Source: Shigella phage vB_SboS_Gloob. Taken from it: a stretch of DNA of 64,000 bases. Below are positions 1 to 64,000 of this stretch, in pieces. Under the pieces are notes generated by a model, which had not been told where the DNA came from, searched no databases, and saw nothing but the letters and a program-made list of their open reading frames with translations. The stretch lies in the sequence record OL615011. The stretch is one strand, 5' to 3'. Position 1 is the stretch's first letter; each line of letters starts with the position of its first letter. The translations under genes were made by a program, and so were the position numbers.

Positions 1-159
1 ACCCTCTTGGCAGATCATGCCGATGCCATATTCCTCCCAGATTTTACGATTGTCAAAGAACTCCAGAGTCTGCTCCGGACTCAGCTCAATCGCTTGTTTG
101 GTGTGGCACACCTGTTTGGTGGCCTGCACCAGGCCAGCCATAAAATCATTGTGTAACAT
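1..159 (-). CDS. hypothetical protein, 3' end truncated by window edge
   Basis: Minus-strand ATG at 157-159 opens frame MLHNDFMAGLVQATKQVCH... that runs off the window start; lies directly downstream of gp41 in the same orientation. Confidence 0.35.
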   Translation of the reverse strand, partial: MLHNDFMAGLVQATKQVCHTKQAIELSPEQTLEFFDNRKIWEEYGIGMICQEG

Positions 160-221
160 GATGTGCTCCTGGTTTAACATTCAGATCATAGAATTATACC
201 CTATGACCCACTATATTGAAT

Positions 222-1655
222 TTAACCGAAATTCCAATTATTGACTGTTTGGGCTTTCTGCTCATCGCTCGCCGCCGAACCTGACTTGTTGAGGTCATGT
301 TTGATGTGTACATTCTCAACATATTTGGCCTCAGCCTCAGTCAGGTCCTTCTTAACTTCATTCCAATCCAGGTCAAACAGGATCTGTTTGTCTTGGTCCA
401 TACCAAACAGGAATGACTTCAGCTTTTGCTTGTTGGCATAACGGTTCTTGAGTATTGAGGCTCGGGCTTTCTTGACCGCCGCCAGTTCGTCAGGAGCATA
501 GAATGCCATGATGAAGTCGGCCACCTTCGGGATACCGATAGCATCTGCCAGGTCACTGATTCCACCATCCGTGCTATTCTGATTCTCACGATTGAACTGC
601 ATGCCAGTCCATACAGGGACATCAAACTCAAATCCCAGCGCACGAAACTCACGAGCCACAGACGTGTAATAGACGTTTGTGTTCTGCATCAGGTGGGCAG
701 GCAGGCGCGAGGAAGCAGCTTCACCAAGGTAGTCAATGATGATGACGTCAGGGGCGCGGCCTGTTGCTTGGATGTACTCAAGGATGTCGCGGCGGAATAA
801 ACCTGTGTGCCCAGCGCCGGACGGATATTCCTTGATGACGATATCACCCTTGGGTGCACCATCTTGGCGACTGCGGAGCTTCTCTATCGTGGCGATGTAC
901 TCGTGCCTTGTGAGTTTCTCTAAAGACTCAAAGTCGCGACGCATGATACGGGCATCAAGACGGTGTCGCCAGACGTTCTCGGCCACTTCGAGGGTGAATA
1001 CAAAGACGTTCAGCCCCTGCTCCGAGTACCCTGCGGTCAGGTCAATCAGCGTTGTGGTCTTACCTGCGTTGATCGCGCCTGTTACGATGTTCAGTGTCTT
1101 CTTACCAACGCCGCCGCGCGTCGCCTTGTTGAAGATCTCAACCGCGAACGGGATCTTGGCCTCGTTGGAGTTCATATGGTCATACTGCTCTGCCGCCATC
1201 TCCCAATAGATGTGGCCGAGGTATGAATCAAACCGGATCGCCAGGGCTTCCTGCAACAGGGTCGGGATGTTGTTCATCTCGTCCTTGCGCTTCTCATCCC
1301 CATAGATGTTGACGGCGGTCTTGATTGCGTTATGTACAGCCTTTTGCCGCGCCCAGGTCTCTGTTTCCTTCGCCAGCCACTCTTCATTGAAGGTGTTGTC
1401 GTTGATGTTCTCCAGGGCAGATACCGCCTGGTCAAACACATATTCGTTCAGCTTTGTCCGTTCAAGAATGATAGACAGTGCTTCGATGGACGGACGGGCA
1501 TTGTACTCTGCGGCATAACTGTCAATCAGGCCAAAGATAACCTTTTCGCCTTCGTTGTCAAAATAATCGGCTTTCAGGTACGGCAGGATCTTTCTTTGAT
1601 AATCTTCATTGTAAATCAACTGTGAAAGCACGACAGATTCGAGTAACATTGGCAA
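222..1655 (-). CDS. 41: DnaB-like replicative DNA helicase (T4 gp41 family)
   Basis: 477 aa; Walker A GAINAGKTT and RecA-like core; size matches T4 gp41; sits next to uvsX as in T4. Confidence 0.9.
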   Translation of the reverse strand: MPMLLESVVLSQLIYNEDYQRKILPYLKADYFDNEGEKVIFGLIDSYAAEYNARPSIEALSIILERTKLNEYVFDQAVSALENINDNTFNEEWLAKETETWARQKAVHNAIKTAVNIYGDEKRKDEMNNIPTLLQEALAIRFDSYLGHIYWEMAAEQYDHMNSNEAKIPFAVEIFNKATRGGVGKKTLNIVTGAINAGKTTTLIDLTAGYSEQGLNVFVFTLEVAENVWRHRLDARIMRRDFESLEKLTRHEYIATIEKLRSRQDGAPKGDIVIKEYPSGAGHTGLFRRDILEYIQATGRAPDVIIIDYLGEAASSRLPAHLMQNTNVYYTSVAREFRALGFEFDVPVWTGMQFNRENQNSTDGGISDLADAIGIPKVADFIMAFYAPDELAAVKKARASILKNRYANKQKLKSFLFGMDQDKQILFDLDWNEVKKDLTEAEAKYVENVHIKHDLNKSGSAASDEQKAQTVNNWNFG

Positions 1656-1985
1656 CTACCCCACCAAAAATTTATTGTATTCCTGAGCATTACGCTGCAT
1701 GAGGGTTACAAGGATATCCCCTGTCACCTCAGTGAACAAGTCATTTTCTTTCAAATTCACAAACATCAGACGTAATGGTTTCTTCAATATATCGGTCACG
1801 AAAGACAGGCGGGGTTCGCCGTCCACTTCGTTGATGGCAACCTTGCCGAACCGGAATTGAACGCCACGGAATTTGCCAGAAGTGATCTTGATGATCGCCA
1901 GCTGATCAGCACCAGGGTCGATGATTGTGTAGTTATTGGGGGAGTTGCCTCCCCCTCCGTTGTCACTCGGATGTGTTGATAACAT
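1656..1985 (-). CDS. hypothetical small protein in the position of T4 gene 40
   Basis: ORF between uvsX and gp41; likely start at MLSTHP overlapping the uvsX 3' end; no recognisable motif. Confidence 0.35.
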   Translation of the reverse strand: MLSTHPSDNGGGGNSPNNYTIIDPGADQLAIIKITSGKFRGVQFRFGKVAINEVDGEPRLSFVTDILKKPLRLMFVNLKENDLFTEVTGDILVTLMQRNAQEYNKFLVG

Positions 1986-3048
1986 GGTCCATCTGCTCCA
2001 GCATGTTCGCAGGCATAACAGTACCGTTAGAAACACCGAACATCTTCTTCACGTCATCGGCGAAGTCGACATTCTCCAGAAGCGGATACCAGAAATCATC
2101 ATCCATCTGACGCTTCTGATATTTCTTTTCCTTCTCAGGATCGAAGCCGCCCTTGGCTGTACGCACATACCAGCCGGAAGACGGCATATCAACGTAACCC
2201 AGAGCACGAGCGATCTCAAGCAGGCCGCTCCAGCGGTCAATGCCACCGTCGTACAGCACCGTCACAGGGAGCTTGGCTTTCTCTTTGACATGGCGACCTT
2301 TCATGATGCCGATATTGAAGTTCCAGCCCAACAGATCTTTGTCTTCCTTCACCTGAGAACGGGTGATGAACCAGATCAGGTTGGACGACAGGAAGCCCTG
2401 CTTGCCGCCTTTGATGTTAGGCTCGGCATACTGGTTGCCGATCTCGTCATAGTAGGAGTTGATCCACACCAGAACGAGTTCTTTGCTGTTGATTTCGGGA
2501 GTAATGACACGCCAGAAGCTGTTGAGAGCACGGGCGCGGGTCATATCCTGTGTATCTTTACCAGCGATGGCGTCTTCAACTTCTTTGGTAGACGGCAACT
2601 GGCTGATTGAGTCGATGAACACGATGACCTTGTCACCCTTCTTGACTTCCTGAAGGATTTGCAACAGGCGGATCTTGGTCTGCTCAACGTTGTCAATCGG
2701 CACGTACAGGACGCGATCCATGTCAATACCCATAGACGTCCAGTAATCGGCGTTGGCACCCTTTTCCGAGTCCGCAAAGACGCAAATAGCATCAGGGAAC
2801 TTGTCCATGTACGCCTTGACATCTACCAGACCGAACATCGTTTTGAAGGTACGGGAATCACCCACCATCATCTTGATACCGGAGATCAAGCCGCCGTCAA
2901 TACGCCCAGACCAGGCGATGTCAATCAGGGGAATACCAGTAGAACAGATGATAGACGGTTCCAGCGCGTCGGATTGGGACAGCACTGAAGCCTGGTCGTC
3001 ATGTTTCTTGGCAACCTTCAGCATGCGGTCCATTAATGAACTGGCCAT
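1963..3048 (-). CDS. uvsX: UvsX RecA-like recombinase
   Basis: 361 aa; Walker A-like GDSRTFKT, RecA-fold core, conserved position upstream of gene 41. Confidence 0.9.
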   Translation of the reverse strand: MASSLMDRMLKVAKKHDDQASVLSQSDALEPSIICSTGIPLIDIAWSGRIDGGLISGIKMMVGDSRTFKTMFGLVDVKAYMDKFPDAICVFADSEKGANADYWTSMGIDMDRVLYVPIDNVEQTKIRLLQILQEVKKGDKVIVFIDSISQLPSTKEVEDAIAGKDTQDMTRARALNSFWRVITPEINSKELVLVWINSYYDEIGNQYAEPNIKGGKQGFLSSNLIWFITRSQVKEDKDLLGWNFNIGIMKGRHVKEKAKLPVTVLYDGGIDRWSGLLEIARALGYVDMPSSGWYVRTAKGGFDPEKEKKYQKRQMDDDFWYPLLENVDFADDVKKMFGVSNGTVMPANMLEQMDHVINTSE

Positions 3049-3575
3049 TTCACTTCCTCTTTATTGTTGATCGTCGTTAATAATTCTACACCCATAACCT
3101 TCTGGGACAAAATGTTAACCGCCTCTTGGATGCTCTTCAGAGACATCATCTCAACAGGCGACGGTGCGTCATTATGTCGGTCGGTTAGGTACATATTGCG
3201 CAGATTGTTGTAGTTCGTGCGGTTGATGCACGCAGCGTTCAGCGCAATATTCAGGATATACATCATCTGTTCAATGGTTACATCCTTTGGCATGGCGTGG
3301 ATGTAATAGATCGAACCTTCGAAGTAGACGTCCACCAGTTCCTCTGGTATCTCGACGCCACCGCTGGCATACTCTTCGATCATCCTGAACAGAGACTCTG
3401 GTTGCTCGCTGGCGATCTTATGCGTGACAGTCGCCGAAAGACCATCACCCAGTTTAACAGGCCTGGTGTATTCAGTGATGAATACATTATGACCGCCGCC
3501 GATGATGTGCTCGGCGAAATTAGCGGATGCGTTCGCCGCGTTGTCTGCATGATATGAAACGACGACTGTAAACAT
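3033..3575 (-). CDS. hypothetical protein
   Basis: 181 aa from MFTVVVSYHADNA; start overlaps stop of upstream gene (TAATG), so translationally coupled to the nucleotide-metabolism genes. Confidence 0.45.
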   Translation of the reverse strand: MFTVVVSYHADNAANASANFAEHIIGGGHNVFITEYTRPVKLGDGLSATVTHKIASEQPESLFRMIEEYASGGVEIPEELVDVYFEGSIYYIHAMPKDVTIEQMMYILNIALNAACINRTNYNNLRNMYLTDRHNDAPSPVEMMSLKSIQEAVNILSQKVMGVELLTTINNKEEVKWPVH

Positions 3576-4120
3576 TAGAACTCCAGGGTCAGAGGGGTTT
3601 CTGTGGACTTGTCGTAATCCGCGCCGCCAGCAGCACGCAGACGATTGCGATCGTTCTTGCGCTTGTGTGCCAGCATGTAGGTTTCGGCATCCAGTCCCAA
3701 ATAACCACAAGCATACGCAAGGAAAGCAGCCAGCACATTGCGCTCTGGATGAGACATAAAATGCGTGAACAGATTTGTCACATGGAGGAAATCTGGCTTT
3801 CTCTGAATAGGTTGGTCAGACACATAACCCGTCATGTCGTACATATCATGCGGCTCCGCTTCTTTTTGTATAACGGCACACAGCATGAAGTGGACGACAT
3901 CGACCAATTCGTAAACCGCATTGACTTGGTGCCATTGCTGGTCTTTACCATAGATCTTCCAGCTGGTCGAAACTTCGTCAAGGAACTCTGCCCACTCGCG
4001 GTAGATAGAGTTTACCACCGCGACTTCGGTCCAATGCTTCTGCCACTCTTCCCCAAAGTAGGCCACGTTGGTGGCCTTTTGGAGTTCGAGCAGGCTTTTG
4101 ATATGCCCTGCTGTGATCAT
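3575..4120 (-). CDS. MazG-like all-alpha NTP pyrophosphatase (candidate dCTPase/dUTPase/dTTPase, T4 gp56 analogue)
   Basis: 181 aa; acidic metal-binding motifs EFLDE and ELVDVVHF typical of MazG/HisE-type NTP-PPases; overlaps both neighbours. Confidence 0.5.
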   Translation of the reverse strand: MITAGHIKSLLELQKATNVAYFGEEWQKHWTEVAVVNSIYREWAEFLDEVSTSWKIYGKDQQWHQVNAVYELVDVVHFMLCAVIQKEAEPHDMYDMTGYVSDQPIQRKPDFLHVTNLFTHFMSHPERNVLAAFLAYACGYLGLDAETYMLAHKRKNDRNRLRAAGGADYDKSTETPLTLEF

Positions 4121-4686
4121 TTACGTTCTCCGTAGAATTTAACGAACGGTGCCCAACCATCAAATGGATTGAGGAATTCGTAGTCCACTTCCATCTTATC
4201 AATGAAAGCCTCTATATCGTCCTCTATGATACCAGCGCGGTCGGCCTTTGAAATGCGGGTGATAGGACATTTCGTACTCAGCGCCCACTCATATTCCTGA
4301 GGGGTGCGCAGATCGCTCACGATATAATGTACATGAGGGTTCTGCTCCACCAGAGGAAGCTGGAAGCGCTTGAAGAATGCCAGGAACAGATCAGGCTGTA
4401 CGTAACGCAAGCCCGTATCGCTGCCGAGATGAAGCCAGATCTGCCGTGGGGTTAAGCCCTTGGGGTTATCAGGGTGGATGTAAGGAACGTCCTTCACGGC
4501 ATCCTCTACCTCCGCTGGCAGCCACGGGTAAATGTAGTTGGCGACCCGGCGCAGTTCATCTGAGAACGAAAGGCGCTGGATATCCATATCACCCTGTAGA
4601 TGGTGATAGCTGATGAGGGACTCCAAACAGAAGTCCTTACCGGAGCGCTTGCGCCCCGTAAAGAATTCAAGGTTCGGGTACATCAT
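4117..4686 (-). CDS. deoxynucleoside monophosphate kinase (T4 gp1 family)
   Basis: 189 aa; P-loop GRKRSGKD characteristic of T4-type dNMP kinases; start/stop overlaps with neighbours. Confidence 0.7.
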   Translation of the reverse strand: MMYPNLEFFTGRKRSGKDFCLESLISYHHLQGDMDIQRLSFSDELRRVANYIYPWLPAEVEDAVKDVPYIHPDNPKGLTPRQIWLHLGSDTGLRYVQPDLFLAFFKRFQLPLVEQNPHVHYIVSDLRTPQEYEWALSTKCPITRISKADRAGIIEDDIEAFIDKMEVDYEFLNPFDGWAPFVKFYGERK

Positions 4687-5729
4687 ACCACACCTTCCAG
4701 GAACTTAGGATCAACAATCTTGCGGTCAACCGGAGAATGGGTGAGCGCAATGTTCAAACCATGATCCTGAATCCGGTTCATGTTGATGAGCTTATCGTTC
4801 AGTTTGCAGTACAGGCAGTATGCCATTTGCATGATCAAGCCACGATCAGCATCATATTCCTTCAGGTGAGCAACCAAAGTTTCCCACGGGCTACCGATAT
4901 CACAATGATGAAGTACACCAGTGAACAGATTGCGGATATGGTTCTGGTTGGTCACGTTCTTGAAGTGGATCATGGAGTTGATGAACCCAGCTTCTACTTT
5001 GGTGTCCTTCGTGATCTTACCCAGCTGCTTCTGGCTGACTTCATTGTTGTAGTAATGAAGATTGTTGGAGAAGAGCTTGTACTGACCGACATCAACATCC
5101 AGCACCTGAGCAATCACTTCTTGAAGAATAGAGAACTCAATGAAGTTGATTGAACTCATACCCCACAGAACATCTTGCGAGCGGTTGATGACCGTCAGGT
5201 TCAGGCGACCTTCAACGATGGCGAACAACAGAGCCAGGTTACACACCATGTCTTTAGTCTTCGCTTCGCCACTCTCGCTGAACTTCGCCAGGCCAGCATC
5301 TGAATCCAGAGCCGGGTCATAGATGGTGAGGTACGCCTGGCGAGTGTTTGGGTTCTTGCGCAGACGGTTGATGACGCTATCCAGCTGGCCATGGGCGTAC
5401 AGACGCGGACCATAAGCGGCTCGCCATGTTACCCCATCATCCGAAAAGTTAGCAGCGCGAGGCAATACGCGTGACAGGAACTTTATGTCGTTGCGGCCTG
5501 ACAACACCCAGAAGGTCTCCCCAATAGCTGCGATAGCCGATGAGTTGCGACCTTCAACGGAGAGCCAGCGGTCACGAATATCGGAAACAGTGATCGTCAC
5601 ACCATCAAGGAAGCGGGTGCCGTCCGTGTTGATCTCCGCGTTACCAGGGTCCGACTCAATCCCGTATTCGCGGATAGCCAAGACAGCCTGTTTCAGCATG
5701 TCATTGTTGTTAATTGCTTTGATTTCCAT
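4683..5729 (-). CDS. thymidylate synthase-family pyrimidine hydroxymethylase (dUMP or dCMP hydroxymethylase candidate)
   Basis: 348 aa; TS-fold motifs ETFWVLSGRN (cf. ELLWFLKG), nucleophile Cys in VCNLALLF, NRSQDVLWG (cf. YQRSxDxxLG); lacks canonical ThyA PCHxxxQF context. Confidence 0.7.
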   Translation of the reverse strand: MEIKAINNNDMLKQAVLAIREYGIESDPGNAEINTDGTRFLDGVTITVSDIRDRWLSVEGRNSSAIAAIGETFWVLSGRNDIKFLSRVLPRAANFSDDGVTWRAAYGPRLYAHGQLDSVINRLRKNPNTRQAYLTIYDPALDSDAGLAKFSESGEAKTKDMVCNLALLFAIVEGRLNLTVINRSQDVLWGMSSINFIEFSILQEVIAQVLDVDVGQYKLFSNNLHYYNNEVSQKQLGKITKDTKVEAGFINSMIHFKNVTNQNHIRNLFTGVLHHCDIGSPWETLVAHLKEYDADRGLIMQMAYCLYCKLNDKLINMNRIQDHGLNIALTHSPVDRKIVDPKFLEGVV

Positions 5730-6403
5730 TAATCGATACTCCCAAAATCACGACAGAGGAATGCCATTACAGCCTGGTCTACTGTTAGACCGTGAGACTT
5801 CATCATACCTGCGGCCACCGTAGGGAACAAGCCTTTATGGCGCTGGCGATGGTCTTGAACACGCTCCCACTTCTCTACCACGAGGCTTTCATTGAAGTCC
5901 GCGCCGCCGTTGCGTGATTTAACACGGGCGATGCACGTTTCAAGAGGGGTGTCCATGAAGAGAACAACCAGTTCGCGCGGTGGGCGCGTCAGGCGGGGGA
6001 TCCAGGAACTCAGTAGAGTTGAAGGGATGATGCCTTCGAAGATCACATCGTATACCTGATATTCAGGTAGATCAGCGATGCTCAGGGCGAAGAGCATTTG
6101 TTCAGTGTCCTTCAGGGAATCAACTCCCTTGGACTTTGACTTGTCATATTTGCCGATACACACCACGTTGAATGACGGGCAGACCGTCAACATAATCTTG
6201 CCGTCATGTGTCACAACATACGCCTGAGGATCCCTCTCCGCCAGCTGAGACGGTACGGTGGATTTGCCGCTACCATTGGAGCCTTTGACGTAATAGAGTT
6301 GCCCTCGTGCTGGGTAGATCCCCTTTACGACGGGTGGTTTAATGAATGTGTGGACGGGGCGCTTGAGCAACCCCTTGAGGGAGTAGGACATAGACTGCTC
6401 CAA
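5729..6403 (-). CDS. P-loop kinase (candidate 5-hydroxymethyl-pyrimidine DNA or nucleotide kinase)
   Basis: 224 aa; Walker A GSNGSGKST; first gene of the overlapping operon. Confidence 0.45.
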   Translation of the reverse strand: MEQSMSYSLKGLLKRPVHTFIKPPVVKGIYPARGQLYYVKGSNGSGKSTVPSQLAERDPQAYVVTHDGKIMLTVCPSFNVVCIGKYDKSKSKGVDSLKDTEQMLFALSIADLPEYQVYDVIFEGIIPSTLLSSWIPRLTRPPRELVVLFMDTPLETCIARVKSRNGGADFNESLVVEKWERVQDHRQRHKGLFPTVAAGMMKSHGLTVDQAVMAFLCRDFGSID

Positions 6404-6465
6404 TAAACAAAAGGAGCTGCTATTATAGCAGCCCCTTCATCTATTGAACAGCTTCTGAACTTAAA

Positions 6466-7331
6466 TTACGCGGCGGCTTTCGCTTCGGCCAGCGCCTGAG
6501 GCAACCATGCGTTGATTGCTTTGACCAGAGACTCAGCATCGGCCTCTTTGATCTTCTGGCGTTTGGTGAAGGACTTGCCGTTCACGTACAGACTGAAGCC
6601 CCAGCCGCCGGAAACGATAGGCGCGACGTCAACGTATGTGTTGGTGCGGGCGTGCAGGTTTTCAGGGTTGGCCAGTTCGGTGACCGGGAACTGGAACCAG
6701 CGCATGTCTGGGTTCACGTAGCTCAGGAACACACCTGGGACAACTCCTGCTTCAATCGCAGCCAAGACCGGACCGTGGGTAGATGCACGGGCGGCGTCAA
6801 CCATTTCTTCACGTTTGGTATGACGGCGTTTACGCTCTTCCAGCGCCGCCTGCGGGGTCAGGGTCTTACCCTTCGCCGCTTCTTTCAGCATAGAAGACGC
6901 CAGGGAACCTACTTTCGCGTCGGACGGCTGATTACCTTCTTCCAGCGCTGCGTTGACTGCGTCTTTAACCGCGTCTACCGGGGCGTCAGACACTGGGGCT
7001 TCACCTGCGTCGGCGTTACCAGCACCAGCGGTTGCGTCGGCAGAGATCGGCGCTTCAGCATCAACGGTTTCAGCGTCTTTCAGGGATACTTCAGCGTGGG
7101 CTTGCTCTTGGGCTTGCGCCAGAGCCTGCTGAGTTTCTTCCTTCTCTTCAGCGCTCAGACCTTCAATCAGTTCGAAGCCGTTGGCGGACTGAAGAACGCC
7201 TTCCACCATACGGCGCAGGGTAACGTTGCCGATCATCAGGCCTGCTTCTTTGATTTCAGCCTGGATAGCCGTAACGTCTTTGCCTTCAATTTCAATTTTG
7301 GTTCCAGAATCTACATGAAGAATATATGACA
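6466..7331 (-). CDS. hypothetical protein with acidic Ala-rich low-complexity linker
   Basis: Likely start MSYILHVDSG; central Ala/Glu/Asp-rich segment; sigma70-like promoter upstream. Confidence 0.5.
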
Positions 7332-7399
7332 TAATAAAAACCCTTTCGTTATTAAGACCGTCTTCGCGGCATATTGCTGTTCTGACCGTGTAGTGAGAA

Positions 7400-7432
7400 C
7401 ATAATATACTGCATTTTTCATAAATGTAAACC
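7400..7432 (-). promoter_or_regulatory. sigma70-like early promoter (TTTACA, 16 nt spacer, TATATT)
   Basis: Read on minus strand upstream of CDS 6466-7331. Confidence 0.35.
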
Positions 7433-7508
7433 ACTTTTTATTGAAAAGAAGTTTACACCTTAGTGTTAAACCGCGCCCAGCCAAGCGGAGCGCGAACTTG
7501 CGTGAATA

Positions 7509-7802
7509 TTAACTTTCAACGTCAATATTGAAAACCATTTCCGGTGGCCAACAAGTTGTTAGCTCGACTTTTGCGAACCGTGGTTGGCAGTACGCATCAA
7601 CTGACTCATCAAACAGACAGTGTTCTACATTTGCGACCATCAGATCATCATCCAGCACTTCAACAGAATGGACAATGATCTTGTGGTCATACGTCAGGCA
7701 ACCGTCTAAATGCATGTTGTCAGCGCGGAGGTGCTGCATGATGAAATACTCTATGATCGACTCAAGGACAGTCGTCAGCTTCAGATAACGTTTCATACAC
7801 AC
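7509..7802 (-). CDS. hypothetical protein
   Basis: 97 aa ORF in operon orientation. Confidence 0.4.
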   Translation of the reverse strand: MCMKRYLKLTTVLESIIEYFIMQHLRADNMHLDGCLTYDHKIIVHSVEVLDDDLMVANVEHCLFDESVDAYCQPRFAKVELTTCWPPEMVFNIDVES

Positions 7803-7816
7803 CTCACACAGTGGGG

Positions 7817-8566
7817 TTATTTGGACAGGTAGAAGTTTGGAACTTCAGGGAAATGCTCTGGTAGACATTCCCCCAGAATATCCTGCTTCACCTTCCCTTC
7901 GATATCTTCGCGGATCCGACGAATTACGTCTTCCTGTTGTTCTATCGCCATCACTTCTTCCATGGCGGAGTACAAGTTGTCTAGAATGACACCTACGTAG
8001 TTGTGGATGGCACGACAGGAGTTCTGGTCATACTCCATATCTGGATGAATCGCCAGGTCGACCTGATCACGCCCTACCAGCAGATGTCCAGACACCAGAT
8101 TTATCGGGTATTGGAATACTTCACCAGATTTGACAGCAACTCCGTCGGCTTGCTTCAGCAGGAATTCGGTTTCAGAGAAGCGTTCAAGTAGTTCCGGTGG
8201 GAATACCATATCGAGATTCTGACGCTTGCGACTAAAGAAGTACAGACAATGCGCCAGTTTCAGGCATGCATCGGTGGCCATCTTCATATGTGCTTTAGCG
8301 TGTTCATAACCAGCGATCACATCACGGACATAATCGTACAGGTCGGCATGACCAAAACGGATGTCCTCTTCGAAGCGGATTGCCGCCTCGCTGTCTGATT
8401 TCAAACCCAGCACGTCAAAGATGTTGTGTTCACGGACGGATCTGCCTTTGCGATCAAAGCCTAGAACACAACCGACTTCGAATCCACTCTTTTCAAAATT
8501 TGGGAGTTTCATATCAAGGCGAGCTGGGGTGAATTCCAACCCGAACATACGATAAATTTGTGACAT
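7817..8566 (-). CDS. hypothetical protein
   Basis: 249 aa ORF, no recognised motif. Confidence 0.45.
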   Translation of the reverse strand: MSQIYRMFGLEFTPARLDMKLPNFEKSGFEVGCVLGFDRKGRSVREHNIFDVLGLKSDSEAAIRFEEDIRFGHADLYDYVRDVIAGYEHAKAHMKMATDACLKLAHCLYFFSRKRQNLDMVFPPELLERFSETEFLLKQADGVAVKSGEVFQYPINLVSGHLLVGRDQVDLAIHPDMEYDQNSCRAIHNYVGVILDNLYSAMEEVMAIEQQEDVIRRIREDIEGKVKQDILGECLPEHFPEVPNFYLSK

Positions 8567-8629
8567 GTTATAGCCTCATTGTTGAAGGATTACCCGTTCA
8601 CGAATTATCCCTCGGAACGGGTTATAGAA

Positions 8630-9334
8630 CTATTTCTTCTTATGCATCCGACGCGCATCTTTCCAAACAGACATCTGACTCTGTTTCTGGAAGCGAGCGG
8701 TGCGCATGAAGAGGACGATCTCCCAGTACTGTGGCTCGATCTCATAGAGCTGAGTGCGGAAGCGGTCGGCGCGGTACAGCTTCACACAGTGATTGTACAG
8801 CGGGTGGTTGGCGAACCGCTTCAGAGCATCCCAAGTGAGCTTCAGACGCGTCTTTGAGCGGTACGCCCGTTCGTTGCGCAACTTGATGAGATCTTCGAAC
8901 ACTAACAGCCTGAGCTTCGGTGGGAGGTAATGCATGTTCAGTCCCCAGAGGTATGTCACGCCCTTCTCTCCAAAGGTGATTCCATCACCCTTGGCAAAGT
9001 TGAAGAAGAACACCAGAGGATACATATCCCAGTACGGCAGTTCGTCCTTCGTCAGAGCATCGTATTTGAAATAGAACATGCGCCCGACCATATACCGCAC
9101 ACCCTGTACGGGACGCTTGTGATCAGCGAACGCCTGTTTCATATGGTTGGGAGTCAGGTTGGCGTCCTTAGACACACGCTCCATGAACCACACATGCGAA
9201 CGGCGGATGTTGCGCTTCGCCTCTGGACCGAAGTGTTGGCGGTACTTTCGGATGTATCGCTTGACGAGTTCAGGGGCGTCCATCTCGGCCGGAAACAGCA
9301 ACGGATCTTCTTCGCCAGCTGCATTCTTTGCCAT
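8630..9334 (-). CDS. conserved hypothetical protein
   Basis: 234 aa; basic termini; divergent from gp54-like gene. Confidence 0.5.
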   Translation of the reverse strand: MAKNAAGEEDPLLFPAEMDAPELVKRYIRKYRQHFGPEAKRNIRRSHVWFMERVSKDANLTPNHMKQAFADHKRPVQGVRYMVGRMFYFKYDALTKDELPYWDMYPLVFFFNFAKGDGITFGEKGVTYLWGLNMHYLPPKLRLLVFEDLIKLRNERAYRSKTRLKLTWDALKRFANHPLYNHCVKLYRADRFRTQLYEIEPQYWEIVLFMRTARFQKQSQMSVWKDARRMHKKK

Positions 9335-9344
9335 TTGTCAACTC

Positions 9345-9352
9345 CTATAAAT
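9345..9352 (+). promoter_or_regulatory. T4-type late promoter TATAAATA
   Basis: Exact TATAAATA 36 nt upstream of GTG start at 9388, with GGAG RBS between. Confidence 0.6.
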
Positions 9353-9387
9353 AACAACAGTTATCTTATTTAAGTGGAGTCCTCACC

Positions 9388-10332
9388 GTGGAAGACTATC
9401 GCAATTTTATCACACAGATGTTACAGCGGGGCTTGTCACGCAAGAACCGCTTCAGAGTGACCATCCCTCTGCCACCAGGGATCTTTGACTCCAATGCCAC
9501 TCTGGCTAATGACGGAAAGGCGTACAGCACCAATTCATCTTTCGGTGACTTGTTTAAGCAGTCAGCCCGTATTGTAAACGCTTTCTTTGGAGGGACAAAC
9601 CAGACTTCCCGTTCCCTTCAGATGATGTGTATGGTTGCCTCATTGCCAGGGGTTGGTATTGACACCACCCCAATGACGAACAACGGCAACCACATCAAGA
9701 TGCCGAACAACAAGTCCAACGTCGACCTCGACCTGTCATTCCTGTTGGCCAATGACTATTACGAGAAATCCGTAATGGACAAGTGGAAGAGTCTGATCTT
9801 TGATCCATACACTACCAAGATGGGCTATTACGAAGACTTCGTCACCGACATCTGCATTGAACAGCTTGATACTGAAGACCAGGTGGTTCACCGCGTCTAC
9901 ATCGTCGAGGCTCATCCGATCAACTTCAGTTCCATCGAGCTGGACAAAGGTGCCACCGATCAGTTCAACCAATACAACATCTCTTTCTCTTACAACAAAG
10001 TGCTCTCGGAGACAGAATATGAAACACGCAGCCTTTCCAGCGATTTTCTTCCTCTCGGTATTGCTGACGCTCTTACCAGTGGTGACTGGGAAACTGCGGC
10101 CTCAAAAGCCGGACAGCTTTATCGGAAAGTCAAAGAAGGAAACTTCACAGGAGAGGCTCTCCTGGCTTACAAACAGCTTGACCAACTTGTAAACAACCTG
10201 GCTGGGATCAGCCTACAGGACTTCGAGCGCATCTCGGTGGGTATCTCTCGTGACATCATGGGCAACGATAACCTGACGGCGGCGGAGAAGACAAACCTGT
10301 TGGGGATATTGCAAGACGTGATGGGCAAATAA
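9388..10332 (+). CDS. baseplate tail-tube initiator/cap protein (gp54/gp48-like)
   Basis: 314 aa, GTG start with GGAG RBS; N-terminal NRFRVTIP resembles tail tube/initiator family; late promoter upstream. Confidence 0.55.
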   Translation: MEDYRNFITQMLQRGLSRKNRFRVTIPLPPGIFDSNATLANDGKAYSTNSSFGDLFKQSARIVNAFFGGTNQTSRSLQMMCMVASLPGVGIDTTPMTNNGNHIKMPNNKSNVDLDLSFLLANDYYEKSVMDKWKSLIFDPYTTKMGYYEDFVTDICIEQLDTEDQVVHRVYIVEAHPINFSSIELDKGATDQFNQYNISFSYNKVLSETEYETRSLSSDFLPLGIADALTSGDWETAASKAGQLYRKVKEGNFTGEALLAYKQLDQLVNNLAGISLQDFERISVGISRDIMGNDNLTAAEKTNLLGILQDVMGK

Positions 10333-10358
10333 AAAGCCCTCCGAAGAGGGCTTGTTCA

Positions 10359-11405
10359 TTAGTTAGACTTGAGGTACTGCTCGAAGTCGTCGATGGAAGC
10401 CGTGTTCTTGGCGTCCGGTGTAGACTGAGACTGAATTTGAGTCTGAGTCTGTGACGGCGCGGCCTGCTGTTGTTTCAGGCTGTCTTGAGCAGTTGGCTGC
10501 TGGTTGACGGGCTGCTGGTGAGCAGTCTGGGTATTAGGGGCATGTGCCATCGTGGCCGCACCACCTTCAACCAGAGGCTGGTCATCAGGGATTGCCAGAA
10601 CTTTACGCAGACGCTTTTCCAGAGAGTCGTAGTCTTTGAAGTTAGCCGGATTGAAGAATTCAAACAGGCTGTGTTCACGAGACCACACGTCTTCCATGTA
10701 GGCTTCGTCGTCGCTCAGTGGAGCCGGAGCAGCCCAACTGACGTTGGAGAAGTTAGCCACCAGACCTTCCCAGTTCCCAAACTTCTTCTGCTCACCAAAG
10801 AGCTTCAGGTTCAGGTTGGCACCTTCCCACAGATCGAACGGATCGAATTTAGGGTCGGTTGGGAACTTAGGATTCTGCGCCTGATCCAGGATTTTCTTGA
10901 TGGCGTTACCAAACTCCAGCAGGAAGACCTTGCCGTTGTTTTCCGGTACGTTGACATCGTTGATCACCAGGATGTTGGCGTAGTATTTGGTGTCAGGCAG
11001 ACGTTTCTTCAGGATGTCCTTCAGCTTTTCGTCGTTCGTTTCTTTCTGCTGCGCCCACAGCGGACGGTCATGGTCGCGCACCGGATCGTCGTTGCCGAAC
11101 GTCTGAGGTGAGTTCTCAATGTACCAACCACCAGGTCCCTGGAACTGATGCTTCATGATCATGGCGCAAGGGGTCAGGATCTGATCTTTATCGATCGTTC
11201 CTTCTTCCTGTGCCTTGATGTCTACCAGTGGGACTGGCAGGAAGCGGATGGTGTTCTCGGAGATGCCATCTTTGTTCCAAGTCCATTTCCAGATGCGAGG
11301 ATCCTTCTGGAAGCCGGACTTCTGGCCTTGCTGTGCAAGACGCGCCTGCATTGCGTCAGCTTGCTGGCCACGGGACGCTTTCAGACGATCGAATAAATTA
11401 CCCAT
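10359..11405 (-). CDS. 32: single-stranded DNA-binding protein gp32
   Basis: 348 aa; N-terminal region with IRFLP motif as in T4 gp32; acidic Gln/Pro-rich C-terminal tail. Confidence 0.85.
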   Translation of the reverse strand: MGNLFDRLKASRGQQADAMQARLAQQGQKSGFQKDPRIWKWTWNKDGISENTIRFLPVPLVDIKAQEEGTIDKDQILTPCAMIMKHQFQGPGGWYIENSPQTFGNDDPVRDHDRPLWAQQKETNDEKLKDILKKRLPDTKYYANILVINDVNVPENNGKVFLLEFGNAIKKILDQAQNPKFPTDPKFDPFDLWEGANLNLKLFGEQKKFGNWEGLVANFSNVSWAAPAPLSDDEAYMEDVWSREHSLFEFFNPANFKDYDSLEKRLRKVLAIPDDQPLVEGGAATMAHAPNTQTAHQQPVNQQPTAQDSLKQQQAAPSQTQTQIQSQSTPDAKNTASIDDFEQYLKSN

Positions 11406-11469
11406 TTCTTAATTCCTCTGTTTCCGCCCCTCAGGGCTATTCTGTTACATGTATTTTCAGTTTTGTTAC

Positions 11470-11487
11470 AAGCGGGGTAATTATACC
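11470..11487 (-). promoter_or_regulatory. hairpin in gp32 5' leader (possible translational operator or upstream terminator)
   Basis: Palindrome CGGGGTA-ATTA-TACCCCG about 65 nt upstream of gp32 start. Confidence 0.3.
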
Positions 11488-11503
11488 CCGATACTACATT
11501 GAT

Positions 11504-11743
11504 TTAACCTTTAAGCACTTGATTTGCTGGGTCAATTTCAATAATGTCGAACACGTCCGAAAACGTCTTCTTGCCTTCCTCGTGGGTATGGTACTCAACG
11601 ACATATGAGCGACCATCAGGGGTAACGTAACGAATACGATCTGTCTGGTCGGCATGCTCGTTCAGGCTACCCACTCGCCAGCGCATTGCGCCAGGAAGAA
11701 ACTCGGCAGCTTTCATTGCGCTGTAAATTGATTCTTTGCTCAT
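11504..11743 (-). CDS. hypothetical protein
   Basis: 79 aa ORF. Confidence 0.4.
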   Translation of the reverse strand: MSKESIYSAMKAAEFLPGAMRWRVGSLNEHADQTDRIRYVTPDGRSYVVEYHTHEEGKKTFSDVFDIIEIDPANQVLKG

Positions 11744-11750
11744 AATAAAC

Positions 11751-11996
11751 CTACACTAATTTCTTGGACTTCAGCGTGTCTTTGATCAGGCGCGCATCGG
11801 AGCACTCAGCTGTCAGTCGCGACAACAACGGTGCTGTAATCATCTTTCTGACTTTGGTTTCGTCTATGTCGTTCTCTTCACAGACAGCAGCCAGAGTCTC
11901 AAGGATACTATCCTTGGTTTGGGCGGCGCGCAGTAGGACAATTTCAGAAAATGATTCTGGTGTCATCACAAGCGCTGGTAGTTTTTCGTCAGACAT
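11751..11996 (-). CDS. hypothetical protein
   Basis: 81 aa ORF. Confidence 0.4.
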   Translation of the reverse strand: MSDEKLPALVMTPESFSEIVLLRAAQTKDSILETLAAVCEENDIDETKVRKMITAPLLSRLTAECSDARLIKDTLKSKKLV

Positions 11997-12234
11997 CGAT
12001 CGTGTTCCCCTTGCCCGAACCCTTCTTTATCGTGCGCAAGACGTCCTTGAAGCCGTCTGGAGCCGATTGTGGTCCCTTCACCCCAGAGACAATCTTGGGA
12101 GCACCCACCACCATTTTAATCTCCCCTCCGCACTCAGTGCAGGGGTTGGATTCAGGCTCATGGCGATCTGCAATAGATTTACGCAGTGACATCGCGCTAC
12201 CACAGCCCTTGCATTGATAATCATACAGCGGCAT
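11989..12234 (-). CDS. zinc-ribbon protein
   Basis: 81 aa; CxxC (CKGCG) and CxxC (CTECGG) pairs. Confidence 0.5.
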   Translation of the reverse strand: MPLYDYQCKGCGSAMSLRKSIADRHEPESNPCTECGGEIKMVVGAPKIVSGVKGPQSAPDGFKDVLRTIKKGSGKGNTIDV

Positions 12235-12532
12235 GGAACACCCCCACAGTTGTCAGTACAAAACGAGCCATAATGATAACCAGCAACGCCACTGTAGAAA
12301 ACACGATACGCTTGATCATTTTGTCACGGATCTGAATGAACTGATATGAGAGGATAGCCTCGGCCTGTTGATCGGCACGAACGTTCGTGTCACGATGTGG
12401 TGACAGTGTGTAGAAGTTGATCTGGTACACATACGCATGAACCAGAGTGAAGAACGACTTCACCCAGACCAAGACAACCACTAACAACAAAGCGAACGTC
12501 AGGAAGTTCGCCAACAACCAGTAATCGACCAT
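12221..12532 (-). CDS. small membrane protein
   Basis: 103 aa; two long hydrophobic segments. Confidence 0.45.
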   Translation of the reverse strand: MVDYWLLANFLTFALLLVVVLVWVKSFFTLVHAYVYQINFYTLSPHRDTNVRADQQAEAILSYQFIQIRDKMIKRIVFSTVALLVIIMARFVLTTVGVFHAAV

Positions 12533-13122
12533 TATACACCTCTGTTGAAGTCTGGATTATTCTCAATGAAGCAAGAGCCACAAGCCATTATCGCAAACGA
12601 ATCCACGAGGTCATCGATTGGCTTGGGATCCTTAACTTCCAACATGTCCATTATACCGCGCATATTAACATTGAACAGCGACTCGAAGTGAGCGATCATG
12701 GCGTGTTTATCCGCGTTGCCCTTGTCGGTGAACATCTTCTTCACATGGGATGGCGTCACGATCTGGAAGTCGAAATTGTTACGGCGCAGGGCTTGCTTCA
12801 ACAGAGAGGTATTCTCTGCGGTCTGGCAGATGTTGTTGGAGTTCTTAGAGTTCCCCATGGCATACCCTTCAAGAGTGATCGCATCCGGCTTCTCGGTCAA
12901 CAGGACAGCCTCAGCCCATTTACAGATGTTATAGAAGCGCTCTTCTGGGGTCTCCCACTTCGGCTGCTTGAGGATCAGGATGTTCTGGCGAATTTGGGAG
13001 CAGTACTTCTCCACGGTGTAATACGCGTAGAAGTTCAGGTGATCAAAATCAAGAGGGTCTTTGTCGTCCCAGATACAGATGGACGGGCAACCGTAGGAGT
13101 AGTCGATTCCGCAATATTTCAT
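12532..13122 (-). CDS. RuvC-like Holliday junction resolvase
   Basis: 196 aa; N-terminal CGIDYSYG (RuvC GIDxG-like), later acidic residues in ITLEGYAMG and DDLVDSFAI. Confidence 0.5.
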   Translation of the reverse strand: MKYCGIDYSYGCPSICIWDDKDPLDFDHLNFYAYYTVEKYCSQIRQNILILKQPKWETPEERFYNICKWAEAVLLTEKPDAITLEGYAMGNSKNSNNICQTAENTSLLKQALRRNNFDFQIVTPSHVKKMFTDKGNADKHAMIAHFESLFNVNMRGIMDMLEVKDPKPIDDLVDSFAIMACGSCFIENNPDFNRGV

Positions 13123-13173
13123 GTAAATAGCCCATAACGAAGTTTCATTGGTGTATGGGCTATTTACGCCGGG

Positions 13174-13665
13174 TTAACGGGTGATGATTTTGCTATCAGG
13201 CAGGATCAGACCAGGGTGGTCCAGGTTCTTCTGCATCTGCTGGATGCTCTGCAGGATCACGGTAGTGTCAATGTGGCGTTTCACTTTGCGTGCCTCATCA
13301 CCATAAGAGACCTGCCCCTGAGGATCGATGTAATGAGCTGACACAACCTGCAGGTCATACCCGCATTTCATCAGGTACTTGGCGATGTTGCTGACTTCCA
13401 GCGACAGGGATTCACCGTCAACACCGATGTTGGCTGAGTAGACGATAGCGCCGTTTTCTGCTGCTGTCGGGTCAAACAACACCATACCAGCGATCGTCTG
13501 GATCAAAGGAACTCCCTCTGTATCGAAAGCCACCTGATCGAACGCACCGATGAACTCATCCGGCACTTTACCTTCGGCATCAGAAACTGTATGTTTCATC
13601 AGGTCCAGGACGTGTTGTTGTACTTCCTCAATCGGAGCACGTTCAACGGGTTTTTCGTTTTGCAT
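13174..13665 (-). CDS. hypothetical protein
   Basis: Likely start MQNEKPV; no recognised motif. Confidence 0.4.
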   Translation of the reverse strand: MQNEKPVERAPIEEVQQHVLDLMKHTVSDAEGKVPDEFIGAFDQVAFDTEGVPLIQTIAGMVLFDPTAAENGAIVYSANIGVDGESLSLEVSNIAKYLMKCGYDLQVVSAHYIDPQGQVSYGDEARKVKRHIDTTVILQSIQQMQKNLDHPGLILPDSKIITR

Positions 13666-14173
13666 TACTTTTCTCCAGTTCATAATCGCGCTCCACAACA
13701 TATTGGTAGACACGCATCTTAATATAGTCGGCACCACCTGCTGAAGACAGCACCCTCCATCCACTACTAAGGACATTCATCTTATATTGACCAACACCCT
13801 CTTGAAAATAACTTTTAATCTGTTCCAGCTTTCGCCCACGATGATAATACGAGATGAGTTCACCGATAACAATACAATCGGGATAATGTTTGTCAAGGGT
13901 ATCAATATTTCGGTGGACGTAGACAGGCAACACGTCTTCATCGTCGATAGGGCTGTAGTACGGGTCTACGATGACCACCTGTAGATCATACGACAATAAA
14001 TCCTTGACGCCCATACGACAGAACTTATAATCTTCGTGCTTCATTGCCACCTGGAGGATATTCTCTTTCTTGGCATAATCGGTCAGGAAGATAAAGAAGT
14101 CTGTGTTGGGATCGGGATATTGTATAGACAGTTCTTTGCCTATTTCACTAAAACAAAATCCGCGCATTTTCAT
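13643..14173 (-). CDS. hypothetical protein
   Basis: 176 aa ORF. Confidence 0.4.
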   Translation of the reverse strand: MKMRGFCFSEIGKELSIQYPDPNTDFFIFLTDYAKKENILQVAMKHEDYKFCRMGVKDLLSYDLQVVIVDPYYSPIDDEDVLPVYVHRNIDTLDKHYPDCIVIGELISYYHRGRKLEQIKSYFQEGVGQYKMNVLSSGWRVLSSAGGADYIKMRVYQYVVERDYELEKSNAKRKTR

Positions 14174-14216
14174 TCCTCGTTATAATTACTCTTACAATAT
14201 ACCGTGGAGATACATT

Positions 14217-15023
14217 ATGAATTTGCCATCATTGCCCAGAACAGAAAAGACATATAAAAGCGACTTTTGGCCTACTGTGATCAAATATCGCGCCTTTACT
14301 GCGGGGCAACAAACTTTATTACTTCAGGTGTCAGATCCGCAAACGCCGATTGAAGAACGCGCGGCCATGATGGAGAGCCTCTTCAGCGAGTGTGTAAATG
14401 CAGGTGCGCCTTTCAGCAAACTGCCAATCGGTGTTGTTGAGGAAGTGTTCATCCGTATGCGCATGATCGCCATCGGCGAATTGATGAAGATTCGCTACAA
14501 GTGCAATAATCAGGTTGAAGAAACGATCGATCTAGGGGATGGTCAAGAAAAGCGCCAGATGGTTCCCTGTGAGCAGGAACTGACTCTACCTATCCCGCTG
14601 AACAATGTAAAATGCATTGCTCAGGACGGCTTCCAGGAGACGTTTGACCTGCCGGGTGGCTATCACCTCAAGATGCGCCAACCTTCCTTCTCGGACGCTA
14701 CGGCGCTGTCTGATGCTGCAAGTGTTGAGATGATGCTGGCCACCTTTATCGACTGCCTGTACGATGATGACGGTCAGGTGTGGAAGGTTGAGAATCCTGA
14801 AGAAATCGGGATCACTCCGGAAGAGGCTACCGAGCGCCGCCGTGTGAAAGAAGCATTTGTTGAGTGGGTGAAGGATAACATCGAATCAGATGTCATCGAC
14901 AGCATTACGAAGAACTTCTTCCACAAAATACCGCGCATCCACTACAAGAGTTCAATCAAGTGTCCGAAGTGTGGTAAGGAACACAAGATCGAATTCAATA
15001 GCATTAATGAAATTTTCATCTAA
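14217..15023 (+). CDS. putative baseplate/virion protein with C-terminal zinc ribbon
   Basis: Start MNLPSLPRT with GGAG RBS; C-terminal CPKCG; immediately upstream of gp5 and gp25. Confidence 0.45.
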   Translation: MNLPSLPRTEKTYKSDFWPTVIKYRAFTAGQQTLLLQVSDPQTPIEERAAMMESLFSECVNAGAPFSKLPIGVVEEVFIRMRMIAIGELMKIRYKCNNQVEETIDLGDGQEKRQMVPCEQELTLPIPLNNVKCIAQDGFQETFDLPGGYHLKMRQPSFSDATALSDAASVEMMLATFIDCLYDDDGQVWKVENPEEIGITPEEATERRRVKEAFVEWVKDNIESDVIDSITKNFFHKIPRIHYKSSIKCPKCGKEHKIEFNSINEIFI

Positions 15024-15172
15024 TGTTTGAAACTGATTTACTATCCTACTTCGTGATGTGTGATGAATTGAAGTTACACGGCTATAGCATATTTGAAATC
15101 AACGAGTCGATGCCGTGGCATCTTGACTTGTTAACCGAAGCCCTCAAGGTCAGGTTGTCTAAGAAACAGTAA
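15023..15172 (+). CDS. small hypothetical protein (49 aa)
   Basis: ATG overlaps upstream stop (TAATG); MFETDLLSYFVMCDEL...; followed directly by terminator. Confidence 0.35.
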   Translation: MFETDLLSYFVMCDELKLHGYSIFEINESMPWHLDLLTEALKVRLSKKQ

Positions 15173-15196
15173 TCCCGCTTCGGCGGGATTTTTATT
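15172..15196 (+). terminator. rho-independent terminator
   Basis: ATCCCGC-TTCG-GCGGGAT hairpin followed by TTTTATT. Confidence 0.6.
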
Positions 15197-15491
15197 GGCT
15201 TAACTGTAAAACAGGTTAACGCGTGCTCTCTTTACCTGAAATTGTTATAATGGGCCTGTTCCTGAGTCATTTGTTGGGGATCGTCTATTTTGAATCAGAT
15301 TGTCAGTAAAATACCATTTTTCAAGGAGTGTTCTGAGGTGTACAGTTATTGCCTCGCTCTTATGCCTCCATGGCATTGGAATGGTGCTGCCTGCATAAGG
15401 CGGTGTGATGAGCGAAGCGAATAGGATCGAATAACAAATAAAATGAACGGAAGCAGAGCTTCCTATAGTATATAAGGCAAAATCCGCTGCG

Positions 15492-15499
15492 CATAAATA
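15492..15499 (+). promoter_or_regulatory. near-consensus late promoter CATAAATA upstream of gp5
   Basis: One mismatch to TATAAATA, 35 nt upstream of gp5 ATG. Confidence 0.3.
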
Positions 15500-15533
15500 C
15501 CTTCAAATCCTTGTTTGACAACCGGAATTCACT

Positions 15534-17141
15534 ATGTTAGACAATATGAGATGGTTTTATGGCACCGTTGAAGATGTCAACGATCCAGACCAAAACGGGC
15601 GCGTCGCCGTCCGCATCTATGGCGTCCACACTGATGACACCGTCCTCCTGCCTACGGATAAACTCCCATGGGCGAAGGTACTGATGCCTGCTTCAAACGC
15701 CTCCTCTGCTGGTTTAGGTTGGTCTCCAACGGGTATCATTCCCGGCACTGAGGTTATGGGGTTCGCCCTTGACGAAGCATACCAGAACCTGCGTATCACT
15801 TGGACTTGGCCTGGGGCAAATCCCACTGATGGGGCAGACACGAATCCACTGGCTCTCGGACAGGTCGTTCAATCGGTAGAACGTCAGGCGTACAACGCCG
15901 TCACTGACGTTCCTGTGAAACAAGAAGACGAACCACAACCAGATCCACAACCACCTGTTGGTGGGTATGATCCTGAAAAATGGATGACCATCGCTCGTGG
16001 TGAGCTGGGTGTCAAGGAGTACGCCGGAAAGTTCAACAACAACCCGCGCATTATAGAATATCACAAGACAACCTCCCTTGGTGCTTCTGAAGATGAAGTG
16101 TCGTGGTGTGCGGCGTTCGTGGGCTGGGTTATGTTGCAGGCTGGATACACGTCTACGCGCTCCGCTCTTGCCCGATCTTACCTTACATGGGGTAGTGCAC
16201 TGTCAGCACCACAATATGGTGCTATCGTAGTCTTCCGGCGCGGTAACAACCCTACATTTGGACACGTGGCGTTTGTACAGAAGTTCGATGCAAACTATGT
16301 CTGGTGTATCGGTGGCAACCAATCCGATTCAGTGAAGGTCAGCCGCTTCAGCCGTTCGTCAGTCCTGGGCTACCGCTGGCCTGGTCCTGCTAACACAGCC
16401 ACAGCCGCGCCTGCGCAGCAGAATGGTAAATGGTCAGAACCTATCCCAGATCGTACTCCAAAGGAACAACCGACTCCGGCTCCTACAGGGCGCGTCCAGG
16501 ATATTGATAACACGGGCGAAACTATGGTTCCGGCAGCGGGTGGCTCCAAGTACCCGTACAACAACGTCATGGCGTCCCGAGCAGGTCACATAATGGAGGT
16601 GGACGACACTCCTGGTGGTGAGCGTCTTCATTGGATGCACATGTCCGGCTCCTACAAACAGATGCTCCCGAACGGCGACGTCGTCAACAAGTCAGTGAAG
16701 GATCATTATGACCTGACCATGTTTGACAAGCGCTATTATGTCGGCGGGGACCACAACCTGACGGTCAAAGGAACTGAAGTTCAGCGCAAGACTGGTGAGG
16801 TCTATCACCTTCACTCCAACAACTACTCAAATGTGGTTGCTGGTACAGCGCTTATGAAGTTCAGCAACCTAGCAGAGATCCAAGCCCAGAATATCCTGCG
16901 CATCATCTGTGAGACTCTGGAAGTTGGTGGAACTCTCAAGGTGCCGAAGATCCTGGCCACTGAGATCATCGCCGACAAACTGTCGGTCGCTCAGACGATT
17001 GATGGCAACATCAAATATGCCGAGGGTGCAGGTCGTGCTTCTTCTCTGTCTGGTGCTACCCCTGCAACCCCATCGGGTCCAGGCGAGATAGATATTAAGG
17101 CAGAATTAAAAGACAATGGTGGTAATTTCGGCACCGAGTAA
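15534..17141 (+). CDS. 5: baseplate hub/cell-puncturing protein gp5 with CHAP/NlpC-P60-type peptidoglycan hydrolase domain
   Basis: 535 aa; N-terminal OB-fold WFYGTVEDVNDPDQNGRVAVRIYGVH as in T4 gp5; central domain with conserved Cys (WCAAFVGW) and His (FGHVAF) instead of a lysozyme domain. Confidence 0.75.
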   Translation: MLDNMRWFYGTVEDVNDPDQNGRVAVRIYGVHTDDTVLLPTDKLPWAKVLMPASNASSAGLGWSPTGIIPGTEVMGFALDEAYQNLRITWTWPGANPTDGADTNPLALGQVVQSVERQAYNAVTDVPVKQEDEPQPDPQPPVGGYDPEKWMTIARGELGVKEYAGKFNNNPRIIEYHKTTSLGASEDEVSWCAAFVGWVMLQAGYTSTRSALARSYLTWGSALSAPQYGAIVVFRRGNNPTFGHVAFVQKFDANYVWCIGGNQSDSVKVSRFSRSSVLGYRWPGPANTATAAPAQQNGKWSEPIPDRTPKEQPTPAPTGRVQDIDNTGETMVPAAGGSKYPYNNVMASRAGHIMEVDDTPGGERLHWMHMSGSYKQMLPNGDVVNKSVKDHYDLTMFDKRYYVGGDHNLTVKGTEVQRKTGEVYHLHSNNYSNVVAGTALMKFSNLAEIQAQNILRIICETLEVGGTLKVPKILATEIIADKLSVAQTIDGNIKYAEGAGRASSLSGATPATPSGPGEIDIKAELKDNGGNFGTE

Positions 17142-17160
17142 AGTCTTGGTATAGTTTAGT

Positions 17161-17190
17161 GGCAGAGGGGCAGCACTTCCCTCTGCCCCT
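17161..17190 (+). other. GC-rich hairpin between gp5 and gp25 (no U-tract)
   Basis: GCAGAGGGG-CAGCACTTC-CCCTCTGC. Confidence 0.3.
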
Positions 17191-17219
17191 TCTAGTCATC
17201 CTGAGAGGGGGTCACGCAA

Positions 17220-17600
17220 ATGAAAGAGTACAAAGATGTCGATCTGAAGTTCGGCATGCACCCGGTGACCAAAGATGTCACCATGAAATCAGGCGTATAC
17301 GCTGTCTTGCAATCTGTGCGGAATATCGTCATGTCTTCAGTCGGGGACTGGCCCACTTATCCTGGGATCGGTGCAGGGTTGTATAATCTCCTTGGAGAGA
17401 ACACCACCCCAACGATTCAGGTAGATGTGAAGAACAAAGTTGAAGATGCTATTGCTCTGTATGAACCGCGAGCCGAGGTAGAAGAAGTCACGGTGAGTCT
17501 GTCAGAGGATTACCATTCTCTGGGCGTGACCATCACATTCTATGTGGTCAACAATCCAGATCCAATAACAGACACCGTGTGGTTGAAAAGGACGAATTAG
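17220..17600 (+). CDS. 25: baseplate wedge protein gp25 (GpW/gp25 family)
   Basis: 126 aa; size and adjacency to gp5. Confidence 0.65.
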   Translation: MKEYKDVDLKFGMHPVTKDVTMKSGVYAVLQSVRNIVMSSVGDWPTYPGIGAGLYNLLGENTTPTIQVDVKNKVEDAIALYEPRAEVEEVTVSLSEDYHSLGVTITFYVVNNPDPITDTVWLKRTN

Positions 17601-17947
17601 AATTTCGTCCTGAATGCCGGAGCCACGACTAACATGAAGTGGCTCAATAACCTGAACATCTCTTTACCGTTGAAGTGGTAGAGGATAATCATCGGTCTGA
17701 CATCAACTACCGAACCATCCAGCTTCTTGTTCAACACAAATCTGGAACCGACACTAACCTTCCCACGCTCTTCGTCTCCTGGTTTGTCGTAGACCACGCA
17801 ACTGGTGGCATAACCGATCTGAGATCCATCCTCAGACCGCAATGGTAGCATGTGCCCTTCAGACATCAGATGATGCAGGTTCTGGTATAAACCTTTGTCT
17901 GGTATGGGCACTGCCAGCTGCATGCTCAGCTCTTTGTAATCTTGCAT
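17597..17947 (-). CDS. hypothetical protein
   Basis: 116 aa ORF convergent with gp25. Confidence 0.4.
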   Translation of the reverse strand: MQDYKELSMQLAVPIPDKGLYQNLHHLMSEGHMLPLRSEDGSQIGYATSCVVYDKPGDEERGKVSVGSRFVLNKKLDGSVVDVRPMIILYHFNGKEMFRLLSHFMLVVAPAFRTKF

Positions 17948-17952
17948 GGCGT

Positions 17953-18486
17953 CTACTCCGTCAGGGTGATCACAACCATATTTAAGACTGTGTCGATAGC
18001 TCGGGCTGTTTCCTCTTCATGGAGGGTTTCGGCGCGGAGGTGAACGTCTGTGATGAAATTGTCGATGTGCATTGACGTCAGGTACGGGCGGTGCTGGCTG
18101 ACCGGACGGTTGATCAGTACATAGTTACGCAGTGTGTTGAAGTCCTGCTGAGAGCACCCTGTGGTATCAATACGCAGGAAGCGTTCATTGTGGCTTGTCT
18201 TCAGTTCAGTTACTTTGCCGAGGTAGACCAGAGGTCCATTGCGACCGATACGGAACATAACATCAACAACAGACTTGAAGATTTCGCGTTCAATCAGTGC
18301 GGTGGGTGACCAGCAGATCTCTTCTTTGTCATCGGCGTACAGGGTGTCGATCACCAGAGGGAGTTGAATGTAACCGAAGTTGTGCAGTGGGTTGGTGAGT
18401 ACTTTGTTTGTCATGATATAGTTCCCGCTTTCAATTTGTGGCGAATGCCAATGAATTACTGGGAAGTATAGGGGAGGGCGTTTCAA
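17953..18486 (-). CDS. hypothetical protein
   Basis: ORF; true start possibly MTNKVLT near 18414. Confidence 0.4.
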   Translation of the reverse strand: MKRPPLYFPVIHWHSPQIESGNYIMTNKVLTNPLHNFGYIQLPLVIDTLYADDKEEICWSPTALIEREIFKSVVDVMFRIGRNGPLVYLGKVTELKTSHNERFLRIDTTGCSQQDFNTLRNYVLINRPVSQHRPYLTSMHIDNFITDVHLRAETLHEEETARAIDTVLNMVVITLTE

Positions 18487-18490
18487 AAGT

Positions 18491-18513
18491 AAAGCCCCTC
18501 ATTGAGGGGCTTT
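18491..18513 (-). terminator. terminator hairpin after glutaredoxin gene
   Basis: AAAGCCCCTC-ATT-GAGGGGCTTT. Confidence 0.45.
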
Positions 18514-18519
18514 GGCTTG

Positions 18520-18744
18520 TCAGCGTTTGAGGCTGGCGGCGAGTCCACTAACGTCGGTCACGGTCTGGTCAGCGAGGACGATTACAGGCATCGACATGCG
18601 CTGTTTACCCGTCAACTTCTGAAGTTCTTCCAGCTGGTAGTCTTTGTCCAGCTTGAGGATCTTGTGTTCCAGCCCTTTCATCTTGCACAGATTTTCGGCT
18701 GTTACACACTGAGCGCAACCTTGTTTGGAATAGATCGTAATCAT
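18520..18744 (-). CDS. glutaredoxin/NrdH-like redoxin
   Basis: 74 aa; CxxC active site CAQC; next to nrdB. Confidence 0.7.
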   Translation of the reverse strand: MITIYSKQGCAQCVTAENLCKMKGLEHKILKLDKDYQLEELQKLTGKQRMSMPVIVLADQTVTDVSGLAASLKR

Positions 18745-18753
18745 TTCTCACCT

Positions 18754-19857
18754 TTAAGCGAATTTGAGGCCGTCGGATACTGAACCAGTCAGTACACCCA
18801 TAAGATAATCAGGAGCTTCAGCTTCCTGCAACGCGTACTGCATTGTCTTATTATTTAGCCACTCGTTGATCCATGGCACTGGGCATTCCTTACGTGGTTC
18901 CCCAGGATACGGGTGTCCGATAGCGCCCATGCGGTGGGTGAGCAACCAGTCTACCATATGGTGTAGGATCTTCGCGTTCAGGCCAAGCATGGAGCCGTCC
19001 TGGAACAGATAGTCAGCCCATTGCTTCTCCTGATTGCCCACGTCCAAGAACATCTGGGTCATCTCACCGCGCAGTTCCTCACGGATGATTTCGAAGTCAG
19101 GGTCCATACCAGGCAGGCGGTTCAGCAGAGTCTGGGTCAGGATCAGGTGATCTTGCTCATCACGGGCGATCTGGCGAATGATTTTAGCATTGCCTTCCAT
19201 CTTCTTCTGGAACTGTGTGAACGCCCAAGAGCACGCAAAGGACACGTAGAAGCGGATGCCTTCCAGTGTGTTGGCAGCAAACAGAGCACGCCAGAATGCA
19301 CGTTTGGCATTCATCATGTCTTCACGGGTAAAGGCGCGACCAGCCATACGCATGCCACTGTAACGAACCATATCGTCATAGTGAGTACTAATCTGATGCG
19401 CGCAATCCACGATCTCTGCAACGTCCAACACGTGGTCAAATACGATACCAGGATCGTTCACAGTATTACGCAGGATGTGGGTGTAAGACAGAGAGTGGAT
19501 GGCCTCCTGGCGCGTCCATTCAAGGACAGCGAACTGCATTTCAGGGGTAGATGCCCATGGACCAAACGCTTCAAACGGAGCCGCACCCTGGATAGAATCC
19601 AGCATGGTCTGGCGCTTCAGGTTGCTCTCATAGATGCGCTTTTCAGCAGGTGTGAGGGTTGCATAGTCGGCCTTGTCCTTGGTGATGTCTACTTCTTCCG
19701 GACGCCAGAACTGACTGAGGCCTTTCTCATACCACTTCTGTACGAAAGGCCACGCCACAATATCATAGCGCTGGATGCTCACTGGGTCACCGAAGAACGG
19801 CAGACCAGTGTTGTTCGAGCTTGGGTCGAATACGGAGAATTGTTTCTGTTCGCTCAT
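18754..19857 (-). CDS. nrdB: ribonucleotide reductase small subunit NrdB
   Basis: Class Ia R2 fold; likely start MSEQKQF; no intron. Confidence 0.9.
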   Translation of the reverse strand: MSEQKQFSVFDPSSNNTGLPFFGDPVSIQRYDIVAWPFVQKWYEKGLSQFWRPEEVDITKDKADYATLTPAEKRIYESNLKRQTMLDSIQGAAPFEAFGPWASTPEMQFAVLEWTRQEAIHSLSYTHILRNTVNDPGIVFDHVLDVAEIVDCAHQISTHYDDMVRYSGMRMAGRAFTREDMMNAKRAFWRALFAANTLEGIRFYVSFACSWAFTQFQKKMEGNAKIIRQIARDEQDHLILTQTLLNRLPGMDPDFEIIREELRGEMTQMFLDVGNQEKQWADYLFQDGSMLGLNAKILHHMVDWLLTHRMGAIGHPYPGEPRKECPVPWINEWLNNKTMQYALQEAEAPDYLMGVLTGSVSDGLKFA

Positions 19858-19858
19858 G

Positions 19859-20152
19859 TTATGCCTTGCCTTCGTGGAGTTTGATCTGTTCGGTGGTAAT
19901 GTAATTCTTGATGTTAGCAACAAAATCCCGGCGTTTGTCTTCAGGTAATTTGCTGAGGTCTAGAAGGAAGTGGGTACGGTTCACAGTGTCCATTGGATCC
20001 GTGTAGTTCAACGGGATAGCCGTGACTTCGCCGCCGTTGTGCCAAGCAGTGGCCACTTTCACGTTGCGCAGAACATTCTCCGCTTCCATTTTGCTGTTGT
20101 GTTCGAGCAAGATACCTGGTTGGCCAGGGACCAACAATAACGTCTGGAACAT
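19859..20152 (-). CDS. hypothetical protein
   Basis: Small ORF between nrdA and nrdB. Confidence 0.35.
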   Translation of the reverse strand: MFQTLLLVPGQPGILLEHNSKMEAENVLRNVKVATAWHNGGEVTAIPLNYTDPMDTVNRTHFLLDLSKLPEDKRRDFVANIKNYITTEQIKLHEGKA

Positions 20153-20171
20153 ATAGAACTCCTGATGAATA

Positions 20172-20191
20172 AGGGGTGATATCTCACCCCT
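20172..20191 (-). terminator. hairpin downstream of nrdA
   Basis: AGGGGTGA-TATC-TCACCCCT. Confidence 0.35.
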
Positions 20192-20222
20192 GATGATATA
20201 ACGGTAGCAGGTTTAGACCAAC

Positions 20223-22502
20223 TCACACCACACAGGTGTCACAAACTTCTTCAGCCTGTTTCAGCTCTTCGTCTTCCTTGGCGTCCTTGTTCGTGTTGTA
20301 ATACAGAGTCTTGCCACCCCACATATAGAACGACAGGATATCCTGCATCATCTTAGCACGAGGGATCTTGCCGTCTGGGTACTTCTCTGGGTCATACCAC
20401 GTGTTGGTACTGATGGACTGGTCAACCCAGCGCTGGATGACAGCGGCGGTCTTCAGGTACTCGATGCAGTCCAGGTCCCACTTGAGGTCATACAGCGGTC
20501 CAAGGGTCTCTACATCCGGAACAACCTGCTTGTACGTGCCGTCCTTGCTGCCCTTAATGCTTACCAAGCCCTTCGGTGGCTCAATGCCGTTCGTTGCGTT
20601 GAGGACTTGTGAGGAGCTTTCGGTAGGGGCTACTGCCAGCAGGGTGGCATTGCGGATACCATAGGTCTTCAGGTCATCCTTCAGGTCATCCCAGTCCAGC
20701 CCATATGCCATGCCTTCCGGCTTCTTACCATTTGGCAGGATGTCAAGCGGAAGCGGCTGAAGATCGGCGGTGACCTGTCCCATACCATGGATAGTTCCGC
20801 GTTTACACGCCCCGAACTTCATAGCCAGACGGTTGGATGCCTTGACCAGATAGAAGTGAAGGTGTGCCATCCACGCATCCAGCATCTCGAGGCCAGCTGG
20901 TGAACCGTAGCCCGTGAAGTTCTTGGCCAGGAAGTGAGCCACGTTCACGATACCAACACCCAGAGGACGATAGTCTTCAACAGCCTTGCGAGCCTGAATC
21001 GCTGGATAGTCCTGATATTCAAGCAGCATGTCCAGCGCAGACACCAACACGAACGCCACGTCTTCCATTTCGGTCGGGTCTTCGAATGCTGTCAGGTTGA
21101 AGGAAGCCAAGGTGCACAGAGCCACGCGCCCGTTTTCATCGTTGTACTGCTCGAACTCACGGGTCGGCAGGGCGATTTCAAGACACAGGTTGGAGCTGTA
21201 GATGGTGTCGAGGTTGAATGGGCTGTATTCATTCATGTGATCGACAAATGCGATGTAGATGCGGCCTGTGTCTGAACGCTGGTCTAACAGCATCTGGAAC
21301 ACTTCTTCGGCCTGCAGCTTCTTAGAACGTACCAGGCCTGCATCGGCGGCCTTGATCATGTTCTCATACAGAGTACGGAACTTGTCAACGTCGGCGAAGT
21401 ATGCTTCGTACATTTCACGGTTGTCTTTCGGGTCGAACAGATACAGAGGCTGCTTGGCAACCAGGCGCTCAAACATCACGCGGTTGATCTGAATACCGTA
21501 GTCGATACGGCGTTCGCGGTTTTCTTCAGTGCCACGGTTATTCTTCAGTACAACGACGTCATCGAACTGGTAATGCCACAGAGGGATGTACGCTGTCGCC
21601 GCACCACCACGAATGCCGCCCTGGGAGCAAGACTTGAGCGCCCCAGTGAGATACTTGATGAATGGGATCAGGCCTGTGTGAACCATCTCTCCGCCGCGAA
21701 TAGGACTGCCAATCCCACGGATAGCCCCGACGTCAAAGCCGATACCCGCACGTTTGGACACATAGTCAACGATGGTCTTGGCCGTTGCGTTGATAGAGTC
21801 CAGGGTGTCACCAGTTTTGATCAGGACACAGGAACTGAACTGACGGGTAGGAGTACGAACACCTGCCATAATCGGGGTGGGAAGACTGAACTTGCCTGTG
21901 CTGGCATATTCATAGAACTTCTTCACCATCTCCAGGCGGCTGTCTTTGTCCCAGTTAGAGAACAACGCCATGGCGATTCCCATGTACATGACCTGTGGGG
22001 TTTCGTAGAAGATCTTGCTGTCTTTCTTGGAACGGTCGCGCAGCAGATACTTCTCTGTCAGCTGGCCCATGGCCGCCCACGTGAAGTTCTTATCGCGTTT
22101 GTGGTTAATGACATCGTTCAGCTCGTTGAACTCTTCTGTCGTGTAGAGATCAAGGAACTCACGATCATACACGCGCTGTTTGATGTTCTTGACGAAGATA
22201 TCCAGCAGGTGAGGCGGCTTGTACTGGCCATAGACAGCCTTGCGCAGATCATATGACTTCAGACGAGCAGCCACATACTGGTAATTGGGTTTGTCTACAG
22301 AGATCAGTGAAGCAGCAGCCTGGATGAGGATATCCTGAATGCGATCTGTTCTCATGTTGTCGGTGAACTGAATCTTCGATGCAGCGATCACCTCTGACAT
22401 TGATACACCAGTCAGGCCGTCACATGCGCGGTCTACGACTGCGTGTAGTTTCTCAATATCAAAGGGGACAGAAGATCCGTCCCGCTTAATGACGTTAATC
22501 AT
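20223..22502 (-). CDS. nrdA: ribonucleotide reductase large subunit NrdA
   Basis: 759 aa; N-terminal ATP-cone, class I RNR catalytic core. Confidence 0.95.
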   Translation of the reverse strand: MINVIKRDGSSVPFDIEKLHAVVDRACDGLTGVSMSEVIAASKIQFTDNMRTDRIQDILIQAAASLISVDKPNYQYVAARLKSYDLRKAVYGQYKPPHLLDIFVKNIKQRVYDREFLDLYTTEEFNELNDVINHKRDKNFTWAAMGQLTEKYLLRDRSKKDSKIFYETPQVMYMGIAMALFSNWDKDSRLEMVKKFYEYASTGKFSLPTPIMAGVRTPTRQFSSCVLIKTGDTLDSINATAKTIVDYVSKRAGIGFDVGAIRGIGSPIRGGEMVHTGLIPFIKYLTGALKSCSQGGIRGGAATAYIPLWHYQFDDVVVLKNNRGTEENRERRIDYGIQINRVMFERLVAKQPLYLFDPKDNREMYEAYFADVDKFRTLYENMIKAADAGLVRSKKLQAEEVFQMLLDQRSDTGRIYIAFVDHMNEYSPFNLDTIYSSNLCLEIALPTREFEQYNDENGRVALCTLASFNLTAFEDPTEMEDVAFVLVSALDMLLEYQDYPAIQARKAVEDYRPLGVGIVNVAHFLAKNFTGYGSPAGLEMLDAWMAHLHFYLVKASNRLAMKFGACKRGTIHGMGQVTADLQPLPLDILPNGKKPEGMAYGLDWDDLKDDLKTYGIRNATLLAVAPTESSSQVLNATNGIEPPKGLVSIKGSKDGTYKQVVPDVETLGPLYDLKWDLDCIEYLKTAAVIQRWVDQSISTNTWYDPEKYPDGKIPRAKMMQDILSFYMWGGKTLYYNTNKDAKEDEELKQAEEVCDTCVV

Positions 22503-22587
22503 AGCGATCCTCGGTTTGTGTTATAAGCAGGTTTTATTATACGCCGCCCTCGTAGATTGAAGGCGGCGGGGAGTGTTGGTGAGTTAC

Positions 22588-23463
22588 TTAAATGTCGTAC
22601 AGATCGTTGACTTCCAGCATCAGGCGGGTGAAGTCGCCACGCCCGTTGCGGTCGGATTTATCGAACTCAATGATGCTGAACGGTTGAACCCAATCAGGGT
22701 ATTCATCACCGACGCCAACACCATCGATCTTCAGGGTTCCGGCCTCCAGCTTGGCGTTGAAATCGCGGAAGGATTGAACGTACTTTTCCAGGGCGCTATC
22801 ACGCAGGCGCTTGTTGGACTGTTTGATGTCACCGTTGACAAAGATGTAGGTTGAATCAGATGCGCGGGTCAGCAGGTTCTTCAGCTGCTCCATATCGCAT
22901 TCCTGCGCTTCTTCGATGATCAGGAAGGTGTCGTCAAAGGTCATACCCTTGATGGTCTCCAGATCCTGTATCTCGATGATCCGCTTCTCCCACAGATAGT
23001 TGAAGAAACCGTCGCTCCCTGTGTCGGTCTTCAGCACCTTCTTCAACGTCTGAATCAGGGGCATCAGGTATGGCATGAGCTTTTCGTACGTGTCGCCAGG
23101 ACGGAAGCCTGCTGTCTGGCCTGTTGGCAGCGGAGAGCGCGTGATGACAATCTTGCTGACAACTTTATCGATCAGGAGCTTGGCGGCGGCTGAGGCACCG
23201 CAGTACGATTTACCTGTACCAGCAGGACCGATTGCGATGGTGAGGTTTTCTTCAAGAGCAGATTGATATGCGAGGTTCTGATTCTCTGAGAGGCCATTGA
23301 ACGGAGCGATTCTGAAGTCACCTTTGGAGAACTTCATCCAGTCATCTTCTTTCTGAACAGTCTCCTTCTTACGTGCTGACTTGGTCTTGCCCGCTGGCTT
23401 CATACTTACAACTTTGGTGGCAGATTGCATGGGAACCTTCCTATATCTCAGGGGTGTCATCAC
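22588..23463 (-). CDS. phoH: PhoH-like ATPase
   Basis: Walker A GPAGTGKS, Walker B FLIIEEAQ. Confidence 0.85.
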   Translation of the reverse strand: MMTPLRYRKVPMQSATKVVSMKPAGKTKSARKKETVQKEDDWMKFSKGDFRIAPFNGLSENQNLAYQSALEENLTIAIGPAGTGKSYCGASAAAKLLIDKVVSKIVITRSPLPTGQTAGFRPGDTYEKLMPYLMPLIQTLKKVLKTDTGSDGFFNYLWEKRIIEIQDLETIKGMTFDDTFLIIEEAQECDMEQLKNLLTRASDSTYIFVNGDIKQSNKRLRDSALEKYVQSFRDFNAKLEAGTLKIDGVGVGDEYPDWVQPFSIIEFDKSDRNGRGDFTRLMLEVNDLYDI

Positions 23464-23500
23464 CTTTAATTAAGGCGACACACCCAGCATACCCGAGGGG

Positions 23501-23531
23501 TGGATAAAGAAAAAGGCCGTTTCCGGCCTTT
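23501..23531 (-). terminator. rho-independent terminator after endolysin gene
   Basis: AAAGGCCG-GAAA-CGGCCTTT followed by TTTCTTTAT on minus strand. Confidence 0.65.
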
Positions 23532-23534
23532 GAG

Positions 23535-24347
23535 TTAACTGAAACTCTTGTATGCAGCAGCGAGCTTCGTGTCGTACTGGTTCTTGGCATACGCCGGACC
23601 ATTATAGCGCCGCGCAAACTCAGCCCAGTTCTTGTCCTTCAGAGCCTGCCAGAGCTTGGCGTCGGCCTTGATGAACTTCACGAATGCCATCAGATGGGCG
23701 CGTTCGCCTGTCAAGAAGTCATTGAACATCTCCTTGGCGTTGGCGTACCCACAGACCTGGCAGTTGAAGCCCATGATCTGGAAGAGGCCGTATGAAGCGC
23801 TCTCGTACGCACAATCCTCATCGATGTTGATGGCCGCATGAAGTCTATCCAACTCTGCATCGCCGCCCGTGTACCCGCCTGCCACTGGACTGACAAGGGT
23901 TGGATACATCTGACCAGCAGCATTCGCCCGAGCCTGCCCGAACTTCGCCATCATCTTCTTGTACATGATGTGACGCTCAAACAACGTCTTGATCTTACCA
24001 GACTTGGTGAAGCCAGTGCCACGGGATTCAACCTGATTGACTGCCTTCACAGAGGCGAGGTCAACCCCCAGCTGGTTGGCTGCATCGATAAGGTCAGCCT
24101 CAGTCAGGTGATCCTGATGGGCGTCTCCGGCGTTGCGAATAGCATAGGAGGTCTTTGGACCCACAATACCATCAATGACAAGCCCCGCACCCGCCTGAAC
24201 GGATTTGACAGCGTTCTCTGTTGCCTTACCAAAGATGCCGTCAGCGACGAGGGTGAAGCCGATTTTGTTGAGGCTCTGCTGAAGTGCCTTCACTTCAGTG
24301 CCACGGTTGCCAAGTTTTAGAATGGCCATAAGAAAATACCTCCGCAA
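23535..24347 (-). CDS. endolysin: N-terminal peptidoglycan-binding domain plus N-acetylmuramidase-like catalytic domain
   Basis: PG-binding-like N-terminus; C-terminal LFQIMGFN motif of muramidase family; start possibly MAILKLGN. Confidence 0.7.
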   Translation of the reverse strand: MRRYFLMAILKLGNRGTEVKALQQSLNKIGFTLVADGIFGKATENAVKSVQAGAGLVIDGIVGPKTSYAIRNAGDAHQDHLTEADLIDAANQLGVDLASVKAVNQVESRGTGFTKSGKIKTLFERHIMYKKMMAKFGQARANAAGQMYPTLVSPVAGGYTGGDAELDRLHAAINIDEDCAYESASYGLFQIMGFNCQVCGYANAKEMFNDFLTGERAHLMAFVKFIKADAKLWQALKDKNWAEFARRYNGPAYAKNQYDTKLAAAYKSFS

Positions 24348-24397
24348 TGAATGCGAAGGTATTTAAAGTGAAAGTGAACTACTTGAGGGAGTGTGTA

Positions 24398-24733
24398 CTA
24401 CATTTCTTTGAGCAGCGTTGCCATAAATTCCACCTTCTTGCGCAAACTGATGTACGCTTCCGGAGCCGATTTGCCACGCCCTTCTAATGAATCCCACCCG
24501 ATGATTTTCGCCGACCAAAGTTTCTCATACTGATGGTAGGTCATCAAAAACGACTTACGACACATTTTGATGTCTGCGCCTTCTATGTTTCTGAGTATTT
24601 CCCAGTCCACCTGGCCCAAAGAAATTTTGAGTTCATACAGAGCCAATCTTGACAATTCCAAGTTATTCTTTGGAGTGCCTTCTGGTTTACCTGGCTCTGT
24701 TATGGCCAAAGCCTCTTGTTTTGTTAGTTTCAT
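24398..24733 (-). CDS. hypothetical protein
   Basis: 111 aa ORF. Confidence 0.4.
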   Translation of the reverse strand: MKLTKQEALAITEPGKPEGTPKNNLELSRLALYELKISLGQVDWEILRNIEGADIKMCRKSFLMTYHQYEKLWSAKIIGWDSLEGRGKSAPEAYISLRKKVEFMATLLKEM

Positions 24734-24918
24734 CTTGCTACCACCACTGGCATAACTTCTCTGAAGGACGTACGAACTTCGACGTCGTACCCGTATTTTT
24801 CAAGGACTGCCAGCATCGCCTGCTCGAGTTCCTCTTGGAACTGAGGGAAGACTTTGTTCGGAATGCGGTCGGCAACCCAGAGAGCGCCTGAAGAGGCTTG
24901 GATGACAGCGCGGGACAT
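24730..24918 (-). CDS. hypothetical protein
   Basis: 62 aa ORF overlapping downstream gene start. Confidence 0.35.
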   Translation of the reverse strand: MSRAVIQASSGALWVADRIPNKVFPQFQEELEQAMLAVLEKYGYDVEVRTSFREVMPVVVAR

Positions 24919-24930
24919 AATGGTCTCCTA

Positions 24931-24965
24931 CCAAAAATCTGAATAAGGAGGGGAGTTTCCTCCCC
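24931..24965 (-). terminator. rho-independent terminator
   Basis: GGGGAG-GAAA-CTCCCC followed by TCCTTATTCAGATTTTTGG on minus strand. Confidence 0.55.
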
Positions 24966-24972
24966 CTTTCGA

Positions 24973-25462
24973 TTAAGCCAGTTTACCCACCAGGGTCTGA
25001 ACGTCTTTGGCGGTCAGTTTACCCATTTTGACGTACTGAGCTTTTGCTTCACCACCAGCCGCTTTCACGATGTCTTCGTTTGCGTAGCCTTTCTTAGGGA
25101 AGACCATCACAGAGAAGGAACCGTTGTTCAGCGGGTTCAGCTGGATGCGACCTTTACCAACTACGATGGTGCCGTAAGTTTCGGTATTCGCTTCGACGAC
25201 GTGGATGTCGTGACCCAGGTCTTTCAGCATGCCAACTTTGTCGGCAGTCTTAGCAACCACAGCTTTGTCAACCACAACCTGCTCTACCAGGGTGAAGCCG
25301 TTGGTCGCTTTTACTTTGCCGTTCAGCAGGTTCATGAAGGAAGTTTTACCACCAGTGAAGCCAGCTGCCTGAGCGATGCGGAACATTTCAACTTTAGCAA
25401 CTTCGGTGTTCAGTTCGAAAGAGATGGTGCCGTTGGTGATCAGAGTTTTGGTAGTAGCCATG
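24973..25462 (-). CDS. hypothetical Lys/Gly/Val-rich protein, monocistronic between terminators
   Basis: Start MATTKTLITNG; flanked by terminators on both sides. Confidence 0.5.
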
Positions 25463-25596
25463 ATGTAATTCCTCATAATGTAGTTGGTTCGTTTCACTTT
25501 TCATTCGGCGGTGTGTTGCCGCCCTATGTGAACTATAATAGTGCATCATTATTGAAGAGTAAAGTCTTTTTCAATAAATTTTTAAAATAATTTTGA

Positions 25597-25628
25597 AGTA
25601 TTTTAAAAGGCCTCATTCGACGAGGCCT
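25597..25628 (-). terminator. rho-independent terminator
   Basis: AGGCCTC-GTCGAAT-GAGGCCT followed by TTTAAAAT on minus strand. Confidence 0.55.
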
Positions 25629-25656
25629 GGAGGGAGGTGATGTGAAGTAAAAAGTT

Positions 25657-25863
25657 TTAGCTCGGGCGAACTCTTACAAACTCGCGAGCCAATTCGGCCT
25701 GCTCAGCACTGATGGGAACCCCATGGAAGTCCACCTGGCCATTCTTCCAGCCGTGGATGAAACTCGGGGACTCTTCCCCAGATAGGACATACCCCTCACG
25801 AGATTTCAAGTATCCCCGCACGATCTCCCCGTCGTCCAGTTTGTTCAGTTCTTCTAACGTCAT
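25657..25863 (-). CDS. hypothetical small protein
   Basis: 68 aa ORF downstream of primase. Confidence 0.4.
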   Translation of the reverse strand: MTLEELNKLDDGEIVRGYLKSREGYVLSGEESPSFIHGWKNGQVDFHGVPISAEQAELAREFVRVRPS

Positions 25864-26918
25864 TTCACTTTCCTCAGTTCAGCGAATTGCAATGAAGCAG
25901 CCATACCCTGGTAGACGTTCTTGGCGATCAGCTTCAGGAGGTCTTGTATCGGCATGTTGCCCTTTGACGGCATGACCATGTCGTTGATATCCTTCCACGG
26001 AACGTCCGGTGGGAACAGCACGACCTTGACACCTTTATCTATCATCTTCTGAATACCGTCACACACCTGCGGGTTCCGGTACTGATTATCAGGGATATAG
26101 ATGTCGCCCTTCACGCTCAACAAGTCGGCATCTGCTGACGCCATACAATTCGGCAGGAAGAGGCTATCAATCGGACCTTCCACCACCAGCTTGGTCTTGT
26201 GAATGTTCACCCGGTCTTCCCCATAGACTTTGGTGTCCTCGTCCTTGGGCTTGACTGTCGCGTATCGCAGGGTCGCGTTCTTGTCGAATGCACGCCCCTG
26301 AACGACCTTCATCCGCCCGTCTTGCGTCCAGAATGGAATCACCAGCCGTTCGTCATCAGGGATCTTCAGTTGCTTTTCGGGGTCTGTTTCAAACAGCTTC
26401 AGGTCTTCACGAAAGCGCTGTGTGTAGTACAGTAAGGACCAAGTGCTCTCCGGCAGCCCTCGCCACTGTACGTACTGTCGAGCCTTATGGTCAGGCGGTA
26501 GTAGATCAAGCCGGAGCATATTGCCGAGGAGGCTCTCGTCGCGTTTTGCCGCCACTGAGCCAATACGGGCGGTCTGTGTCAGCTTTGGCAACGGCTTCAG
26601 GGAAGGAAGTGGTCTGCCCGACGTATCACCCAGCAGGCGGAACTTCTCCATGTTGTACTCTGTTGAGAGGCGCTCATCGAACTTCTTCAGCCAGAACTCA
26701 AATGACCAGCCATTCATCTGGTTGCAGTTGTGGCACTTGAACCGGAAGCAGTCATGATCCCGATCATAGAAGAAGTATCCACGGCGCTTGTTAGCAGACT
26801 TCGTGGAGTCACCACACAGGGGACAACGGAAGTTTGCGACAGTACCAACGCGCTCCCACTTGAACTTGTCAAGGCGGGGCGACACGTTGTTGATAAATTG
26901 CTCGTCAAGAAATTTCAT
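25860..26918 (-). CDS. 61: DNA primase gp61 (zinc-binding domain plus TOPRIM)
   Basis: 352 aa; CPLCGD...CHNC zinc ribbon; TOPRIM VVEGPIDSLFLPN. Confidence 0.85.
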   Translation of the reverse strand: MKFLDEQFINNVSPRLDKFKWERVGTVANFRCPLCGDSTKSANKRRGYFFYDRDHDCFRFKCHNCNQMNGWSFEFWLKKFDERLSTEYNMEKFRLLGDTSGRPLPSLKPLPKLTQTARIGSVAAKRDESLLGNMLRLDLLPPDHKARQYVQWRGLPESTWSLLYYTQRFREDLKLFETDPEKQLKIPDDERLVIPFWTQDGRMKVVQGRAFDKNATLRYATVKPKDEDTKVYGEDRVNIHKTKLVVEGPIDSLFLPNCMASADADLLSVKGDIYIPDNQYRNPQVCDGIQKMIDKGVKVVLFPPDVPWKDINDMVMPSKGNMPIQDLLKLIAKNVYQGMAASLQFAELRKVK

Positions 26919-27189
26919 TTATCCACCCGGTACGGAAAAGGATAGATTTATACTCTTCCACCATGTCCTGGTCGTAATCAGTTTGACGGGAATACGATTG
27001 GGCTTCAGCACAATCAGCGCCAAGTTCCACAGAAGCCATAGCGGCTTTCATGTTCAATTTATTTTTGTACTCAGAAACCATCCCATGTCTTTCCAAATAT
27101 TCACTTGCCTGGATAAATCGTTTTTCTCTGGCGAACATTAGACCATAGTTGATTTCTGAAAACTCTCTGTTGTATGCTTCTAATGACAT
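26905..27189 (-). CDS. hypothetical protein
   Basis: 94 aa ORF. Confidence 0.4.
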   Translation of the reverse strand: MSLEAYNREFSEINYGLMFAREKRFIQASEYLERHGMVSEYKNKLNMKAAMASVELGADCAEAQSYSRQTDYDQDMVEEYKSILFRTGWINEIS

Positions 27190-27198
27190 AATGACCTC

Positions 27199-27810
27199 TT
27201 AAATCGCTGGCCTCTGGAACACTTCGGTCACAGTATAGTCTACACCACGACTTTGAGCTATACACAGTTGGCGCCAAGCCCCATACAGGATATTCTGTTC
27301 CCCAGCCGTGTTGCGCTCAAAGTGGGCGAAGCCGTCCAGGAGATCCATGTAGCTGCGCATATGCCGGGTAACGGTTCTTCCTCTCTTGATCTGTTCATCA
27401 AGATACTTCTGATAATGCTCTGGTGATGACAATGAAGAGTACTGCATGTCTGGCACATGAACTGGCATCAGGGACTTGCGGGGTGTGAAGTAGAACAACC
27501 CCCACTTTGGTGGCAGGTCTTCAACCCTGATCACATCCTGAGGGCAGACATAAAAGCGGTATGCACCCATCCCTGTTGTGGGGTCCATCCGATGGGGCTT
27601 CTTCTTGTCGGTGAGGAAGTCGGCGCGGGACACCTTCACTTCCATCAGGACAGAGCACCCACCTGAACGAAACCCGATGGCATCAGGTGATTCTTTGTTG
27701 TCAAACGAATTTGGCTCGATGAAGACAGCGCCGCAGTTCATGCGACCGCGCAGGTAGTTGGCCGCGATCTCACATCCTTCACGATGTGTCGGGGTAAAGA
27801 TTTTGCTCAT
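27199..27810 (-). CDS. PD-(D/E)xK nuclease-fold protein (MmcB-like)
   Basis: Start MSKIFTP; motif PDAIGF...VLMEVKVSRADF consistent with D...E.K catalytic triad. Confidence 0.45.
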   Translation of the reverse strand: MSKIFTPTHREGCEIAANYLRGRMNCGAVFIEPNSFDNKESPDAIGFRSGGCSVLMEVKVSRADFLTDKKKPHRMDPTTGMGAYRFYVCPQDVIRVEDLPPKWGLFYFTPRKSLMPVHVPDMQYSSLSSPEHYQKYLDEQIKRGRTVTRHMRSYMDLLDGFAHFERNTAGEQNILYGAWRQLCIAQSRGVDYTVTEVFQRPAI

Positions 27811-27867
27811 TGTCCTTTCCTTTCGGTGAATAATGAGCAAAATTATATGCCTTTATTTCGTATTGAC

Positions 27868-28221
27868 TTACGACAGCTGCTTCAGTTTGTAGATCGTCTG
27901 ATAGCACAGCGTCTTGATTTCATCAAGCGTGTTCTGAAGGTGGGAGTCGCACTGCCTGTAGATGCCATCGACGTCTATCACCACGCTGTTGACATAGGAG
28001 ATAGGGTCTGGGTTATAGAGCTTGATGTTCTCAAACGACGGAACGTACTGGCCACCCGCACCGATGTATGCTTCGGTAAACGTGTCCAGCAAGTCCTCCA
28101 GTTCCCCGTAGAACTCCCCGAGAGCTTTGTGCTTGGCGTAGGACGTTGTAACGAAGTGCAGGGCATGAGAGTGGGCTATAGCAAGCAGTCCACGGTTGAT
28201 GAAAATACTCGCGTTAACCAT
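27868..28221 (-). CDS. hypothetical protein
   Basis: 117 aa ORF. Confidence 0.4.
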   Translation of the reverse strand: MVNASIFINRGLLAIAHSHALHFVTTSYAKHKALGEFYGELEDLLDTFTEAYIGAGGQYVPSFENIKLYNPDPISYVNSVVIDVDGIYRQCDSHLQNTLDEIKTLCYQTIYKLKQLS

Positions 28222-28310
28222 GATTTGTTTCCTGTATTGTGAACCATCTAGTATTTAGTGTTAATGGGTCCATGAGGTACTATATAGAATAATATAACTG
28301 GAGAACGAAA

Positions 28311-28916
28311 ATGAAAACTTTTCAAGACTTTTTGACCGAAGCCGCGCCGCCGATGTCTGTTCATATCAAGGCAGACAAGATCGGCAAGTCCACCGAAGAC
28401 AATATCGGTACTTTCTTGCGAGTTAGTGTTAGTGGCGACAAAGCTACTTTTGAAACCCCAGACGGGCGCAAGATAATCCTGACCAATGCCAAAGACATCA
28501 TTTCCGCATCTGGCCTGAAAGATGGCCAGTTTGCCAGTGCCCAGATGATTGACAAGGTTGATACTGACACCGCTGTCAAGTACAACAAATCAGGCAAATA
28601 TATTGACTTGTTGGATGTCAAATCAGGTATGGGCAATTCCTTTATCTCCATTGACGGTAACAAGCAATGGAAAGAAATGACCGAAGGTGGTTGGTATGCG
28701 TATAAAGGCGGTCGCCCCGGCTTGGCTCGTTATAAGATCGCCATGGTTATGGGACCTCATGCGGGTATGCCATCTCCTGGGGAAGATATTGAATACGAGT
28801 TACCGAATGGCGGCAAAGAACGCGGAACCGTCATGAAACTGAATGGTGCATCCAAGCTGATGGACGTCAAAAACGAAAAAGGTAAGAAAGTACAAGTCAG
28901 TATGTATGTGAAATAA
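28311..28916 (+). CDS. internal head protein with capsid targeting sequence (IP-like)
   Basis: N-terminus MKTFQDFLTEA closely matches T4 IP capsid targeting sequence MKTYQEFIAE (prohead-protease site after Glu). Confidence 0.65.
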   Translation: MKTFQDFLTEAAPPMSVHIKADKIGKSTEDNIGTFLRVSVSGDKATFETPDGRKIILTNAKDIISASGLKDGQFASAQMIDKVDTDTAVKYNKSGKYIDLLDVKSGMGNSFISIDGNKQWKEMTEGGWYAYKGGRPGLARYKIAMVMGPHAGMPSPGEDIEYELPNGGKERGTVMKLNGASKLMDVKNEKGKKVQVSMYVK

Positions 28917-28920
28917 CAAA

Positions 28921-28940
28921 AACCCCGCCGAAGCGGGGTT
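28921..28940. terminator. bidirectional terminator between convergent IP genes
   Basis: AACCCCGC-CGAA-GCGGGGTT flanked by A-run and T-run. Confidence 0.65.
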
Positions 28941-28944
28941 TCTT

Positions 28945-29427
28945 TTATGGCTTGACCAGAGTCATCTTGACGGTTTCACCCGTGTCGGTGTCTGTCAGGG
29001 TCATGACGTCTTGTGCGTTCACAGACTTCACTTTCCCTTGTCGCTTGTCGCCGTTGCGGTTGTAGTAGTCGATCAGTTCGCCTTTGGTTGGGCGGCCAAC
29101 ATCGGTGATGTCATACTGGCCGCGCTTCCCCAGCGCCCGGTGATCCACGCCTTCGGTCTTTAGATTCTTAACCCCCTCCAGGAATGCTTTGAGTAGATCG
29201 CCTGGGATAGGGGGCAGCTTCAGCTTCTCGGCCAATTCCTGTGGCTCACCTTTGATGGTCGAACCACTAGGGGACTTGTGCCCGTAGAACGTACCAGGAG
29301 TCTTGCCTTGATAGATTGAATAGCTCGGACCTTTGCTGTCGTACACAAGGGAACAAGTCCATTCAGTCTTGACTAAACGCCAACCAACTTGCTTGACCTC
29401 CGTTAGGAAGTCCTGGAACCCTTTCAT
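28945..29427 (-). CDS. internal head protein with capsid targeting sequence (IP-like paralogue)
   Basis: N-terminus MKGFQDFLTEV. Confidence 0.6.
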   Translation of the reverse strand: MKGFQDFLTEVKQVGWRLVKTEWTCSLVYDSKGPSYSIYQGKTPGTFYGHKSPSGSTIKGEPQELAEKLKLPPIPGDLLKAFLEGVKNLKTEGVDHRALGKRGQYDITDVGRPTKGELIDYYNRNGDKRQGKVKSVNAQDVMTLTDTDTGETVKMTLVKP

Positions 29428-29435
29428 ACATCCCC

Positions 29436-30005
29436 CTAGACAGGCTTAACGCCGAGGAACTTGGCAATGTCAGCAGCCAGGTTTTTACCCTTGCTGATAT
29501 CCTGCTCCTTGCCGTTGCAGGTGACGATCACATACGGGTCATCTTCACCACCGAAGTTCACGGTGATCGCCTTGCCGATGCCAGGGATGCCAGAGTATTC
29601 GAACTCAGTGCGACCACTCTTGCGGGACTTGCCAACACCCAGTGCTTTACCGATCATCTTGTCCATGTTCGCCAGTTCCTGAGCATAGGCTTCGGTCACC
29701 TGGCCTTTGTCGGCAGACTTGCCAAAGAAGAATTCGAAGCCGTCATGGACAGCAACGACTTCCTGACCTTGGGAGATACCGTGAGTCTGGTCTGGGGTCA
29801 GCTTCACCTTGATGTTGTTGCCGTTGGTTAACTCCAGGTTGTAGACATCCGCCTGATTGTCAGGAGTGATCTGGGTCACGGTAGCACCGGAGCACCACTG
29901 AGTGCCGTCAGCTTGCTTGGTGATGGATACGCTTTTGCCCTGGACACCAGCATGGGTCTGAGGCTGAGCAGCTTGTTCTTTAAAGTATTGAAGGAACGGT
30001 TTCAT
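29436..30005 (-). CDS. internal head protein with capsid targeting sequence (IP-like paralogue)
   Basis: N-terminus MKPFLQYFKEQA; late promoter immediately upstream. Confidence 0.55.
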   Translation of the reverse strand: MKPFLQYFKEQAAQPQTHAGVQGKSVSITKQADGTQWCSGATVTQITPDNQADVYNLELTNGNNIKVKLTPDQTHGISQGQEVVAVHDGFEFFFGKSADKGQVTEAYAQELANMDKMIGKALGVGKSRKSGRTEFEYSGIPGIGKAITVNFGGEDDPYVIVTCNGKEQDISKGKNLAADIAKFLGVKPV

Positions 30006-30030
30006 CTTGAATCTCCTCGGGGATTTCAGT

Positions 30031-30038
30031 TATTTATA
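30031..30038 (-). promoter_or_regulatory. T4-type late promoter TATAAATA (minus strand)
   Basis: Plus-strand TATTTATA is TATAAATA on minus strand, about 25 nt upstream of IP gene start at 30005. Confidence 0.55.
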
Positions 30039-30056
30039 AGCCCCCGAAGGGGCTTT
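30039..30056 (-). terminator. terminator hairpin after large virion protein gene
   Basis: AAGCCCC-TTCG-GGGGCTT on minus strand. Confidence 0.45.
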
Positions 30057-30062
30057 AGATGA

Positions 30063-32441
30063 TCAGATCTTAATCTGCATGTTGCCGCCCAGGGACTGCT
30101 CATACTCACTGTATGCGCTCTCCCCGTCGTCTTTCGCCCACTGGTCAGACTGCTGGGCGCGAGCCAGAGTCATCAGGTTTGGTTCAGTCGGGTTGTAACC
30201 CTTGGACTTCGCATCCTGGTACAGAGTCTGCAGGTACTGGTTGGCGCGGTCAATCTGAGCTTTGAACTCGCGATATGCACCTTCAGTTGTATTGCGGCGG
30301 AAGGTGATATCCCAGTCCACGTTCAGAGTCTGACCATCACGGCTTGCATAGATCTGCCAATCCAGGTCGCGACCTTTTGGAGCGTTGTCGCGGATGGAAC
30401 CAGCGTATGTTGCAAGGTCAACACCAGTCTTCTTAGCAGTATCCGGTTCTTTATCCAGGCGTTCTGTTTCTTTGGACAGGATACCCAACATAAATTCATT
30501 GGTGCGGCGATCCGCCATGTCGTGCCCGCGCCAAAGGACTGAACCGTTGTTGTCAACAAAAATGTCGTCCAAAAATACTTGTTTCGGATTATGTGACGTG
30601 CTGTTCAGAGTTTGCATATTCCGAGATATCATTTCCATTTTAGAAGAAATTTCATCGATCACGGCCTGAACAATATCTTTCTTCAAAGGAAGTTCATATG
30701 TCTTCGGATTGTTCAACAGTCGCCCTTTCTGAGAGATCATCGGCGTGAACGCGACTTTTCCTTTGTCGTAGTAATAGGTCACATTCGTGGTCAATACAGC
30801 ACCATCATACTTCCCAGTTTTCGGGAAATTGACACCAGACCAAGTGATGGACATACCGTTGACAGTCTCACCAAACACCATGGCGTTGCGCGGCATCTTC
30901 AGGGTTCCAGAGTTGACCAGATCAGCGCCCTGGGCATTCAGGTCGATAGAACCATAGATGGTCCCGCTACGATCTTTCAGCATCAGGGTCTTGTCGCCCT
31001 TCTCTGGGATGATTTCCAGCAGGTGCTTGCCGCGCAGAGGCTCTTTGTTGAGTTCCAACAGAGCAGTGTTCCCTGGCTTCACACGATTCAGGACAGCGTC
31101 GGACACTTTCAGAGTCCAGTTTGCGGTTTCCACATAACCCCAGCCCTGAGAATGACGGATGGCCTTGATAGGGTATGGGGCACTCATTGGCACTGCGCTG
31201 ATTTCCCATTCGCCGCGATACTGATGTTCAGCGACGTATGTGATCGTTTCCATGATTTCGTTTGCCACCCGACGAGCATCGCCAGAGATGACACCAGGCT
31301 GAGTTTCGATTTCAGAGAACACGTTGTAGGTCAGATTCTTGCCATCGACTGAATCGAAGCTGACGATGATCACCAGACCACCTTTAGTTTGATAACGCGC
31401 CTGTCCGATCTTCTTAATGCTTTCCCCTGGGAGATAGCTTGCTTTCTGGTCAATGTTGGTATCAATGATACCCAGAACACGAGCGATGAAACCGCTGTCA
31501 CGCAATTGATCGATACTGGTTGCCCCGATTGTGGTGTTGGAGTCAGCTGGCGCGGTCTTCTGCTGAGAACCTTTCCAAAATTTTGTGGACGCCGTGGTGA
31601 AATCATTCAAGATACTGATAGGGACTTGCGGTAATTTCAACTGACGAGCAATGAAATCAGCACTTTGCCCACGCACAGATTTCTCATTCATGTATGCGCC
31701 AACATACACGCCTGGCTCATTGTAGTGGGGAGCGATATTTGCCGTGTTCATGCGGCCTCTCTCCTTACCAACCCATATCAACATGGGTTGATCCCCGTTT
31801 GAAGTTAATTTCCATCCGTTGGAATCATCAACAGAAGATGAAGCCCCCACATCTGGGGTATTGTCTTGAACCGGAACGTCACCGACCTTGTCTGGGTCAT
31901 CCCAGGTGATACCCTGCATCTTCGGACCGTCGAATACCTGAGCAGGATCTTTGCCCTTACGGACCAACCACACATAACCACGGTCGGGGACGGGCGCATA
32001 GGTCAGGTCCATGACGTTGAGTTTCTGCTTCAGACCGGACTGGCGGATGATCTTAGGAATCAGGGTCATCCCGCGTTCCAGCGCTTTCTTAGAGAAGTTG
32101 ACAGCATAGCCATCGATAGTCTTGCCAAGAGGGGTCGCCAGGAACTGCTTGGTAGCTTCGATCATGGAAGCAATAACGCGCATTGGGTTCTTGAAGCGAG
32201 CGATGGCATCAGGATAGACAGAGCCGCGCTTCTGGCCGATGAAGACCTGACGAACGTTCTTGCCCAGCCCCTGAGGGGTATAGAACTGAATGCGGTATTC
32301 CTTTTCATCTTCGTCGATGAAGGTGAAGAACACATCGCCTGCGTTCTTCTTGCCCATGGTCAGCTCATACGGAGCAGAGTTGAACGCTTCGTCCAACTGA
32401 TCCTTTTCCTGCATGAACTGAAGGAAATTTGGCTTTGACAT
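30063..32441 (-). CDS. large putative packaged/internal virion protein
   Basis: About 793 aa from MSKPNFLQFMQE, a loose capsid-targeting-like N-terminus; adjacent to IP paralogues; no catalytic motif recognised. Confidence 0.5.
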   Translation of the reverse strand: MSKPNFLQFMQEKDQLDEAFNSAPYELTMGKKNAGDVFFTFIDEDEKEYRIQFYTPQGLGKNVRQVFIGQKRGSVYPDAIARFKNPMRVIASMIEATKQFLATPLGKTIDGYAVNFSKKALERGMTLIPKIIRQSGLKQKLNVMDLTYAPVPDRGYVWLVRKGKDPAQVFDGPKMQGITWDDPDKVGDVPVQDNTPDVGASSSVDDSNGWKLTSNGDQPMLIWVGKERGRMNTANIAPHYNEPGVYVGAYMNEKSVRGQSADFIARQLKLPQVPISILNDFTTASTKFWKGSQQKTAPADSNTTIGATSIDQLRDSGFIARVLGIIDTNIDQKASYLPGESIKKIGQARYQTKGGLVIIVSFDSVDGKNLTYNVFSEIETQPGVISGDARRVANEIMETITYVAEHQYRGEWEISAVPMSAPYPIKAIRHSQGWGYVETANWTLKVSDAVLNRVKPGNTALLELNKEPLRGKHLLEIIPEKGDKTLMLKDRSGTIYGSIDLNAQGADLVNSGTLKMPRNAMVFGETVNGMSITWSGVNFPKTGKYDGAVLTTNVTYYYDKGKVAFTPMISQKGRLLNNPKTYELPLKKDIVQAVIDEISSKMEMISRNMQTLNSTSHNPKQVFLDDIFVDNNGSVLWRGHDMADRRTNEFMLGILSKETERLDKEPDTAKKTGVDLATYAGSIRDNAPKGRDLDWQIYASRDGQTLNVDWDITFRRNTTEGAYREFKAQIDRANQYLQTLYQDAKSKGYNPTEPNLMTLARAQQSDQWAKDDGESAYSEYEQSLGGNMQIKI

Positions 32442-32518
32442 TTTGTATCTCCTGATGGAATTATGGCGGTTTCTTCTAATTAGCGAAACCAAAAGAGAGC
32501 CGAAGCTCTCTTGTCAGA

Positions 32519-32890
32519 TCATGCCCAGGTGGATTTACTTACGGAAAGGTAGTGATCTTTAGACTCGATCAGTTCTTTACCGGATTTGACGATGGCGTCC
32601 ATGGAGTAGAATCCAATCTGGAACCCATCTTTCAGGAAGATCGTGTGGTGCATGTGGTCAACTGGCAAACCATTCACTGGGGAATTTTTGAAATTCCAAC
32701 CTTCAGCCAGGAATTTTGCGTGGACCGCTTTCATCGTAGCGTCGCGATCACCGTTTGTCATGATACCCATTTCAACGTTGTCTACCAAACCACGGTCAAC
32801 AATCTGACCTTCGAGGGTTACAACGCCGAAGCCAAGGGATTCAAGGATAGACATTTCTGGTTTGGTGAAATCTGTTTTGATCGCGTTCAT
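32519..32890 (-). CDS. hypothetical protein
   Basis: Likely start MNAIKTDF. Confidence 0.4.
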   Translation of the reverse strand: MNAIKTDFTKPEMSILESLGFGVVTLEGQIVDRGLVDNVEMGIMTNGDRDATMKAVHAKFLAEGWNFKNSPVNGLPVDHMHHTIFLKDGFQIGFYSMDAIVKSGKELIESKDHYLSVSKSTWA

Positions 32891-32997
32891 GATATAGTTC
32901 CTTCGTTTCAAGTTGGTGTCGTACTGCTTATGGAATGAAGTATAGGGAAGGATATTGAAGAAGTAAAGGGGCGAAAGCCCCTTTTATTGAATTATTT

Positions 32998-33636
32998 TTA
33001 CGGCGTTGGGTTCACCACAGGAATATGGAATCTGATCCCGGCGATGATATCCTTCAGCTGAGGCTTCCATCCATCCACCAAACGGGGGAGAGCGATAGCA
33101 CCAGGCTGAACTAAAATGATGTCGCTGCCTGTGATATTGTGCTGAGGGAACTGGGCAAGGTACTGCTCCATGGTGACACCCTCATCAATCAGAACCGCAC
33201 CGACGTCAGACGATGCGTAGGTTGCACCCAGACCGTCAACGCCCCACGCCAAGATGCCCCAGTCAGGGATGTTGGCTTCAGATGTGATGGTGAATCCAAA
33301 CACGGTGTTCAGCGAGGTGAAGGAATAGACATCGTGAGTTATGTCATACACCAGATACCCCTTGGCCAGCATATCGGCAAAGATCGCGTCCGTATCTCCC
33401 GCCGCCAGAGTCGGTACAGTAAACAACAGCTCGCCCTCAGGAGGGGCAGGATACGTGCCGAGGGCATAGAGGCACCATGCATCAATGCACTTCTTAATGA
33501 ACGCCTCGGGTGCGACGTAATCGGCAAGGCGCACAGTCCCCGAGTACTCGGATACGATGATTCCTTCCTTCGCGCCCTGTAGAGCGATGAAGACCAAGAT
33601 ATGTTCATATCCGGTCTGAGATGGAGTGATGTTCAT
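32998..33636 (-). CDS. hypothetical protein
   Basis: Likely start MNITPSQ overlapping upstream stop. Confidence 0.4.
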   Translation of the reverse strand: MNITPSQTGYEHILVFIALQGAKEGIIVSEYSGTVRLADYVAPEAFIKKCIDAWCLYALGTYPAPPEGELLFTVPTLAAGDTDAIFADMLAKGYLVYDITHDVYSFTSLNTVFGFTITSEANIPDWGILAWGVDGLGATYASSDVGAVLIDEGVTMEQYLAQFPQHNITGSDIILVQPGAIALPRLVDGWKPQLKDIIAGIRFHIPVVNPTP

Positions 33637-34250
33637 TATCTTGTCCTCTTCAGTTTCTCTATCGTGCGCTTGTTCATGGCGATCACCCGAGGATCTACCT
33701 CGGAGATGGTCCGGCCTTTGAAGGACACACATTTCTGAAGATATTTAGCTTTCTTCACGACGTCAGCGGCATAAGCGTTCGATGCGGGATTACGGGCGAA
33801 GCCAGCATTGTAAGAGGAGAGGGATTTGCGTACATTCTGCTTGTGATAGGTCAGCCAGAACTGCATCTCATCGAGGGCGGCTTGCGCGGCATATTCTTGG
33901 TCGGTCAGCAACTTTATGGCGACATTGGCATAGCACTTGCGATTCTTACAACCTTCGCGATCACCAACTGTCTTCACCTTGTTCTGAAAGGCTCCCATGT
34001 TGGCCGCCTTGAGACCGTAGCGCATTGACACTACATCTTCACCAGCACGGCTCTCTCGCCAAGATATGGCAGCCAGGGTGTAACCAAGATCTTGTGTCTT
34101 GCCTATGTGATAGGCAGTTGCCAGCGTATTAAGTTGTTGCTCAGAGAAATCATAAACACATTGACTTGTATTTTGGGAAGCGTGCACATTCCCGCTGGCA
34201 ATGGTAAAGGTCACGGACAAGGCCATGGCCTTCAACGTTGTCATCGTCAT
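33636..34250 (-). CDS. secreted/periplasmic protein with signal peptide
   Basis: N-terminal signal peptide MTMTTLKAMALSVTFTIASGNVHAS; several Cys. Confidence 0.5.
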   Translation of the reverse strand: MTMTTLKAMALSVTFTIASGNVHASQNTSQCVYDFSEQQLNTLATAYHIGKTQDLGYTLAAISWRESRAGEDVVSMRYGLKAANMGAFQNKVKTVGDREGCKNRKCYANVAIKLLTDQEYAAQAALDEMQFWLTYHKQNVRKSLSSYNAGFARNPASNAYAADVVKKAKYLQKCVSFKGRTISEVDPRVIAMNKRTIEKLKRTR

Positions 34251-34349
34251 GATGGCGTTCCTTATGTGGATTGTCGACTTGCAGCTCGCTTGAGCCTCCT
34301 GACAGGGGTTAAAAGATAAAGGGCACGTGGTATTTAGTGCCCTTTGGCC

Positions 34350-34628
34350 TCATTCATAGATGAGGTGGTAGGATTCTTCGATGCACTCCAGCCAGCCGTA
34401 GACGAACTGTAGAGGGTCATCCCAGTCACACGCCTTGCCGATCGTGAACTGACCGTCTAGACAATCCCCGCGCTCGTAGAAGTTCACGGTGCCATCAATC
34501 GTGATAACGTTTCCAGTCTGCATCACTGCTTTGACACCAACCGCAACCTTGTGGTGTTTATGTTTCGCATTCCAGGTATCAGCAGCAATCTGGCCTGCCG
34601 AAAACAGTTCAACGTTGTCTTCTTTCAT
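34350..34628 (-). CDS. hypothetical protein
   Basis: 92 aa ORF. Confidence 0.4.
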   Translation of the reverse strand: MKEDNVELFSAGQIAADTWNAKHKHHKVAVGVKAVMQTGNVITIDGTVNFYERGDCLDGQFTIGKACDWDDPLQFVYGWLECIEESYHLIYE

Positions 34629-34939
34629 ACGTTTGTCTCAGGTGTTCAGTAAAGGATTTACCCAGCTTGCGGAATAGTTTAATACGACCAATGACTTTGA
34701 CGTAAACATCTCCGTGGCAGGGGCGTGGCTTACACCAGCACCCCAAGATCTTCCCGTCAAGCTCAAGGAGTTCATCCTCGGTGATATCCCCTTCAATCAG
34801 GCGCACATACAGGTCTTCTTCAAACAGTTCGATGCAGACGCCTCGTCCATGGTCTTTGACCTCGAACGGGTTCCCCCATTTACCAGGCCGACCAATGTAG
34901 ACATCGTATGGATCCTTCTTGAAGTGTACGACTTTCACA
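34609..34939 (-). CDS. DUF4326-like protein
   Basis: Motifs GRPGKWGNPF and GCWCKPRPCHGDV; probable GTG start overlapping upstream stop (ATGTGA). Confidence 0.45.
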
Positions 34940-35249
34940 TATCCTCCAGGTCGTCCCCTACCACAACCATGAATTCTAAGCCCCTGTCCATGATCAAGTC
35001 TATCGCTCTGGTGCTGCCGCTCCCCTGAACACACCAGTATTTGAATGGTCCAAAACGGTGTAGAATCTTGATGATCATCAACTGCATGCTTTTGTGGGCG
35101 TCATTGTAGCGCGACTTGTACTTCTTGGAGAACCATCCGTGGTTCAGGCTTTTGTAACGGTAAAGGAACCACAGGCGAACAGCCTTGTACAAACGCTTTT
35201 TCGCGCCTGTGGAATCCTTTGAAACCCTGATTACTTTGTTCATGATCAA
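34935..35249 (-). CDS. hypothetical basic protein
   Basis: 104 aa, Lys/Arg-rich; overlaps gp46 stop. Confidence 0.4.
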   Translation of the reverse strand: MIMNKVIRVSKDSTGAKKRLYKAVRLWFLYRYKSLNHGWFSKKYKSRYNDAHKSMQLMIIKILHRFGPFKYWCVQGSGSTRAIDLIMDRGLEFMVVVGDDLEDM

Positions 35250-37582
35250 TCCTTCTTGATAACTTCGGTCAGGCCGTTGCGCAGGCCATAGCGGATGTTG
35301 TGAGGGAAGTACTCTTGGAACTCCTGCTCACGCTGACTGATGACAAACAGGTTGTTCCCGCCGAACTTATGCTTCAGCATCTCAACCGATTCCTGCACCC
35401 CGCGCTCGCTCATGTTCTCAAGGATTTCGTCCAGGACAAACAGGTTACATTGCACCGATGCCTTGAGGTTAGCCACGTCGCGCAGAGCCAGTGTCACAGC
35501 CAGGTTCAGGCGGCTCCGCTGGCCAGTAGACAGGGAGAAGATGCTCTGCCCCTTGCGACCTGCTGCACTCATGGTGATCTCAAAGGTATCGTCAACAACG
35601 ATGTCCAGGAACATGTTGAGGGCTTCAAGATACTCGTTGATCTTGCTATTGAGGAATGGCAAGTACAGGGCGATGATGCGCGCCTTGGTCTGGTCATCCT
35701 TCAAGAAGAACAGCAGGTGCTGTAAGTCCTGGAGTTCCTCATCTGCATCTTCACGGAGTTCATACAGAGCCTCCAGTTCACCTTCCAATGCAGCGATAGA
35801 GTTCTCCAGGTCGGCGGTAGGCGTCGGCTGTACAGCCAGTTTACGCTCCAGATCGGCAATGGACGCCACGAGAGGAGCACGACGGGCTTTCAGCTCGGCG
35901 ATCTTATCATCGACGGCTTTAATCCCGCTGACGGCATTCTCTCGCGTCTGTTGCAGCGACGCAGTGATGTCTTCAAAACGAACGTTCAGCGCCTTGCGGA
36001 TGTCAAGGATCTTCTGTTGGCATTCACGGTTCAGCGAATTACACTCAATCGTGGCCGCTTCATGGAACCCCTGAATGTCACGGTGCAGCTGCTTGATGTT
36101 GTCAACGATTTCGTCGGCCTGCTTGCGCATTGCATCCAGTTCGGCATCTAACACAGCAATGTCAGCAACCAGCTTGTCGTCCTGAGCCTTGTGACCATCA
36201 ATCAGGGCGGTGACATCGGCAGTGACCTTATCCAGCTGATCCAACTTCGCCTGCAGTTCCTGTATCTGAGGGTTGTACTTGCTCTCAATGCGCGCCTTGG
36301 TATCATCAGACACCAGCTGGGTGCATGTTGGGCAAGTCCCCATATCGTGGAAGCGCTTGATGGCCGCTTGATGACCATCCATTTCTGTTTGGAAACGGAT
36401 ACGGAAGTTCTCACCCTGTTGGCGGCGCTGGATAGCAGCGTTCAGAGTGTCCAGGTTGGCGTTGCGTTCGGTGAGCAGGGTGTTCTTGCTCTCGGCTACT
36501 GTAAAGGCGCGGTCGCGCAATACCTGGAGATCATGCTCCGCAGTAGACACTTCGATGCGCTCATAATCGTCAGCCTTGTCCTGAGCGGCATCCTTCACCG
36601 CCTGGATCTTGGTATCAAAGTCTTTCTTGACAGCCTCGATCTCCACCATGGATTCGTCATGAAGGCGGCTTTCCACCGTCTTCATTTCCTGAGTGGCTTC
36701 GAATTCCACGGCAGTGAGACGGGTGCGCTCCTCATTCTGCGCGGCAATGTCAGCGTCCAGCGATACCAGGGCTTCCTGTTGCTGTACAAGGATATCGGCC
36801 GACTGCTGTTGGATAAGGGCATTGGATTGCTCTATCTGCTGCAGCTGCGTCTTCTTGTTGGTGTGGTCAACAACCTTCAACGCACATTCATTCGCGATCG
36901 TGTCCAGCTTTTCGTTCGCTTTCTTGATGGATGCCTTGACATCTTCGTTCATCAGGCTGAAGAAGCCCAAGTCCCAGATAGTCTCCACCATCGCGCGACG
37001 GTCGGCGGTGTACATCTCCGTGAACGGAATGAACTTCTCTTTGCCCAGCACCAGAGAGTTCTCAAACATCTTCTGGTCCACGCCGATGAGGTTCACGATG
37101 TACTTGTTCATGTCGGCTTTGGCTGCTTCATTATCGATCTGCAACCACTTGCCGTCCACCATCTGGTAGACTTCAACAAAGTCAGGTTTAATGCCACGGC
37201 GAACCTTCCATTCGCTACCACGGCAGGCAAACTCCACCTCACCCACACATTCCTTGCGGCTCTGTGAGTTTACCAGGCCTGCCTTCTTCTCCTTCTTACT
37301 GTACGTGTCGTTGTACAGTACGAAGAACAGCAGCCACACCAGCATCGTGGATTTACCCGCGCCGTTATCGTCAGACGTGACGAGGGTAGCCGGGTTGCGC
37401 TGGTAATCAATCTCCATGAACTGATTACCGATGGAGCGGAAGTTCTTGGCGCGGCCTTTGCGGAAGGTCAGTTTGTGCGTAATGTTGTCACGCACTTCAA
37501 ATGGGACTTCGACCTCAACCGGAGTGTCGGCTTCCTTCAAAAGATTGCCAAATTTGGCCAGGATATCTGTGCTCTGAGTCAT
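35246..37582 (-). CDS. 46: recombination ATPase gp46 (Rad50/SbcC-like)
   Basis: 778 aa; Walker A NGAGKST, long coiled-coil, C-terminal signature SLSTGQRSRL and Walker B FVLDE. Confidence 0.9.
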   Translation of the reverse strand: MTQSTDILAKFGNLLKEADTPVEVEVPFEVRDNITHKLTFRKGRAKNFRSIGNQFMEIDYQRNPATLVTSDDNGAGKSTMLVWLLFFVLYNDTYSKKEKKAGLVNSQSRKECVGEVEFACRGSEWKVRRGIKPDFVEVYQMVDGKWLQIDNEAAKADMNKYIVNLIGVDQKMFENSLVLGKEKFIPFTEMYTADRRAMVETIWDLGFFSLMNEDVKASIKKANEKLDTIANECALKVVDHTNKKTQLQQIEQSNALIQQQSADILVQQQEALVSLDADIAAQNEERTRLTAVEFEATQEMKTVESRLHDESMVEIEAVKKDFDTKIQAVKDAAQDKADDYERIEVSTAEHDLQVLRDRAFTVAESKNTLLTERNANLDTLNAAIQRRQQGENFRIRFQTEMDGHQAAIKRFHDMGTCPTCTQLVSDDTKARIESKYNPQIQELQAKLDQLDKVTADVTALIDGHKAQDDKLVADIAVLDAELDAMRKQADEIVDNIKQLHRDIQGFHEAATIECNSLNRECQQKILDIRKALNVRFEDITASLQQTRENAVSGIKAVDDKIAELKARRAPLVASIADLERKLAVQPTPTADLENSIAALEGELEALYELREDADEELQDLQHLLFFLKDDQTKARIIALYLPFLNSKINEYLEALNMFLDIVVDDTFEITMSAAGRKGQSIFSLSTGQRSRLNLAVTLALRDVANLKASVQCNLFVLDEILENMSERGVQESVEMLKHKFGGNNLFVISQREQEFQEYFPHNIRYGLRNGLTEVIKKD

Positions 37583-37583
37583 G

Positions 37584-38699
37584 TTATGCGTCCAGTTTGT
37601 TCAGGCGTTGTTGGGCAGCATTGTAGAAGTGCTCTGCAAGTTTACAGACGTTTTCAGGGCGCTGGATGTTGTTCCCGGCGCGGATATCCTTCTTCAGGAC
37701 TTCCACTGCATCGGTTGCCACCATCTCTTCGGTGACCTCAACCTTCTCAGCCGCCACGGTGATAGTCCGGTCGATGAAGTTGTAGTCAATGCACTTGCAG
37801 CGCTTCATGGCATCACAGAACTTTTCATAATGCTTAGCATTGTCGCGGTTCTGTACGATAACCTTAACGATTTGCCCTTCAATACCCAAGCCTGTGTTCA
37901 GCCATTCTGGGTCGATCCAGTTACCCTCATCGTCTGAGGACAACTTGGTGTAGTCATACTCCACATAGCGGAACAACGTCTGGTGCTCGCTGTTGGGGAT
38001 GAATACCTCTCCGCCGCGCATGTCGTCCACATAGAAGCCACGGTTGGTGCCGTCTTTGTAGTCTTCCCAATTCAGGTGATACGGAGTCCCAAGATACTGA
38101 ATGTTACCTTCCATCGAACGGGTATGGAAATGCCCCGTGTCGACCCTGTCAAACTTGGAAAGGAGCGCAACGTCGATCTGACCGTGATCACAAGTAGAGG
38201 ACTGGTACATTTTGAACCCCGCCAACTCCAGATGCGCAAAACAGTACTTGGCGTCCGTAGCGTGTATCGCCGCAATAGATGCATCGTAGTTTTCCTTATT
38301 GATCCACGGTAGGAGCAGAGTCTTGACACCCTCGATCATCACTTCGGTCGGTTCGCTGTAGTAGCAGTACACATCTGGGTCGAGTTCGTTCAGGTAGGAT
38401 GGCCAGTTGATGCGGTTGGACTCTTCCAGGGTGATGTCGTGGTTGCCAACAATGCCATTCCACTTGATACCAGCCTCTTTCAGCGCCGGAGTCAGCTCAT
38501 CTTTCAACCAGTCCTTGTCACGACCGTACATGAATTTGCGGACATCAAATGTGTCACCAAACTGCCACACCTCATGGATGTCGGAGGCGACAAGTTCAGG
38601 GATGAAATAATTGATGAGGTAGTTCTTGATGAAGTCGCGAACGTAACGGGAACCATTACGGCTCCCGATATGCAGATCGCCGATTTTAGCAATCGCCAT
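37584..38699 (-). CDS. 47: recombination nuclease gp47 (Mre11/SbcD-like)
   Basis: 371 aa; phosphoesterase motifs DLHIG and GNHD. Confidence 0.9.
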   Translation of the reverse strand: MAIAKIGDLHIGSRNGSRYVRDFIKNYLINYFIPELVASDIHEVWQFGDTFDVRKFMYGRDKDWLKDELTPALKEAGIKWNGIVGNHDITLEESNRINWPSYLNELDPDVYCYYSEPTEVMIEGVKTLLLPWINKENYDASIAAIHATDAKYCFAHLELAGFKMYQSSTCDHGQIDVALLSKFDRVDTGHFHTRSMEGNIQYLGTPYHLNWEDYKDGTNRGFYVDDMRGGEVFIPNSEHQTLFRYVEYDYTKLSSDDEGNWIDPEWLNTGLGIEGQIVKVIVQNRDNAKHYEKFCDAMKRCKCIDYNFIDRTITVAAEKVEVTEEMVATDAVEVLKKDIRAGNNIQRPENVCKLAEHFYNAAQQRLNKLDA

Positions 38700-39427
38700 T
38701 ATTCTGTTTCTCCTTCGGTTTCGTCCAAATCGAATTGGGTTTTGCCGAAGTCCTGATCTGAATTGTCTTCGGCCTGCGCTGTTACCGTATTCTTAGCCTG
38801 CGCCATGTATTGAAGTATGCCTTTCGCAATCTTTTTATTCGATTCTGCGAGACGAGCTGCCTCCACCTTCTCTCGCTCCTTCTGCCTTTGAGCGTCCTTT
38901 TTGTTCTCAAAGTTGCCGATACGTTCACGGAAGTCCATGCCAATCCCTGTCGCATCAACAAAGATCTCTTGTTGGAAATCGGGATCGTCTGCCAGCCCTG
39001 CGAACCCACCCGCCTCTTCAAATGAGCGCAATTTGATGTACGTATGTTCTTCTTCGATATTCAGTTTACGAGCAAATGAGCGATCCGCACACATGGTCAC
39101 CCAAGAGAAGAAGTTGATCTTCCCTTTCTTTCCAATGTGGTCGACGTCAAAGGTGTGGAGGTAACGCAGGATGTTGACGATTGCTTCAGAGACCATGTCT
39201 TCACGGAAGGGATAGTCGCGATAGTTGTAGCGGGTGCTCATCTTGGTGATGATGCGCTGGACCTGTAGAGCAACATAGTTGGGGATCTTTGGAAGCCTGG
39301 TGCCTTCAGCCAGAGCCTTCTTACGAGCAGGGATCCAATCACGAAGGATACTGATGACACGCTCGTTATCTTCGTCCGTGAAATATTTGACGACATTCTC
39401 GCCACGATCAACATAATTCATACCCAT
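38699..39427 (-). CDS. 55: late transcription sigma factor gp55
   Basis: Region ISILRDW...YVALQVQRIITKMSTRYNYRDY aligns by eye with T4 gp55; T4 order 55-47-46 preserved. Confidence 0.65.
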   Translation of the reverse strand: MGMNYVDRGENVVKYFTDEDNERVISILRDWIPARKKALAEGTRLPKIPNYVALQVQRIITKMSTRYNYRDYPFREDMVSEAIVNILRYLHTFDVDHIGKKGKINFFSWVTMCADRSFARKLNIEEEHTYIKLRSFEEAGGFAGLADDPDFQQEIFVDATGIGMDFRERIGNFENKKDAQRQKEREKVEAARLAESNKKIAKGILQYMAQAKNTVTAQAEDNSDQDFGKTQFDLDETEGETE

Positions 39428-39438
39428 TGTGGGAACCC

Positions 39439-39966
39439 TCAGATACCGATAAATTCATCAAAAGATCCAACAACCTTCTTCACTGAGATCTTGTCATTCT
39501 CAATCAGGAAGTTGCTGTCGTTTTTGGCTGCTGTGGCCCAGTCATCGGCAAGTTCGTTACCTTCGTGCCCCGCATGACCCTTAACCCATTTTAGTTCAAC
39601 TTCACAAATTGAACAAACGAGATCATAGATTCTGAACAGATCTTTGATGAGTTCAACGTTCTTGTCTGGGAAGCCCTGATACTCCCACTTCGCTCGCCAT
39701 TCGGTGACGCTCTTGATGGTGTATTGGCTGTCAGACCAAATTGTTGCCTTTGGTATTCTGCGCTCACCCTTTCCTGAGAATGCCCACAGCAGCTTCAATG
39801 CGTTGGTCACACCCAACAACTCGGCGATGTTGTTGGTGGACGGGGGAGGCAGGTGACCGAAGAACACCTTCCATTGCATACCCGATATTGGCCTGATGAC
39901 AAATGCCCATCCTGCGGCCTGGTTGGTCTTCGGGTTAGAACCCCCGTCAGAATAAATTTCTATCAT
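39439..39966 (-). CDS. rnhA: RNase HI
   Basis: Start MIEIYSDGG; motifs SDGG, TNNIAEL, WSDSQY, WVKGHAGHEGNELAD. Confidence 0.8.
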   Translation of the reverse strand: MIEIYSDGGSNPKTNQAAGWAFVIRPISGMQWKVFFGHLPPPSTNNIAELLGVTNALKLLWAFSGKGERRIPKATIWSDSQYTIKSVTEWRAKWEYQGFPDKNVELIKDLFRIYDLVCSICEVELKWVKGHAGHEGNELADDWATAAKNDSNFLIENDKISVKKVVGSFDEFIGI

Positions 39967-39968
39967 GA

Positions 39969-39976
39969 TATAAATA
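39969..39976 (+). promoter_or_regulatory. T4-type late promoter TATAAATA
   Basis: Exact TATAAATA 27 nt upstream of ATG at 40003, with AGAGGA RBS. Confidence 0.6.
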
Positions 39977-40002
39977 TCCCAAACTGGTTTTATAGAAAGA
40001 GG

Positions 40003-40779
40003 AATGAAACTATGGCACCCCGCGCATATCGTTTCAGTCTCACCGCCCCGCAGATTGAGCAATTGCTCCTTTCTATCAATGATGCTATCAAGTCAGAAGA
40101 TATCATCTATGATTATGCTGCAGGTGGGACTGTTGGGCAAGTCGCAGCAGCGTCTGCCGTCAAGAACATGTGGTTGAAGCTCAACGAGATGGTAACAGGC
40201 CAAGGCCTCAAAGATGCCATCAACGCTGCAGAAGACAGCAACGTGTTCACCGACTATTATAAGTCTTTACTGGATCGCGAAGGCTGGAAATTTATTGGGT
40301 CTCCGGCAGATGAACTTGAGCGAGGCGACATCGACACCGCGAACTTCACGGGTGGTGAGGTCATTCTACTTCAGAAGAACGCTTCAGGCAACCCCGAATT
40401 CCAATACTGGAAGCGTACCCCGGTTGCTGGGGGTGATCCTACCTTTGCATGGGCTTCGGTCTATGAAGGGAACTCCAATGACTCTTCCATTGAGATCCCT
40501 GTGGTTGGCACCAGCGTACTCAAGGACATCCCCAAGGCGCTCTTCCATATGATCGAGTTCAGAGTGCATGTCTACGATGAGACACTGGGTCATTGGCAGG
40601 ACACCGACGGAAAAGTAGGGTATCGTGGCGAGGATCTGTTCTACAGCGTCTACAACCATGTTCAGACCAAACCTCTCGCCACCATTGACTTCAGTCAAGA
40701 CACAGATAGCATGACAGTCTCTGTTACTTCCCTGGAGCCGAATGTCAAATGCCATCTGTCGTTTATCGCTGGTTACTAA
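40003..40779 (+). CDS. late-expressed putative virion protein
   Basis: Start MAPRAYRF; late promoter upstream; function unknown. Confidence 0.5.
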   Translation, partial: NETMAPRAYRFSLTAPQIEQLLLSINDAIKSEDIIYDYAAGGTVGQVAAASAVKNMWLKLNEMVTGQGLKDAINAAEDSNVFTDYYKSLLDREGWKFIGSPADELERGDIDTANFTGGEVILLQKNASGNPEFQYWKRTPVAGGDPTFAWASVYEGNSNDSSIEIPVVGTSVLKDIPKALFHMIEFRVHVYDETLGHWQDTDGKVGYRGEDLFYSVYNHVQTKPLATIDFSQDTDSMTVSVTSLEPNVKCHLSFIAGY

Positions 40780-42494
40780 ACCTCGAACACGGCATCAGTA
40801 AACCAAGCGGGGAAGAACTCTGGGTTGCGCATCATCAGTGATTCAAAAGAAGAATCAAGGATGTATGTCGCAGCCCAGTCATTCACGCCCCTGACCGAAC
40901 GCCCGCACATCTGAACGATACGCAGTACCGCCATCCTGAAGTACGCCGATGGGTCTACACTGTTGACGTGAGCCACCAGAGGATCACCAAGGTAATCGTA
41001 TGGAACCTTGATCAAGATCTGAAATCGGCTGTAATCGCCTTTGAAGTCATACCCCTCTTCCATAGCCGGACTGGCGATGACACAAGGCGTCTTGGTCCGG
41101 AACGCGTGTTCCATGATGTCCATCAGAGCCTTACGAGTACGAGGAACGTGAATCATATTCCGGTACTTACTGAACTTCTGTAGAGCCAGGGCGCGGTCAT
41201 AACTTACTGTGTGAATGATGCCAGACTGCCCAGGGTGGAATGCGATGATTTCATCCACGTATTCGGCCAGCTTCTTCATCTCATAGTCACCCATGTTCGC
41301 CGTCATCTTCATGATGGGCATGTAGTTGACTTTCCGGTTCTCAATCGGGATAGGGTTTCCGATCTGAATCTTGTGGTACTCGCCCTCACGGATACCCAGT
41401 GACCGAGCGTACGAGTCAATCCCACAAATGGTCGCCGACATGTGAACGTGGTAGTCACCCTTGCGGAACAGGCCGAACTGGGATACATCAGATGCGATGA
41501 CAGGCTTGAACTGAATCATGCCCTTGTCCTTCTCCTGTACGATGAAGGTGCTGGCGTTGGTCTGCCCCATGATCCCACAGTAGTCGCTGAGGTTGTGAAG
41601 GGTGTCAATGATGTCCGACAACTTCATCACCTGGGCTTCAGTCAGGCGCTCGTCCTCTACCAGTTCCTCAAGGGTTTCCAGCAGGGCTTCAACCTTGTCA
41701 TGCAGGTCGTCAAATATCGAATGCATCTCACCAGACAGGGAATACAGCTTGCCCAATTCATAGTTCTCTGTGCGGATGATGATATCCTTGATGAGTTCCA
41801 CGATAGGCACTCCCTCGGGGATCGTAAGCAACCCTTCCACAGCCTTTATGCTGTATTCCATGATCGTGTGCTCTAGGAGCGTAGAGGGCATTTTATGGCA
41901 CTCGTCAAGGATCAGCATATCGGCGCGGTTTTCGGGCTTCATGCAGATCGTCGTGCACATCTCCACCATCATGGCGGCGTTGGTGCAGCGCAGGGAGGAG
42001 ACGTCTGTCCACTGACGACGCGCCTGAACATATGGACAACGATTCTTGTTACAGTGGCCATCTCGGCATGCCATACGGCACTGGATAGCGTTGTAATACA
42101 GGTCAGGGCTGATATGACAACGATAGTTCTTCTTGCCCTTCAGGATGTCTATCGCCACTGCCCTTTCAGCCGCATACTGATCTTGTAACCCTTTGGTCGG
42201 TGTTGTGATAGACGTGCGGAACTGACCATATGGGTTGCGCTCAAGAACCAGATGGCGAAGCACGTTATGGATGGTAGTGCCGATGAGGGATTTACCCACG
42301 CCCGTCGGCGCCTCGATGATCACGTGTTTGAATTTCTTATTCACAAGGGCATCAACGGCTTCAACGATGCACTCCATCTGGCCGGGGTTGGCGGTGTCGT
42401 ATGGGAAGGACTCAGTGGCAAGAGACTTGATGCGGTCTATGCTAACTGGTCCGACGCCATCAAGCGCCTTGGTATATTGGTTGAATGCTGTCAC
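40776..42494 (-). CDS. DinG/XPD-like SF2 helicase with Fe-S cluster
   Basis: 572 aa; Walker A APTGVGKS, Walker B DECH, cysteine cluster CHISPDLYYNAIQCRMACRDGHCNKNRCPY between them. Confidence 0.7.
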   Translation of the reverse strand: MTAFNQYTKALDGVGPVSIDRIKSLATESFPYDTANPGQMECIVEAVDALVNKKFKHVIIEAPTGVGKSLIGTTIHNVLRHLVLERNPYGQFRTSITTPTKGLQDQYAAERAVAIDILKGKKNYRCHISPDLYYNAIQCRMACRDGHCNKNRCPYVQARRQWTDVSSLRCTNAAMMVEMCTTICMKPENRADMLILDECHKMPSTLLEHTIMEYSIKAVEGLLTIPEGVPIVELIKDIIIRTENYELGKLYSLSGEMHSIFDDLHDKVEALLETLEELVEDERLTEAQVMKLSDIIDTLHNLSDYCGIMGQTNASTFIVQEKDKGMIQFKPVIASDVSQFGLFRKGDYHVHMSATICGIDSYARSLGIREGEYHKIQIGNPIPIENRKVNYMPIMKMTANMGDYEMKKLAEYVDEIIAFHPGQSGIIHTVSYDRALALQKFSKYRNMIHVPRTRKALMDIMEHAFRTKTPCVIASPAMEEGYDFKGDYSRFQILIKVPYDYLGDPLVAHVNSVDPSAYFRMAVLRIVQMCGRSVRGVNDWAATYILDSSFESLMMRNPEFFPAWFTDAVFEV

Positions 42495-42537
42495 TTTCTT
42501 CCTCCTATGGGATTCACCTTTAGTTTAACCGATTCCC

Positions 42538-42572
42538 AGGAACGAAAAAGCCGGAGTACAATGCTCCGGCTT
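42538..42572 (-). terminator. rho-independent terminator after HU gene
   Basis: AAGCCGGAG-CATTGTA-CTCCGGCTT followed by TTTTCGTTCC on minus strand. Confidence 0.6.
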
Positions 42573-42623
42573 TCTCTTTTGTCACGCCCCCGAGTTGCAG
42601 AGGCCGGACCGAACCAGGTTGAA

Positions 42624-42902
42624 TTACTTGCCGTTGGCAGCGTTCTTCAGACCTTCGCCCACTTTAAATTTCACAACGTTTTTCGCTTCGATCTGAATGG
42701 TCTGGCCGTTCAGAGGGTTACGACCTTCACGAGCTTCCTGGTGCTTCACTTCGAACGCGCCGAAGCCGACCAGCTGTACAGATGCGCCTGCAGCAACTGC
42801 AGTTTTAACGCCGTCGATAAAGGATGCCACTACTTTCTCCGCTTCGCCTTTGGTGATGTTCTGGGTCGAAGCAATGTGGGCAACAAATTCAGTACGATTC
42901 AT
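42624..42902 (-). CDS. HU/IHF-family histone-like DNA-binding protein
   Basis: 92 aa; HU signature LVGFGAFEV...EGRNPLNGQTIQIEA. Confidence 0.8.
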   Translation of the reverse strand: MNRTEFVAHIASTQNITKGEAEKVVASFIDGVKTAVAAGASVQLVGFGAFEVKHQEAREGRNPLNGQTIQIEAKNVVKFKVGEGLKNAANGK

Positions 42903-42992
42903 CTGGATTTCTCCGTTGGGTTAATGTTTACTTTCATGTTCACTACAAGAGGACTACAGTTTAACTAACAAATTTTATTGAATAAAGCGGAA

Positions 42993-43277
42993 TTATTGGG
43001 TGTTTCCTTTGGAGATGAATGATTCCATGTCTTCCCGAGAAATAATCGTTTCTACACGATCTTCATCGATCAACATTTCGTTCAGAAGGTCATAGCCCAG
43101 GACTTTCACACCACGCACACCCCAAGACTTTTCCCTCAGCTCTGACTCAATACTGAGAACTCTCTGAACCGTCAGGCCACCAGAAGAGAATGGGACCGGA
43201 AAGAAAGCAGAACACACTTGGGCACACCCATTCACGCTGTATCGAACCAGCAGGACATCACACCATACGCCAGCCAT
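42993..43277 (-). CDS. hypothetical protein
   Basis: 94 aa ORF. Confidence 0.4.
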   Translation of the reverse strand: MAGVWCDVLLVRYSVNGCAQVCSAFFPVPFSSGGLTVQRVLSIESELREKSWGVRGVKVLGYDLLNEMLIDEDRVETIISREDMESFISKGNTQ

Positions 43278-43278
43278 G

Positions 43279-43962
43279 TTACACCTCCACCGCGTGAGAC
43301 TTCAGGAGTTCATCAATCGCTTTCTGTCCCATATAAGAGAATGGGGTGCGCTGGTAGAACGCCCACAGAACCAACTGAACGACAGCGCGGGAACGGGTTT
43401 CGGCCGTCATCACCAGGTCGCTGAAATGAGGAGACTGTGCCGTCCACTGAATCACTTCGCCCAGGTCTTGATTACAGGTCACGGAGATGCGGAACTTGTT
43501 GCACAGATTGTCGACTTCTTTGTACGCATCGGTAGACACCCGAAGTTGGTCTGCATGCGCCCATGGTGTCGTGACGATTCTTTCACCCATCACTTTATCA
43601 GAGATAAACCAATCAATGGATTCAACAAACTTGCCGAAATGGTCGATGCGATAAATGCAGTCTCCCCCTTCCATAGAACGCATGGCATGATAGCGAGCGT
43701 CGATTTCGTTGTTGTGCATCGCGTTGAAGTCGATGAACACGCGACGCGCCAACACAACATCTTCCGGCTCCAGAGGGATGTATTCCCCTTCGTTGCTAGA
43801 CCTCCGGATGTTCGGATAATGTAGAATGCCGCTTAAATGCCCAGTGCAATATACATAACGAGGTCCAACACCCCCGACACGAGCATGAGCGACATAGGAT
43901 GGTTCTGTGAATCGCAAGTGGCCTTGATCGGCACCGACGATAATAGAATAAAGTTTTTCCAT
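43279..43962 (-). CDS. hypothetical protein
   Basis: Likely start MEKLYSIIVGADQGH. Confidence 0.4.
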   Translation of the reverse strand: MEKLYSIIVGADQGHLRFTEPSYVAHARVGGVGPRYVYCTGHLSGILHYPNIRRSSNEGEYIPLEPEDVVLARRVFIDFNAMHNNEIDARYHAMRSMEGGDCIYRIDHFGKFVESIDWFISDKVMGERIVTTPWAHADQLRVSTDAYKEVDNLCNKFRISVTCNQDLGEVIQWTAQSPHFSDLVMTAETRSRAVVQLVLWAFYQRTPFSYMGQKAIDELLKSHAVEV

Positions 43963-44019
43963 GATATAGTCTCTCAAATGAAAAGGGCGACCTTATGATA
44001 AGTCGCCCGAGGTTATTGA

Positions 44020-44928
44020 TTATTGGAAATCACCAACATACATGTTCAGCTTGTCGTCCCAGTTCAGAACAACACGGATCGTTGCGGTATCTTCTGGGAA
44101 GGTCAGTTTGTCACACATGGCGCGATTAACATAAGTCCCACTCTGGTTCACGTTGTAGTCCTTGCCTTGCATGATACCAAAACGCTTGAAGTCGCGTGTC
44201 ACCATCATGTTCAGGGTCGCCCATGGGAGTGATTCACGCAATGCTTTACACAGGATAATCTTTCCATTCGGCCTGAATGATACAAACAACTCATTAGCAA
44301 CCCGGCGGCGGGTGGGTGCCTCGAGTTCACGCAGGGAGATAAATTCAGAGGGATCGTCCAATGCACCCAGGGTGATCATGTCTTCGCGAACTTTATTGAC
44401 AATTTCAGTTACTGCTGACACGACTTCAACTGCCGGATTCGTCTTAAATGGCTCAACAGTCGTGGACATCTTGGATACAGACATCCCGCTGCCGTTGCGC
44501 TTCTCCGCATATTGCTCGACGGACTTGTCACTCACTGGAGGCAGTTTGGTGGCAGGAGTTATGACCGGGCTTGCATCTGGTTTCGCCTTTGGGGTACTCC
44601 GAGCCGCACGCAGCTTTTCCTGGGCTTCCAGAATGCGCTCTTGACGAGAAAGTGGAGCCTTTGGGGTGATCTTCGTACTGAAGTCAGAAACGCCGACCCA
44701 GTCACCCTGGTCATTACGCTTGGCGACCAGAGTCAGTTTGTGGATGATGCCCTGAAGTTTGCTCTCACGCAAGTTGTCGGCATACCAGAACTTCGCACCC
44801 ATCTCGAACTTCTCGGCGAAGATCACGCGAGCGTCTTCGTGTACCAACATAACTTTGGCTGTGTTGGGGGCAAAAGCCTTATTCTTTTCGATAATCGCCG
44901 CAGCGATTGATTTGGTCAGGAGCATCAC
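44020..44928 (-). CDS. hypothetical protein
   Basis: 302 aa ORF. Confidence 0.45.
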   Translation of the reverse strand: MMLLTKSIAAAIIEKNKAFAPNTAKVMLVHEDARVIFAEKFEMGAKFWYADNLRESKLQGIIHKLTLVAKRNDQGDWVGVSDFSTKITPKAPLSRQERILEAQEKLRAARSTPKAKPDASPVITPATKLPPVSDKSVEQYAEKRNGSGMSVSKMSTTVEPFKTNPAVEVVSAVTEIVNKVREDMITLGALDDPSEFISLRELEAPTRRRVANELFVSFRPNGKIILCKALRESLPWATLNMMVTRDFKRFGIMQGKDYNVNQSGTYVNRAMCDKLTFPEDTATIRVVLNWDDKLNMYVGDFQ

Positions 44929-44976
44929 AGTGTATTCCTTCAGTTCACAATGTAGGGCTAAATTTTAACCCGAAAC

Positions 44977-45294
44977 TTATTTTTGAAATCCGACAAAGTC
45001 CTGGGCAATCCCCCGACAATACATCAGGTCTTTCTTCGTTTGTGGGCTGTTTTCGGCCGCAGACATCATCATTGGTAGGTCCAGCGCATTCTCTATCTGA
45101 TCAACACTGAACAGATCAAGGCGCTTCAGCTCTCCCTCGAAGTCAGACAGGAGGATAGATGTATCTTTGTCGTCCGGATGGAATTGCTGATACGTCTCCA
45201 TCCAGGCGGCGCAGGTATTCAGTTTAGACGGTGGTGTGGCGTTTACACACCCGGCCATCAGTAACAGCAGGAGTAGGATTTTACCTTTCATCAC
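44977..45294 (-). CDS. outer-membrane lipoprotein (o-spanin-like candidate)
   Basis: Lipobox LLLLLMAGC; 105 aa; start overlaps upstream gene. Confidence 0.45.
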   Translation of the reverse strand: MMKGKILLLLLLMAGCVNATPPSKLNTCAAWMETYQQFHPDDKDTSILLSDFEGELKRLDLFSVDQIENALDLPMMMSAAENSPQTKKDLMYCRGIAQDFVGFQK

Positions 45295-45977
45295 TCGTTC
45301 TCCTTCATCATATTGTCGCAGTCAACACGAGTCTGCTGGAGTTCGCGCGACATGCGAGGATCATCAAGGTTCACGCTCAGATTCGTGGCCAGGTCTTTCA
45401 GGCCGTTCTGAACCCTGTCTTCAAAGTAATAATCGTTCTCCACCAACCATGCCCTGAGGCCAAGAGCGCGAGTGCGCCATTCCTTCTTCAGGGCGCGATC
45501 AGAGGTCTGCGTAGCGCTGTATTCGAATACTTTGATGCACTGATTGCCATCGTTGATGAGGTTCAGGTGACGGCGGCCTATCTGCACACCCTTCTGTAAT
45601 GCCGGAGAAGGGAGAGAACGGCACTGTCTGACTGTCATTCGGCCTTGGGTGCCCATACGCCCAGTCATGATAAGATCGCCAGCCTCCATGCCGCCTCGAT
45701 TAAATTCGTCGTCATTGAGGTAGCCCTTGAGGTTATAGGCTCCCTGTTTGTATCGGTTGAACTCAATCCCAGCATTGACCACAGCAGTGGAGACGTTGCC
45801 CGTGTTCCAGAGTTCAGCAAAGTTCTCTATGGAACCAGACTTGTCGATGGCGACTGCCTGGGAGAACCCAGCACAGTAGGAAAGATCAGACCACAGTTTG
45901 TCACCTGTGGAGTTCAGCTTGGCGGCGGCGGGTAATGCCAGACCAGCCAGCACAACCCCGAGGATTAAACGTTTCAT
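45291..45977 (-). CDS. periplasmic or signal-anchored protein (i-spanin-like candidate)
   Basis: N-terminal hydrophobic segment MKRLILGVVLAGLALPAAA; overlaps lipoprotein gene. Confidence 0.4.
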   Translation of the reverse strand: MKRLILGVVLAGLALPAAAKLNSTGDKLWSDLSYCAGFSQAVAIDKSGSIENFAELWNTGNVSTAVVNAGIEFNRYKQGAYNLKGYLNDDEFNRGGMEAGDLIMTGRMGTQGRMTVRQCRSLPSPALQKGVQIGRRHLNLINDGNQCIKVFEYSATQTSDRALKKEWRTRALGLRAWLVENDYYFEDRVQNGLKDLATNLSVNLDDPRMSRELQQTRVDCDNMMKENE

Positions 45978-46056
45978 GGTGATTCTCCTTATTTCATTGG
46001 ATGAAATGATAGGCGGCTCACCATGTTGAGTAAAGGGTTTCAATAAACTATCGTAT

Positions 46057-46515
46057 TCAGAAGCGAGCGTCAGACACGGTTCTGAACTTCACACCCTTGA
46101 ACTGCTTGGCGACCTTGACGAACTCCATCGCTGGCATGTCCACTTTGTAGACCTTGATGCGCTGTCGGTCATCCATGTTCAGGGCGGCGACATAGCGGTG
46201 TGAGCCGTCGACCACGTAGTTATCAGAAGACACCCAAACCCGACCCATGGGCTTCTTGTTTCTGATGTTCTTCATGATCTTCCAGACCTTCATCTTGTTG
46301 ATTTCGTTCTGGGTGAGACGGAGCGATTTGATAGGAACCTGGCCAGCGTCGATGGTGATGCCGAGTTCCTCCAGGTAGTCATGGAACGCCTGCTGCTTGT
46401 CATCGTCGATCTGTGGCATAGAAGAACGAGAAAGCCCGAGGTTTCCAACAGGAATCCTCAGGCCGTTGATAATGTTCAACCAGTCTATGAAGGAAGACAT
46501 GAACATGAGATTCAC
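46057..46515 (-). CDS. ParB/Srx-fold nuclease-like domain protein
   Basis: Motif VDGSHRYVAA (ParB-like DGxHR). Confidence 0.45.
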   Translation of the reverse strand: MNLMFMSSFIDWLNIINGLRIPVGNLGLSRSSMPQIDDDKQQAFHDYLEELGITIDAGQVPIKSLRLTQNEINKMKVWKIMKNIRNKKPMGRVWVSSDNYVVDGSHRYVAALNMDDRQRIKVYKVDMPAMEFVKVAKQFKGVKFRTVSDARF

Positions 46516-46538
46516 CTCGGGATATGGATTATCCCTTA

Positions 46539-46650
46539 GTTAGGCGTGAAATGTCTTACACAGTACGGCTCCGAGATATTCACACAACAAAACGAGCAAG
46601 ACACCCAATGAACATCCAATAAGCCAACCCCAAAATTCAATGTCCACCAT
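46539..46650 (-). CDS. small hydrophobic membrane peptide (36 aa)
   Basis: MVDIEFWGWLIGCSLGVLLVLLCEYLGAVLCKTFHA; ATG overlaps upstream stop (ATGA); not in supplied ORF track. Confidence 0.3.
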
Positions 46651-46937
46651 CACACCTCGTCTTCTTCAGGTCCACCGTCAATCAGGATGCGAGCGGTGTC
46701 GAAAGTTTCCCCGCCCGTGTTCAGCAGCTTGGTTAGATCGTCAAGATATCGGACCGTGCCAAGATCAGATGACCGCGATATAAACTCCAGCATACCATAC
46801 AACGCTGATTGGAATCGGCCATTGTCGATATGATTCTTGACCTCCATCAGGCGCAAGATGTTCTCTGACTGAGTATGGCCAACACACGCCTTGTCTCTGA
46901 TCATCTCCTTGATAGAACTTCTCTCTGATGGTGTCAT
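46650..46937 (-). CDS. hypothetical protein
   Basis: 95 aa ORF. Confidence 0.4.
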   Translation of the reverse strand: MTPSERSSIKEMIRDKACVGHTQSENILRLMEVKNHIDNGRFQSALYGMLEFISRSSDLGTVRYLDDLTKLLNTGGETFDTARILIDGGPEEDEV

Positions 46938-47308
46938 AACGTACCCCCGACAGAGATCAAGAACTCTTCTTCAATGGTCGTGACCGGGCGGCGGTTGCGG
47001 GTTTCGATCATGAAGCCCCAGCCGCCGTCGGCGACGTTGCCAAAGGTCTTGACGCCAAAGGTCTTCTTCCCGTTGGAGCAGGCATAGAAGTCCAGGATGA
47101 ACGGGCTACCCTGATTGTCGATCCCACGGTTTACGCCGTCCGCTACACAGCGCTCAATCATCTTCCCGTTCTTATACAGAACGAGGTCTTGGCCATACGC
47201 CTTGAAAGCATAAACGCCGCTGGTAGACACTCCGGTGATGACAGGAGGAGCGGAAACAGCAGAGAAGGAAGCGCCCAGCAGGGCAACAGCGAGGATTAAC
47301 TTTTTCAT
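46934..47308 (-). CDS. secreted protein with signal peptide
   Basis: MKKLILAVALLGASFSAVSA signal peptide. Confidence 0.45.
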   Translation of the reverse strand: MKKLILAVALLGASFSAVSAPPVITGVSTSGVYAFKAYGQDLVLYKNGKMIERCVADGVNRGIDNQGSPFILDFYACSNGKKTFGVKTFGNVADGGWGFMIETRNRRPVTTIEEEFLISVGGTL

Positions 47309-47367
47309 GATATAGTCTCTTGGTTTCAAATGGGCGGGGTAATCATACCCCGCCGGAGTTTATAGAA

Positions 47368-47613
47368 TTAGCTGATGTGCTTCAGAAGAGCGAAGAGGAT
47401 CGCGGCCTTGGCTTTCACCTTGCCGACGACGCCTGTCTCAACATCGACTTCTTCAGCAACCCACTCTTTGCCCTTCTTGCTGATGATAACGTCACGGCGC
47501 TGGGCATATACCTCTTTGGTCGCGTACACGCGGCGGAACCCTTTGGCGCGGAGTAGTCCCCAATTGCGGTCAATTTCTACGGAGGTTTCGACCATTTTGT
47601 TCTTATTTGACAT
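47368..47613 (-). CDS. hypothetical protein
   Basis: 81 aa ORF. Confidence 0.4.
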   Translation of the reverse strand: MSNKNKMVETSVEIDRNWGLLRAKGFRRVYATKEVYAQRRDVIISKKGKEWVAEEVDVETGVVGKVKAKAAILFALLKHIS

Positions 47614-47791
47614 CTGTGACCTCGATCACGTTAGCAACGTTGCGCCAGAATTCACGTCCTTCGGAATCAACGACCAAAATTTGTTTGTTGCTGCGAGCCT
47701 TAACTGTCAGGACAGGAGCAGTTCCGAACTCACCTACCCATTTGGTTTCTTTTACTTTCGATCCAGACATGATCATAATGTAATCCTTCAT
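47603..47791 (-). CDS. hypothetical protein
   Basis: 62 aa ORF. Confidence 0.35.
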   Translation of the reverse strand: MKDYIMIMSGSKVKETKWVGEFGTAPVLTVKARSNKQILVVDSEGREFWRNVANVIEVTDVK

Positions 47792-47859
47792 CTCAATCTG
47801 GTGAACCCCATCGTTCGCCAGTTATTGAATAATAGGATATTCCTTAGAGGAAGTAAACC

Positions 47860-47892
47860 CCTAAAAGTAAAAATCCCCAACAAACGTTGGGG
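47860..47892 (-). terminator. rho-independent terminator after ACP-like gene
   Basis: TCCCCAAC-GTTT-GTTGGGGA followed by TTTTTACTTTT on minus strand. Confidence 0.65.
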
Positions 47893-47899
47893 ACTTCTG

Positions 47900-48226
47900 T
47901 TATTTGCGCAGGGCAACCACGAGTTCAGCGAGTTCACCCATGGTCGGGTCATCGCCTTTACTACCCAGCCAACCGTCGTCGATTTCGACCTGAAACTCTT
48001 CTTCGAGGTCCATTACAATTTCGATAGCGTCCAGTTCATCACCGCCGAGATCCTTCTTGGCGCGGAGGCCTGCAAACTTGTCCAACGCATCGTCTGTGGC
48101 AACTTCACCGTCAATCATTTTCTTGACGTTTGGGTATTTCACCTCGTCTGCATCTAAGTTCAGATTGTCAGTGGCGTACTGAGCCAGATGACGCATGACT
48201 TCAACATATGTTGGTTTACTGCTCAT
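47900..48226 (-). CDS. acyl-carrier-protein-like small acidic protein lacking the phosphopantetheine Ser
   Basis: LGGDELDAIEIVMDLEEEF resembles ACP helix II (DLGADSLDxVELVMALEEEF) but has Glu where the Ser should be. Confidence 0.45.
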   Translation of the reverse strand: MSSKPTYVEVMRHLAQYATDNLNLDADEVKYPNVKKMIDGEVATDDALDKFAGLRAKKDLGGDELDAIEIVMDLEEEFQVEIDDGWLGSKGDDPTMGELAELVVALRK

Positions 48227-48231
48227 GCTAC

Positions 48232-48262
48232 TTCTCCCAAAGAAAGGCGGGTTGCCCCGCCC
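48232..48262 (-). terminator. terminator hairpin between vWA gene and ACP-like gene
   Basis: GGGCGGGG-CAAC-CCGCC followed by TTTCTTTGG on minus strand. Confidence 0.45.
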
Positions 48263-48268
48263 GTTGGA

Positions 48269-50512
48269 TTAGATTTTGATCTCTTTCTCTGCCAGTTCGG
48301 CAGTGACCTTGTACTTCACACCATCCACTTCAACTTCCATGGTGGACTCTTCCAGGTCGAGGTCGGTGAACCAGCCGTGGCCAGCAACGATACCATAAAC
48401 CACTTTAGACAGCGTCTTGTTCAGGGCGCGGACTTCGGTGATGGCCGCCTTGGCAGCAGCGTCGATCCAGTTTTCGATCAGCTGTTTCTGTACGGCTTCA
48501 GGCACGGCAGTGATCGCAGGAGACTTCACGAATGCTTCGTATTCCTTCAGAGCATTGGCGATGAACAAGTCACCCGCATTGAGTTTCTTGTTCTCGGCAA
48601 TCTTCTTCTGTACTGCCGCGATGCTCGGCAGAGAAGACGCTCCAGCGATCTTAACGTTCAGCTCACGGCTCATGTAGACATCCGTGGAGTCCTTCAGTTC
48701 GGTCTTCGGTGAGAAGCCGTAATCACGGATGCCGTAGGAGGACAGGAACTCAGCCGCCTCAGCGCCGTACTGTACTGCCAGGCCTTTGGCGTTGCCTTTG
48801 CCAACCAGTTCATCACGGAAGAACTTCAGCACCTTCTGCTTGCCTTTCAGGGCTTCCAGACGGACATTATCCGCAAAGAACTGAGCAGCACTGATGTTCT
48901 TGACCATGGCGCGGTTGACCAGCGGTACGCTTTCCAGGTTCAGGACAAACACTTCCGGACCACCGAACACATGGACGCCCATCTGGCACAGATTGGTTAC
49001 AACTTCAACATCAGCCCTGAACGGCAGAGTCTTCACGTTGATGATGCCGTCTTTGACGATGGTGTAGTTGCGCCATTGGAAAGTATCCAGTTCTTCAGGC
49101 AGACCGAACTTCTTCTGCACGAACTCCGGAATCGCCACAGTGCCGTGCTGGACAGTGCGTACACTGATATTAGGGCGTTCGGAGTTATAGACCAAATCGC
49201 TGATTGGCACAACACCCAGATCGTTGGTAGGTTCGAACGTCGGGTTCCACTCTTCGTGCTCGGCCAGCTTGAGAGCCAGGGCTTTGCGCTCTTCTTTGGA
49301 CTCGGCGTTCGCGATCTGTTCTGCCAGCTTGTCTTCGGTATCGTCCAGTTTCTGAGCCGTACCGCGACCGATGCTCTTGTAGGAGAACATAGGATGTTTG
49401 GTGGCAACACACACGCCAGCTTCAGCCAGATACGTCAGCACGTCAACGACGGTCGTCGCATCTTCAGCCGGGACCAGGTCATAGTCAATACCGTCAACGC
49501 CGCGCAGCTGGTCATCAACGATGGCCTGGGTCAGATCAACTTTGATGTTGGAGTAGTCCTGCTTGGTGAAGCAGTTGCTGTACTGTTTGATGAAGCGGAC
49601 GTCGCCCGTTTTCTTCAGTGCAGCCCACACCAGGTCTGCGTCCATGATGTGTACGCCGTAGAACGCCAGCACGTATGCCGCCTGGATGTCCGCCAGCGCA
49701 TCAAGTTGGTCGATCATGTTAGGATTGACGACCCACAGCTTCGTGACGCTCTCAGGGATGCTCACGTGGCCAACGGGATGCTCTGCGTCTGCCTGTACCG
49801 CCAGAACAGTTGCTACGCCGTTTTCAACGTAGATGGCATGATCATACAGCAACGGAACATCAACAACCACCTTCGGAACTGAGGACTTCAGCACGGTTTC
49901 CAGCTCGGCCTGATACTCAACCTGACCTTCGGCAAACACGTGAGTCGCACCGGAGCGCTCAGACATCAGAGCCAGCAGTTCGCGGTTACAGTACCAGCCG
50001 TATTCGATGAAAGTGACGTTGTCGAACGCGGAAGGAAGTTTTTCGGCGGTGTCCAGGATCTCATTGGAGCGCCAGCAGTTGTCATAACCATCGGTCATGA
50101 ACGCCAGGTTGTTGACGTAGCCGGGTTTCTTCAGGTCACGCGCAGTATCCATCGCCAGTTTCAATGGCTCAACAAAACCAGTACAGCCGGACGGTTGTAG
50201 GAAGCGGTCGATCAGTTTGTTCAGCTCGCTCAGGTCAGATGCTGCACTAACCTGACGGCCAGCGAACACAGTACCAAAGTCGCCACGGGATGAGAAATAC
50301 AGAACACTCACAGTGTCTTCCGGTTTCACCAGAGAAGGCAGGTTCTCCTTCAGATGCTTACGGACTTCAGGGAGCGCCCGGTACATTGAACCGGAAATGT
50401 CTACAACGATTACATGGTTGGACGGAGCAGCAGTCGCAACCACATTCTTAAATTCTAATGATTCAATCATTGTTCTCTTCGCCTTTTGCGTAAGGGTTAA
50501 GTTCAGACTCAT
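48269..50512 (-). CDS. von Willebrand factor A (vWA) domain protein with MIDAS motif
   Basis: 747 aa; N-terminal VVVDISGSM (DxSxS MIDAS); large C-terminal region of unknown function. Confidence 0.6.
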   Translation of the reverse strand: MSLNLTLTQKAKRTMIESLEFKNVVATAAPSNHVIVVDISGSMYRALPEVRKHLKENLPSLVKPEDTVSVLYFSSRGDFGTVFAGRQVSAASDLSELNKLIDRFLQPSGCTGFVEPLKLAMDTARDLKKPGYVNNLAFMTDGYDNCWRSNEILDTAEKLPSAFDNVTFIEYGWYCNRELLALMSERSGATHVFAEGQVEYQAELETVLKSSVPKVVVDVPLLYDHAIYVENGVATVLAVQADAEHPVGHVSIPESVTKLWVVNPNMIDQLDALADIQAAYVLAFYGVHIMDADLVWAALKKTGDVRFIKQYSNCFTKQDYSNIKVDLTQAIVDDQLRGVDGIDYDLVPAEDATTVVDVLTYLAEAGVCVATKHPMFSYKSIGRGTAQKLDDTEDKLAEQIANAESKEERKALALKLAEHEEWNPTFEPTNDLGVVPISDLVYNSERPNISVRTVQHGTVAIPEFVQKKFGLPEELDTFQWRNYTIVKDGIINVKTLPFRADVEVVTNLCQMGVHVFGGPEVFVLNLESVPLVNRAMVKNISAAQFFADNVRLEALKGKQKVLKFFRDELVGKGNAKGLAVQYGAEAAEFLSSYGIRDYGFSPKTELKDSTDVYMSRELNVKIAGASSLPSIAAVQKKIAENKKLNAGDLFIANALKEYEAFVKSPAITAVPEAVQKQLIENWIDAAAKAAITEVRALNKTLSKVVYGIVAGHGWFTDLDLEESTMEVEVDGVKYKVTAELAEKEIKI

Positions 50513-50678
50513 CAGCGGCTTCGATGCGCGCCTTTACAGAGTCCAGCATATTGTTGATAAACTCACGAGACTGCTCCAGCTGAGCCAAGAGCACATCCTT
50601 TGGAGCATAGTTCTGAATGCAAGCCGGAATACTTTCAGACGTCGCCTTCAGGTCGGTAAAACATTCTTTCAGTACCAT
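50463..50678 (-). CDS. hypothetical protein
   Basis: 71 aa ORF. Confidence 0.35.
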   Translation of the reverse strand: MVLKECFTDLKATSESIPACIQNYAPKDVLLAQLEQSREFINNMLDSVKARIEAADESELNPYAKGEENND

Positions 50679-50744
50679 TTGATCTCACTTAACAGAGACG
50701 ACGCCCTGTTGGATTTAATAGCGGTCTTCACAGACATCAGGTTT

Positions 50745-50772
50745 ACCTCAAAACAGGGGAGTCTCCTCCCCT
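50745..50772 (-). terminator. terminator after NAMPT-like gene
   Basis: AGGGGAG-GAGA-CTCCCCT followed by GTTTTGAGG on minus strand. Confidence 0.5.
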
Positions 50773-50779
50773 TCGGTTA

Positions 50780-52444
50780 TCAGATTTGTGATGCCAATTC
50801 TGCCACCAGAGGAGCAGCACGAACACGCGCATCTTCCAGAGTCTGGGTGTTGAAGAACTTGCCGTCACGATACACCAGCTGGTGCTGGTTGTCGGCGTCT
50901 TGCACCTGATCAAAGGTGATACCGTCAACCAACACTAGTTTACCCTGAGAGTCTTTAATGACTTTAAGGAAACCACGCGCAGACTTTTTAGTCCCGCCTT
51001 TGTCGGTCTTCGGCTCTTTGAAGATCTCACGGAATTCGCCGTTCACTTTACCAGCCGTTGCTTTCACTGCCGTGCCAGTACTGTCACGGGTGTTCATCTG
51101 GTAGGTGTAGGAACCGATACCGAACACCACGTTGATGGAAGCAAAGTTCCGGCCAGCCAGACGACCAAAGATCTGGTCTTCACGTGCCAGGGTGATGGAG
51201 TCGCCGTAAATCAGACCGATGTGTTCGTCCAACAGGAAGTGACCAGTTTCGGTCTGGGTCCCGCCAAAGATCTCCCACAGGCGCTGGATAGAGCCGACCG
51301 CTTCTGAACGACTGATGATATTGCGGTCATCTGCCATCAGAGAGTTGATCGTGCCTTCGCCTGTAATCAGGTGATAGGTGTTCGTCTCTTCGATGTGAAT
51401 GACTTCGGTGCTGCTAGACACGCCGCTGATGTTCAGCATAGCGCGGTCTTTGAACCCCTCAATGCGGTAGCCGCCGACGATATGAACTGGGTCGCCCGAG
51501 TCAGGGCGGATCACGACTTTGCCGTTGCGTGCCATGATAATATCTTTCAGGCGCGGCAGATAGTCGTCGATGACCTGCCAGTAATCCCACGCATCAGACA
51601 CGATGCTGACGATGCCATCAGGATACACGTCCTGCACCAGGCGGCGGAAGGTTTCGAATTCACCATCCTTCGTACCCATACACATCACGGCGTGTTCGGT
51701 AGCCGCAACAGAACCAGCAACGACATAGTCTTCGTCGATGTCTGCGCCATAATACTCTTCTACGAAGTCCAGGGCAGGGTTGGTATCGGTGCCTTTGAAG
51801 AACACCAGATGACCGGAACCGGAAGACGCCGCGTCATGCCACCCACTCATACCACGGAAGGAGAAGTCGTGGCCTTGGTAGTCGATGAACCAATGGTCCG
51901 GCGACACGCCTGTAGCGAGGGCAGCTTTCACCATCAGTGCCTTGTAATGCAGAGCGATGGTGGCGTTCGTCATCGGCTTCCAGATCTCAGAGCTGAACAC
52001 AGTCTCCAGATAGTTGGTCAGCCAGTAGAACTCCGGCAGGGTGTTGAACATCACATACACCGGAACGCCATATGGGCACATGGTGCCTTCAGGCAGAGCA
52101 CGGACTTCGATAGGCAGGTAGCCGAGGTCATGCAGGGCTTCAATATGCTCTGTGCCGACGCGGCCTGGACCCAGGACTTTGTTCATGCGACGGGCATACT
52201 TCTTCAACACCTTGGCCTTTGGGCGCTGGAAGAATGCTTCGTCAAACAGTTCGTGGAACCAGGTCATGAAGCCCTGGATGCCCCAGACCACCACGCCGTT
52301 CTTCGGCAGGTGAGAGTTGAACAGTTTGTTGGAGCGCGGAGTTCCGTTGGAGAACACCAGCTCGCTGCCTTCAGGGAACTGATAGATGTGCCCTGATTTG
52401 TAGAAGTCGATTGCATGGATTGGATCTAAGTGGCGCATGCTCAT
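50780..52444 (-). CDS. nadV: nicotinamide phosphoribosyltransferase family protein (NAMPT/NadV or Namat)
   Basis: 554 aa; motifs FKGTDT, VAGSVAATEHA, RPDSGDP. Confidence 0.8.
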   Translation of the reverse strand: MSMRHLDPIHAIDFYKSGHIYQFPEGSELVFSNGTPRSNKLFNSHLPKNGVVVWGIQGFMTWFHELFDEAFFQRPKAKVLKKYARRMNKVLGPGRVGTEHIEALHDLGYLPIEVRALPEGTMCPYGVPVYVMFNTLPEFYWLTNYLETVFSSEIWKPMTNATIALHYKALMVKAALATGVSPDHWFIDYQGHDFSFRGMSGWHDAASSGSGHLVFFKGTDTNPALDFVEEYYGADIDEDYVVAGSVAATEHAVMCMGTKDGEFETFRRLVQDVYPDGIVSIVSDAWDYWQVIDDYLPRLKDIIMARNGKVVIRPDSGDPVHIVGGYRIEGFKDRAMLNISGVSSSTEVIHIEETNTYHLITGEGTINSLMADDRNIISRSEAVGSIQRLWEIFGGTQTETGHFLLDEHIGLIYGDSITLAREDQIFGRLAGRNFASINVVFGIGSYTYQMNTRDSTGTAVKATAGKVNGEFREIFKEPKTDKGGTKKSARGFLKVIKDSQGKLVLVDGITFDQVQDADNQHQLVYRDGKFFNTQTLEDARVRAAPLVAELASQI

Positions 52445-53295
52445 TTTACACGTCCTGTATTTTCAGTTTTGAAAGGAAGGCCGTCGGTGGTGATATTCTC
52501 CCACCAGACAGTGTCGGCATACACAGCATCATAGATCCCGTCGAAAACAGAGAGACCTTTGCTGAAGATGCCATGGGTGACGAAGAGCGTCATGTGCTTA
52601 GGCTCGTGCTTCTGAAGCTCTTTACCCAGCTCAACAAACGTGCGCCCGCCATCGCAGATATCATCAACCACCACCAGATAGCGGTCTTTGATCAGTTCAG
52701 GGTTTGTAATGCTCACCCCAATGATCTCACCAGTCTTGGTGTCACGGTTCTTGTGGCCGTAGACAACAGGAACACCATCCAACGACAGGCTGAGGGCTTC
52801 GGTCTTCTTCGCCGCGCCGCCGTCAGGGGCTACTAGCACAGCGTTGTTCCCACGGATGAACCAGCCCAGATACTGCCGCACGATGTAATCTTGCGGGACA
52901 ACATGGACGTTGTTGATCAGAGAAGACACGACATGGCTGTGAGGGTCTTTGATCGCCACGCGGTCAAAGTTCATGCTATTGATGAACTCAGCCGCCCACT
53001 TCACGGACAGAGGCTCGCCGAAGTCGCAATGGCGGTCCTGGCGAGCATACGGGAAGTAAGGGATATACGCATGGAAGGTCGTCAGACGGTCCACGTTACC
53101 CAGGCCGCGCACGGCGTTTACCAGAAGCGCCAGCTCAATGAAGTCGGCTGATGATTTGATGTGGGCATCAATCACAACCGTCTGAATCTTACCGACAGGA
53201 ATACCAGCCTTTTGGATCTTGATATGTTCCTCACCACCTGGGAAGGTGAAGTGTTTGTAGAACACATCTTGGTCGTTCAATTTCAAACGAAACAT
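52441..53295 (-). CDS. ribose-phosphate pyrophosphokinase (Prs) family protein, candidate ADPR-PP synthetase
   Basis: 284 aa; Prs hallmark IPYFPYARQDR and PRPP-binding loop VVVDDICDGGRT; overlaps NAMPT-like gene. Confidence 0.75.
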   Translation of the reverse strand: MFRLKLNDQDVFYKHFTFPGGEEHIKIQKAGIPVGKIQTVVIDAHIKSSADFIELALLVNAVRGLGNVDRLTTFHAYIPYFPYARQDRHCDFGEPLSVKWAAEFINSMNFDRVAIKDPHSHVVSSLINNVHVVPQDYIVRQYLGWFIRGNNAVLVAPDGGAAKKTEALSLSLDGVPVVYGHKNRDTKTGEIIGVSITNPELIKDRYLVVVDDICDGGRTFVELGKELQKHEPKHMTLFVTHGIFSKGLSVFDGIYDAVYADTVWWENITTDGLPFKTENTGRVK

Positions 53296-53401
53296 AATGT
53301 AGCCTCATGGTGTATTGTACAGCCGTATTATACTGTGATGCACAAATTGAAACACCCAGCAAATATACTGGGCGTCATTGATATTGAAGGAGTTTACTGA
53401 T

Positions 53402-53770
53402 TCAGGTTTTGGATTGTTCACATACCTCGGCCACCTTGCGACACATGTCGATATCGAACAAGCCAATATGACACTCACGCTTCTTTATCCCCAGCTTATG
53501 CGCCAGCCAACTGTAAGCGTCGCTCCTGCTCCTCTCTCCGCTTTTCCACAATGGGTCAAACGATCTGCTTCTCGGCACGGAGAGCGGCATTCGCCATCCT
53601 TCCCAGAGGTTGTCTGCCGTCGCCATGGGCATGGCAACCGACACGAGCGTCACATGGAGTGCATACCCAGAACTTCAGATTGCGGAGGTCAGGGCGATGA
53701 GGGTGGAGGACGTCACCACCGATGAATTCGGCTGGGAGGCCGCAGTAATCACAGATGACAGGTTTCATAT
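53402..53770 (-). pseudogene. DUF3268-like zinc-ribbon protein split by a +1 frameshift
   Basis: N-terminal ORF (CDYCG...CTPCDARVGCH...PLGRMANAALRAEKQIV stop) and C-terminal ORF (RSRSFDPLWKSGERSRSDAYSWLAHKLGIKKRECHIGLFDIDMC) together form one domain of about 120 aa; frame change near 53570-53590. Confidence 0.4.
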
Positions 53771-53774
53771 TCTT

Positions 53775-53806
53775 TGTCCAAAAGAAACCCCGCACATGGC
53801 GGGGTT
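53775..53806 (-). terminator. rho-independent terminator
   Basis: AACCCCGC-CATGT-GCGGGGTT followed by TCTTTTGG on minus strand. Confidence 0.6.
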
Positions 53807-53828
53807 GCTCAGGCCGAGGCCAACAGGG

Positions 53829-54200
53829 TTATTTCAGCAGCGCTTCCAGTTCTTCAACAGATTTGCCTTCCAGCTCCTGCTGTTTCTTACGCTGGATCAG
53901 CTCCAGGATAACCTGGTTGTTCGCCTTACGCTCTGCCGCGTCTTTGCTGTCGTCACGCTCTTTCAGCTTAACGCCGATGATGTGCTTGACAACGTCGAAG
54001 CGCAGCTGCAGTTCGGAGTCAACGTTGCTTTTGGTGCCGATGAAATCTTCTTCATCGGTTTCCGCTGCCTTCACCTGACGGCTCAGACCTTTCGCCATTT
54101 CGTTCAGGGCAGTCAGGCTCAGGTCCCAGACCTGCTCAACAGACAGCAGACCTTTGTTAGACTCGAAGCGCAGTTTCAGACGGGTTGCTTTATCAAACAT
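53829..54200 (-). CDS. hypothetical charged protein
   Basis: 123 aa ORF. Confidence 0.45.
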   Translation of the reverse strand: MFDKATRLKLRFESNKGLLSVEQVWDLSLTALNEMAKGLSRQVKAAETDEEDFIGTKSNVDSELQLRFDVVKHIIGVKLKERDDSKDAAERKANNQVILELIQRKKQQELEGKSVEELEALLK

Positions 54201-54244
54201 TTTACTATCCTCAATGATGAATGGGTTACAGTTTCAAATCAGGT

Positions 54245-56263
54245 TTAGAAAACAACTTTCACAGTGCGGTTGAAAGAGCCGCTCACCTTCACGAACACGT
54301 GGTTGCGTTGGGTGGTAGAGAAGCCCAGACCGGACAGCTGCTCAGTGCTTGGCTGTACTTTAATCTTACCGCCCAACATTTCAAAAACCTTGCGGTGTTT
54401 ATCAAGTTCCGGCTTCAGATACTCGTTATAGAAGCCACGAGTGCCGACAGGGTTAGCACAACCTTCCAGAATGAAGAACACGTGCTTGTTGCCTGTCTGT
54501 TCGCCATCCCAATGGTTTGGTGAGTTCAGAACCAGCTGTACCTTCTGGAAGACAGCGGTCTTGATACCCCAGATTTCCTGGGAGCGAGCATCGTCCTTCA
54601 GGGTAGAACGGATGTCTACCACTTGTCCAGCGCGGACATCAATCACAACAGCCAGAGTGCGATCTTTGTGCTTCAGGCCAGGATGCGAAAAACGCTTGGT
54701 CTGGCCTTTGTATTCAACTTCGATTTCGAAGCCCATATCACAGGTTTCACGCTGGCTGAAGTTAGTGACATAGAACTCGTACAGACCATCACGCAGCTTG
54801 CGTTCATCGCTGAAGAAGATGTTCTCCACCGGGCGGCGGTTGGGGTCAATACCGTCCATACCGTTCATGTCGATATCCAGGGTTGCGCCAGTTGCCGAAC
54901 GACGGTTGTGATAATACACGTGGTTGTGAAGAGGATCGTTCAGGCTCAGATCCAGGTCATCGTTGTTATGCCACGCCAGGGACACACGGAGGAAACCGTC
55001 AACGTTGCCGCCTGCCGTCTTCACGCGCTCTTTGATGGAGTCGGCCACTTCACCGTTGTATGACCAGCTGAAGCCGTTGTTCCACTTGAACAGGTTAGGA
55101 GCACCTGCCGTAGCCGGAGCGATCAGGGACATCAGGTTGCCAGTGTGAGAGTTTTCAACCAGCACTTCCAGGGAATGCGCCTTTGGCAACACGTTGGTCA
55201 GGAAGTCGTCGATGGTGATCTCTTCAACCTTGTCCAGGGACTTGGTCGGAGTCTTCACTTCAGACGCCAGCTGAGCAAACGGGTCCATCTTCTTCTGTGC
55301 TGCCAGGTCGGCAAACAGAACGTTGTTGATGGTCAGATCGTCATACACGGCATAACGGCGACCCAGTGAATCAGTCAGACCCAGCGCTTCGACTTCTTTC
55401 TGCGCGTTTTCAATCATGGACTTCGTGACCAGCGCGGTTGGGCGCTTGTAGTTCGTCGGAGCGACTTTGGCTTCAAAGGACTTCACGGCGGTTTCCAGAT
55501 CCCGACCTTCATTGAGGTCTACCAACAGAGAGCCAATCACGGTATTGCGGATGCCGTGAGGGGTGTGTCCGTTTGCACGGTAGCCAGTACGCCAAGCCCA
55601 CAGAGCGCGTTTCTCTTCTGCAGTTTGTTCGTACAGGGTCTTGCTCGTCACGAACGCCTGCACAGCAGCTTTGTGCTCTTCACCACGATACAGAGAATTC
55701 TGATCAATCAGTTCCAGAACGATTTCGGCCGATTCCAGAGACAGTTCACGCAGGCCGCGCTCAAACACTTCAATCGCCTGGCGGATTTCACCCTTCTTAG
55801 AAGCGATGGCATCAGCCCGCAGAACATAGCTGGGCAGCAGGTCGGTGTGGAAGTGGTTGTAGGTGCGGACATTACCGTCTTTCATTTCGTGATTCGACTC
55901 AACGCCGACTTTCTTGGTATCGTTGAAGTACACGTCGACGATTGCGTGTTGCTTGACATACGCAGACAGCGCCGCAGCGACAACGTCGTATTCGTTACCC
56001 AGCTGAATGTTATCCCAGATAGAGATCACGTTCAGGTCGGCGTCGATGGTCACCACACCGCCGATGTTACGGATGAATTGTTTACAGCAGGTGCAGTCGT
56101 GCTCGGTGCGCTCACGGTAGAGCGGGTTGGTGCCAGCAGGGAAAGAGTTCAGATACAGATCCCACAGAGCATCTTTATCGATGTTGGTCATGAACAGACC
56201 AGTTGCTGACATGGCCAGCACATTATTGTTTACGGCTACTGCGAAGGGCTTAAATTCTGACAT
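54245..56263 (-). CDS. large hypothetical protein (672 aa)
   Basis: Long uninterrupted ORF; Cys cluster HDCTCCKQF; no recognised catalytic motif. Confidence 0.55.
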   Translation of the reverse strand: MSEFKPFAVAVNNNVLAMSATGLFMTNIDKDALWDLYLNSFPAGTNPLYRERTEHDCTCCKQFIRNIGGVVTIDADLNVISIWDNIQLGNEYDVVAAALSAYVKQHAIVDVYFNDTKKVGVESNHEMKDGNVRTYNHFHTDLLPSYVLRADAIASKKGEIRQAIEVFERGLRELSLESAEIVLELIDQNSLYRGEEHKAAVQAFVTSKTLYEQTAEEKRALWAWRTGYRANGHTPHGIRNTVIGSLLVDLNEGRDLETAVKSFEAKVAPTNYKRPTALVTKSMIENAQKEVEALGLTDSLGRRYAVYDDLTINNVLFADLAAQKKMDPFAQLASEVKTPTKSLDKVEEITIDDFLTNVLPKAHSLEVLVENSHTGNLMSLIAPATAGAPNLFKWNNGFSWSYNGEVADSIKERVKTAGGNVDGFLRVSLAWHNNDDLDLSLNDPLHNHVYYHNRRSATGATLDIDMNGMDGIDPNRRPVENIFFSDERKLRDGLYEFYVTNFSQRETCDMGFEIEVEYKGQTKRFSHPGLKHKDRTLAVVIDVRAGQVVDIRSTLKDDARSQEIWGIKTAVFQKVQLVLNSPNHWDGEQTGNKHVFFILEGCANPVGTRGFYNEYLKPELDKHRKVFEMLGGKIKVQPSTEQLSGLGFSTTQRNHVFVKVSGSFNRTVKVVF

Positions 56264-56378
56264 GATGTAGTCTTCCTGTTTCAGTTCAAATGTGCGCCCC
56301 GTTTGCCAGAGCGCTTCGTTTAAGTGAGGTCAATAATACGTTGAAAAAGGTTATTGAAGAATGAAGTAAAGGGAATCT

Positions 56379-57599
56379 TTATTCAGGTTTCTTCAAACGG
56401 TCCAGCAAATTGACGGAACCACGTTTGAGCACGACTTCATCACAGCGCTTTTTGTATTCCCCGCCGCCGTCATAGCTGACCTTGCCCCGAGGTTTTTCAC
56501 CGCGCCCAACCGCCTCAACACAGCGAGTGTACTTGCTCAGTTCACAGAACATGTTCTCCAGCTGCATGACGTTCATGCACTGATCTACAGGCTCTTCGGC
56601 TGACCAGAATTGCTCGCGAACATACCCATATTGGGAGTATACTGCGTCCTGATTATCCCGTAGCCAGAATATGCATTCTTCGTGAGTCATGCCGTCTTTG
56701 TTCAGGAACAGCAGATCAATACCTGCGCGACAGCCCGGTCCGGCTATCGTGAAGTGGTTCTCACTGAACGGATAACCAGGCATGTACGTGAAGTCAACCC
56801 AGATCTGGTATGCCAGGAATGGACCAAGACCTTCGATGTCGTCGTACATGCGCTGGTATACTTCCAGAGGAGTACCAAGGCGCAGCAGGTCATGGAAGTA
56901 ATTTGGATACTTGTTGACGAATGCCTTCAGGGAACGGATGACACGCATTGGCATGTACGGCTCCCAGCCTTCGATGGTGTAGAAGTCCGGCTCCGCTTCA
57001 GCGATGGCCTTGGCTTCCTTATAATCCATGTTCTGGGTCGAACCATCTTTGCAGATCAGGTTCACCATCATCCCACCGAAGCGCTGCTCTTTGTGGTTGA
57101 CAACCAGCTCAGGGAAAGCCAGGCATTGCTTCAGACCGCCCGTGTTGAAGGCATTGGTGAATACTTTACCGCCGTCGGCCTCGAACTTCTGAAGTCGTTC
57201 GCGGGTTGCGTCAAGGTTGATCTTGGCGAATTCTTTGATCGTCATCGCGCCGCCGATAGCCTGGATCGGATCCCAGAGGTTGAACATGCGGAACAGCACG
57301 CAGTTAAACATCTTGTCTGCCATACCCAGAGCATCGTTGTTGACGATGTTGTTGATCAGGTTAAGAGACTGCCTGTCGTGCTCTCTCCGGACGTTACAGA
57401 ACTTGACCTGCCGTAGTATAGGATTATTCGTCCAAGGGGCAGGAAGACGCTGGACGTCCTTCTTGACGTGGATCTTATAGCGCTCGCTCATCCATTCGTA
57501 AGACAGGCGGGTATGGGTCGGACTGAGAACCGGTTTGGCCGACTTTATCTTTTCTTCACGGACACCGCAGTACGGGACGTCCAGGGCTTTATCTTTCAT
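56379..57599 (-). CDS. hypothetical protein (406 aa), candidate nucleic-acid modifying enzyme
   Basis: Long ORF; no motif assigned by eye. Confidence 0.5.
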   Translation of the reverse strand: MKDKALDVPYCGVREEKIKSAKPVLSPTHTRLSYEWMSERYKIHVKKDVQRLPAPWTNNPILRQVKFCNVRREHDRQSLNLINNIVNNDALGMADKMFNCVLFRMFNLWDPIQAIGGAMTIKEFAKINLDATRERLQKFEADGGKVFTNAFNTGGLKQCLAFPELVVNHKEQRFGGMMVNLICKDGSTQNMDYKEAKAIAEAEPDFYTIEGWEPYMPMRVIRSLKAFVNKYPNYFHDLLRLGTPLEVYQRMYDDIEGLGPFLAYQIWVDFTYMPGYPFSENHFTIAGPGCRAGIDLLFLNKDGMTHEECIFWLRDNQDAVYSQYGYVREQFWSAEEPVDQCMNVMQLENMFCELSKYTRCVEAVGRGEKPRGKVSYDGGGEYKKRCDEVVLKRGSVNLLDRLKKPE

Positions 57600-57610
57600 G
57601 GTATCCTCTT

Positions 57611-57645
57611 AGAATACGAAAAACAGAGGCCATTATAGCCTCTGT
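57611..57645 (-). terminator. rho-independent terminator
   Basis: ACAGAGGC-TATAATG-GCCTCTGT followed by TTTTCGTATT on minus strand. Confidence 0.6.
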
Positions 57646-57668
57646 TGTTTAGTGAATAACTGTATATC

Positions 57669-58538
57669 TTAATCGATACGGGACAGCTGAGTGATAGATG
57701 ATTGCACTGGGCTGGCCACATAGATACGGACGTTGGCTTTCCACGTACCCCACAGGAGAGGCAGAGTCGGGAAGTTTACTTCGTTCAGCTCAAATACAGG
57801 GATGTAACTCTCCAGCGCTTCCCCAGAATACGCCTGGAAGCCCATCTCGGCGTACTGAAGGATCTCTTCTGGGAAATCGAAAGGTGCGTATGCAACGCCC
57901 ATGGATTCGTTCATGCCCATTCGACCCGCAGTGGCAGTGCCCGTCAGAATGATTTCGGTGATCTGGCGCTTAGGCTCGGTGGTCAACATATCAGAGAAGT
58001 CCGGCTCTTTGAATGCTGCCATGTTCTTCAGGAACTTGCCAGCCGGGTACTCTTTGCCGTCGACGGTGATGGTGTCTACCACTTTGATGCACGCCTGAGG
58101 GAATTCCCCTTCGATGCGTAGACTTTCGCGTGGGAAGCCTTTGTTGTAGTAGTAATCCAGTGCAGGCACAACTTCACCTTCATTACGGATGAACTTGCTC
58201 ATGTTGGAAGCATAAACGCGCTGTAGGCACTCATCGCCGTCGAAACCAGCAATGTGAGCCACGCCGTCATTGACGGTGGTGATATCACCCTGAGCGTCCA
58301 TGATGTCCTTCAGGATTTCCTGAATGGTTCTGGTCTGGTAAGGTTCTTGTTTAGGTGTGAGCACCAGATCCAGTTTCACATCGCAATCGTAGTACGCCGC
58401 CTCCAACAGTTCGCGGGTCTCTTCCAGCACCAGTTTCGCCTGATTGCGAATCTTACCAAAGTCGGGCGATGTGACATCGCCCTTTGCATTACCGAAAGCC
58501 AGATTCAGATTCACGTTCTTAGAAAATGTAGTTGTCAT
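57669..58538 (-). CDS. hypothetical protein (289 aa)
   Basis: ORF immediately downstream of regA. Confidence 0.5.
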   Translation of the reverse strand: MTTTFSKNVNLNLAFGNAKGDVTSPDFGKIRNQAKLVLEETRELLEAAYYDCDVKLDLVLTPKQEPYQTRTIQEILKDIMDAQGDITTVNDGVAHIAGFDGDECLQRVYASNMSKFIRNEGEVVPALDYYYNKGFPRESLRIEGEFPQACIKVVDTITVDGKEYPAGKFLKNMAAFKEPDFSDMLTTEPKRQITEIILTGTATAGRMGMNESMGVAYAPFDFPEEILQYAEMGFQAYSGEALESYIPVFELNEVNFPTLPLLWGTWKANVRIYVASPVQSSITQLSRID

Positions 58539-58554
58539 GATTTAGCGACTCCAG

Positions 58555-59019
58555 TTATTCGCTTTTGGCCTTTGTAGGCCGGATAATGTATTTTGGGACC
58601 AGCTTCCATTCAGGAACCTGATCGTGTTTAACCACTTTAATGCGTGACATATCGGCGGCTTCGGTGACCTGCTCGGGGTGAATGACCTTCACCATGTTCC
58701 ACTGCTCAAGCAGCTTGATGATGCGGTTCATCCTCAGGACATCTTCGCGGTTAAACCCGTTGTAATGCCCGTCCAGCATAAACAGATGCTTGAAGTGGAC
58801 GATATAATACTTGCCATACTTATGAAGAATATGACAAGTCTGATACAGAGTATTCGGCTCTTGGCGCGTGTTTACCCCAATTCGGCTCAGTGTTTCCTTG
58901 ATCCCCAGGAATATTCCTGGCCGATCTTGGTTCAATTGAACTTCAACCATACAATCAACGATGCTGGCCTCATCGTTGACGGCTGAAATGTTCAATATGT
59001 CTAGCGTATTGCGCGCCAT
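58555..59019 (-). CDS. regA: translational repressor RegA
   Basis: LYQTCHILHKYGKYYIVHFKHLFMLDG and EWKLVPKYIIRP match T4 RegA. Confidence 0.85.
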   Translation of the reverse strand: MARNTLDILNISAVNDEASIVDCMVEVQLNQDRPGIFLGIKETLSRIGVNTRQEPNTLYQTCHILHKYGKYYIVHFKHLFMLDGHYNGFNREDVLRMNRIIKLLEQWNMVKVIHPEQVTEAADMSRIKVVKHDQVPEWKLVPKYIIRPTKAKSE

Positions 59020-59048
59020 GACTCATTCCCCTTTTACAATAGTTTGAA

Positions 59049-59471
59049 CTACTTAGCCTTGCGCGGTTTCGCTTTGGCGTTCAGCTCAGTACGTCCCATC
59101 TTCTCGCGTATCTCGGCCAGGACTTCCTTCGGCAAGAAACGGACGTACTCGGATGCCTTCTCCATGCTGATGTAGAAGTACTCGGAGAGTAACTTCACGT
59201 CAGGATCAATCGGACCTTTCTTAGACCATTTGTCGTAGCGTTTCCGCGCCGGAATGGTGTGAAAGGCATATGACCATTGCATCCATGGAGTGACAGCATG
59301 CAGCTTGTTCATCTGCTGTGCAGTCACCAGAGTGTCTTTGCTCTGAGCTAAACCACGCCGCGTCATAAACGGGTCGAATCCTTTCAACACTTCTGGGTCA
59401 TCAGACTGCAGAAGGTTTTCTTTGCTGCTGTTCAGAGCAGCCAGGTAATCGAACAATCCAGGGGCGGCCAT
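59049..59471 (-). CDS. 62: clamp loader small subunit gp62
   Basis: 140 aa; PARKRYDKWSKK resembles T4 gp62 RGKRYGKWAK; position between gp44 and regA. Confidence 0.7.
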   Translation of the reverse strand: MAAPGLFDYLAALNSSKENLLQSDDPEVLKGFDPFMTRRGLAQSKDTLVTAQQMNKLHAVTPWMQWSYAFHTIPARKRYDKWSKKGPIDPDVKLLSEYFYISMEKASEYVRFLPKEVLAEIREKMGRTELNAKAKPRKAK

Positions 59472-59475
59472 AGTA

Positions 59476-60519
59476 TCACTTCCACTTGATGTTGAGCATG
59501 ACGTTTGTCAGGAAAAACACAGCATGCAGCCAGACATCGCCGACCTGACGGTGTTCAATCTGAGACTGACCACATACGCATACCAGATCAGGGATAGACT
59601 CATTCTGAACCAGCATCGGCTTCTCTTTATCCTGTGGTACACAGAACTGGAAGAAGCGGGAATAGAAGTCTTCGGTGATGTAGTTCTGGTTGTCAGTCAC
59701 CCACTGCTTCATGCCAGCCCAGTCATTGCCTTTCAGCATATCAACCAACACACCCATGTCGGCAGATTTCAATACGGCGAGGGCGCGTTCATCGATCTTG
59801 CCGTAGGTGGTGACGTTATCCTGTAGGGCACCCATGATGCGGCGGTTATCGGGGAAATGACGTTTGACAATAGCAGCCAACACAGGAGGGTCATACTCAA
59901 CACCTTCGCTGCGAAGGATTTCAGCACAGCGGCGCATGAACTGAAGTTTTACCTCATCAGCCTCGGTCTCATTCCAGATAAAGTCGATTTCACGACAACG
60001 AGAACGCAAAGGTTCGTTCACGCGCTGCTTGGCGTTGGTGGTCAGGATGAACGAGCAGTTCTTGGAGACCTTCTCCACAATACCCTTCAGCGACTCCTGT
60101 GCCGCCATAGACAGACGCTCTACTTCGTCGAGGATAACGACTTTGCGACCACCGAATACACTCACACCAGTAGAGTACTGAATCACGCGGTCACGGATAA
60201 CGTCGATGCTGTTGTCCAGGGATGCGTTGATCATCAGTGGTTGCTTACAGCCGATTTCATTACACACGGCCAGGGCAGAGGTAGTCTTGCCAGTACCAGG
60301 CTGAGGGGAGTAGAACAGCATAGACGGGATGTTGCCGTTGCCGCTGGTAATGTAGCCATGGATTTTAGCGCGGACGTCTTGAGGGATGATGATCTCGTCC
60401 AGGTTGTCAGGGCGGTACTTGTTTTCCCATGCGTACTGGTCGGAAACGATAGTGATATTAGACATTTCAGCCTCGTGTAGAAGAATCATTTCAAATGGGC
60501 GGGAAACCCCCGCCCACAC
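59476..60519 (-). CDS. 44: clamp loader large subunit gp44 (AAA+ RFC-like)
   Basis: Walker A PQPGTGKTT, Walker B ILDEVE, sensor motifs; likely start MSNITIV. Confidence 0.9.
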   Translation of the reverse strand: MWAGVSRPFEMILLHEAEMSNITIVSDQYAWENKYRPDNLDEIIIPQDVRAKIHGYITSGNGNIPSMLFYSPQPGTGKTTSALAVCNEIGCKQPLMINASLDNSIDVIRDRVIQYSTGVSVFGGRKVVILDEVERLSMAAQESLKGIVEKVSKNCSFILTTNAKQRVNEPLRSRCREIDFIWNETEADEVKLQFMRRCAEILRSEGVEYDPPVLAAIVKRHFPDNRRIMGALQDNVTTYGKIDERALAVLKSADMGVLVDMLKGNDWAGMKQWVTDNQNYITEDFYSRFFQFCVPQDKEKPMLVQNESIPDLVCVCGQSQIEHRQVGDVWLHAVFFLTNVMLNIKWK

Positions 60520-60544
60520 ATTATAACATCAGGCTGGAGATTGA

Positions 60545-61213
60545 TTACTCAATCTGTGCGCCGACGAAGTAATTGATCGTCGCGTCGGATGATTGGAAGT
60601 TCACCATCTGCAGCTCAGCGCAGGCACGCAGAGTGTAGTTGCCTTCGATCATCTTCAGGTTAGCAACGTCCAGTGGCATGACGAAGTCCGGCAGCGCGGT
60701 TTCACCCAGCTCAACGGTGTAGTTGTTGGAGTTGTCCAGGGTAGTGGTGGTTGCAACCAGGCGAGTTTTGCCACCCTGAGCAACCAGGCGCACAGTCTTG
60801 TGACCGAGGGTAGAACAGGCGCGGGTCAGTTCTTTCATCTTCTCTGGAGTGATGATCGCTTCAAAGTCGACAGACGGCAGTTCAATGGTGTCAGCCGGAA
60901 CAACAGTGAGTTCTTTAGCAGAACGCCAGAATTGCAGCTGAGAGCTTTCGCCTTTCAACAGGATGTAGTCCTGATGGAATTCGGCTTTACCGCCTTTGAA
61001 GGAAGGCAGGCGCTGGATGGCCAGAAGTTTGGTCAGGTCCAGGATAGGGAACTCAAACGGGAAGTCTTCTTCGATCTGAGCCACGGCGATAACAGTAGAC
61101 GAATCGTTAATGCTGCGCAGCATCTTACCCGGTGTCAGAACGATAGATGGGTTGATGGTCTCAAAGTTGGCCAGCAACTGGAGTGTACGTTCGGAGAGAG
61201 TGATCTCTTGCAT
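60545..61213 (-). CDS. 45: sliding clamp gp45
   Basis: 222 aa; size and N-terminal similarity to T4 gp45; adjacency to gp44/62. Confidence 0.8.
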   Translation of the reverse strand: MQEITLSERTLQLLANFETINPSIVLTPGKMLRSINDSSTVIAVAQIEEDFPFEFPILDLTKLLAIQRLPSFKGGKAEFHQDYILLKGESSQLQFWRSAKELTVVPADTIELPSVDFEAIITPEKMKELTRACSTLGHKTVRLVAQGGKTRLVATTTTLDNSNNYTVELGETALPDFVMPLDVANLKMIEGNYTLRACAELQMVNFQSSDATINYFVGAQIE

Positions 61214-61319
61214 TTATGTATCCTCAAAATATAGTGGGGTTCAAGTCATGTTTGACGCAATCTAGTATCGCTGTGTTGTGCTTATAGAACAAGTGGCAAA
61301 TTGCGCTACGCGTTATTAA

Positions 61320-61337
61320 TAAATGCCTTCGGCATTT
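61320..61337. other. perfect hairpin in AT-rich divergent intergenic region
   Basis: AAATGCC-TTC-GGCATTT within 340-bp non-coding region. Confidence 0.35.
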
Positions 61338-61394
61338 ATGGACTTTATTAAAGATAATAACCTTTATTAATCCTATTCGCTTCGCTCATAAAAC

Positions 61395-61428
61395 AAATAC
61401 TCGTTGTTCGTTAACACTCACAACTCGT
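61395..61428 (+). promoter_or_regulatory. sigma70-like promoter (TTGTTC, 18 nt spacer, TATAAT)
   Basis: Upstream of plus-strand ORF at 61554. Confidence 0.3.
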
Positions 61429-61553
61429 ATAATACCACGCCATTTGTTCAACAGGAAAGCAATTTTTATTCAACAGCAAAATTAATTTATTTGGTCTAAA
61501 CATGCACGCGAAATAATATGTATGTCATGTTAACCAACACACGAGAGTAATAT

Positions 61554-61931
61554 ATGAAACAGTTCGTAGGATTATATGCGGTCGGATGCAGTAAGCCAGA
61601 CGCCATCCTCACCGCAGGGCAATTTGTCACAGGCACCCCAGTTTATCTGGCGCAGCTGGCGTCAGACAAGAACTTACCATCGGAGCCGCGATTTGTCCCT
61701 CTGGGTTTGATGGCAGGCCTGAAAGTTGGTCTGTATGTCGGTGTGGTGACGTTTGAAAACGGCGTCGAAGCGAAGGTTCTGCCATTTAAATTGGGCAGCG
61801 AACAAATGCTGAAGGACACTATCAGTGAACACCTGAACGCACAATGTCTGGTTTCTCTGGACAAATTGTTCGGCACAGTATCTGATGAAGGCGAGGCCAC
61901 CCCCGCCTATGTGAATCAAGATCAGTCGTGA
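61554..61931 (+). CDS. hypothetical protein
   Basis: 125 aa plus-strand ORF between gp45 and uvsW. Confidence 0.45.
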   Translation: MKQFVGLYAVGCSKPDAILTAGQFVTGTPVYLAQLASDKNLPSEPRFVPLGLMAGLKVGLYVGVVTFENGVEAKVLPFKLGSEQMLKDTISEHLNAQCLVSLDKLFGTVSDEGEATPAYVNQDQS

Positions 61932-63430
61932 TTACCCAGCGCCACCTTCATGAACTCCACAGGGTGGCGCTCTGTCAGGTAGAACTTGTAACGCTCATGA
62001 GAGTGCCTGATAGCGTGGTTCGTGCTGGCGTTGTACGACACATCATCCACTAAGTCCCATATCCACGCGACGTCCTTGGAGGAGTGCTGACGCATCAGAC
62101 GACCCAATGTCTGTATGACGCGGATATATGACTTGCTCGGGTGCGCCAGTACAAGGTGGTGTAGCTTCTTGATTGACACACCCTGTTGCATTGTCCCGTA
62201 TGAAGCCAACAACGTGATATCCTCTCCATCCTCCATCGCTTTCTGTATGCGGCGGCGGTCTTCGATCTTCACTTCCCCGTTGATGACAAACACGTTGGGC
62301 TTGACTGCGCTCAGCATATCGTACACAACCATCATGTGGGCGTCAATACGCTCGAACATGATGGCCACGTTCCCTTTCAGATTCAGTGCCATCTTGGCGA
62401 TCAGTTCGTTGCGGGACTGGTGTGTAATAAGGTATTCTATTTCCTTGGCATAATCCCCGTCCAGACCAACAGCATCCGCCGGAGTGTGCTTCAGCTGAAT
62501 CATCTTCACTTTGATGTCAGTGGCGTACCCGAGATTGATAAGGTCGCGAGCTGTGATGATCTTATGGTACGCCCCGAAGTGAGCCACCACCTGAAGCCCG
62601 GCAACTTTGGTGTTCGACAGCGTACCTGTAACCCCCAGGCGCTGGTCGGCGTAGATGCAGTTGTTGAGGATGTAGGACAGTTTCTCAGACTTGGAGGTAT
62701 GCACTTCATCCACCACGATGTCACCGAACTGGTGGAACCATTCTTTCGGCTGGTCTTGAATGCCCTGCCATGTACTGATGACGATTGGTTTGCTGATTTC
62801 CTTTGTCGCGCCCTCAAAGATCAACTGAGTGTTGACAACGGGCTTCCAATCACTGCCGTGTGCGTACTCTTCAAAGTTGTCGTACAGCTGAGTGACCAGG
62901 TGAATCGACGGCACCACGATAAGCGTCTTCAGAGGACTTTCGAGAGCTTCTCTGCGCTGCCTGTAGTACCGCGCCATGACATACAGAATAAAGGACTTAC
63001 CAGCACTTGTAGCCAGTTCACAGACGCATCTGGTTTGACGCATAGCCTTGGCGATGGTGTCGTACTGATAGTCACGGGTCTCAGCATCGATGTATTCGTG
63101 ATTTTCGGTGCGGATCTTTGGATGGAGACTGTCGATGAAGTCATGGATTTCTTGATCTGGGATGTCCTGAATGTACTTCAGAGCCGGATCCAGTTCAATG
63201 GTGTATTTGTTGTTCTTGCAGAACTTGAACACCTCAAACAGTAGGCCGATATCAATCAGGCCGGATGACTTGGTGAATAAGCGAACAACCCCGTCCCATT
63301 TAGAGAAGGGGTTGGGAACGAAGTTCGGGTCTTCGAATTTGAAGTAGTCATTCAGCTCTTCCCTGATAGAAAGATCTGCGATGCAACGCATGCGGACTTC
63401 GTTAACCTTAACAATCTGAATGTCTGCCAT
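61922..63430 (-). CDS. uvsW: UvsW-like SF2 DNA helicase
   Basis: Start MADIQIV; Walker A ATSAGKS, DEVH box, TGT motif. Confidence 0.75.
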   Translation of the reverse strand: MADIQIVKVNEVRMRCIADLSIREELNDYFKFEDPNFVPNPFSKWDGVVRLFTKSSGLIDIGLLFEVFKFCKNNKYTIELDPALKYIQDIPDQEIHDFIDSLHPKIRTENHEYIDAETRDYQYDTIAKAMRQTRCVCELATSAGKSFILYVMARYYRQRREALESPLKTLIVVPSIHLVTQLYDNFEEYAHGSDWKPVVNTQLIFEGATKEISKPIVISTWQGIQDQPKEWFHQFGDIVVDEVHTSKSEKLSYILNNCIYADQRLGVTGTLSNTKVAGLQVVAHFGAYHKIITARDLINLGYATDIKVKMIQLKHTPADAVGLDGDYAKEIEYLITHQSRNELIAKMALNLKGNVAIMFERIDAHMMVVYDMLSAVKPNVFVINGEVKIEDRRRIQKAMEDGEDITLLASYGTMQQGVSIKKLHHLVLAHPSKSYIRVIQTLGRLMRQHSSKDVAWIWDLVDDVSYNASTNHAIRHSHERYKFYLTERHPVEFMKVALGNHD

Positions 63431-63458
63431 ACAAAATCTCCCAAGATATATGGGGTAT

Positions 63459-63962
63459 TTAGCGATCCGGCCAGACTCCGTTCTGTTCTTTATCCATGCG
63501 ATGGTACAGACGAACACGCTCAAACATCTTTGTCAGGATGTCATCGCGGTTGAACTCTATGATGGTTGGCGTCAACGATGACTCGTTGGCAATCACATTG
63601 ATGAGGCGGGTGATCTTGACACCGAACATCTGCTGGAACATAACAGAGTACAAGCACAGCTGGATACTGTAGTCCTCGATCATTCCCCGCGTCTTCATGG
63701 TGTTCGATGTCTTGAAGTCGATGATAGCAGGCTTACCCTCATAAACCCCGATAAGGTCCACTCGACCTGCGAGACCAAGCACCTCGCTATATAACGGGAT
63801 CTCCTGAGCATAGATCTTTGTCATCTTGTTCAGATAGGGGAACAGCTGCTTGAACATGAACATGTATTCGCCAGCCGCTTCCAACACTTCTTTCATTGGG
63901 CGGTTCTTCAAATACAGTTCACATGCAAGGTGCAGCTTCTCCCCTCGGTCAGCGCAACGCAT
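63459..63962 (-). CDS. PD-(D/E)xK nuclease-fold protein
   Basis: Motif RVDLIGVYEGKPAIIDFKTS (D...E.K); true start may lie further upstream. Confidence 0.45.
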   Translation of the reverse strand: MRCADRGEKLHLACELYLKNRPMKEVLEAAGEYMFMFKQLFPYLNKMTKIYAQEIPLYSEVLGLAGRVDLIGVYEGKPAIIDFKTSNTMKTRGMIEDYSIQLCLYSVMFQQMFGVKITRLINVIANESSLTPTIIEFNRDDILTKMFERVRLYHRMDKEQNGVWPDR

Positions 63963-64000
63963 GGTCTCAAGGTCGGCGGCCTCTGCACCCAGCTTCTCCC

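Follow-up and report, generated by a model that had tools for sequence, protein, structure and literature searches.

What is the function of the long non-coding gap that separates the sliding clamp gene gp45 from its divergent neighbor in Shigella phage vB_SboS_Gloob? The window examined here is a stretch of 64,000 nucleotides from this phage (sequence record OL615011). In the window, gp45 is a minus-strand ORF (60545–61213), the next gene is a plus-strand ORF (61554–61931), and 340 non-coding bases lie between them. A first-pass annotation described these bases as an AT-rich divergent intergenic region, and its coordinates are exact; the G+C content is 34% versus 50.7% for the window. The same annotation drew its comparisons from T4, but the genome is not T4-like in the strict sense: the phage belongs to Agtrevirus (Ackermannviridae, ViI-like) and shares 99% identity with Shigella phage Ag3. 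The gap is located at 93.7–94.1 kb of the 158-kb Ag3 genome. It is the most AT-rich stretch of that genome at both 200 bp and 340 bp, and is also among its least stable 100-bp stretches. The gap is best read as a two-way promoter and control region for gp45 and the fast-evolving orf141. The region and the genes on both sides are as follows.

61214–61553: whole non-coding control region between gp45 and orf141, with 34% G+C, strong conservation, and a nearly fixed length
60545–61213, minus strand: gp45, sliding clamp gene (phrog_223, E = 1.8e-64; annotated as Gp45 in Ag3)
61554–61931, plus strand: orf141, 125 aa, homologue of Ag3 orf00166 (phrog_4255, function not known), sharing 10 nt with the 3′ end of uvsW

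Conservation of the gap and its two neighbors

The gap is 78.6–80.6% identical to its counterparts in Kuttervirus and 71% identical to that in Taipeivirus (71–81% overall). Across genera, the identity at the third codon positions of gp45 is 49–56% and that of orf141 is 54–56% at the nucleotide level, and the conservation of the gap matches that of the clamp gene. In six metagenomic relatives, which are contigs reached via orf141 homologues (scans of IMG/VR gave almost solely known isolates), the gap is 80–97% identical, gp45 81–90%, and orf141 58–67%. The length of the gap is 341–345 bp in these six relatives and 323–361 bp across the named phages, and approximately 240 of its 340 bases are constrained. 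Poor conservation in relatives had been named in the first-pass annotation as an observation that would speak against a functional region; the gap is strongly conserved, so this objection falls away. Judging from the alignments, the gap is the best-conserved non-coding element found in the replication module of Ackermannviridae phages.

Hidden genes were also sought in the gap. A small protein gene was rejected, since the frame, start, and length of the ORFs differ between clades and none of them is kept across the alignment. The small CDSs annotated in the gap of Mooltan and SeKF_19 are likewise not conserved. The search against Rfam 15 gave no match at or above the gathering score in the gap (two chance-level matches at E ≤ 10) or in the whole window, and the tRNA search found zero. 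Double changes are observed in just 4 of the 54 base pairs predicted in the gap, the blocks being too invariant for covariation to be informative. The central 75 bp (30% G+C), containing a hairpin, TTATTA/TAATAA repeats, and a sequence designated motif M, part two sets of promoter-like sites.

The orf141 product evolves fast (37–44% amino acid identity between genera); its two ends, MKQFVGLYAVG and EGEATPAYVNQ, do not vary. The search against Pfam gave no match, and the structural model (pLDDT 81.5) has no match in the PDB and no DNA-binding fold. The label “clamp loader subunit” given to orf141 in some records looks like an annotation error. The Vibrio phages that retain the hairpin lack orf141.

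Promoter-like sites on both strands

The sites that flank the central part of the gap are listed below.

61264–61292, minus strand: Pm1, candidate sigma70 promoter for gp45, TTGTTC (61292–61287), 17 nt, GATACT (61269–61264)
61214–61257, minus strand: predicted 5′ leader of the gp45 mRNA, 44 nt, with the Shine-Dalgarno sequence GAGGAT at 61225–61220
61208–61235, plus strand: promoter-like TTGCAT-N16-TATAGT, found in 11 of the 13 sequences, its spacer being 16–18 nt
61404–61433, plus strand: Pp1, candidate sigma70 promoter facing orf141, TTGTTC, 18 nt, TATAAT, occupying one alignment column in all 13 sequences
61443–61480, plus strand: direct repeat TTTGTTCAACAGGAAA / TTTATTCAACAGCAAA at a spacing of 22 bp, followed by an A/T tract ahead of Pp2
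61491–61519, plus strand: Pp2, candidate sigma70 promoter for orf141, TTGGTC, 17 nt, TAATAT, about 35 nt before the ATG

The promoters and the leader were compared in an alignment of 13 sequences, in which Miltonvirus 3M is an outlier. The positions of four sigma70-like promoters are conserved; one of them faces gp45 and two face orf141. Pm1, Pp1, and Pp2 keep their positions in 11–13 of the 13 sequences, with invariant hexamers and varying spacer sequences. By hexamers and spacer, these three qualify as sigma70 sites, scoring 6.5–8.6 bits here and up to 10.1 bits in relatives. A sigma70-like promoter had already been proposed in the first-pass annotation. Such sites are present, and the description of a divergent region with several promoter-like sites is supported, but the sole match given by the scanner, TCGGCA-18-GATAAT (61329–61358), is not conserved. 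The four conserved −35 boxes match TTGACA in TTG alone, and the consensus scanner missed these sites.

The manner in which these sites vary should be noted. The hexamers of Pm1 are identical in 12 of the 13 sequences, and its 17-nt spacer is fixed in length while drifting in sequence. The −10 box of Pp1 is TATAAT, TATACT, TATATT, or TATAGT (AATAGT in 3M), and thus varies solely at positions 4 and 5, which are the two least important ones, with a spacer of 17 or 18 nt. In 11 of the 13 sequences Pp2 keeps its position, its −10 box being TAATAT or TATTAT and its spacer fixed at 17 nt. This is the substitution pattern of sigma70 promoters, in which hexamers and spacer length are kept, the spacer sequence drifts, and the −10 box changes at weak positions. 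From this pattern we infer promoter activity and the approximate start points. Miltonvirus 3M has 5 extra nt in each of the two plus-strand spacers, and those promoters are therefore altered there. In the Vibrio phages, TTGGTC-N17-TATAAT is found ahead of gp45. The first copy of the direct repeat between Pp1 and Pp2 is nearly invariant; the repeat may act on Pp2, as an UP element or an activator site, or may belong to the leader of the Pp1 transcript.

The site TTGCAT-N16-TATAGT overlaps the start codon and leader of gp45 on the opposite strand. It is the weakest candidate, because its conservation cannot be told apart from that of the region where gp45 translation starts. If this site is active, its RNA would run into the hairpin.

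On the gp45 side, the multiple promoters that reportedly serve gene 45 of T4 (Hsu and Karam, in 1990) are the background to the comparison made in the first-pass annotation with the region upstream of that gene. The comparison holds as an analogy only, since the T4 gap is 55 bp with rpbA on the same strand and has zero sequence homology to the gap here. The likenesses are the gene order 45-44-62-regA on one strand, a clamp gene expected to need its own promoters, and a start region that is A/U-rich as in RegA operators (PMC3014915), whereas the gap here is 340 bp and divergent and is followed by an unrelated gene. Downstream of gp45, a G+C-rich terminator at approximately 60495–60519 corresponds to Torf165 in Table S2 of PMC3121705 (sequence checked here). 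The position of this terminator between gp45 and gp44 suggests that gp45 is its own transcription unit.

In the gp45 leader, nearly all bases are identical in 12 sequences from at least four genera. The leader ends in ...UUUUGAGGAUACAUAAAUG and is A/U-rich around the AUG, which makes it a candidate RegA operator. The RegA operators of T4 are A+U-rich and overlap the AUG; they are recognized as unstructured A/U-rich RNA over the AUG of a replication gene in a phage that has regA (PMC3014915). In the phage studied here, regA is in the same gene cluster, four genes downstream of gp45. By analogy with T4, RegA may control gp45, and the 5′ end of the leader is the candidate transcription start point of gp45.

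Previous annotations of related phages differ in their treatment of the gap. In Dickeya phage LIMEstone1 (HE600015), the annotators placed a “putative middle promoter” and a “putative promoter” in the homologous gap (PMC3296691), which is the same region with 95% identity. The LIMEstone1 boxes were drawn from similarity to the T4 consensus and do not coincide with the position-conserved sites described here, the first lying on motif M and AATACT, the second at approximately 61513–61518 of the minus strand. The LIMEstone1 annotation is an independent hint of promoters in the gap. In the Ag3 paper, neither a promoter nor a terminator is predicted in the gap (PMC3121705). T4-style middle promoters are not expected, because no MotA or AsiA genes are annotated in Ag3. 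No transcription start or termination data were found for any Ackermannviridae phage in the searched literature.

The central hairpin, repeats, and motif M

The elements in the central part and the second copy of motif M are as follows.

61319–61339: perfect 9-bp hairpin ATAAATGCC-TTC-GGCATTTAT, based on folding, shuffles, and conservation
61343–61370: 19-bp unit CTTTATTAAAGATAATAAC, 1.5 copies, with TTATTA/TAATAA inverted repeats
61370–61389, minus strand: motif M, ATGAGCGAAGCGAATAGGAT read on the minus strand, with the core GAGCGAAGCGA in all clades
15408–15427, plus strand: second exact copy of motif M, within 361 bp of non-coding DNA ahead of gp5, the baseplate hub gene

The hairpin had been reported as perfect with a 7-bp stem; it is real and perfect, but the stem is 9 bp long. 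Folded as the plus strand it has an energy of −9.3 kcal/mol, and as the minus strand one of −8.8 kcal/mol (z-scores of −1.3 and −1.8), and a hairpin this good arises in 1.4% of dinucleotide shuffles of the region. It sits in the less conserved center of the gap. Aglimvirinae, Kuttervirus, and five metagenomic lineages share one and the same stem, with a loop of TTC or TGAC. A loop that varies between 3 and 4 nt on a constant stem is more readily reconciled with a folded structure than with a rigid site for a dimer on duplex DNA. The hairpin ahead of gp45 in the Vibrio phages D494 and K476 reads (A)CAAATGGC-NNN-GCCATTTG(T), the middle pair being swapped in a compensatory manner. Among the relatives compared, Taipeivirus and Miltonvirus lack the hairpin.

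The hairpin has the same layout of A-tract, G+C core, and T-tract as the bidirectional terminators of the phage. AAACCCCGC-CGAA-GCGGGGTTT (28920–28941), for example, shows the same A-tract, palindromic core, and T-tract, and both kinds of element have a loop of 3–4 nt and lie between genes (Table S2, PMC3121705). However, the terminators of the phage have 6–8 G-C pairs, energies of −10.4 to −22.9 kcal/mol, and positions after a gene, whereas the hairpin has just 3 G-C pairs and an energy of about −9 kcal/mol and is situated between divergent promoters. The terminator list for Ag3 stops at −10.4 kcal/mol and does not include the hairpin (Table S2, PMC3121705), which is weaker than every terminator in that list. 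The window contains seven perfect hairpins of at least 9 bp versus 1.3 expected, and the other six, all flanked by A- and T-tracts, are also stronger than the one in the gap. Five of the six have G+C-rich cores and are intergenic, as terminators are; one of the six (58955–58979) is inside the regA coding ORF. On the plus strand, the hairpin is scored as terminator-like, the scanner accepting GGACTTTATT after the stem. The stem is followed by TAATAACGCG on the minus strand, and a proper U-run is seen on neither strand. The corresponding sequences of Kuttervirus are AGTATTCTGTTTT on the plus strand and TTATCGCGCG on the minus strand. The Vibrio phages have a strong terminator after uvsW, approximately 40 nt before the hairpin, and termination at the hairpin would therefore be redundant there. 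These sequence comparisons indicate that the hairpin is real and conserved and that it could be a weak terminator, a protein site, or part of an origin.

The TTATTAAT-like repeats pointed out in the first-pass annotation are real. TTATTA/TAATAA occurs five times in the gap versus 0.97 expected (P = 0.003), and the copies at 61313, 61317, 61345, 61355, and 61364 are 5 of the 14 in the 64-kb window. TAATAA at 61369–61364 could serve as a −10 box on the minus strand (Pm2). The 19-bp unit, with 1.5 copies here, is repeated 2.5 times in Escherichia phage ZQ1. Inverted TAATAA/TTATTA repeats beside the hairpin are also found in Kuttervirus and Vibrio phage D494.

Within the 158-kb Ag3 genome, the 20-mer of motif M is found at exactly two places. 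In its core, the sole variable base is the middle A of GAA. The flanks of the core differ among three clades, yet they agree between both loci within each clade. In Kuttervirus and Taipeivirus, the gp5 copy has degenerated. Another similarity between the gap and the region upstream of gp5 (GGCAAATTGCGCTACGC... versus GGCAAAATCCGCTGCGC...) was discarded, approximately 0.4 chance matches being expected and Kuttervirus lacking it.

The sequence d(GCGAAGC) forms a mini-hairpin with a G-N-A triloop. Motif M (GAA, GTA, or GGA, depending on the clade) and the minus-strand hairpin loops GAA and GTCA fit such a triloop. The idea is broken by the loop of K476 (GTC/GAC), and GCGAAGC is not enriched (21 copies versus approximately 19 expected); it is retained solely as a remark on motif M.

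Control region, origin, and other readings

We regard the gap as a shared, strongly constrained transcription-control region of the Ackermannviridae replication-gene cluster, a model that as a whole is, on balance, probable. Leftward, the host sigma70 RNA polymerase would start at Pm1 (TTGTTC-N17-GATACT) to produce the gp45 clamp mRNA, whose invariant A/U-rich leader of 44 nt probably carries translational control, as exerted by RegA in T4. Rightward, Pp1 and Pp2 would drive orf141 in tandem. The hairpin is most likely a weak two-way terminator or insulator that damps transcription from either side. The overlap of uvsW and orf141 is tail to tail with no stem-loop between them; minus-strand read-through from uvsW would thus meet no earlier stem-loop and would be damped at the hairpin, as would antisense starts on the plus strand.

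Several observations stand apart from this model. The constrained bases, about 240 in number, are more than would be required by a leader and three or four promoters. The model does not account for motif M or for the coordinated change of this motif at the second locus. As for the hairpin, Taipeivirus and Miltonvirus manage without it.

The elements in the central part allow a different, though somewhat unlikely, explanation, in which the hairpin arms, the TTATTA/TAATAA repeats, and motif M are operators in duplex DNA that co-regulate the divergent promoters, with motif M linking gp45 to gp5. The stem sequence is invariant in the enteric clades beyond what pairing demands, and the two arms change jointly in the Vibrio phages. 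The paired changes of motif M at its two loci are those expected from co-evolution with a trans-acting factor or from gene conversion, and the repeats are enriched as described above. The annotated products of Ag3 include two HU/histone-like proteins and two transcriptional regulators, but the candidate sites have no binding protein assigned to them. The orf141 product shows no DNA-binding fold and is missing from the Vibrio phages that keep the hairpin. Furthermore, the 1-bp shift in half-site distance that accompanies the 3- and 4-nt loops is poorly tolerated by most dimeric binders, and the gp5 copy of motif M has degenerated in Kuttervirus and Taipeivirus. An improbable explanation is a small non-coding RNA encoded in the gap, for example one on the plus strand, approximately 65–100 nt long, that ends at the hairpin and is antisense to the gp45 promoter and leader. 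It would start at TTGCAT-N16-TATAGT or TTCAAG-N17-TAGTAT. Plus-strand promoter-like sites upstream of the hairpin do keep their position in 10–11 of the 13 sequences, the hairpin is terminator-like on that strand, and the intervening block is invariant. However, the promoter and leader of gp45 on the other strand fully account for this conservation, Rfam gives no match, the spacer of the best site ranges over 16–18 nt, and the terminator is weak. The block shows no covariation because it hardly varies. The product of gp45 is needed late in T4-type phages, and the hairpin arms could be back-to-back late promoter boxes of the T4 type, with ATAAATG on each strand, for late transcription of gp45 and orf141. 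The minus-strand arm, CATAAATGCC, resembles the late promoter predicted for gp5 in Ag3, which reads CATAAATACC (PMC3121705). However, the late box of this phage is TAAATA at 21–64 nt before the ATG (mostly 21–42 nt), whereas the arms end in G, are 105–215 nt away from the start codons, and come 111th and 200th among the matches across the genome; in the Vibrio phages the arms read ACAAATGG. A perfect late-promoter box TAAATA is absent from the gap (the T4-type late promoter is TATAAATA, and that of this phage is (C)TAAATA). Box mismatch, distance, rank, and the Vibrio arms rule against late promoters here, and we consider this explanation very improbable.

The possibility that the gap is or contains a replication origin, either through a T4-type R-loop or through the 19-bp repeats and the hairpin, is unlikely, and an origin may coexist with the promoters. 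In T4, oriF (uvsY) and oriG (34) consist of a middle promoter and a downstream DNA-unwinding element that holds an R-loop; oriF is located at uvsY, and UvsW removes origin R-loops. The gap has the AT-richness of such an unwinding element, and promoter-like sites here lead straight into the most AT-rich DNA of the genome, with DNA of 27–30% G+C following both Pp1 and the possible Pm2. The neighbors are replication genes, namely those for the clamp and the clamp loader, uvsW, and uvsY. An origin would also go with the excess of constrained bases over promoter needs, the nearly fixed length, the iteron-like variation in copy number of the 19-bp unit (1.5 versus 2.5), and the recurrence of the hairpin and TAATAA/TTATTA repeats ahead of gp45 in Vibrio phages without orf141. 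Unlike at oriF and oriG, however, a MotA-dependent promoter is not expected in the gap, and the AT-rich DNA here is conserved base by base, whereas an unwinding element needs AT-richness only. MotA/AsiA and initiator genes are absent from the Ag3 annotation, a single repeat of 1.5 copies is a thin basis for iterons, and no literature on origins in Ackermannviridae was found. The cumulative GC skew, proposed in the first-pass annotation as a check, has its extremes in the complete Ag3 genome at approximately 23 kb and 135 kb, which are two large strand switches, with no inflection at 93.7–94.1 kb; this is a weak test, because skew follows the direction of transcription. The skew lends an origin no support, although for a T4-type replicon the lack of an inflection is compatible with one. 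It is a doubtful proposal that the gap, extremely conserved, nearly constant in length, and the most AT-rich stretch of the genome, is the first identifiable Ackermannviridae origin, activated by transcription, with divergent promoters, an unwinding element with a hairpin and iteron-like repeats, and a motif M factor that also acts upstream of gp5.

The ViI-like phages of Ackermannviridae are widely isolated to control Salmonella, E. coli O157, Shigella, Klebsiella, and Dickeya. For this family, the gap is now mapped at base resolution, with testable candidate promoter positions for the clamp gene, and three unexplained cis elements are flagged, namely the hairpin, the 19-bp repeat, and motif M. 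If the gap is a promoter region alone, it is an ordinary feature that is unusually constrained. If the origin proposal is true, the gap would be the first mapped replication start of the family and a useful part for phage engineering.

Conservation of the region between gp45 and orf141

A 3-kb query around the intergenic region matched 264 Ackermannviridae records in total, with 99.1% identity to Shigella phages MK-13 and Ag3 and Salmonella phage P46FS4. In the Ag3 record, the homologous region is flanked by Gp45 (orf00165, minus strand) and a hypothetical protein (orf00166, plus strand; the homologue of orf141). Downstream of gp45 are gp44, gp62, and regA, and beyond orf00166 are uvsW, exonuclease, uvsY, and gp3, each on the minus strand; orf141 is a single plus-strand gene within a long run of minus-strand genes. 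The phage is thus identified as a ViI-like Agtrevirus rather than as T4. T4 has the identical order 45-44-62-regA, but only 55 bp separate gene 45 from rpbA, which lies on the same strand, and no sequence similarity to the region is found. The T4 analogy drawn in the first-pass annotation is thus at best functional.

The first-pass observation as a whole is confirmed: the limits of the divergent AT-rich region (61214-61553) are exact, and the hairpin and repeats are present. The G+C content is 34% versus 50.7% for the window, and in the complete 158-kb Ag3 genome, pieced together from four retrieved segments, the region is the most AT-rich 200-bp (30%) and 340-bp (34.1%) stretch. The repeats are real, with five copies of TTATTA/TAATAA within 61313-61369 versus 0.97 expected (P=0.003), out of 14 in the entire window. 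They are contained in a 19-bp unit, CTTTATTAAAGATAATAAC, present as 1.5 units here and 2.5 copies in Escherichia phage ZQ1 (L007 947-993). The ZQ1 region is 361 bp versus 340 bp, longer by 21 bp, roughly two turns of the helix.

A 371-base query of the region gave 274 records, 270 with near-full coverage. Identities to the window and a conservation map built from 12 sequences are as follows.

Conservation of the region and its neighbors
Kuttervirus: intergenic 78.6-80.6%; gp45 CDS 77.5-77.7%; gp45 third codon positions 55-56%; orf141 55-56% (nt), 41-44% (aa)
Taipeivirus: intergenic 71%; gp45 CDS 75.5-75.7%; gp45 third codon positions 49-50%; orf141 54% (nt), 37-39% (aa)
61214-61295: block A, nearly invariant
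61296-61371: center, least conserved, carrying the hairpin and repeats
61372-61502: blocks B and C, nearly invariant; beyond them the sequence varies up to a conserved ATAATAT, and then orf141 starts

Six metagenomic contigs, retrieved via orf141 homologues, agree with this pattern; one of them (L046) is 97.4% identical in the intergenic region, 90.4% in gp45, and 60.8% in orf141. The length is 341-345 bp in all six and 323-361 bp among named phages. No conserved ORF was found among the aligned sequences, and no Rfam family or tRNA matched the region. With such cross-genus identity and near-fixed length, and with neither conserved ORF nor RNA family, the DNA itself is under strong purifying selection, roughly equal to that on the clamp gene.

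The orf141 gene (61554-61931; homologues at loci L046-L052) evolves fast amid highly conserved DNA, with 48% amino-acid identity between L046 and the window. Its protein belongs to phrog_4255, a family of unknown function, and matched no Pfam entry; the model, predicted with confidence (pLDDT 81.5), had no PDB match and among viral models resembled its own family alone. The ends, MKQFVGLYAVG and EGEATPAYVNQ, are invariant and the middle diverges fast, a pattern suggestive of cassette-style exchange or diversifying selection. The label "clamp loader subunit" in several Kuttervirus records is an apparent error. In Serratia phage 3M (NC_048736), the homologue is a 118-aa ORF (L006 1297-1653) ending in ...ATPAYVNQ, where merely a 34-aa CDS (1549-1653) is annotated.

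Candidate promoters and the predicted gp45 leader

We scanned each of the 13 aligned sequences with a sigma70 weight matrix and placed the matches on alignment columns, giving four positionally conserved promoter-like sites.

Promoter-like sites
Pm1, minus strand: TTGTTC 61292-61287, 17-nt spacer, GATACT 61269-61264; identical in 12/13
Pp1, plus strand: TTGTTC/TTGCTC, 17- or 18-nt spacer, TATAAT 61428-61433; 13/13 sequences
Pp2, plus strand: TTGGTC 61491-61496, 17-nt spacer, TAATAT or TATTAT 61514-61519; 11/13 sequences
Fourth candidate, plus strand: TTGCAT-N16-18-TATAGT, 61208-61235; conservation uninformative because of overlap with the gp45 start region

The Pm1 spacer is fixed in length and drifts in sequence, and the Pp1 -10 box changes at positions 4 and 5 only, except for AATAGT in the outlier 3M. 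Substitutions limited to spacers and weak -10 positions are the pattern that functional sigma70 promoters would leave. A simple scanner overlooked these sites because their -35 boxes retain TTG only; the scanner's sole match in the region (61329-61358) is not conserved. The Ag3 paper (PMC3121705) predicted neither promoter nor terminator here, and the annotation of Dickeya phage LIMEstone1 (PMC3296691) placed putative promoters, from the T4 consensus, at positions other than Pm1, Pp1, and Pp2.

The predicted gp45 leader from Pm1 (44 nt, 61257-61214) is almost invariant and A/U-rich at the AUG. Since regA lies in the same cluster and the RegA operators of T4 are likewise A+U-rich with the AUG inside the operator (PMC3014915), a candidate RegA operator can reasonably be proposed in this leader. 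A G+C-rich terminator of its own downstream makes gp45 look like a separate transcription unit. TATAAT immediately precedes this terminator (GGGCGGGGGTTTCCCGCCC; 60490-60525, minus strand), and a putative promoter is annotated in the gp45-gp44 gap of LIMEstone1, so termination and re-initiation signals seem interleaved there. Eight Ag3 gene starts, of small minus-strand genes, share a purine-rich Shine-Dalgarno sequence followed by CTATATCATG (e.g., 50595, 76046, 79442, 79741, 80122, 100472, and 143521); the gp45 leader has the same CTATAT upstream of its Shine-Dalgarno sequence (61232-61237, minus strand).

Two motifs are enriched genome-wide. The early-type motif in upstream regions is (G)TTTACTTCTTCAATAA with TATAAT or TATACT after it; in Ag3, as (G)TTTACTTCTTCAATAA(C) with 6-8 nt before TATAAT/TATACT, it precedes at least six small early genes (e.g., at 79794-79821, 100.2 kb, and 143.6 kb). 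The late box, mostly 21-42 nt upstream of structural-gene start codons, reads (C)TAAATA instead of TATAAATA as in T4.

The hairpin and motif M

The perfect hairpin noted on first pass lies at 61319-61339, with a stem of nine pairs rather than seven (ATAAATGCC-TTC-GGCATTTAT) and energies of -9.3 kcal/mol (plus strand) and -8.8 kcal/mol (minus strand); an equally good one arose in only 1.4% of shuffled versions of the region. Aglimvirinae, Kuttervirus, and five metagenomic lineages all share this stem unchanged, with TTC or TGAC as the loop. The arm spacing shifts by one base while the arms are unchanged, which suits a folded structure more than a rigid dimer site in duplex DNA. In Taipeivirus, the place of the hairpin is taken by an unrelated, weak A/T palindrome (-2.8 kcal/mol), and the Miltonvirus region has neither hairpin nor substitute palindrome.

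In Vibrio phages D494 and K476, whose gp45 is only 35-36% identical, the order is uvsW, a strong terminator, a stem-loop (CAAATGGC-TGC-GCCATTTG and ACAAATGGC-GTC-GCCATTTGT, respectively), TAATAA/TTATTA inverted repeats, TTGGTC-N17-TATAAT, and gp45. Relative to AAATGCC/GGCATTT, the middle pair is swapped in both arms, a compensatory change over a large distance. Since these phages lack orf141 and keep both elements, the hairpin and repeats belong with the gp45 upstream region, not with orf141.

Perfect hairpins of at least 9 bp number seven in the window versus 1.3 expected. The other six all have A-tract and T-tract flanks; five have G+C-rich cores and are intergenic like terminators, and one is within the regA coding ORF. 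The hairpin upstream of gp45 shares this layout, but has three G-C pairs only and no clean U-run. No stem-loop lies between uvsW and orf141, which overlap tail to tail, so minus-strand read-through from uvsW would meet this hairpin first. With low confidence, we rank a weak two-way terminator or insulator first among its possible roles; in the Vibrio phages, termination there would be redundant because a strong terminator already precedes it. A pair of back-to-back late promoters was rejected, since the region has no exact late box and the arms, reading ATAAATG, rank 111th and 200th genome-wide as late-box matches. The heptamers GCGTAGC and GCGAAGC (61305-61311 and 61379-61385, minus strand) lie on either side of the hairpin; such GCGNAGC sequences recall d(GCGAAGC), a stable DNA mini-hairpin. 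GCGAAGC is not enriched genome-wide.

Motif M, ATCCTATTCGCTTCGCTCAT, has exactly two copies in the Ag3 genome. We compared the loci in orientation toward gp45 and gp5, respectively.

Motif M
61370-61389: first copy
15408-15427: second copy, inverted, within the 361 bp of non-coding DNA that precede gp5, the baseplate hub gene
Aglimvirinae: atGAGCGAAGCGAatag, same at both loci
Kuttervirus: acGAGC..AGCGAgtag, same at both loci
Taipeivirus: acGAGC..GCGAgttg, same at both loci

The strings are clade-specific, yet match between the loci inside each clade, so the flanking bases change in concert. This points to gene conversion or a shared trans-acting factor and falls outside what promoters explain. 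In the motif M heptamer, the middle base alone varies among clades (GAA, GTA, GGA). Like the region upstream of gp45, the large non-coding gp5 upstream region (15173-15533; Ag3 47357-47717) shows conservation between genera (71-74% identity). Adjoining its motif M copy is a block, CTTATGCCTCCATGGCATTGGAATGGTGCTGCCTGCATAAG, that is nearly invariant and contains nested inverted repeats. Rfam gave no match; the region may be a further control region or a structured RNA.

Function of the region

The region may also act as a replication origin, which is compatible with promoter function. Its extreme AT content, near-fixed length, and adjoining replication genes, the varying copy number of the 19-bp unit, the DNA of 27-30% G+C directly after promoter-like sites, and more constrained bases than promoters need all favor this reading; however, base-level conservation would be superfluous for an unwinding element, the annotation includes no initiator or MotA/AsiA gene, and no origin study on Ackermannviridae was found in the searched literature. 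The skew inflection proposed as a check is absent at Ag3 93.7-94.1 kb; cumulative GC skew over the whole genome peaks at ~23 kb and reaches its minimum at ~135 kb, two large strand switches, and since skew here follows transcription, this counts neither for nor against an origin. We consider origin function unlikely, though live as a minority reading.

The hairpin, repeats, and motif M are conserved. As the best explanation of the region as a whole, we slightly favor divergent promoter and leader DNA under strong constraint, and hold the promoter part with more confidence. The conservation of this intergenic DNA is the chief new result.
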